Shown piece by piece: positions 1 to 28,673 of a stretch of 28,673 bases of DNA. The first letter of the stretch is position 1; each line of letters starts with the position of its first letter. A program made the translations under genes and the position numbers. The notes below the pieces were generated by a model that saw only the letters and a program-made list of their open reading frames with translations, searched no databases and was not told where the DNA came from. Source of the DNA: a virus. Lineage: Duplodnaviria > Caudoviricetes. The stretch spans positions 1 to 28,673 of IMG/VR virus record IMGVR_UViG_3300027805_000064; one strand, given 5' to 3'.

Positions 1-7
1 TCCACCA

Positions 8-63
8 AAAAAGTGGAAATCAGCTTTCGCCTCACTCCCGCCGAAAAAGTGAAATTAGACTTT
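8..63. repeat. Two imperfect ~20-bp direct repeats (AAAAAGTGGAAATCAGCTTT at 8-27; AAAAAGTGAAATTAGACTTT at 44-63)
   Basis: Read directly from the sequence; non-coding region upstream of terS. Confidence 0.5.
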
Positions 64-84
64 TGATGCTTGTGGTAGTCGCAA

Positions 85-297
85 TAGACAGGAACCCGAG
101 AGTCGGGTGATCCTTTTGAAAGGGAGCCTCTCGTTTATCTAGACTATGCCTGATGGCACCTGAGTCGCTTGCCCTGTTCACCTGATCTGCGGCGTCATCC
201 GACGTTGGCAGAGGGCTACTTGAAACTCACCCAGTTCGTCACGTTTATCCTACTTGGTCGGCTCAACCGCATAGAGGGCTGGGTTATGGCCCCGTGT
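85..297 (-). ncRNA. Candidate structured non-coding RNA, family unknown
   Basis: No ORF of 60 aa or more. Multiple nested helices: GGGGCC/GGCUCC, ACCCAG/CUGGGU, GCCCU/AGGGC, UCUGC/GCAGA, CGUC/GACG, GACU/AGUC, GUGCC/GGCAU, ACCCGA/UCGGGU. Extended -10 upstream and a terminator-like last hairpin. Confidence 0.55.
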
Positions 298-303
298 GAT
301 TGC

Positions 304-333
304 ACTTTATCATGGTTTACACTGATTGCGTAA
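304..333 (-). promoter_or_regulatory. Putative sigma70-type promoter for the candidate ncRNA
   Basis: Minus strand TTACGC (333-328), 18-nt spacer, TG-A-TAAAGT extended -10 (312-304). Confidence 0.4.
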
Positions 334-353
334 GTGCTAGTTCCCTATACAAT
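326..353 (+). promoter_or_regulatory. Putative sigma70-type promoter for terS, probably giving a leaderless mRNA
   Basis: TTGCGT (326-331), 16-nt spacer, TACAAT (348-353); ATG at 359 is only 5 nt downstream. Confidence 0.45.
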
Positions 354-358
354 GAGGT

Positions 359-661
359 ATGACCTATAAAGCGCCTGCTGTGTTGCCAAAGACTGAGTAC
401 CAGCGTCTTAAAGAGCTTAAGAAGATGCTGGTTGAGTCTCGCGGTGAGGCTGTCGTCAAGAAGGTTCTGGACATCGCAATGAACGATGACCACCCTCAAC
501 AGATGGCCGCTTTGAAGATGTGCATGGAAAGAGCATTGCCTGTCAGCTTGTTTGAAAAGACCAGTGCCCAGCGCAGTGCTGTCAACATCACCATCTCTGG
601 CATTGGTGTGTCTGTTAGCGATACTGTTGATATCCAGGACGTAGAACCAAAAGATGAGTGA
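359..661 (+). CDS. terS: Putative terminase small subunit
   Basis: 100-aa helical protein immediately upstream of and overlapping terL; assigned by synteny. Confidence 0.65.
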   Translation: MTYKAPAVLPKTEYQRLKELKKMLVESRGEAVVKKVLDIAMNDDHPQQMAALKMCMERALPVSLFEKTSAQRSAVNITISGIGVSVSDTVDIQDVEPKDE

Positions 662-1910
662 TCTGAACTTCTCTCTCCTACCTTGGCAGCAAGAGGTCTA
701 CGCAGACCCTACCCGGTTCAAAGTCATTGCTGCTGGCCGTAGGTGTGGGAAGAGCCGTCTTGCAGCCACCATGCTGATCATCGAGGGACTGCGCTGCCCT
801 CCTGGTTCAGCAGTGCTCTACGTCAGTCCTACTATGGGACAGTCTCGCCAGATCGTCTGGGATCTTCTGCTCGATCTTGGCAGAGAGATCATTCAGACCT
901 CCAACGTCAACAATCTAGACATCACACTGATCAACGGGGCCAGGATCTATGTCCGTGGTGCTGATCGACCTGATACCCTGCGCGGTGTGTCTCTGACCTT
1001 TGCTGTGCTGGACGAGGTTGCTGACATCAAGCCACAAGCATGGGAGCAGGTCATCCGAGCCTCTCTGTCCGACAAGAAAGGCAAAGCCATCTTCATTGGC
1101 ACTCCTAAAGGCAGGAACTGGTTTCACGACCTGTGGAAGCTGGGCCAAGAAGAGCAAGACAAGGACTGGAAGTCTTGGCACTTCACGACCAAAGACAACC
1201 CTCTGATCGACCCTGATGAGATCGAGTCTGCCAAGAAAACACTGTCCAGCTTTGCTTTCAAGCAAGAATACTTGGCGTCATTCTCAAATGCCGGGTCGGA
1301 TGTGTTTAAGGAAGAATGGATCAAGTACGGTGAAGAGCCTCAATACGGCTCCTACTTCATCGCTGTTGACTTGGCTGGTTTTGAGGAGGTTGCTAAACAG
1401 GCAGCTAATTCAAAGAAACGGCTCGACGAGTCAGCTATTGCTGTTGTCAAGGTCACTGATGATGGCAAGTGGTTCGTCAAAGAGATCATTCATGGGCGCT
1501 GGGACATCCGTGAAACGGCTACAAAGATTTTGATTGCCATGCGGGACTATCGGCCCACGAGCGTGGGGATTGAGCGGGGGGCACTGAAGAACGCTGTGCT
1601 GCCGTATTTGAGCGATTTAATGAGGAAGAACAACGTGTATTCACACATTGTTGACTTGACTCATGGGAACCGCAAGAAAACGGATAGAATCGTGTGGGCG
1701 TTGCAAGGCCGCTTTGAACACGGCAGAATTGTGCTCAATCAGGAAGAAGACTGGGACACTTTTGTAGACCAGCTTCTCATGTTCCCGGCTAGTGGGGTAC
1801 ATGATGACCTCCCTGACGCACTCAGTTACATCGATCAGATGGCAATAACGAGCTACTTCGAACAAGAAGAAAGCGACTGGGAGCCAATAGACGTTATAGC
1901 AGGGGTGTGA
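654..1910 (+). CDS. terL: Terminase large subunit
   Basis: Walker A AAGRRCGKS, Walker B FAVLDE, GTP coupling motif, RNase H-like nuclease motifs AVDLA and HDDLPDA. Confidence 0.97.
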   Translation: MSDLNFSLLPWQQEVYADPTRFKVIAAGRRCGKSRLAATMLIIEGLRCPPGSAVLYVSPTMGQSRQIVWDLLLDLGREIIQTSNVNNLDITLINGARIYVRGADRPDTLRGVSLTFAVLDEVADIKPQAWEQVIRASLSDKKGKAIFIGTPKGRNWFHDLWKLGQEEQDKDWKSWHFTTKDNPLIDPDEIESAKKTLSSFAFKQEYLASFSNAGSDVFKEEWIKYGEEPQYGSYFIAVDLAGFEEVAKQAANSKKRLDESAIAVVKVTDDGKWFVKEIIHGRWDIRETATKILIAMRDYRPTSVGIERGALKNAVLPYLSDLMRKNNVYSHIVDLTHGNRKKTDRIVWALQGRFEHGRIVLNQEEDWDTFVDQLLMFPASGVHDDLPDALSYIDQMAITSYFEQEESDWEPIDVIAGV

Positions 1911-1911
1911 T

Positions 1912-3942
1912 ATGGAGCAAAACGAGTTCTACGAGCCAACACAAAACGATAAAGAGCTGACGGCTTTCATCGTAGACCATTGTGATCGGTGGCGCACCTA
2001 TCGGGATACCAATTTTCTCGACTCATACCTTGAGTACGAGCGCATTTTCCGTGGTCAATGGGCACCAGAGGACAAGGTTCGTGACTCTGAACGCTCCCGA
2101 ATCGTCACTCCAGCCACCCAACAGGCCGTAGAAACCCGCCATGCAGAGATCATGGAGGCAATCTTCGGTCAAGGCGAGTTCTTTGACATCCAAGATGACC
2201 TCAAAGACGTAAACGGCAATCCATTGGACGTTTCTATCCTCAAAGCGCAGCTTATGGAGGATTTCAAACAGGACAAGATCCGCAAATCCATTGACCAGAT
2301 CGAGCTGATGGCAGAGATCTACGGCACCGGCATTGGCGAAATCGTCGTCAAGACCGATAAGATCTTTGAGCCAGCTACTCAGCCCATTCCCGGACAACCA
2401 GGACAGGCGGCAATCGGTGTTGTAGAGAAGAATCGGGTAGCAATCAAGCTCAATCCCGTCAATCCCAAGAACTTCCTGTTCGACCCCAATGGCACCACCA
2501 TTGATGACTGTATGGGAGTTGCCATCGAGAAGTATGTCTCCATCCACAAGGTCGTGGAAGGCATCGAAAAAGGCATCTATCGCAAGGTCAACATCACTCC
2601 GACCTACGAAGACACGGATCTGGAGCCTACTCAGGAACTAAGCCAGTTCCAAGACGAGAAGGTCGTTCTGCTGACCTACTACGGACTGGTTCCAAAAGAG
2701 TATCTGACGGACAGCGAAGATGAAACAGTCGATCTGTTTCCTGATGACTCTGTTGCTGAAGAGTACACCAACATGGTTGAGGCAATCGTCGTGATTGCCA
2801 ATGGTTCTCTTCTCCTGAAGGCAGAAGAAAACCCGTACATGATGAAGGATCGCCCTGTCATCTCCTACCAAGATGATACGGTACCTAACCGCTTGCTGGG
2901 CCGTGGGACTGTTGAGAAGTCCTACAACATGCAGAAGGCTATCGATGCTCAGGTGCGTAGCCATCTGGACTCTCTGGCCCTGACAACGGCTCCTATGATG
3001 GGCTTGGATGCCACTAGGCTACCCCGGGGGGCTAAGTTTGAGGTCAAACCTGGGAAAGCCTTCTTGGTTAACGGCAATCCTGGCGAGATCATGTACCCGT
3101 TTAAGTTCGGGCAGAACAGTCCCGAGAACTTAGCAACGGCAAAAGAATTTGAGCGTATGTTGCTTCAGGCCACCGGCACTATTGACGGTCAAGGCATGGT
3201 TAGCGCCACCAACCGCGATGGGGCGGGGATGTCCGTGGCTGTGGCTACGATCATCAAGAAGTACAAGCGCACACTGGTCAACTTCCAAGAAGACTTCCTG
3301 ATTCCATTCATACAGAAGGCGTCTTTCAGGTTCATGCAGTTTGACCCTGAGCGCTATCCCTCTGTTGACATGCGGTTCATCCCGACTGCTACGCTTGGAA
3401 TCATTGCTCGTGAGTACGAGCAGCAGCAGTTCATCGGCTTGTTGCAGACTCTTGGGCCAAACACGCCTGTGCTGCCGCTGATCTTGAAGGGCATTTTGAA
3501 CAACTCTAGCCTATCCAACAGGTATGAGCTGATCAGTGCTTTGGATCAAATGTCTCAACCTGATCCGCAGACGCAGCAGATCGAGCTTGCCAAGCAACAA
3601 CTGGCTCTGCAAGCAGCTCAGGCTCAGATTGCTGTCAACACGACGCAAGCAGAGCAGAACAGGGCAGAGGCTGCTAAGTTGATGACTGAGGCACAGCTTA
3701 TGCCGCAGGAAGTTCAGGCAAAGGTCATTGCTTCGACTACCAAGAACTTGCCGCAAGGACAAGAGTCTAGTGAGTTTGACAAGAGGGTCAAGATTGCCGA
3801 GTTGATGCTCAAAGAAGCCGACATTAAGAACAAGACGAAGATCGTAGAGCTTCAGATGAACACGGCCAAGAACAACGTGGTCGATCTGGAAAACGACTTT
3901 CTTGAACAGCTAAACACGGAGTTGACAAATGGAAATCGATAA
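1912..3942 (+). CDS. Portal (head-tail connector) protein
   Basis: 676 aa directly after terL; long Gln/Ala-rich C-terminal coiled coil as in P22-like podovirus portals. Confidence 0.88.
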   Translation: MEQNEFYEPTQNDKELTAFIVDHCDRWRTYRDTNFLDSYLEYERIFRGQWAPEDKVRDSERSRIVTPATQQAVETRHAEIMEAIFGQGEFFDIQDDLKDVNGNPLDVSILKAQLMEDFKQDKIRKSIDQIELMAEIYGTGIGEIVVKTDKIFEPATQPIPGQPGQAAIGVVEKNRVAIKLNPVNPKNFLFDPNGTTIDDCMGVAIEKYVSIHKVVEGIEKGIYRKVNITPTYEDTDLEPTQELSQFQDEKVVLLTYYGLVPKEYLTDSEDETVDLFPDDSVAEEYTNMVEAIVVIANGSLLLKAEENPYMMKDRPVISYQDDTVPNRLLGRGTVEKSYNMQKAIDAQVRSHLDSLALTTAPMMGLDATRLPRGAKFEVKPGKAFLVNGNPGEIMYPFKFGQNSPENLATAKEFERMLLQATGTIDGQGMVSATNRDGAGMSVAVATIIKKYKRTLVNFQEDFLIPFIQKASFRFMQFDPERYPSVDMRFIPTATLGIIAREYEQQQFIGLLQTLGPNTPVLPLILKGILNNSSLSNRYELISALDQMSQPDPQTQQIELAKQQLALQAAQAQIAVNTTQAEQNRAEAAKLMTEAQLMPQEVQAKVIASTTKNLPQGQESSEFDKRVKIAELMLKEADIKNKTKIVELQMNTAKNNVVDLENDFLEQLNTELTNGNR

Positions 3943-4729
3943 GGTGTTTAATAATGACGTTGATGGTGTTGCTGACAATCTGTTCAGCGCCGTCAAAAAC
4001 TCCGTGTCTGAGATTAAGGCTATGCAGCAGCGCAAAGCTGCTGAGAACGTCCAGTTGGTCATTCAGGCTCTCAAGAAGATTGAGTCTGATCTGCAAGACA
4101 AGTTTGATGGTGTAACAACCGTCATTGAAAAGCGTGTCTCAACGATCAAAGATGGCCGTGATGGCGTTGATGGCCGCAATGGTCGTGATGGCAAAGATGG
4201 TCGTCCTGGTCGAGATGGCACTCCTGGTGCTCGTGGCCCTGCTGGTGTTCCCGGTACGAATGGCCGTGATGGTGAAGACGGAGTGTCTGTCACTGATGCC
4301 AAGATTGACTTTGATGGTAGTCTGATCATCAGCCTGTCGTCTGGCCGTGAGATCAATGTTGGCGAGGTTGTCGCTCCTGATCTGGCAGACAAGATCAAGG
4401 TCATTACGAATGGTGGCGGCACAAGCCAAGATGTACTGGATGCAATCACCAGCTTGGAGAACGATGTTGCGACATTGCAAGCCGAAGTGGCAGCCTTGGA
4501 AGCAGCCGCGTTTGATGTTGGCTCAGACGCCAACGAACTCCCGCTGAACCAATACCTTGGCGAGATGGCCTACATGAATGCCGAGGCGGTTGTCATTCAG
4601 CCGCAGGCATCCGTAGTCCCCAACGGCGCGGGGGATATGGTGTTTCAGTTGACCTCTAACACCTCGTTGGAGATCAAAGTCAAAGGTTCTGATGGCACCG
4701 TTCGCTCGGTAGCCTTGACCCTCACTTAA
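3929..4729 (+). CDS. Collagen-like virion protein
   Basis: About 14 contiguous Gly-X-Y triplets (GRDGVDGRNGRDGKD...GED) flanked by coiled-coil segments. Confidence 0.8.
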   Translation: MEIDKVFNNDVDGVADNLFSAVKNSVSEIKAMQQRKAAENVQLVIQALKKIESDLQDKFDGVTTVIEKRVSTIKDGRDGVDGRNGRDGKDGRPGRDGTPGARGPAGVPGTNGRDGEDGVSVTDAKIDFDGSLIISLSSGREINVGEVVAPDLADKIKVITNGGGTSQDVLDAITSLENDVATLQAEVAALEAAAFDVGSDANELPLNQYLGEMAYMNAEAVVIQPQASVVPNGAGDMVFQLTSNTSLEIKVKGSDGTVRSVALTLT

Positions 4730-4741
4730 GGACATACCAGC

Positions 4742-6007
4742 ATGAGCTCTTCAGACGGCTACCCAGCAACAAAACCGACGCTGCTGCTTGACTTTGCAAA
4801 CACCAAGGTCTTAGACCCGCGAGTGACATTCACTAGGGCCAGCACGGGCACCTATTTCGATGAGTTTGGGCTGATAAAGAGTGCTATCTCAGGCACGCCT
4901 CGTTTTACCCACGCCCCACTTACTGGGAAGTCCTTGGGCCTGTTGGTTGAGGAGCAGCGTACGAACTTGCTGACTTACTCGGAGGAGTTTGACAATGCTG
5001 CTTGGACAAAATCTTTCACCACCATCACAGCAAACGCTATTGTGTCGCCTGAAGGGACAATGGACGCTGACAAGATGGTTGACGATACCAACACAGGCAG
5101 CCACACGGTCAGCAACGCGACATCCGTAACAATCACCAGCGAGACCACGCTCACCGCGTCTGTGTTTGCAAAATCTGCCGAAGGCACTTATGTCATTGTT
5201 GGTATAGGCGATGGATCCGGCACCAACATCTCTCGCAGCACATTCAATCTTTCGACTGGTGCAATTACTAGCTCAACGACTGCGACCGCTAACGTATCCG
5301 CGCCGATTCCTGTTATCACATCTGTCGGCAATGGCTGGTACAGATGCTCTGTTACCGCAACCGTAACGGGCGTTACCACGGCTCAAGAGTGGATCTATAA
5401 AGGCTCAAACGCTAGTGGCGCTGCCACTTACACAGGCGATGGCACTTCAGGCATCTACATTTGGGGCGCTCAACTTGGAGCTGGCGCTTTCCCCACATCC
5501 TACATCCCCACCACTACGGCGCAGGTCACCCGTGCGGCTGATGTAGCGGTGATGACCGGCACGAACTTCTCTAGCTGGTTTAACGCGCTTGAGGGCACCT
5601 TCTACGCCGAAATAATCCCGATGACTGCCGACTACTCGTCAAACAAGAACATATTTTTAGCCTCTGACAACACCGCATCCAACTCACTTGGGCTTCGTTA
5701 CACTTCTTCAGGGACGCAGGCCAGTATGGGGTCAACAGTATCAGCTGTGCTTCAAGCAAACGTAGTGACAGGCACCTTAGTTGCTGGGACGACCTACAGG
5801 GTTGCTGGCTCTTATAAAGTTAACGACTTCAAAGGCGTGAGGGACGGTGGTTCAGTTGGCACAGACACAACCGGAACTGTCCCCACGGTCACGCGGGCTG
5901 AGATTGGTTGCCTGGCTGGTATTAATATTGGATCGCAAACACTCAGCAAGCTGGCCTACTACCCGCTATCGGTGACTTCCACGCAACTTCAAGGGCTGAC
6001 ACTATGA
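4742..6007 (+). CDS. Fibre/head-spike protein, copy 1 (beta-rich, carbohydrate-binding/LamG-like domains)
   Basis: Thr/Ser/Gly-rich; motifs TFTRAS, GLLVEEQRTNLL, WGAQL..G.F.TSYIPT typical of phage spike/fibre proteins; paralog of 10717-12174. Confidence 0.75.
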   Translation: MSSSDGYPATKPTLLLDFANTKVLDPRVTFTRASTGTYFDEFGLIKSAISGTPRFTHAPLTGKSLGLLVEEQRTNLLTYSEEFDNAAWTKSFTTITANAIVSPEGTMDADKMVDDTNTGSHTVSNATSVTITSETTLTASVFAKSAEGTYVIVGIGDGSGTNISRSTFNLSTGAITSSTTATANVSAPIPVITSVGNGWYRCSVTATVTGVTTAQEWIYKGSNASGAATYTGDGTSGIYIWGAQLGAGAFPTSYIPTTTAQVTRAADVAVMTGTNFSSWFNALEGTFYAEIIPMTADYSSNKNIFLASDNTASNSLGLRYTSSGTQASMGSTVSAVLQANVVTGTLVAGTTYRVAGSYKVNDFKGVRDGGSVGTDTTGTVPTVTRAEIGCLAGINIGSQTLSKLAYYPLSVTSTQLQGLTL

Positions 6008-6264
6008 CCGATCTGTTTTTGAAATTCCCTGATGAGTCCACGGCTATGGCGGTGCTGTTTACGGCTGACGCTCGGCCCAAGTTTGCAAACATCGACATCA
6101 TCGGGACGATCTATAAGCCCACGGGCGAAACAGATGCTGAAGGCAACTCGGTGGTAGCCGCCTTGGACGGATGGCACGCCAATGTCCGAGTGGTTAACGA
6201 AGATGCAACATCAATCAATCAGTATTCGGTAACTCCAACATCCCCCGTGCGTGTGTGGGCCTGA
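6004..6264 (+). CDS. Small fibre-associated protein, copy 1
   Basis: ATGA-coupled to the fibre gene; motifs ID.IG.IY, GWH.NVR, P.RVWA; paralog of 12171-12404. Confidence 0.75.
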   Translation: MTDLFLKFPDESTAMAVLFTADARPKFANIDIIGTIYKPTGETDAEGNSVVAALDGWHANVRVVNEDATSINQYSVTPTSPVRVWA

Positions 6265-6266
6265 TC

Positions 6267-6473
6267 ATGGAAGCTGAAATCGATCCGGTGAAGTATGGTG
6301 TCTTGTGGGAGCGCGTCCAGACGATGGACAAGAAGATCGACAAGATGGAGCGCCAACTTGAGGAACTCGTTGCCTTAGCTAACAAGGGCAAAGGCGGATT
6401 CTGGATGGGGATGACCATTGCTAGTTCTGTTGGTGCTGCAGTGGCGTGGGTTGTTGGGCACTTCAAGGGGTAA
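6267..6473 (+). CDS. Small coiled-coil protein with C-terminal TM helix (XhlA/holin-like architecture)
   Basis: ATG at 6267; heptad-like segment followed by hydrophobic GGFWMGMTIASSVGAAVAWVVG. Confidence 0.65.
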   Translation: MEAEIDPVKYGVLWERVQTMDKKIDKMERQLEELVALANKGKGGFWMGMTIASSVGAAVAWVVGHFKG

Positions 6474-6477
6474 TGAA

Positions 6478-6951
6478 GTGATTGATCCAGTAACCGCTCT
6501 TGCTGCCATTTCGTCGGCAGTACAACTTGTCAAGAAAGTCTCTAAGACCGTTGACGATGTGGCCTCGCTTGGCCCGGTGCTGGGTAAGTACTTCGACGCC
6601 AAGGAGCAGGCCATTGAGGTTGTGAAGCAGGCCAAGTCTGGCGGCTTCAAAGGATCTTCACTAGGCAAGGCGCTTGAGCTTGAGATGGCGCTGGAGCAGG
6701 CTAGAGAGTTCGAGGAGCAGGTCAAAATGCTCTTCTTTCAGAGCAACAAAATGGATGTCTGGATGCGGATCACTGCCCGCGCAAAGCAAATGGAGATCGA
6801 CGCAGCTCACGATGCGCGGCGCAAGAAGGAGGCAGCGAAGAGGCGCGAGGCCGAGATCGAGGAGGTCATCATCCTTCTGATCGGCCTTGCTGTTGGTGGC
6901 GCTGCAATCGCTGTGACGATCTGGGCTGTGATTAACGGGTTCAACTGGTAA
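6478..6951 (+). CDS. Hypothetical membrane-anchored protein
   Basis: Likely GTG start at 6478 (MIDPVTALAA...); charged helix and C-terminal TM segment. Confidence 0.7.
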   Translation: MIDPVTALAAISSAVQLVKKVSKTVDDVASLGPVLGKYFDAKEQAIEVVKQAKSGGFKGSSLGKALELEMALEQAREFEEQVKMLFFQSNKMDVWMRITARAKQMEIDAAHDARRKKEAAKRREAEIEEVIILLIGLAVGGAAIAVTIWAVINGFNW

Positions 6952-7403
6952 TGACTCGCTCTGAACTTGAAATCATCATCAAGCAACGCGCCGCCATCAC
7001 GGTGACGATCTTTGCTGCACTTCTGGCTATCAACACCATGATTGGCAACAGCAACTCCAGCAAGGTTCTTACGAACACGATTGCTGCCAATAACATGTGG
7101 GCGTGGTATCAGGCAAAGAATGTCAGATCTATTGTTTATGAGGTTGCCAACAGAGAAGAAGATGCACAGCGTATGCGTAAGGACATGGAAGAGATCATGG
7201 CTAAGGCTAAGAGCCTAGAATCAGACCGTGATCGCGCTAAAGAGCGCAGCCCCTTTTACACATACGCTGGCGCTGCTCTACAGATTGGGATCGTCTTGTC
7301 TACAGCGGCCATTCTTGCCGTTGCTATGCCTCTATTCTGGGGTAGCGTGGGCACAGGACTATTTGGAGCAGCAATGATGTATTGGGGTTTTTATGTCGCC
7401 TGA
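6951..7403 (+). CDS. DUF4337-like membrane protein
   Basis: N-terminal TM, W..YQAKN motif, two C-terminal TM segments; family recognised from motif. Confidence 0.65.
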   Translation: MTRSELEIIIKQRAAITVTIFAALLAINTMIGNSNSSKVLTNTIAANNMWAWYQAKNVRSIVYEVANREEDAQRMRKDMEEIMAKAKSLESDRDRAKERSPFYTYAGAALQIGIVLSTAAILAVAMPLFWGSVGTGLFGAAMMYWGFYVA

Positions 7404-7635
7404 TCTGCAAAAGTACTACGAGAGCCGTTTTGACATGTTTTCCAGCGAAGGCTGGGTAGACCTGATGGTTGACGTTGACAACATGTTCACCAGCCTGAAT
7501 AATGTTTCTACAATCTCTGATGAGAAACAACTACAATTCAGAAAAGGTGAGCTTTCTATCCTTACGTGGCTGAAAACCTTAAAAAAGGTCAGCGAAGACG
7601 CATACGAGGATCTGAGCAATGAAACGGATGTATGA
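7393..7635 (+). CDS. Hypothetical phage protein
   Basis: 80-aa ORF overlapping both neighbours within the head operon. Confidence 0.75.
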   Translation: MSPDLQKYYESRFDMFSSEGWVDLMVDVDNMFTSLNNVSTISDEKQLQFRKGELSILTWLKTLKKVSEDAYEDLSNETDV

Positions 7636-7846
7636 ATTTGTCTGCTTTTGTGGACAGCGCACTGAGAAGTTGGTTGGTTATGAGACAACTGACGTTCAGT
7701 GTGGATGCGGTGGCACAGCCAGCCGCGTCATAAGCGCTCCTAAGTTTAACTTAGAGGGGTGGTCTGGTCACTTTCCGTCTGCACATGGACGGTTTGAACA
7801 CAGGCACATCGAGAAGTTAAATGCAGAGCGCAAAGCCAACTCATAA
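7619..7846 (+). CDS. FmdB-like zinc-ribbon protein
   Basis: YEFxCxCG ... CxCGG ... RVISAP pattern. Confidence 0.7.
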   Translation: MKRMYEFVCFCGQRTEKLVGYETTDVQCGCGGTASRVISAPKFNLEGWSGHFPSAHGRFEHRHIEKLNAERKANS

Positions 7847-7856
7847 GCCTCTGGTA

Positions 7857-7891
7857 GCCGAGTTGAATCTCCTACAACCTTTTTGGCAGGA
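7857..7891 (+). promoter_or_regulatory. Putative RNA pseudoknot/translational operator over the scaffold RBS
   Basis: GCCGA/UUGGC and GUUG/CAAC stems; loop UCCU (7870-7873) is complementary to AGGA (7888-7891). Confidence 0.45.
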
Positions 7892-7897
7892 AAAATC

Positions 7898-8626
7898 ATG
7901 CTGATAGACCAAGAATCGGATTTGCCGAGCGAAATTGAAGTCCAGGAATCCAAGTCTCAACTCCCCGACAAGTATCGGGATAAGAGTTTGGAAGAGGTTG
8001 TTCGGATGCACCAAGAGGCTGAGAGGCTGATTGGCAAGCAAGCCCAAGAAGTGGGTGAAGTCCGGAAGCTGGCTGATGAGCTTATCAAACAGAACCTTGG
8101 TTCAAAACAGCAAATCAAAGAGGATGAACCTGAAGTAGATTTCTTTGAGAACCCTCAGAAAGCGGTTCAAGCGACTATAGACAAGCATCCTGATGTTCTT
8201 GCGGCTCGTAAGGCCAGCATGGACTTCAAGCGTATGCAGATTGAGCAAAAGCTGGCACAAGAGCATCCAGACTACACCAAAATTGTCGAAGATGCTGATT
8301 TTCAAAACTGGGTGAAGTCTTCATCCATTCGTTTGGGACTGTATGCCAAGGCAGATGCTGAGTTTGACTATGAGTCTGCAAACGAGCTGTTTTCCACCTA
8401 TAAAGAGCTGCGTGGCGTCAAGGCGAAACAGGCTGGACAGGCAAGTGATGCTAGTCGGGCCAAGAGCATGAAGGCTGCACAGGTTGATGTTGGTGGGTCT
8501 GGTGAGAGTTCAAAGAGGGTGTATCGCAGGACAGACCTCATTCGGCTGAAAATGACCGATCCAAGCCGCTACGAAGCCTTGAGTGATGAGATCATGCAGG
8601 CTTACGCAGAGGGCAGGGTCAAGTAA
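7898..8626 (+). CDS. Capsid scaffolding protein
   Basis: Acidic, helical, immediately upstream of the major capsid gene; ATG at 7898 after AGGA. Confidence 0.8.
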   Translation: MLIDQESDLPSEIEVQESKSQLPDKYRDKSLEEVVRMHQEAERLIGKQAQEVGEVRKLADELIKQNLGSKQQIKEDEPEVDFFENPQKAVQATIDKHPDVLAARKASMDFKRMQIEQKLAQEHPDYTKIVEDADFQNWVKSSSIRLGLYAKADAEFDYESANELFSTYKELRGVKAKQAGQASDASRAKSMKAAQVDVGGSGESSKRVYRRTDLIRLKMTDPSRYEALSDEIMQAYAEGRVK

Positions 8627-8650
8627 CAATCTTGTTTTTGGAGATTCAAC

Positions 8651-9625
8651 ATGCCTAATACCGCATTTGCGCCTAATAACGCAGTTACCACCACCTCCGC
8701 AGCTAATTTCATTCCAGAAATCTGGAGTGATGAAATTGTTGCTGCCTTTAAGAAGAACCTCGTCTTGGCTAACGTAGTCAAGCGCATGTCCTTCAAAGGC
8801 AAAAAGGGTGACACCGTTAACATCCCTTCGCCTGCTCGTGGCAATGCCTCGGCTAAGGTGGCTACGGATGCTGTTACTCTGATTGCAGAGAGCGACACCA
8901 ACATTCAGGTGCTGATCAACAAGCACTTTGAGTACAGCCGCCTGATCGAGGACATCGTTGAGGTGCAAGCCTTGACTAGCCTGCGTTCTTTCTACACGGA
9001 AGATGCCGGTTATGCTCTGGCCCGTCGTATTGACACCGATCTGGTTCAACTTGGTCGTGCATTCAACGGCGCTACGGTTGGCACCAACGACTATGCGACC
9101 AGCAATACGTCTACCAAGGCGTTTATTGGTTCGGATGGCACCACTGCTTACAACAGCACCAGCTCTAACGCTGCGGCACTGACTGATGCGGCTATCCGTC
9201 GCACCATCCAGCGTCTGGACGACAACGACATCCCTATGGATGGCCGTTTCTTCCTGATCCCGCCTTCGAGCCGCAACACCCTGATGGGTCTGGCCCGTTA
9301 CACCGAGCAGGCATTCGTTGGCAACGGCGATGCTATCCGCAACGGTGAGATTGGTCAGTTGTATGGCATGGCAGTGTTCGCCACTTCCAATGCTGATACT
9401 GGCGCTGGCAACAGCGGTGCTGACCGTATCTGCTTGATGGGCCACCGCGATGCGATGGTTCTGGTTGAGCAGCTTGGCATCCGCTCGCAGACTCAGTACA
9501 AGCAAGAGTACCTGGGCACCCTCTTCACCGCAGACACGATCTACGGTGTGAAGGCGCTGCGTACCAACGCTACGAGCACTGCTGCTGACGCATCGGCTGC
9601 TTTCGCCCTGGCTGTTCCGGCCTAA
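8651..9625 (+). CDS. Major capsid protein (HK97 fold)
   Basis: 324 aa; FIPEIWS and GDTVNIP motifs; GGAG RBS; followed by a terminator. Confidence 0.92.
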   Translation: MPNTAFAPNNAVTTTSAANFIPEIWSDEIVAAFKKNLVLANVVKRMSFKGKKGDTVNIPSPARGNASAKVATDAVTLIAESDTNIQVLINKHFEYSRLIEDIVEVQALTSLRSFYTEDAGYALARRIDTDLVQLGRAFNGATVGTNDYATSNTSTKAFIGSDGTTAYNSTSSNAAALTDAAIRRTIQRLDDNDIPMDGRFFLIPPSSRNTLMGLARYTEQAFVGNGDAIRNGEIGQLYGMAVFATSNADTGAGNSGADRICLMGHRDAMVLVEQLGIRSQTQYKQEYLGTLFTADTIYGVKALRTNATSTAADASAAFALAVPA

Positions 9626-9635
9626 TGCAGTTGTC

Positions 9636-9663
9636 CCCTCCCCTTCGGGGGAGGGATCTTTTT
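9636..9663 (+). terminator. Intrinsic terminator after the capsid gene
   Basis: CCCTCCCC-TTCG-GGGGAGGG stem (cUUCGg loop) followed by TCTTTTT. Confidence 0.85.
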
Positions 9664-9678
9664 CTCTAGGAGATTGAA

Positions 9679-10002
9679 ATGGCTGCTGCTACCGCTGTTA
9701 TTTCCCGTCGTGGGAATGACCAATTCCGAGGCCTGTTTTCGGATACTTGGGAAGTCCAATGTACTTTGGATGCTGGTTCTGTAAGCACTGGCGCGACTGA
9801 CACCGACACGGTGACTGTTCCTGGTGTTGCTTTGGGTGATGTGGTTCTCGGTTTTTCGCATGGTGTAAGCGAAGCTGGCCTGATTAAACGGGCTTATGTT
9901 TCTGCCGCAAACACTGTGACGATTGCGACCTACAATCCCACTGCTGGATCTGTGAATCTAGCGTCAACCACTGTTACGCTCATCATCGGGCGTGCTGTGT
10001 AA
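9679..10002 (+). CDS. Putative capsid decoration/cement protein
   Basis: 107 aa, beta-rich (TVTVPGVALGD, AYVSAANTVT), directly after the capsid gene; AGGAG RBS. Confidence 0.65.
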   Translation: MAAATAVISRRGNDQFRGLFSDTWEVQCTLDAGSVSTGATDTDTVTVPGVALGDVVLGFSHGVSEAGLIKRAYVSAANTVTIATYNPTAGSVNLASTTVTLIIGRAV

Positions 10003-10035
10003 AAAGGACGGGGGGCCACAAGCCCCCTGTTTTTT
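10001..10035 (+). terminator. Intrinsic terminator, possibly bidirectional
   Basis: A-tract, then ACGGGGGGC-CACAA-GCCCCCTGT stem, then T-tract. Confidence 0.8.
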
Positions 10036-10049
10036 CTTTGGAGATGTAA

Positions 10050-10256
10050 ATGGCTACCTATCGTTGTTTGGCAAGTGGCAATACGGTGACGTTCACGCTG
10101 CCTCATGACATCGAGTCCATGAAGGGCCACGGTGGATATGTGCTTGTGGATGATGACGGTGATGCTGCACCGCAGCAAGAGGAATCTCGTGCTTTGCCAA
10201 TGCAGGCTCCTGTCAAAAAGATGGGACGCCCTCGCAAAGCTGTTTTGACCGATTAA
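10050..10256 (+). CDS. Hypothetical protein with C-terminal GRPRK (AT-hook-like) motif
   Basis: GGAG RBS; 68-aa ORF. Confidence 0.7.
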   Translation: MATYRCLASGNTVTFTLPHDIESMKGHGGYVLVDDDGDAAPQQEESRALPMQAPVKKMGRPRKAVLTD

Positions 10257-10266
10257 GGAGATAGAG

Positions 10267-10419
10267 ATGTACGGAAAATCCCCCAAGATGATGTCTTCTA
10301 AAGCGCCTGCAAAGAAGGCAATGCCAGTTGCAATTATGGTTGCTGTTGGTAAACCAAAGCCGCTGCCTAAGCGTGGTCAGCGCGCTATGACCAACAAGAT
10401 GACTCGTGGCAAGAAATGA
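10267..10419 (+). CDS. Small basic protein, 50 aa (MYGKSPKMMSSKAPAKK...MTRGKK)
   Basis: Translated manually; AAGGAG RBS; below the ORF-track cutoff. Confidence 0.7.
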   Translation: MYGKSPKMMSSKAPAKKAMPVAIMVAVGKPKPLPKRGQRAMTNKMTRGKK

Positions 10420-10568
10420 AAAAGACCAAAGCTGAGAAGAAAATCAGCAAGGTCATGCGCGAGTACAAGGCAGGCTCACTCCACTCTGGTAAGGGTGGGC
10501 CTGTTGTCAAGAGTCCTCGTCAGGCAGTTGCGATTGCCCTGTCGCAAGCAGGTAAGGAGAAAAAATGA
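10416..10568 (+). CDS. Small basic protein, DUF6496-like, 50 aa
   Basis: Translated manually: KVMREYKAGSLHSGKGGPVVKSPRQAVAIALSQAG; ATGA coupling. Confidence 0.75.
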   Translation: MKKTKAEKKISKVMREYKAGSLHSGKGGPVVKSPRQAVAIALSQAGKEKK

Positions 10569-10714
10569 AGCTGGGTCTGTACGCCAATATCAACGCCAAA
10601 CGCGCCCGCATCAAGGCTGGTTCTGGAGAAAAGATGCGTAAGCCCGGCACCAAAGGCGCTCCAACACCTGCGGCTTTTAAGCAATCAGCTAAGACCGCAA
10701 AAAAAAGTAGTTAG
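10565..10714 (+). CDS. Small basic protein, 49 aa (MKLGLYANINAKRARIKAGSGEKMRKPG...)
   Basis: Translated manually; AAGGAG RBS and ATGA coupling. Confidence 0.75.
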   Translation: MKLGLYANINAKRARIKAGSGEKMRKPGTKGAPTPAAFKQSAKTAKKSS

Positions 10715-10716
10715 TC

Positions 10717-12174
10717 ATGGTTCCAAGAACTTTCCCATCTAGCTTACATCCTTTTACAGGGCGCAGACAGCTCGTCGCACTATTTTTAGGCGACGTTACT
10801 GGATTGCAAAGATGGGTTGATTACATCCCGGTCAATTTTGGTAGTGGCACTTCTCTTGTTGAAGGCTCTTACGAAAACAACGGATTTATCGCCATCCAAG
10901 AAATTAGTTCTGGGATTGGTCTTCAAGCCTTCTTGGACTACATACCTGTTTTTTTTGATGCAGATTCTACGGATACTTGGCATGTTTCAGCCGTCGGTTT
11001 CATCCCGTATGGTGTTTCTGGAGTTACTTCTCCACCAAGTCTTGAACTTTCGTTCACAAGGTCTCAAACCCTCGACCCCCGCATTACTTTCACACGGTCA
11101 ACCACAGCCACGTTCACTGGCTCTGACGGCCTGATCCAAACGGCTGCAATCAACGCACCACGGTTTGACTACAACCCAACAACGCTTGCTCCGCTGGGCC
11201 TGTTGATTGAGGAGCAGCGGGTTAATCTGCTGCTGTATAGCGAAGAACTTGATACAGGGTGGACAAACGGTACTGGCGCAACGTGGCAGTACAGTTCTGG
11301 CGTATCTCCGGAGGGAACAACCACTGCATTAGGTGTTGATGGTCTTTCTGGAACAGGCCTTGTATCTACTGGCACTACTCTATACAGAGTAGGCACAGCG
11401 ATAAGTGGGTCGACAGCATATACATTTTCTGTCTATGTAAGGGCAAAAACAGGTACGGCTAACATCGCGCTCCGTATGTCCGAAACAGGTGGAAATAATA
11501 CTGTTTCCTCCGGAGTTATTGTAACAACGGCGTGGACACGAGTAAGTATGTCAGTTACTTCCGCAGCAGGCGCTACTTCGGTAACTGTTGCGGTCGGAAC
11601 TGCATCCGGCGCTGCTAACGTCTTCATCTGGGGCGCTCAACTCGAAGCTGGAGCCTTTGCCACCAGCTACATCCCTACAGTGGCAAGCCAAGTGACCCGT
11701 GCGGGTGATTTGGCTGTAATGACAGGGACAAACTTCAGCAGTTGGTACAACGCCACTGAAGGTACGTTTTACGCCCAGTTCACACCTGCTGCATCAAACT
11801 TTGGCGCAAACAAAAATATATTTGTGGCAAGTGACGGAACCACAAGCAATTTTGTTGGCTTGCGTTACGCTTCAACAGGAGCGCAACCAGCAATGGCTGC
11901 GACAACATTAGGTGTGTCTCAAGCTAACATAGCAACAGGCGCAATGGTCGCTGGGACAAACTACAAACTTGCTGGCGCATACAAAGCCAACGACTTTGCA
12001 GCAAGTAGAAATGCGGGAACAGTTGGAACAGATGCCAGCGGAACAATTCCAACTGTTACGCAAGCAGAGATTGGTGCTTTGGCAAGTTTGGCTATTGGCA
12101 CACAACACATCCAGCGCCTTGTTTACTACCCCCGCCGATTGAGCAACGCTGAACTGCAAGGAATCACAGCATGA
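10717..12174 (+). CDS. Fibre/head-spike protein, copy 2
   Basis: Shares blocks with 4742-6007 (LDPRITFTRS, GLLIEEQRVNLL, IWGAQLEAGAFATSYIPT); extra ~95-aa N-terminus. Confidence 0.75.
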   Translation: MVPRTFPSSLHPFTGRRQLVALFLGDVTGLQRWVDYIPVNFGSGTSLVEGSYENNGFIAIQEISSGIGLQAFLDYIPVFFDADSTDTWHVSAVGFIPYGVSGVTSPPSLELSFTRSQTLDPRITFTRSTTATFTGSDGLIQTAAINAPRFDYNPTTLAPLGLLIEEQRVNLLLYSEELDTGWTNGTGATWQYSSGVSPEGTTTALGVDGLSGTGLVSTGTTLYRVGTAISGSTAYTFSVYVRAKTGTANIALRMSETGGNNTVSSGVIVTTAWTRVSMSVTSAAGATSVTVAVGTASGAANVFIWGAQLEAGAFATSYIPTVASQVTRAGDLAVMTGTNFSSWYNATEGTFYAQFTPAASNFGANKNIFVASDGTTSNFVGLRYASTGAQPAMAATTLGVSQANIATGAMVAGTNYKLAGAYKANDFAASRNAGTVGTDASGTIPTVTQAEIGALASLAIGTQHIQRLVYYPRRLSNAELQGITA

Positions 12175-12404
12175 TCGACATGTACCTGAAGTTCAAAGAC
12201 GAAGCAGCAGCCACCAAGGTGCTGGAGGGCTATGAAGGCAGCATTGACACCATTGGCGTCATCTACGAACGCACAGGCGGCACAGACGAGGAACCTGTGA
12301 TGACTGCGCTGCCCGGCTGGCATGTCAATGTCCGTGGGCCTGAAAGTGATAAACTGACTCCGTTTGCTGTTCAAGTGAGTAGCCCGCACCGCGTGTGGGC
12401 GTGA
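12171..12404 (+). CDS. Small fibre-associated protein, copy 2
   Basis: ATGA-coupled; IDTIGVIY, GWHVNVR, PHRVWA. Confidence 0.75.
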   Translation: MIDMYLKFKDEAAATKVLEGYEGSIDTIGVIYERTGGTDEEPVMTALPGWHVNVRGPESDKLTPFAVQVSSPHRVWA

Positions 12405-12411
12405 GGAAAAA

Positions 12412-12708
12412 ATGCCTAAATCTTCAGCCTGGACTCGCAAGGAAGGCAAGAACCCAAAAGGTGGCTTGAATGCCAAGGGCAGAGAGTCTTATAATCAAGA
12501 AACTGGCGGGAGTCTGAAGGCTCCTGTCAAATCAGGCGACAACCCTAGACGGGCCTCCTTTCTAGCGCGTATGGGCAATATGCCCGGGCCTGAGTACAAG
12601 AATGGCGAACCCACTCGCCTTCTGTTGTCCCTCAAAGCCTGGGGCGCATCGTCCAAAGCAGATGCAAGGTCGAAAGCTAAGGCTATCTCAGCGAGGAACA
12701 AGAAGTGA
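12412..12708 (+). CDS. Basic protein, DUF6321-like
   Basis: WTRKEGKNPKGGLNAKGR and RRASFLARM motifs. Confidence 0.7.
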   Translation: MPKSSAWTRKEGKNPKGGLNAKGRESYNQETGGSLKAPVKSGDNPRRASFLARMGNMPGPEYKNGEPTRLLLSLKAWGASSKADARSKAKAISARNKK

Positions 12709-13040
12709 GGCCTGTTTCAGTTGGCGTAAATCCTACGGCTGCGGTTCTTACCACGGTCTATACGGTGCCGACTGGGTACTACGCAAAGTTCACCGTGATG
12801 TACATCCACAACACGGGCGGATCGACCAAGCACATCACGGTTCAGTGGATTGATGTGAGCGCCAGTGCCACTTACGACATCCTGACGGAATACACGTTGT
12901 CAGCAAAGAATTATTTACAGTTCGATGGCAATGCGTACATCGTGCTTGAGGAAGGTGATTCTATCAAGATCACTACTGAGTCGGACAGCTCGTTCAGCTT
13001 CATTGCAACCTTTGAAGAAACAGGATTGACACGGCAATGA
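12705..13040 (+). CDS. Hypothetical virion protein
   Basis: GTGA-coupled, beta-rich 111 aa (VYTVP, IVLEEGDSI). Confidence 0.7.
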   Translation: MRPVSVGVNPTAAVLTTVYTVPTGYYAKFTVMYIHNTGGSTKHITVQWIDVSASATYDILTEYTLSAKNYLQFDGNAYIVLEEGDSIKITTESDSSFSFIATFEETGLTRQ

Positions 13041-13684
13041 CCTACCTAGAACTCATCAATGATGTGTTGATCCGACTGCGTGAAACGACTGTTTCTACAG
13101 CGAATCAAACCACTTACTCCAGCCTGATTGGCAAGTTCGTCAATGATGCCAAGCGGCAGATTGAGGACGCCTTCGCGTGGAATGTGCTGGGCCAGACCGT
13201 GACTATCCCTACTGTGGCAGGCACCTACATCTACTCGATGACCGGTGCCGGGCAGAAGTTTCAGGTCATGGACGCGATCAACGTCACCTCCAACGTCGGG
13301 CTGCTAAACATCAGCTTCGTGGAGATGAACCGTTTCCAGAACTTCGTGCCTGCTATCGACGGCATCCCAGAGTACTACAGCTTCGATGGCGTGGATGGCA
13401 ACGGAGACACCAAGGTTGTTCTCTACGCTCGTCCTGATAACGTCTATTCGATTCAGTTCGCATTGACTGTTCCGCAGGCCACTCTGACTGCTGATGGAAC
13501 CTCTGTGATGGTTCCGGATGTGCTGGTTGTGCAGAATGCGTATGCTAGGGCACTGATTGAGCGTGGTGAAGATGGGGGTTTCTCCTCTTCTGAGGCTTAC
13601 CAGTTGTACAGATCGATGCTGTCTGACTACATCGCTCTGGAGGGCACTCGGTATCCAGAGAGCCAGGAGTTCATTGCGGTATGA
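13037..13684 (+). CDS. Head-tail adaptor / tail tubular protein A-like
   Basis: MTYLELINDVLIRLRE N-terminus; size and position before the 514-aa tail protein. Confidence 0.7.
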   Translation: MTYLELINDVLIRLRETTVSTANQTTYSSLIGKFVNDAKRQIEDAFAWNVLGQTVTIPTVAGTYIYSMTGAGQKFQVMDAINVTSNVGLLNISFVEMNRFQNFVPAIDGIPEYYSFDGVDGNGDTKVVLYARPDNVYSIQFALTVPQATLTADGTSVMVPDVLVVQNAYARALIERGEDGGFSSSEAYQLYRSMLSDYIALEGTRYPESQEFIAV

Positions 13685-15225
13685 GCCAAGCACTGCAAAC
13701 AGCAAGTGTTTCAGCGCCTGGATTCTTTGGCCTGAACACTCAGGACTCTCCAACTAATCTGGAGTCTGGGTTTGCTTTGGTTGCGACAAATTGCATCATT
13801 GACCGCTATGGCCGAGTTGGATCTCGCAAGGGCTGGTCAAGGGTCAACTCATCTTCTGGGAATCTGGGTGCCAACAACATTGGCGTGATCCATGAGTTGG
13901 TGCAGACGGACGGCACTATCACGGTTCTTTTTGCTGGCAACAACAAGCTGTTCAAGCTAGATGGGTCTAATGCTGTTTCTGAATTGACCTATGGGGGGGG
14001 AGGGTCAGCGCCGACCATCACCGCCAGCAACTGGTCATGCGCTTCCTTGAACGGCATCACCTACTTCTTCCAGACGGGTCATGATCCTTTGATATTCGAT
14101 CCTGCGGTGTCTACAACGACCTATAGGCGCGTTACAGAGAAGACTGGCTACGTGGGTACTGTCCCTAGCGCCAACATCGCCCTATCGGCTTTTGGTCGGC
14201 TCTGGGCGGCCAATACGAGCACAGTTAAGAACACTGTTTACTTTTCGGATCTGTTGGCAGGCCATGTGTGGTCTACCGGAACTGCTGGATCTCTGAATGT
14301 TGACAGGGTGTGGCCCAATGGGGCTGATGAGATTCAAGGTCTTGCTGCTCACAATGGGTTCTTGATCATCTTCGGCAAGCGGCAGATCCTTGTCTATCAG
14401 GATGCGACTACACCATCGACGATGCAGTTGAGCGACACGGTTGGCGGCATTGGATGTGTTGCTAGGGACTCGATCCAGACCACTGGTAAGGACGTTCTGT
14501 TCTTGTCCAACTCTGGTCTACGCTCGTTTGCCAGGACGATTGTTGAGAAGTCTGCTCCTCTTGGCGATCTGTCCAAGAACGTTCGCAATGACTTGATCCA
14601 GGTGGTTTCTTCTGAAACTGCTGCCAACATCAAGTCTGTGTACTCAGAGTCAGAGGCGTTCTATCTATTGACGCTTCCTTCGAGCAAAGAGGTCTACTGC
14701 TTTGACACTAGGGTTCAATTACAAGATGGTGCATTCAGGGTCACCACATGGAACAACATTGAGCCTACGGCTTTGCTGTCTAGGCGCAATGGAGATGTGT
14801 TGATCGGCAAGAATGGCTATGTCGGCAAGTACGGCACGTATCAAGATCACACATCAACGTACCGATTCCAGTACTTCACCAACCATGCGGATCTTGGCAA
14901 CGCAAACGTCACTTCTGTTCTCAAGAGGTTGCGTGCTGTTGTGATTGGTGGCACGAACCAGTATTTGACGATGAAGTGGGGATTTGACTTCTCTACGAAC
15001 TATCAATCTGGGAACGCACTGATCCCTTCACAAGGTGTCTACGAGTATGGCATTGCCGAGTACAACATAGCAGAGTATTCTTCTGGCGTGGCATTGCAGA
15101 CTCTATCGCTGCCTGTGAATGGCAGTGGGAAGATGGTGCAGACTGGTTACGAGGCCAACATCAATGGCGCATCAATATCTATCCAGCGCATTGAGATCCA
15201 ATTCAAAGATGGGAAGATATCATGA
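13681..15225 (+). CDS. Tail nozzle / DNA-stabilisation protein (P22 gp10 / tubular B-like)
   Basis: 514 aa, beta-propeller-like composition, podovirus synteny. Confidence 0.7.
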   Translation: MSQALQTASVSAPGFFGLNTQDSPTNLESGFALVATNCIIDRYGRVGSRKGWSRVNSSSGNLGANNIGVIHELVQTDGTITVLFAGNNKLFKLDGSNAVSELTYGGGGSAPTITASNWSCASLNGITYFFQTGHDPLIFDPAVSTTTYRRVTEKTGYVGTVPSANIALSAFGRLWAANTSTVKNTVYFSDLLAGHVWSTGTAGSLNVDRVWPNGADEIQGLAAHNGFLIIFGKRQILVYQDATTPSTMQLSDTVGGIGCVARDSIQTTGKDVLFLSNSGLRSFARTIVEKSAPLGDLSKNVRNDLIQVVSSETAANIKSVYSESEAFYLLTLPSSKEVYCFDTRVQLQDGAFRVTTWNNIEPTALLSRRNGDVLIGKNGYVGKYGTYQDHTSTYRFQYFTNHADLGNANVTSVLKRLRAVVIGGTNQYLTMKWGFDFSTNYQSGNALIPSQGVYEYGIAEYNIAEYSSGVALQTLSLPVNGSGKMVQTGYEANINGASISIQRIEIQFKDGKIS

Positions 15226-15917
15226 GTAATTACGTTCAGAGCACGAATTTCGCCACAAAGGACGCGCTGCCGTCGGGCGATCCGCTAAAGATTGTCAAGG
15301 GCACGGAGATCAACACCGAGTTCGTCAACATTGCAGTTGCAGTGGCGACCAAAGCTGACTTGGCTTCACCAACGTTTACTGGAACGCCTTTGCTACCCAC
15401 TGGCGCTACAGGGGTGACGCAATCTTCAACAGACAGTAGCACAAAGTTAGCCACGACAGCATTTGTTCAAGCCGTTAAAGCATCGTTGTTCCCTATTGGC
15501 GCTATCTATACCGCAGTCGTGTCTACGAATCCGGGCACGTTGCTCGGGTTTGGCACTTGGACGGCATTTGGCGCAGGGCGCGTGCTAGTTGGCTTTGATT
15601 CTGGCAATGCACTTTTTGACACCGCAGAGGAGACTGGCGGTTCGGCTGATGCAATCACGGTTAGCCACACGCACACGGCAACTTCTACTGATGCTGGTCA
15701 CACTCACGCTTATTCTGGCAACGTAAGCCCAACAACTCAGTTCTTGTACTCGGGCGGTGGCGGGAACGCGGGTATTGGCGTTCCCTATCAAGCCGGTTCT
15801 ACTACCAACTCTGGTACGGCCAGCATCACGACGACTGTCGCGTCTTCTGGCTCATCCGGCACCAATGCCAACTACCAGCCGTACATTACCGTGTATATGT
15901 GGAAGAGGACTGCGTGA
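15222..15917 (+). CDS. Short tail fibre protein with T4 gp10-like C-terminus
   Basis: LATTAFVQ repeat motif, FPIGAIY, GRVLVG, terminal NYQPYITVYMWKRTA. Confidence 0.75.
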   Translation: MSNYVQSTNFATKDALPSGDPLKIVKGTEINTEFVNIAVAVATKADLASPTFTGTPLLPTGATGVTQSSTDSSTKLATTAFVQAVKASLFPIGAIYTAVVSTNPGTLLGFGTWTAFGAGRVLVGFDSGNALFDTAEETGGSADAITVSHTHTATSTDAGHTHAYSGNVSPTTQFLYSGGGGNAGIGVPYQAGSTTNSGTASITTTVASSGSSGTNANYQPYITVYMWKRTA

Positions 15918-16207
15918 TCTCCCATCACTTCAGCGACGGTCTGTACGCCAAGGAGATAAGAGTCCCTGCTGGCGTAGCCATCCTGAAGCACACGCATGAC
16001 TTCAGCCATCTGTCGATCTTAGCCAAGGGCAAGGTGGCGGTGCTGATGGGCGAAGAGATCGAGATCATCAACGCACCAGCGTGCATAGAGATTAAGGCTG
16101 GCCTGACGCATGGCGTTAAGGCTATAGATGATTGTGTTTGGTTTTGCATCCATGCCACCGACGAGAAAGATCCGTCAAAGGTGGATAATATTTTGATGGG
16201 GGTTTGA
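15914..16207 (+). CDS. Cupin-fold protein
   Basis: GTGA-coupled start at 15914; cupin motif HTHxxxH...GKV and downstream H. Confidence 0.7.
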   Translation: MISHHFSDGLYAKEIRVPAGVAILKHTHDFSHLSILAKGKVAVLMGEEIEIINAPACIEIKAGLTHGVKAIDDCVWFCIHATDEKDPSKVDNILMGV

Positions 16208-16208
16208 T

Positions 16209-17261
16209 ATGCCTATAGGAGCAATTATTGGTGGTGGCGCGTCTTTGCTTGGTGGTTTGATGGGCGGTAGTTCAGCTCGTCGTGCTGCTGAAGCATCTTC
16301 AAGGGCGCAAATCGAGGCTGCACGGATTGCTGCTGAAGAGGCTCGTTTCCGACCTATTGGCGTAACCACTAGGTTCGGCACATCAACCTTTGAGACTAAT
16401 CCTGAAGGCCGTGTAACGGGAGCAGGATATCAGTTGTCTCCAGAGTTGCAGGCTTATCAGGATCGTCTGATGGGCCTAACCGGCATGGGTCTGACTCAAG
16501 CAGAAGCTGGGCAGCAGATGTTCCAGCCCTTGTTTGGCGCTGGACAGGGCTTGTTTGGGCTTGGTCAGCAGTATCTTGCTCAGTCACCAGAGCAGGCCGC
16601 GCAGCAGTACATGGCTCGTCAACAAGACCTGTTGGCTCCTTCTCGTGAGCGTCAGTTTGCTGGACTGCAAAACAGGCTGTTCCAGACTGGTCGTGGTGGT
16701 CTGTCTGTTGGTGCTACTGGTGAGCGTCCTAGCGGTGCTGCTGGCCTTGGCGCTGCAAGTCCTGAGATGGAGGCTTACTACAACGCTATTGCCCAACAAG
16801 ACGCTGAGTTGGCGACTCGTGCTCAAGAAGAGGGTCGTCGTCAGATCGCCTTTGGCACTGGCTTGTTCGGCACAGGTGCGGATCTGATTGGCCGTGGCTA
16901 CTCGGGTCAGGTTGCTGCTTTGGCACCTTATGAGGCGTACCTGGGTGGAGCGAAGGGTCTTGAAGCTCTTGGACAGCAGCCGTTGACTCTTGGCATGGAG
17001 ATCGGCGCTCAAGGCAGAAACACCGGATCTGCACAGGCGCTGCTCTCTGGTGGAATGGGTGCTGCTCGTGCTATGGAGGCTGCGAACGCCTACAACCCGT
17101 TTGCAGACGTTCTAACGGGCTTCAGCCGCAATCCAGCATTGGTCAACAGTGCTGCTAGCTTGTTTGGTCGTGGAGCGCCTGTGAATGCACTAGACACCTC
17201 AAGATATGGAACTGGGCTGACTGGTTTTGAGGCAGCTCAGTACGACATATATGGACCCTAA
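16209..17261 (+). CDS. Putative internal virion/ejection protein 1
   Basis: Gly/Ala/Gln-rich with hydrophobic glycine-zipper N-terminus; podovirus synteny. Confidence 0.65.
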   Translation: MPIGAIIGGGASLLGGLMGGSSARRAAEASSRAQIEAARIAAEEARFRPIGVTTRFGTSTFETNPEGRVTGAGYQLSPELQAYQDRLMGLTGMGLTQAEAGQQMFQPLFGAGQGLFGLGQQYLAQSPEQAAQQYMARQQDLLAPSRERQFAGLQNRLFQTGRGGLSVGATGERPSGAAGLGAASPEMEAYYNAIAQQDAELATRAQEEGRRQIAFGTGLFGTGADLIGRGYSGQVAALAPYEAYLGGAKGLEALGQQPLTLGMEIGAQGRNTGSAQALLSGGMGAARAMEAANAYNPFADVLTGFSRNPALVNSAASLFGRGAPVNALDTSRYGTGLTGFEAAQYDIYGP

Positions 17262-17271
17262 GGAGTAATAA

Positions 17272-19221
17272 ATGGCAACAGAAATCGTAGGCTCCTTGTT
17301 CGGCGTAACGCCGGAGATGTTCCAGCAGCGTCAGGCTGAGATGGCTGATCGTCAGGCTCTAGAGTACGCTCAGTTGAGTCCTTTGCAGCGGGCTAGTTTC
17401 AATCTTGCTCGTGGTGGCTATCAGCTTGCTGGCGCGTTGGGAGGGCAAGATCCGCAGCTACAGATGATTAGTAGGCGGCAAGCTATTGCCCGTCAGATTG
17501 ATCCTACTAATCTGAACTCCATGCAGATGGGCATTCAGGCGCTTGCTCAGGCTGGAGATCAGGTTGGCGCGATGCAGTTGTCTCAGGTACTGCGACAGGC
17601 AGAAAATGACATTGCTTTGCGTTCGCAACGAGAGGCTTCTGCTCTGGCATCAACTGCACAAGCCGGTAAAACTCAACAAGAGGTGGACAGTCTCAAGAGA
17701 CAGCAAGAGGCCTACCGTAGGTTCAAAGCGGGAGAGACAGGAGAGGCTCTAGCACCTGCTGCTGCAACGACTGCTCAAGCGCAGGCTGTAGAACCATCAG
17801 TTGCTGATAACCTAGCTAATCTTCAACAAATCCCACCCAAAGGAACAAAAGACATTTTTGCAGGACAACTTTCAAAAGAGGACAAACAACGCATAGAGGA
17901 AGACCGAGGACTTAAAGATCTTTACGAAACATATTCGACGAATGCAGCGTTCTTTTTGAATACTTCACCAGATGACTATTACTATAGAAATAATTCATAT
18001 ATACTTGCCGAACAAGCAAAAAAATTGAGCGATCTTGCTGGTATCAAAGTGCCGGGGACTGTAGAGGGACTAAGGCAAATTCTTAATATTAGAGAGCCTG
18101 CTGCGCCCGCCGCCGCGCCGGTCACCACCGCAATGGTTGCGCCGACTGCCGCCGCTCCTGTGGCTCAAGCTGCTCAACCAGCCGCTGCTGCTCCAGTTAG
18201 CCAAGCGCCGTCTGATATTGCTGCACAGATCAAAGTGCTTGAGGATAGGCGTCGTCAACTCAATACGTTGTTCCCGGATGTTACTGCTGCTAAAAATGAG
18301 TCAGAGGATCTGAAAGAGCAGATTAAAGTTCTCAGGGATCAAATGAAGCCAGCAGATGTTGGTCAAGATCGTGAAGCCATTTCCTTGCAGGAATTCAACA
18401 AACGCTACTCTCAACTGACAACGGCAGAGAGGGAGACTGTTAACAAGAAGATTGCAGATGCCAAGACGCAATCTTTTGGTGCTGATCGTGAGTCAATAGC
18501 TTTGGAAGTCTACGACAAACCATTCTTGCAGCTCACCACAGCCCAGCGTGCCGTTGTCAATAAACGAGTTGAGGAAGAGCAAAACAGAAGGGCAAGATCT
18601 GGCGCGGCAACTTACACAAACCAAGCAGTTCCTCAAAAAGACTGGATTAAATTTGAAGAATACTTACAAGGCCAACCAACTTTTAAGCAGACGGCAGCAA
18701 TGATCTCTGCTGCTCCTGGTGTTCTGAGGGTGATTCGTGAGTCCACTTCCAACGATTTTGCATCCAAAGCATTGCCAACTAGCATTGCTAAGTTGTTTGA
18801 CCAGGGCACTCTTTCTAATCAAGATGTTTCTAGATATGCTAGGACTGGAGGATTGGATGATCGTCTTGCTGCTCTGGCATCTGAGTTCTTTACTGGACGA
18901 GTAACATCTGTCACTAAAGAACAAGCAGAACGCTTCATGTCTGCGGTGTATCGCGGCGCATTGCTTGACCAACGTGACATTTACGTTGAACAGGCAGATC
19001 GTTTTGAATATACAGATTCAACTACCTTTAAGAAAACACTGAAGCAACTTGATGACAAGTTAGCAAAATTCCGTGAAGTGCAACCAGCGCCAGCTCCTGG
19101 AGCGGCTGCGGCTCCTGGGGCAGGAACGGCTCCTGGAGCGGGTGGCAGGATTATGTCAAGGCAAGAAGAAGACGCGCTTTTGCGTAGGTATGGTCAAAAC
19201 CCAGGCCAAAACACGCGATAA
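17272..19221 (+). CDS. Putative internal virion/ejection protein 2
   Basis: 649 aa helical, Ala/Pro linkers, AAGGAG RBS; synteny. Confidence 0.65.
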   Translation: MATEIVGSLFGVTPEMFQQRQAEMADRQALEYAQLSPLQRASFNLARGGYQLAGALGGQDPQLQMISRRQAIARQIDPTNLNSMQMGIQALAQAGDQVGAMQLSQVLRQAENDIALRSQREASALASTAQAGKTQQEVDSLKRQQEAYRRFKAGETGEALAPAAATTAQAQAVEPSVADNLANLQQIPPKGTKDIFAGQLSKEDKQRIEEDRGLKDLYETYSTNAAFFLNTSPDDYYYRNNSYILAEQAKKLSDLAGIKVPGTVEGLRQILNIREPAAPAAAPVTTAMVAPTAAAPVAQAAQPAAAAPVSQAPSDIAAQIKVLEDRRRQLNTLFPDVTAAKNESEDLKEQIKVLRDQMKPADVGQDREAISLQEFNKRYSQLTTAERETVNKKIADAKTQSFGADRESIALEVYDKPFLQLTTAQRAVVNKRVEEEQNRRARSGAATYTNQAVPQKDWIKFEEYLQGQPTFKQTAAMISAAPGVLRVIRESTSNDFASKALPTSIAKLFDQGTLSNQDVSRYARTGGLDDRLAALASEFFTGRVTSVTKEQAERFMSAVYRGALLDQRDIYVEQADRFEYTDSTTFKKTLKQLDDKLAKFREVQPAPAPGAAAAPGAGTAPGAGGRIMSRQEEDALLRRYGQNPGQNTR

Positions 19222-19233
19222 CTGGAGCATCCA

Positions 19234-21996
19234 ATGGCAACCTATGAGCAAGTTCTAGAGGCGTTGCGTCGCGCTGATGCGGCAGGAAACACGGAGGATG
19301 CAAAGCAACTAGCCGCTATGGCTATCAGGATGCGTCCTAGAGATCTTGCTGATGTTATGCCTGCAACATCGACTGGTCAGGTTTTGGTTGAAGGAGTTCG
19401 CCGTGGTGTTGCCAGCACTCCAAGTTTTGTAGCAGGTCTTGGAGCTATCGTTGGGCAAAGCCAGTTGGGACAGCCATCATTGTTCCAAGCACAGACAGGA
19501 ACTTTTCAAGCTCCCGCTGATATGTTTGCACCAATAGAGTCTCGTACACCTGGAGAGGCATTCGTTCAGGCTCAACAGGGTACGCAGCGAGCAATAACTG
19601 GACTTCTTGGAGGCAGCAACGTCAGGCCAACTACTGAGAGCCAAAAGTATCTGATGAGCTTTGCAGAAGGAGCCGCAGATCCTTTGAACTTGCTGGGTGG
19701 CGTTGGTTTGCTCAGAAAAGGTATCCAGTCTGCTGCTGGAGGCATGGCTGGCGTTGGTGGTGAATTTGGTGGAGAGGTTGGCGGTCAACTCGGTGGAGAT
19801 GTCGGCTCCGTAATTGGTGGTGTGACATTCTCTTTGCTGAGTGGGGCTGGCACACTAAAAGGCGCTGAGGCTTTGTTTGACAAGGCTCGTGGCGTTGGCA
19901 GGGTAGATGTTGCAGATCTTGCAAAAATGGAAGGCTTGTCTAGAGCACAAAATCTCGTATCAATGGCTATTCAGTCAGATCCTGATTTGCTCAAACGAGT
20001 CAATGAAATACAGGCAAGGGTCAAGTTCGTAACTGGCAAGGACGTTGGTGCTGGCGTAACAGGCTTGGACAACACCGCAATTCGTACCACATTGACTGAT
20101 CTGGCAAGTAAAGATCTGAAGTTCAGGGGAGATCTGACTACTCTTTACGCTGATCTACAGAAGGCTGTTACTGCTCAGTCGCAGTCTATGTTCCCCAGCG
20201 GGCCAATGCAGTTTCCATCACAGATCAAGGCTCTTGAAGACGTACAGGTTGACTTTAACAAGCGGGTCAATGCAATCAACAATCAGTTGAGCGATATGAC
20301 GGCCAACTTGAACTTGATGGGCACGACTGCTCCTGCTCAACTTGGTGGCTCAATTCAAAATCTGGTTCTTGCACGAGAGAGGGCTGCTAGGGACGCTCTA
20401 TCTCCTGACTACAACTCTGTTAAGCAACAGGCATCAGATCAGGGAGCGATCTTGCCTGCTCAGGATACACAAGATCTGTTGAACACGGCTTTTGACCTGT
20501 TTAGACGCGATCCGTGGGGCCGTCAGTCTGATCTTCTCAAACTTGTAAACCAGCAATCTCAGAAGTTCAAAGAGCTTCGTGCCTCACGCGCTCCTGCTCC
20601 TACTGGTGAAATGCTTCCTGCCACTACAGCGCCTGACTTGACAGTGGGTCTTGATATCACTAGCCTTGACTCTTTGAAGCGTCGTGTTGCGGCAGACATT
20701 CGCAATGTTCGTGACCCGGCTATTAAGGAGAAGTTGTCTTTGCTTCAGCAGCGGGTTGACGAGGCATTGAACAAGGTAGAGAGTGCAAGTGGTGGCGTCA
20801 CTGTCAACCTCAGAGGTGATAACGTAACCTTTGGCGACGCCATCAAGCAACTCGACACAGAGTACTACACCAAAGTTGGCATCCCATTCAAAGATGCTGA
20901 TGCCGTCCAGCGCATCAACTCTCAAGAGTATGCCGAGAAGATCGCTCCTCAGATTGCATCCTCTCCTACTGCCTTGTCTCAGTTTCTGCGTGTTGCTGGT
21001 GATGAAGGTTTGCCATTGGCTGAGAAGTCAATCATGTCTAGGCTGTACCATCAGTCGTTGACCAACGGCTTGATTGACTACAACAAGTTAGACAAGCTGC
21101 TTACTCGGGACAGCAACAACGGTGGTTATAGCGACATCTTGGCTATGACTCCAGGTCTTAGGGGTCGTCTGCAAGACAGTTCTACTCGTGCTCAGGCTCT
21201 TGCTGCCGACAAGATCGCTCTTGATGATGCCGTGTCTGCTGAACGCATTCGCATTGGAACGAGTTTCCTTAGAGACTACGACTCTGGAGGAGTTGAGCGC
21301 ATAGCGGCTAGGATGACTGGTGCTGAGGGCAAGGGCTACACCAGCAAACTCATGTCAGATGTTGGCAGGTTGCCCGGCCCAGAACAAACAAACGTCAAGA
21401 TGGCATTGCGTAGCCAGTTGGTATCTCAGATGCTTGACTCTGGAGATCCGTTTGCTTATCTGAGGAAAAACCGATCTGCCTTTAACAGCATTTACACACC
21501 AAAAGAAATCGAGTCTATTACTGCTATGGCAGATGTTGCGAAACTGTCTCGCAAGATCAATGTAGACAAGTTGCCTGTAAACAAGGCGGCGATGGCAGAG
21601 CAGACATCATTGCAGCGTTTCTTGGGTGGAGCAAAGCCGCAAGAAGTGAGCAATGTTCTTGTCAATGGCATCTACAGCGTCTTGCAGAAGGGCTACCGCA
21701 TTATGGGGCTGATTGGTCAAGCCAACATTGATGATGCAACCAGGGAAGCTCAGAAGAGGCTTTTCATGGATCCTAGTGGTGTCGATGCCATCAGGAATGC
21801 CTCGATGAAACTGGTTACCAAAGATGGCAAAGAGATTGATTGGAAGAAAGAGATCCAAGGCCGAGATCTTCTCAACGCATCAAAGATGATTGGATTGAAT
21901 GTTCTGCGTACTGGATACATTGGCGGAACGGTTGCACAGAGTCCAAGCCAGATCATTGAAACCAACACAGAGCCGTTCTACGTCTACGAGGAGTAA
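19234..21996 (+). CDS. Putative internal virion/ejection protein 3 (large)
   Basis: 920 aa helical with Gly-rich hydrophobic segment; last structural gene before lysis genes. Confidence 0.65.
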   Translation: MATYEQVLEALRRADAAGNTEDAKQLAAMAIRMRPRDLADVMPATSTGQVLVEGVRRGVASTPSFVAGLGAIVGQSQLGQPSLFQAQTGTFQAPADMFAPIESRTPGEAFVQAQQGTQRAITGLLGGSNVRPTTESQKYLMSFAEGAADPLNLLGGVGLLRKGIQSAAGGMAGVGGEFGGEVGGQLGGDVGSVIGGVTFSLLSGAGTLKGAEALFDKARGVGRVDVADLAKMEGLSRAQNLVSMAIQSDPDLLKRVNEIQARVKFVTGKDVGAGVTGLDNTAIRTTLTDLASKDLKFRGDLTTLYADLQKAVTAQSQSMFPSGPMQFPSQIKALEDVQVDFNKRVNAINNQLSDMTANLNLMGTTAPAQLGGSIQNLVLARERAARDALSPDYNSVKQQASDQGAILPAQDTQDLLNTAFDLFRRDPWGRQSDLLKLVNQQSQKFKELRASRAPAPTGEMLPATTAPDLTVGLDITSLDSLKRRVAADIRNVRDPAIKEKLSLLQQRVDEALNKVESASGGVTVNLRGDNVTFGDAIKQLDTEYYTKVGIPFKDADAVQRINSQEYAEKIAPQIASSPTALSQFLRVAGDEGLPLAEKSIMSRLYHQSLTNGLIDYNKLDKLLTRDSNNGGYSDILAMTPGLRGRLQDSSTRAQALAADKIALDDAVSAERIRIGTSFLRDYDSGGVERIAARMTGAEGKGYTSKLMSDVGRLPGPEQTNVKMALRSQLVSQMLDSGDPFAYLRKNRSAFNSIYTPKEIESITAMADVAKLSRKINVDKLPVNKAAMAEQTSLQRFLGGAKPQEVSNVLVNGIYSVLQKGYRIMGLIGQANIDDATREAQKRLFMDPSGVDAIRNASMKLVTKDGKEIDWKKEIQGRDLLNASKMIGLNVLRTGYIGGTVAQSPSQIIETNTEPFYVYEE

Positions 21997-21999
21997 CCC

Positions 22000-22503
22000 A
22001 TGCTATCTCTTTTCTCTACCCTTGGCGGTCTGCTAATCAGCGGCCTTCCTAAGCTCCTTGAGTTCTTCCAGAACAAGTCTGACCAGAAGCACGAATTGGC
22101 TCTGGCTCGTATGCAAAACGAGCGTGAGCTTGCGATGGCTGCTCAGGGCTACGCTGCCCAACAGCGTATTGAGGAGATCCGCACAGACCAAGTGATGATG
22201 CAGACTGAGGCGCAGATGACCGAGGCTGCTCTTAAACACGATGAGAAGGTGCTTGAGAAGGCTAGTCAGTGGGTTGCCAACTATGTCGGTACTGTGCGGC
22301 CAACTGTGACCTACATCTTCGTGTTGGAGCTGTTGGCGATCAATGCATTCTTGTGCTACTACCTGTACAAGAACCCCAGCATGATCAGCAGCATTGACGA
22401 CATCGTGAAGTACTCTGAGTTGATTTTCAGCAGTGACGAGATGGCGATGTTGGGTGGTATCCTAGGATTTTGGTTTGGGACTAGGACTTGGAGCAAGAAG
22501 TGA
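22000..22503 (+). CDS. Putative holin (GTA 3TM-holin-like)
   Basis: Hydrophobic N-terminus, VRPTVTY + TM, terminal ILGFWFGTR; directly upstream of the endolysin. Confidence 0.7.
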   Translation: MLSLFSTLGGLLISGLPKLLEFFQNKSDQKHELALARMQNERELAMAAQGYAAQQRIEEIRTDQVMMQTEAQMTEAALKHDEKVLEKASQWVANYVGTVRPTVTYIFVLELLAINAFLCYYLYKNPSMISSIDDIVKYSELIFSSDEMAMLGGILGFWFGTRTWSKK

Positions 22504-23021
22504 AACTGAGCAAGGCAGGTATTGATCTGATGCACCAGTTTGAGGGGTGCAGAAACAAGCCTTACCTTTGCCCGGCGCACATCTGGACTATTGGCTACGG
22601 CCATGTCCTGTACCAAGAGCAGATCAGGCTTCCAATGATGAGGCCAGAAGGCAAGACCACTGCCGACATAGCAATGATCCGCAAAGAGATGCCATTGAAG
22701 CCGGAGGACAGTCGTGTCTGGAGTAAGAAGGAGATCGAGGAACTATTCGAAGCTGATGTCGCGTCTTTTGAACGCGGTGTTCTTCGACTTGTTCCCGGCG
22801 TTGTTGGTCGTCAAGGCAGCTTTGACGCTCTCGTCAGTATTTCCTTTAATTTCGGGCTAGGGAATCTCCAGCGATCTACCATCCGTATGAAGGCCAACCG
22901 TGGCGACTGGGAAGGCGCTGCGGAGGCTTTCATGGTTTGGACTAAGGGTGGCGGCAAGGAGCTACCTGGGCTTGTCAGACGCAGGAAGGCCGAGAAGGCT
23001 CTCTTTCTCTCTGACGACTGA
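22500..23021 (+). CDS. Endolysin, GH24 (T4-like/RrrD) lysozyme
   Basis: GTG start at 22500; E-X8-C-X5-T triad (FEGCRNKPYLCPAHIWTIGYG), FDALVS..FN.G, GLVRRRKAE. Confidence 0.92.
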   Translation: MKLSKAGIDLMHQFEGCRNKPYLCPAHIWTIGYGHVLYQEQIRLPMMRPEGKTTADIAMIRKEMPLKPEDSRVWSKKEIEELFEADVASFERGVLRLVPGVVGRQGSFDALVSISFNFGLGNLQRSTIRMKANRGDWEGAAEAFMVWTKGGGKELPGLVRRRKAEKALFLSDD

Positions 23022-23210
23022 TCTGTAGGCTTGTAGGGCTGCTCGCAGATCGTTCCTCATGTAGGCAATCTGATCTTCTAGCTCTTGGATCTTGTTAAGC
23101 GAGTCTTTTGCGAACTGGATCAGTTGATCCGTCTGCCAGCTTGCGAAATCTTGCGCCTCCGTGTGTTGGTTTTGAGACTGTGTGTTCTTCTGTGTGGAAG
23201 CTATGGTCAT
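22962..23210 (-). CDS. Hypothetical coiled-coil protein
   Basis: DFASWQTDQLIQFAKD followed by heptads; start abuts the stop of 23210-23392; true start uncertain. Confidence 0.55.
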   Translation of the reverse strand: MTIASTQKNTQSQNQHTEAQDFASWQTDQLIQFAKDSLNKIQELEDQIAYMRNDLRAALQAYRSVVREKESLLGLPASDKPR

Positions 23211-23298
23211 TACCGCATTTCCTGTGTCTGTAGACTGACCCGTTTCTTTGGGTTGTTCTCTCGACTGTCGTCCATGTTCCGCAAGTTGGGCACTTCAC
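23095..23298 (-). CDS. NrdR N-terminal-like zinc-ribbon protein
   Basis: MKCPTCG...RHRKC...HSFHTEE pattern; GGAG upstream of GTG. Confidence 0.65.
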   Translation of the reverse strand: MKCPTCGTWTTVERTTQRNGSVYRHRKCGNDHSFHTEEHTVSKPTHGGARFRKLADGSTDPVRKRLA

Positions 23299-23392
23299 CG
23301 GGTGGTCTCCATCCGAATTTTCTCCATGTTCTTTGTACGTCTGTTGCTGCAGACGGAATGTACTTGAATTTTGGGTCTAAGATGTTTTTCAT
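23210..23392 (-). CDS. Hypothetical protein
   Basis: ATGA-coupled to the upstream small ORF; ILDPKFKYIPS...TWRKFGW. Confidence 0.6.
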   Translation of the reverse strand: MKNILDPKFKYIPSAATDVQRTWRKFGWRPPGEVPNLRNMDDSRENNPKKRVSLQTQEMR

Positions 23393-23490
23393 AAAATCCC
23401 CACAAGAATAAACAAGAGTAGCACTGCTATTGAGATCAGCAGTAGCCTTCCTTTGAGCAGCGCTGTGTCTTTACGCGGCGTGATGAACAT
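23389..23490 (-). CDS. 33-aa single-TM peptide ([33 protein letters not shown])
   Basis: GGAGG RBS before ATG at 23490; hydrophobic C-terminus. Confidence 0.6.
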
Positions 23491-23797
23491 GTTTCCTCCA
23501 CGGGCATTGACGGCCCTGTTCGCACTTTTGATTGCATGGTGGACAGCCCCAGTCGTCGAACAGTGGCATTGACTCGTCACCGATCTCTCTGATGGCCTTT
23601 GCGTTTGCTTGAAGCAGACTGCGATGGATTGGGTTGTCGCAGTGCATAGCATTTTCGTCAACCAGATCGGCGCACTCCTTTTGCCTTTCCTTTGCTACCA
23701 GGGTTGCGAACCTGTGCAACCTAGCTAGCTGCATCTCTGTCCAATCTTGTGTTTCCCAGATCTCTCGCGCTATGTTAATGATCTCGTCTTGGTTCAT
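23471..23797 (-). CDS. Hypothetical protein with C-terminal Cys cluster ([15 protein letters not shown])
   Basis: ATG at 23797, ATGA-coupled. Confidence 0.65.
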
Positions 23798-24153
23798 GAC
23801 AACCCCATAAGTGCTTTGCGTGCTGCCTCTTTGCGGGCTAGCCACTTGGTGTGTGAAATACGCAGGTATCGTCTACGACTTGAGTCGAACTTGCTGTGCA
23901 TAGTTTCTACTTGTGGCGGCGGGGCCAGTAGTGCTGTGCGTATTGCTGCTGCATCTACTCCAATCAGTGTTGCGTACTGGGTGAAAGAAGATGTTGTGTC
24001 GAACAGCCAGTCGATTGCAGCGAGTTGATCTATTGATGATGCGTGCTTGTTTGATGCGTCATCGATTGCTTGTGCGATGACAGCGGCCAGTAGTCGAGCG
24101 CAAGAGATTGTTTGCTGATCTGCTGCTGGATGTGTAGAGATTAAATCAATCAT
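23794..24153 (-). CDS. Hypothetical protein
   Basis: 119-aa ORF coupled on both sides. Confidence 0.7.
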
Positions 24154-24341
24154 GTGTTCCCCCTTGCTCTGATGGCATCTGCATAACCAGTTTTATATTC
24201 ACCAAAGTCTGACCAATTCTGTGCGTCTAATTCCTCGCAGAGCTTTGCACACGCCTCCCTCTCTTCATTGATAAGCGTCTTGGCAAACCCCATTACTTCT
24301 TTGTGTTGTCTCCATAAAGCGATGATTTCATTTTCCGTCAT
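24150..24341 (-). CDS. Hypothetical protein (EREACAKLCE-motif family)
   Basis: GGAGG RBS before ATG at 24341. Confidence 0.7.
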   Translation of the reverse strand: MTENEIIALWRQHKEVMGFAKTLINEEREACAKLCEELDAQNWSDFGEYKTGYADAIRARGNT

Positions 24342-24621
24342 GCTTCCTCCACAAGTCGCCGATTCGCAGATGCTTTTTAGAAAGCGCCGGTTCTGGCTTT
24401 GGCTCCTGCTCTGGCTGCGCCAGCCTTTCGATCTTTGCAATCGCGCATTCGTGATGCCAGCGCCAGCAGTCATCGCTGTGCGTTGATTGCACTTCTAACT
24501 GCTTCAGCCTCTTCTCCAGCATCCTAGCCACGCGCAGACACCGTTGGTCGTCCACTGGGAATGGGGCCAGCACTAGGTTCAAGGTTTCCCATGCCTCTTG
24601 CATCAGTTCGCGGTCAATCAT
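24328..24621 (-). CDS. Hypothetical protein (DREL...LAQPEQEP family, copy B)
   Basis: ATGA-coupled; paralogous motifs with 24618-25031. Confidence 0.7.
   Translation of the reverse strand: MIDRELMQEAWETLNLVLAPFPVDDQRCLRVARMLEKRLKQLEVQSTHSDDCWRWHHECAIAKIERLAQPEQEPKPEPALSKKHLRIGDLWRKHDGK
24401..24430. repeat. Direct repeat copy 1 (GGCTCCTGCTCTGGCTGCGCCAGCCTtTCG)
   Basis: 29 of 30 nt identical to 24865-24894. Confidence 0.9.
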
Positions 24622-25031
24622 GCTTCCCCCTTTATGCCGTGGGCGGCTTCGATAACTCGGACGATTTCAAAATCTGTCATCTCATCAGATAAGTCTGCCA
24701 TCACGATTGGGTGGATCAACTTTTTTATCTCTTCTACTGTCAGCGGCTTGCGCTGTGGTGGGGCGGTGTAGAGGGCAACAATGCGCCTTGCCAACTCCCT
24801 GCGGCTTCGCTTGCCGCCACCTTCGTCCCATCGGATGATGGTTTTGTAGACGGTTTCTAATACAGGCTCCTGCTCTGGCTGCGCCAGCCTCTCGCGCAGG
24901 GCGGTGATGTTCTGGTTTACAAAATGCTCGGGTCTACTCATCACTTGTTCGTGCGCGTATTGGTCGAAGCAAGTTGCAACGCAACGCTCCAGCGCCTCCA
25001 GCGCCTGCTGGATCAGTTCTCGGTCAGTCAT
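24618..25031 (-). CDS. Hypothetical protein (DREL...LAQPEQEP family, copy A)
   Basis: ATG at 25031 overlapping the upstream stop; LYTAPP and IEAAHGI motifs. Confidence 0.7.
   Translation of the reverse strand: MTDRELIQQALEALERCVATCFDQYAHEQVMSRPEHFVNQNITALRERLAQPEQEPVLETVYKTIIRWDEGGGKRSRRELARRIVALYTAPPQRKPLTVEEIKKLIHPIVMADLSDEMTDFEIVRVIEAAHGIKGEA
24865..24894. repeat. Direct repeat copy 2
   Basis: 29 of 30 nt identical to 24401-24430. Confidence 0.9.
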
Positions 25032-25221
25032 GCGGCACCTTCGTTTCGTGGACACAGGAGTCCTCGTATTCGAGAACATCTTTCAAACGGTAGCGTATAA
25101 GACCACCGATCTTGAGATATCGAACTCCACGTTTGGTTGACCTATCCCGCTCTAGCGTGGCCTCGCTGATCTTCCATCGGTAGGCCAGCTCCTCTTGTGT
25201 CATCAACTGGTCATTAGTCAT
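25024..25221 (-). CDS. AlpA/excisionase-like helix-turn-helix protein
   Basis: LMTQEELAYRWKISEATLERDR...YLKIGGLIRY pattern; ATG at 25221. Confidence 0.8.
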   Translation of the reverse strand: MTNDQLMTQEELAYRWKISEATLERDRSTKRGVRYLKIGGLIRYRLKDVLEYEDSCVHETKVPHD

Positions 25222-25397
25222 GATAGTGACGCCCATTTGCTTCGTGGCTCGTTGACCCGTTGCGTGTAGTAGTGGACAAGAAAGTTCAGGATCTGGACAT
25301 AGGTCATGTCAATGCCAGTGTCAGTGCGAATGCGTTTCTTGACCAACTCAATGTCTGGAGTGATAGGTACGGTGATGCGTTTATGTTTTGAGTTCAT
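25218..25397 (-). CDS. 59-aa putative ribbon-helix-helix DNA-binding protein
   Basis: Translated manually: MNSKHKRITVPITPDIELVKKRIRTDTGIDMTYVQILNFLVHYY...; ATGA-coupled to the HTH gene; fold is an inference. Confidence 0.6.
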   Translation of the reverse strand: MNSKHKRITVPITPDIELVKKRIRTDTGIDMTYVQILNFLVHYYTQRVNEPRSKWASLS

Positions 25398-25408
25398 GAT
25401 GGTTTTCG

Positions 25409-25594
25409 TTATCCGCGCTCGAACTGCTCACGCTGGTCTGCGCTGTTATGTACAGCAGTGAAGTCTTCATCGTTGCTTGTTGGCTTGCACCAGCAACTTG
25501 GCAGAAGCACATGTTCGTAGAGATCATCCACTGGCACTAGATGCTGAACAAAGTAGCCAGCATCAGATACGAAGCCTATGAGTCGCCATGCCAT
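25409..25594 (-). CDS. Hypothetical His/Cys-motif protein
   Basis: HLVPVDDLYEH...CWCKP...HNS motif, possibly metal-binding. Confidence 0.65.
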   Translation of the reverse strand: MAWRLIGFVSDAGYFVQHLVPVDDLYEHVLLPSCWCKPTSNDEDFTAVHNSADQREQFERG

Positions 25595-25596
25595 GT

Positions 25597-25815
25597 TTAT
25601 TCTCTACAGCGTTTCATCTTGGGCATATCGATAGCCATGTCGGAAGGATTTGTTCCTTCATGAGAACCGGCTCTCTGGGCCAAAGATGGGAATGGTTCTG
25701 CTCCTGTCTTACGCTTCTCATTGACGATCCTGGTGGACTGATAAGACAGCTTCCTGGACTTGTCTAGATCTCTGAAAGACAGTTGCGCTTTGTAGTTCTT
25801 ATCGAATGGGTTCAT
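25597..25815 (-). CDS. Hypothetical basic protein
   Basis: 72-aa ORF fitting the operon spacing. Confidence 0.6.
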   Translation of the reverse strand: MNPFDKNYKAQLSFRDLDKSRKLSYQSTRIVNEKRKTGAEPFPSLAQRAGSHEGTNPSDMAIDMPKMKRCRE

Positions 25816-25822
25816 GAGAGGT

Positions 25823-25856
25823 GGCCTACTTGCTAAACAGTTGATAGCTTTCGGCC
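25823..25856 (-). promoter_or_regulatory. Intergenic hairpin with loop-E-like internal loop
   Basis: GGCC-GAAA-GCUA-(9 nt)-UAGC-AAGUA-GGCC. Confidence 0.4.
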
Positions 25857-25862
25857 TTTAGA

Positions 25863-26012
25863 TCAGAAGCAGTTGGTCGTGCAGTTACCGAAATAACAGC
25901 AGGTCGTACATGTGACCATCCTTCCACCAGAGATGATCGTATGGGTAGAGCAGGATGCCCAGGCTCCAGTCGTCACCAAAGCGATAGAGATTGCGGCCAG
26001 GATCTTTTTCAT
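25863..26012 (-). CDS. 49-aa secreted cysteine-rich peptide
   Basis: Translated manually: MKKILAAISIALVTTGAWA / SCSTHTIISGGRMVTCTTCCYFGNCTTNCF; GAGGT RBS; ATGA coupling. Confidence 0.75.
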   Translation of the reverse strand: MKKILAAISIALVTTGAWASCSTHTIISGGRMVTCTTCCYFGNCTTNCF

Positions 26013-26197
26013 GCTGCCACCTCTTTCAGACTGGACTCGATTTCCTTGAGTGCTTCGATGACCTGCTTTGCTTCTTCTTTGGTCAGAAGCGCTCCCATAG
26101 AGCCGTTACCAGCATAGATCGAGAGCAGGATCTGGTTGTTCAGAGAGGACACGAAGATGTTTTCCATGCCGCCTTTTACTCGCACTTGACTTCTCAT
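26009..26197 (-). CDS. Hypothetical protein
   Basis: ATG at 26197 after GGAG; ATGA-coupled on both sides. Confidence 0.65.
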   Translation of the reverse strand: MRSQVRVKGGMENIFVSSLNNQILLSIYAGNGSMGALLTKEEAKQVIEALKEIESSLKEVAA

Positions 26198-26406
26198 GAT
26201 GATTTCTCCAGTTTGTAGTACCAATTTGAACCCCGCCTTTGGCAGGAAATGTTGAACCCGTTGTGGCGCAACTCTGAGATGATTGAATTGACCGCGCAGA
26301 CATTGGCTTGCTTGATGATGTCTAGGGTGGAGTACTCCCCACCGTAGGCCAGCACATCAGCGACCCGTTGCAGGCGGTCACTCTTTTCAATGTTTGCGTA
26401 GTTCAT
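26194..26406 (-). CDS. Putative winged helix-turn-helix protein
   Basis: ATG at 26406; STLDII...VNSIISELRHNGFNI...WYYKL pattern. Confidence 0.65.
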   Translation of the reverse strand: MNYANIEKSDRLQRVADVLAYGGEYSTLDIIKQANVCAVNSIISELRHNGFNISCQRRGSNWYYKLEKSS

Positions 26407-26407
26407 G

Positions 26408-26668
26408 TTAGAACGGGGTATCCGAGTCGATGTCATCGAACCCAGAGCTTTTCTTAGGCTTTGGAGCCTCGTCAGCCTTCTTTGGGTCATTGATGTATGC
26501 CCAGCCGTCCCATCCGCCTTCTTTGAGCGGGATAGAGTCGATCTTGAGCATGGGCCCGCTCTTTGTTTCGATGATCGAGCCGATACGAAGATAGCGCTTC
26601 TTAGTCTCGCCAGCAGCGTTCTTGTACTCGCCGACGGTGGTGTTGATTTCTTTCAGTACTTTGCTCAC
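26408..26668 (-). CDS. Single-stranded DNA-binding-like protein
   Basis: GTG start after GGAG; acidic tail GFDDIDSDTPF; lies next to the exonuclease and annealase genes. Confidence 0.7.
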   Translation of the reverse strand: MSKVLKEINTTVGEYKNAAGETKKRYLRIGSIIETKSGPMLKIDSIPLKEGGWDGWAYINDPKKADEAPKPKKSSGFDDIDSDTPF

Positions 26669-26669
26669 G

Positions 26670-27308
26670 TTATTCTCCAAGTTTAAGTTTCAATGCTGTC
26701 ACCTTCTCATCAACCTCTGCCAGGAACTTCCTGACCTCAGTTTCTGCTTCTTCTAGCCACTTGTCATCGCGGTTTACCCTAACGACAAGCAACTGAGCCT
26801 TAACAGGCATCCGTGGGTCATAGATCACATAGTCGCACCACGGTCTTTTGGCACAGGCCATCTGCCACTGCATCTGGGCGAAGTACTTGGACTCAACCGG
26901 ATTCTTGGATAGCCATGCCTCCAGAGCGGTCTTACTGTCCGGGCACTTGATCTCAACTATGCCGTCCTCTACAAGGCCATCAGGGGACGCTCCAGCCATT
27001 TCTATGGTCGGGTGAGGGATAAACCCCACCTCGGTCACCAAAACGCCTCTGTGGGCCTCGTATGCGGCTCTGGCGGCTGGCTCTTGCTCGATGCCCCATT
27101 GCATGGAAGCATTGGTGTAGGACTCGGCTTTTGTGTTGGTCAATCGCTCAAGCACGAGCTGAGTCATGTAGTTGCCCCGGTCAGCCCCATAGCCGGTCTT
27201 AGTTTTCGCTAGGACTTTGTGCAAGGAGCTGGCCGTGACTTTGCCACTTCTGGCGTTTTGCCATGCAGTAGTTCGTTGTTCAATTTTTTGGTATTCGTTT
27301 GCATCCAA
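26670..27308 (-). CDS. YqaJ / lambda-exonuclease-family recombination nuclease
   Basis: EQRT..W..AR.GKVTAS, GASPDG, EIKCP (PD-(D/E)XK), QMQWQM; probable TTG start at 27308 with GGAG 8 nt upstream. Confidence 0.9.
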   Translation of the reverse strand: MDANEYQKIEQRTTAWQNARSGKVTASSLHKVLAKTKTGYGADRGNYMTQLVLERLTNTKAESYTNASMQWGIEQEPAARAAYEAHRGVLVTEVGFIPHPTIEMAGASPDGLVEDGIVEIKCPDSKTALEAWLSKNPVESKYFAQMQWQMACAKRPWCDYVIYDPRMPVKAQLLVVRVNRDDKWLEEAETEVRKFLAEVDEKVTALKLKLGE

Positions 27309-27891
27309 TTTTTGGACTCCATATTTTGTTTCTGCGTTTATCAACCCAGCCATCAACCCATTTGATGATCGTTTGTTTTGTCACTCCAAAATCTGCTGCT
27401 GCCTTCACAAGAGATTCATAGACAACCCAATTAACAAGCCACAAGCATGAATTTTTTTTATTCAGTTGCTGTTGTGAGTGAGTTGCCCATCGACAGTTTT
27501 CTAGAAAATATCCTTGATCGTTATTTATTCGATCTATTGATTTTCCACGTGGTCTTTCTCCCATGTCTTTATAAAACTGTTCAAAAGAATTCATCCATTG
27601 ACTGCAAACAGTGATACCTCTTCCTCCATATCGTGCAAAATCTTTAGATGAAGGATTAGTGCATCTATCTTTCATTGCAACCCAGGATGAATAAGTGTCT
27701 GTGTTTCTCATCCCATGAGTCTTATTTTTTAAGGCTACTAAAGAATGAGCACATTTTTTGCAACTAGATACACGTTTATGTTTAACCCTTGTTGCTAGAT
27801 AAGTTCCTACATGGCCGCAGGAACATTGGCAAAGCCATTGAATGTGACCGTCCTTTGATTTTTCGCCAAGCACAGAGATAAATGTCAACAT
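27280..27891 (-). CDS. HNH-family homing endonuclease
   Basis: WLCQCSCG, W.AMK.RC, YGGRGITVC, SIDRINND..Y..ENCRWAT..QQ.N; C-terminal HTH/NUMOD1-like YESLVKAAADFGV. Confidence 0.88.
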   Translation of the reverse strand: MLTFISVLGEKSKDGHIQWLCQCSCGHVGTYLATRVKHKRVSSCKKCAHSLVALKNKTHGMRNTDTYSSWVAMKDRCTNPSSKDFARYGGRGITVCSQWMNSFEQFYKDMGERPRGKSIDRINNDQGYFLENCRWATHSQQQLNKKNSCLWLVNWVVYESLVKAAADFGVTKQTIIKWVDGWVDKRRNKIWSPKIGCKRIPKN

Positions 27892-27905
27892 AAAAGCCCT
27901 TTGCG

Positions 27906-27935
27906 GTACTGGTTTACATCATTATATACCAGTAC
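27906..27935. promoter_or_regulatory. Inverted repeat enclosing TATAAT upstream of the HNH gene
   Basis: Minus strand GTACTGGT-ATATAATGATGTAA-ACCAGTAC. Confidence 0.55.
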
Positions 27936-27973
27936 AGCTCGGAGAACCACTCCTGCGTGCGTTGCTCAGTCAT
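27914..27973 (-). pseudogene. Orphaned original N-terminus of the YqaJ gene (MTEQRTQEWFS-ELYWYIMM*)
   Basis: ATGA-coupled to the upstream gene; first 11 codons match the YqaJ N-terminal motif. Confidence 0.75.
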
Positions 27974-28182
27974 TGCCCCCTCGCTTTCAGCATAGCGTCG
28001 GCCATCAGATATGCGTCCCCTGCAATCTCATGTGGCGTCCAATCGCTGGACATGGAGTGAGAGCAATACGCCTGCATCGCCTTGGCCGCAAAGTAGTCGC
28101 GCATGGTCATGCTGTTGGCATAGCCTCCGTGCTTAGACAGCCATGCTTCGTAGGTGCTATCAGTGTTTTGGTTTTCAGTCAT
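27970..28182 (-). CDS. Hypothetical phage protein (MT.RDYFAAKAMQ...AY..ADAML family)
   Basis: Widespread phage motif; ATG at 28182. Confidence 0.8.
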   Translation of the reverse strand: MTENQNTDSTYEAWLSKHGGYANSMTMRDYFAAKAMQAYCSHSMSSDWTPHEIAGDAYLMADAMLKARGQ

Positions 28183-28673
28183 TCTTGGCACCTTGTGCTG
28201 CTGCCTTCAGGTTGGCTTGATGCTTTGCCCAGAACCGAGACTTGGCCGGAGATGTTGGCAGTTCCTTAAAAGCCGCAGCAAGGGCATCCATACCGCCCAT
28301 AGCAGCTTCGCGCAGGTTGGCTAGGTGTTGCCCCTCGAAAGCCTCGTCCTCTTCTTCTGTGGGCGATGGTGCGCCTTCTGGAAGATCTTCACCAGCATAG
28401 ATGTACAGGCCAAGACCGTGTAGGCTGATAGCCTTAGTCATGCAGCGCATGATGGCTGTGTTGACATTGAAGCTGTCGAGCTTGCTTACGATTTCTTTGC
28501 CAAATTTGTTTGTCGTAGTTGTACCAGCTATGGTGATAGGCTTGTTTCCGCTATCCATAACTGGCAACTGACAAACCATTGGCTTGCCAAACATGGTGAC
28601 AGTCACCCAAACCATTGCCGTACCATTGATTTCCATGTAGCACTTGTCTCCGAACATCTCCACCCGGAAGGTG
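28175..28673 (-). CDS. Sak3/DUF1071-like single-strand annealing protein (5' end outside the window)
   Basis: LPVMD..NK, NTAIMRCMTKAISLHGLGLYIYAGEDLP motifs; adjacent to exonuclease and SSB genes. Confidence 0.85.
   Translation of the reverse strand, partial: TFRVEMFGDKCYMEINGTAMVWVTVTMFGKPMVCQLPVMDSGNKPITIAGTTTTNKFGKEIVSKLDSFNVNTAIMRCMTKAISLHGLGLYIYAGEDLPEGAPSPTEEEDEAFEGQHLANLREAAMGGMDALAAAFKELPTSPAKSRFWAKHQANLKAAAQGAKND

Follow-up and report, generated by a model that had tools for sequence, protein, structure and literature searches.

The window, the whole stretch of DNA that was analysed (28,673 nt; IMG/VR record IMGVR_UViG_3300027805_000064), is a 28.7-kb fragment of a tailed phage whose plus strand carries terL, portal, scaffold, major head and tail genes, while at the far end the minus strand encodes exonuclease and Sak-like genes. 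The RNA described here occupies a gene-free stretch ahead of the putative small terminase subunit gene (terS). Its immediate setting comprises the following features:

84..297, minus strand: gene of the structured non-coding RNA, with a predicted 5' end around 297-293 and a conserved 3' end around 85
304..312, minus strand: extended -10 element of the promoter (TG-A-TAAAGT), with TGATATAGT or similar sequences in relatives
326..353, plus strand: divergent terS promoter-like site, TTGCGT at 326-331 and TACAAT at 348-353, a consensus match by reading
359..661, plus strand: putative terminase small subunit, labelled from its position before terL; neighbour of the RNA
654..1910, plus strand: terminase large subunit (PHROG 2, E 3.5e-48; PF03237); neighbour of the RNA

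Profile searches placed the putative terS in no PHROGs family and no relevant Pfam family, and ARAGORN found 0 tRNA or tmRNA genes in the window. The two promoter sites stand back to back, and both the extended -10 at 304..312 and the terS site were absent from the output of a consensus promoter scanner. terS looks leaderless, with TACAAT (348-353) only 5 nt ahead of the ATG at 359, a pattern repeated in close relatives. A conserved element ending in a C-tract (a G-tract on the terS strand) lies at 1-60 of the window and in relatives (e.g. L008, L266, L305), 150-210 nt past the RNA. This element is kept in relatives without the RNA and is a candidate packaging or terminus site; in some relatives, DnaA-box-like 9-mers sit just past it. 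One locus has a tRNA gene (L180:584-655) some 120 nt further downstream, encoded on the strand opposite to the RNA.

An initial annotation had proposed a structured minus-strand RNA between about 297 and 85, in which a closing helix enclosed three domains. Every sequence segment it named was found in place and its boundaries held; the fold supported by homologues is a different one, with these parts:

275..293, minus strand: hairpin P1 (GGGC/GCCC, 292-289/279-276) with the 9-nt loop L1, CAUAACCCA (288-280)
249..275, minus strand: P2 (UCUAU/GUAGG), a 2x2 purine-rich internal loop, P3 (GGU/ACC) and loop L3
241..249, minus strand: linker motif 1, GAUAAACGU
139..243, minus strand: P4 (GAC 240-238/GUC 144-142), extended to C243-G139 across two non-canonical pairs and enclosing the middle domain
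160..234, minus strand: P5 (CUGGGU 234-229/ACUCAG 165-160), P6, P7, P7a and P7b
220-217/179-177, minus strand: AGUA/GAA loop in P6, presumably of the bulged-G type
146..159, minus strand: hairpin P8 (GUGCC-AUCA-GGCAU), of varying length across the family
133..141, minus strand: linker motif 2, UAGAUAAAC
124..128, minus strand: 3' strand of pseudoknot PK2, GGCUC (128-124), with its partner GAGCC (264-260) in L3
112..123, minus strand: hairpin P10 (CCUU/AAGG), variable and seen by eye
93..108, minus strand: local hairpin P11 (ACCCGA/UCGGGU), whose 3' strand GGGUU (97-93) also pairs with AACCC (285-281) of L1 to form pseudoknot PK1

Across the family the RNA spans 130-178 nt from P1 through linker 2, plus a tail of 40-110 nt, giving about 200-250 nt overall. 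Extraction of 110 sequences at fixed offsets showed that almost all of them form P1, P2, P3 and P4, and that a single position can have as many as four pair types. All four positions of P1 were paired in 110/110 sequences, three of these positions with two-sided changes, and the helix formed in 63/63 clusters (80% identity). The pairs of P2 and P3 reached mutual-information z values of 8-13; their pairing was part of the membership filter for the 63-cluster set and not for the 110-sequence set. The three P4 pairs all formed in 57/63 clusters, with up to four pair types, and Watson-Crick variants of its extension occurred in 7/74 clusters. These variants show P4 extending as far as C in motif 1 and G in motif 2, so that the two AUAAA strands exit the same helix end on opposite sides. 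Among 30 diverse members, P1-P4 together with PK2 were 95.7% paired versus 74.7% in shuffles (0/500 as high), with two-sided changes in 15/19 pairs; since shuffles ignore relatedness, slid-register controls matter as well, and these were 31-59% paired in this set and in the close homologues described next. Covariation among related phages, whose absence the initial annotation had named as refuting its proposal, was found.

The middle domain (P5, P6, P7, P7a and P7b) was 92-100% paired in 29 close homologues, with two-sided change at every pair of P5, P7, P7a and P7b and only one-sided variation in P6; AGUA...GAAC recurred in 31/63 clusters. P10, drawn one pair too long, was 62% paired in the same homologues. 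An automatic best-complement search for P5 scored at least 5 in only 31/63 clusters and often chose a wrong partner where P5 has 4 bp. When loci were searched from the 5' hairpin alone, AUAAAC was present at linker 1 in 103/115 (variants in 12/115) and at linker 2, within a 70-215 nt span, in 114/115 (variant in 1/115). Invariance of both GAUAAAC motifs, our earlier reading, was partly circular: the first search patterns demanded them, and the motif-free search gave variants and a new subtype. Four other elements of earlier models were dropped. Helix P9, which joined the far tail to the bases that follow linker 2, was only 71.6% paired and gave way to PK2, which also replaced two distal P3 pairs after the mutual-information pass; a UGAGUY/RACUCA pairing was abandoned in favour of P5; and a G48-C164 pair closing a symmetric inter-linker loop failed, as members with A48 still have C164.

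Two pseudoknots tie these parts together. For PK2, the lead pair between L3 and the segment behind linker 2 ranked fifth in mutual information (z 10.2, 100% canonical), and at least 5 bp formed in 63/63 clusters, compared with at least 4 bp in 339/3600 swaps. Because PK2 joins GAGCC (264-260) to GGCUC (128-124), the strand that the initial annotation used to close the RNA actually docks on L3. For PK1, an exact 4-nt complement of L1 was present in the 3' tail of 62/62 clusters, versus 509/2400 swaps between loop codes, and of 74/74 clusters in a larger set; six loop codes occur (ACCC 35, ACCA 10, AUCC 9, ACUC 6, ACCU 1, AGCC 1). The same tail strand may have a second option, as local pairing of at least three of the four PK1 tail bases was predicted in 52/62 representatives when the 3' domain was folded alone. 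Covariation thus supports a fold made of the 5' hairpin, the stalk of P2 and P3, a middle domain with branches, a pair of A-rich linkers (AUAAAC) and both pseudoknots, around which the outer hairpins are exchangeable.

Parts of the originally proposed fold fared unequally. The local hairpins UCUGC/GCAGA, CGUC/GACG and GUGCC/GGCAU were supported by homologue pairing. The long-range helices GGGGCC/GGCUCC, ACCCAG/CUGGGU, GCCCU/AGGGC and GACU/AGUC, taken with the 3' hairpin, were 71.8% paired in 29 close homologues versus 71.5% when shuffled (87/500 shuffles as high), with only 2/26 pairs changed on both sides; the alanine-acceptor-like closing helix was broken at one pair in 18/29, and the strands of all four helices pair elsewhere. 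The 3' hairpin ACCCGA/UCGGGU was itself only 39% paired, in a gapped and out-of-register region of the alignment, yet it is plausible because folding of the 3' domain predicts the local pairing given above. Folding energy, proposed as a check, was no better than that of shuffles on the minus strand (z -0.77; 45/200 shuffles as good; plus strand z 0.18). It is uninformative for a pseudoknotted RNA, and since a single sequence folds no better than shuffles, it is covariation alone that establishes the RNA as real.

The minus strand was upheld by strand bias in 63 representatives: P2 and P4 contained 13 G-U versus 0 A-C pairs on that strand, and GNRA/UNCG loops numbered 30 against 7 on the plus strand. 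An extended -10 upstream of the first helix, another element of the initial annotation, is present at 312-304, and a -10-like hexamer lay 6-11 nt ahead of P1 in 21/24 cluster representatives versus 24/72 control windows, mostly with a TTG-type -35. Of 61 judged clusters, 37 had their own promoter, 18 followed the terminator-like hairpin of a separate small RNA and stood at the head of early genes, and 6 had neither. From these signals, the RNA is likely transcribed by the host sigma-70 polymerase. Two metatranscriptome runs from different studies each gave one contig within the limits of the RNA (130-283; 135-284), whereas two other runs gave contigs that began within the RNA and continued through the promoters to terS, and contigs of terL and portal had similar or greater depth than those of the RNA. 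The runs were found with sequence words of the RNA itself and the contigs carry no strand; this evidence is equivocal and at most a weak hint of expression.

The possibility that the feature works as DNA (an origin, a packaging site or a single-strand signal) or stays untranscribed has to be weighed against these data. Many clusters have a G/C tract no more than about 270 nt downstream, and 9-mers resembling the DnaA-box consensus occur in the variable 3' hairpins of 22/62 clusters; yet the G/C tract remains in relatives without the RNA, and the strand-biased G-U pairs and GNRA/UNCG loops, the promoters at the first helix and the two pseudoknots all argue for an RNA, which makes a DNA element highly improbable. 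The 9-mers, often paired or inverted (e.g. L358, L377, L395, L402, L405, L449), suggest a dual use of the DNA.

The minus strand at 84..297 of the window is a member of a phage RNA family without an Rfam match. Pattern searches first used the GAUAAAC motif in its two copies as an anchor and afterwards nothing but the 5' hairpin; at least 592 loci were found and examined, and because these include repeat fetches of the same contig, clusters serve as the counting unit. A first filter retained at least 245 distinct sequences in at least 63 clusters, and a second filter, applied to a larger set and omitting most of one loop subtype, at least 288 in at least 74. We estimate about 440 matching stretches in the viral collection, and a search with terL gave a further view through 80 loci of 81-95% identity. 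Our own covariance model scored the window, which was in its training set, at 112 bits (125-293). MW202825.1 from Manatee Spring, the sole GenBank phage member found, reached 93 bits with a model whose training set did not include it. Copy number was one in every carrier record searched (5/5; 23/30 in a second set, the other seven being incomplete non-carriers). Habitat labels covered aquatic, riverine, freshwater, sediment and wastewater runs, a spring and one ocean-survey contig name. One member was carried by a phage-like contig of 31 kb in the bin of a Polynucleobacter genome (the RNA was found in only 1/151 Polynucleobacter genomes) and two more lay in Chloroflexota and Flavobacteriaceae bins; the other 30/33 genome hits were chance matches to the search pattern. 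A variant at L760:401-600 lacks nearly the whole middle domain between the linkers and is either a natural minimal form or a misassembly at a short repeat.

Comparison with known RNAs returned no relatives. In Rfam 15, no match overlapped the RNA in positions 1-1000 of the window at E up to 10. Twenty loci, with member L072 among them, gave 0 gathering-score matches. A scan of 20 member loci at E up to 1 gave just one neighbouring tRNA and one chance match, and with E up to 0.5 there were three matches, all below threshold, in 15 loci. A tRNA or tmRNA identity was rejected given the broken closing helix and the ARAGORN result. Known ribozymes and group I/II intron cores gave no Rfam match, and the GACU/AGUC helix, which recalls P7 of group I introns, is not conserved. 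Fremin et al. 2023 mined the same source database, IMG/VR, for viral structured RNA candidates, some of them upstream of terminase genes; the models there, at 29-151 nt, are shorter than the present RNA (PMC10690425). A fragment of it may be listed in their supplement or in a closed-access paper, and no description surfaced among the titles and abstract beginnings covered by our literature search. Having failed every family test run, the RNA is, as judged by these comparisons, new as a class; the newness concerns the class and not the function. Strong covariation, an own promoter in 37/61 judged clusters, the lack of an Rfam hit and one copy per genome agree with its original description as a stand-alone structured phage RNA.

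From its place beside terS, the initial annotation had suggested a role in packaging or late-gene control, and this was not supported by the survey of relatives. Of 80 terS slots, 17 contained the RNA, 47 were fully sequenced without it and 16 were not judged (17/64 judged), and the RNA was absent from 3/3 near-complete (98-100%) close relatives with 84-88% identical TerL. It also accompanies a second terminase family unrelated to that of the window (blastp best E 2.3) and lies elsewhere: MW202825.1 has it among early genes at a distance of about 3 kb from terL, in G012 it follows directly behind terL on the late strand, and in G013 it sits between rep and ssb-like genes, antisense inside their operon. 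A rule that the RNA always follows the early-gene strand is contradicted by G012. L072 has the terminase of the window, yet its RNA is 0.67-0.74 like those of phages of the other group and 0.45 like that of the window, a mismatch suggesting that the RNA has been exchanged between groups of phages. In 10 relatives the same terS slot is filled by three other conserved non-coding elements, as expected of a cargo site.

These observations bear directly on a prohead RNA like that of phi29. The phi29 pRNA is essential, and its 45AACC48 pairs with 82GGUU85 between molecules (PMC2241910). The present RNA is of similar size, stands beside terS in the group of the window, and shares a 4-5 bp complementarity of two distant segments (AACCC/GGGUU) that resembles the phi29 pair; this covarying loop-to-tail pairing, seen in 62/62 clusters, is the only pRNA-like feature to survive. 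It differs in that the partner strand is the 3' tail and not a loop, and in being optional (47/64 slots and 3/3 near-complete relatives lack it), mobile between unrelated terminase families, and found away from packaging genes in phages with a two-subunit terminase. A packaging role is thus already largely refuted, and we give it almost no weight.

Other non-coding elements met in the survey deserve description. A second element of about 90-100 nt, composed of two hairpins with its own promoter-like site, occurs about 130-20 nt upstream of the RNA (L358, L370, L395, L403, L410, L419, L154, L117, L390, L414) and in the terS slot ahead of an HNH-like ORF (L002, L022, L024, L047). The loop of its hairpin 1 is complementary over 7-9 nt to the internal loop of hairpin 2, with a code that varies from phage to phage, and a terminator-like U-run closes hairpin 2; with no meaningful Rfam match, it looks like another undescribed RNA family. 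The terS slots of L013 and L057 hold a conserved non-coding element of about 450 nt with many hairpins, matched neither by Rfam nor by the RNA's own covariance model. A conserved element of about 75-100 nt closed by a 9-bp helix occupies the terS slot in another group, L053, L064, L066, L067 and L080 (no Rfam match among the loci scanned). Between the HNH-like ORF and the C-tract, L002, L024 and L047 carry a conserved non-coding stretch of about 250-300 nt with hairpins.

Genes next to the RNA vary among carriers, and no dedicated protein gene travels with it as in RNA-protein cassettes (retrons, OMEGA systems, type III toxin-antitoxin). No ORF was shared by all carriers and absent from non-carriers, among the ORFs of six carrier genomes and across nine carriers including the window fragment; with three non-carriers only and tblastn at E 1e-4, this comparison could miss a short or fast-evolving partner. 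An ORF of at least 55 codons starts within 31 nt of the tail in 8/68 clusters, and none does in 60/68, including that of the window. In 4/68 clusters, all of one lineage (L618-L677), the tail meets the Shine-Dalgarno-like site (GAGG/GAGA) of a helix-turn-helix (HTH) replication-initiator gene (PF13730 on a homologue), overlapping it 12-18 nt before the rep start; in some of these loci, a two-codon frame overlaps the rep start codon. We read this arrangement as local co-option or chance placement, because in other phages this rep gene and the RNA are oriented divergently or convergently.

The rep lineage speaks for a leader or switch acting in cis, in which competition between PK1 and P11 over the tail strand would control termination or translation of the gene that follows. 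In the leader of IncI plasmid repZ, a hairpin loop forms a pseudoknot that controls translation of the replication initiator. The RNA of the rep lineage is similar in that a hairpin loop pairs beside the ribosome-binding site of such a gene, and repZ pseudoknot control is named in two titles of the reference list of PMC4288162. The predicted local alternative pairing of the tail strand suits a switch, and the 18 terminator-led clusters at the head of early genes, together with the four rep-leader clusters, fit a cis role. The likeness is confined to 4/68 clusters, however, and the much larger conserved core has no IncI counterpart. No consistent 5' leader position was found (8/68 clusters, four of them rep), the orientation of the RNA to one and the same rep gene varies between phages (co-directional, divergent or convergent), and both pairings occupy the same bases, so that an on/off difference is not obvious. 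Such a switch therefore appears unlikely as the general function.

Self-assembly through PK1 and/or PK2 between molecules, giving an RNA-only ring or cage like those of GOLLD and ROOL, also ranks among the less likely readings. PMC12286853 reports that covarying kissing contacts in ROOL and GOLLD, first read as tertiary, proved intermolecular, and that ROOL is phage-borne, non-essential and without a known protein partner. The present RNA resembles ROOL in these last three respects and is, like both, ornate, pseudoknotted and without known function, with long-range contacts detected by covariation; PK1 links its two far ends, and the tail strand has a predicted local alternative. Covariation is nevertheless blind to whether pairing is intra- or intermolecular. 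GOLLD and ROOL (650-800+ nt) often lie near tRNA islands, whereas the RNA here, at about 200-250 nt, is a third of their size, differs in topology and has no Rfam match to either; neither a sequence-structure match nor a length of 600-900 nt was found.

The compact core raises the question of catalysis or ligand binding. In preQ1-I riboswitches, twister, HDV-like ribozymes and glmS, a compact pseudoknotted core is combined with A-rich linkers and variable peripheral stems, and small ribozymes are typically built around a double-pseudoknot core, with peripheral hairpins that vary. The RNA described here has the same general build, with invariant unpaired bases and rigid spacing; it differs in topology, in the lack of a constant downstream gene, and in giving no Rfam match (E up to 10 for the window, 1 for 20 members). 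A new ribozyme processing its own transcript or a host RNA is improbable on balance. The base before the first G is C in 18/18 members without their own promoter and could mark a processing site, but a pyrimidine is also found there in 35/37 promoter-type members and may be structural or a start-site feature; no Rfam ribozyme matched, and no splice junction or substrate-binding arm was seen. An A-rich strand entering a loop-closing pseudoknot is also a feature of small riboswitch aptamers. The RNA could accordingly sequester a small molecule in the manner of an aptamer, for instance a nucleotide signal in host immunity, with a pocket where linker 2, P3 and PK2 meet; the lack of a fixed downstream gene or protein partner and the optional cargo position would suit such a sponge. 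It matched no Rfam riboswitch, and no precedent surfaced in the titles and abstract beginnings covered, which leaves this reading quite doubtful.

We favor, at a probability of roughly 0.4, an optional stand-alone RNA, compact and rigid, that acts in trans as a decoy or inhibitor binding a host factor. The four rep-leader clusters, the terminator-led clusters and the predicted alternative pairing of the tail strand were weighed against it. A host factor is reached by elimination, because neither a phage protein partner nor a free guide-like strand is apparent. We infer each functional step of its action from the fold: PK2 would bring the segment that follows linker 2 back against the stalk of P2 and P3, and the AUAAA linkers, exiting the base of P4 on either side, would likely pack into neighboring minor grooves. 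PK1 would clamp the 5' hairpin to the 3' tail and so shield both RNA ends, and the conserved surface of the core may present a fixed three-dimensional shape read by a host protein. A bolder conjecture, which we regard as a long shot, is that this class is protein-free in its action, with the double-pseudoknot core and twin A-rich linkers as the active part, either a ribozyme or an aptamer for an immune signal, and that it serves as RNA-only counter-defence cargo swapped between unrelated phages.

Few structured phage RNA classes of this complexity are known, and GOLLD and ROOL yielded unexpected RNA-only assemblies. The present RNA is small enough to transcribe, probe and solve, and hundreds of variants fix its fold; close relatives without it are natural controls, and two covarying pseudoknots lend themselves to break-and-rescue tests. 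Binding of a host factor or signal would make it an RNA-based tool of host takeover or counter-defence; if catalytic, it would be a new ribozyme class.
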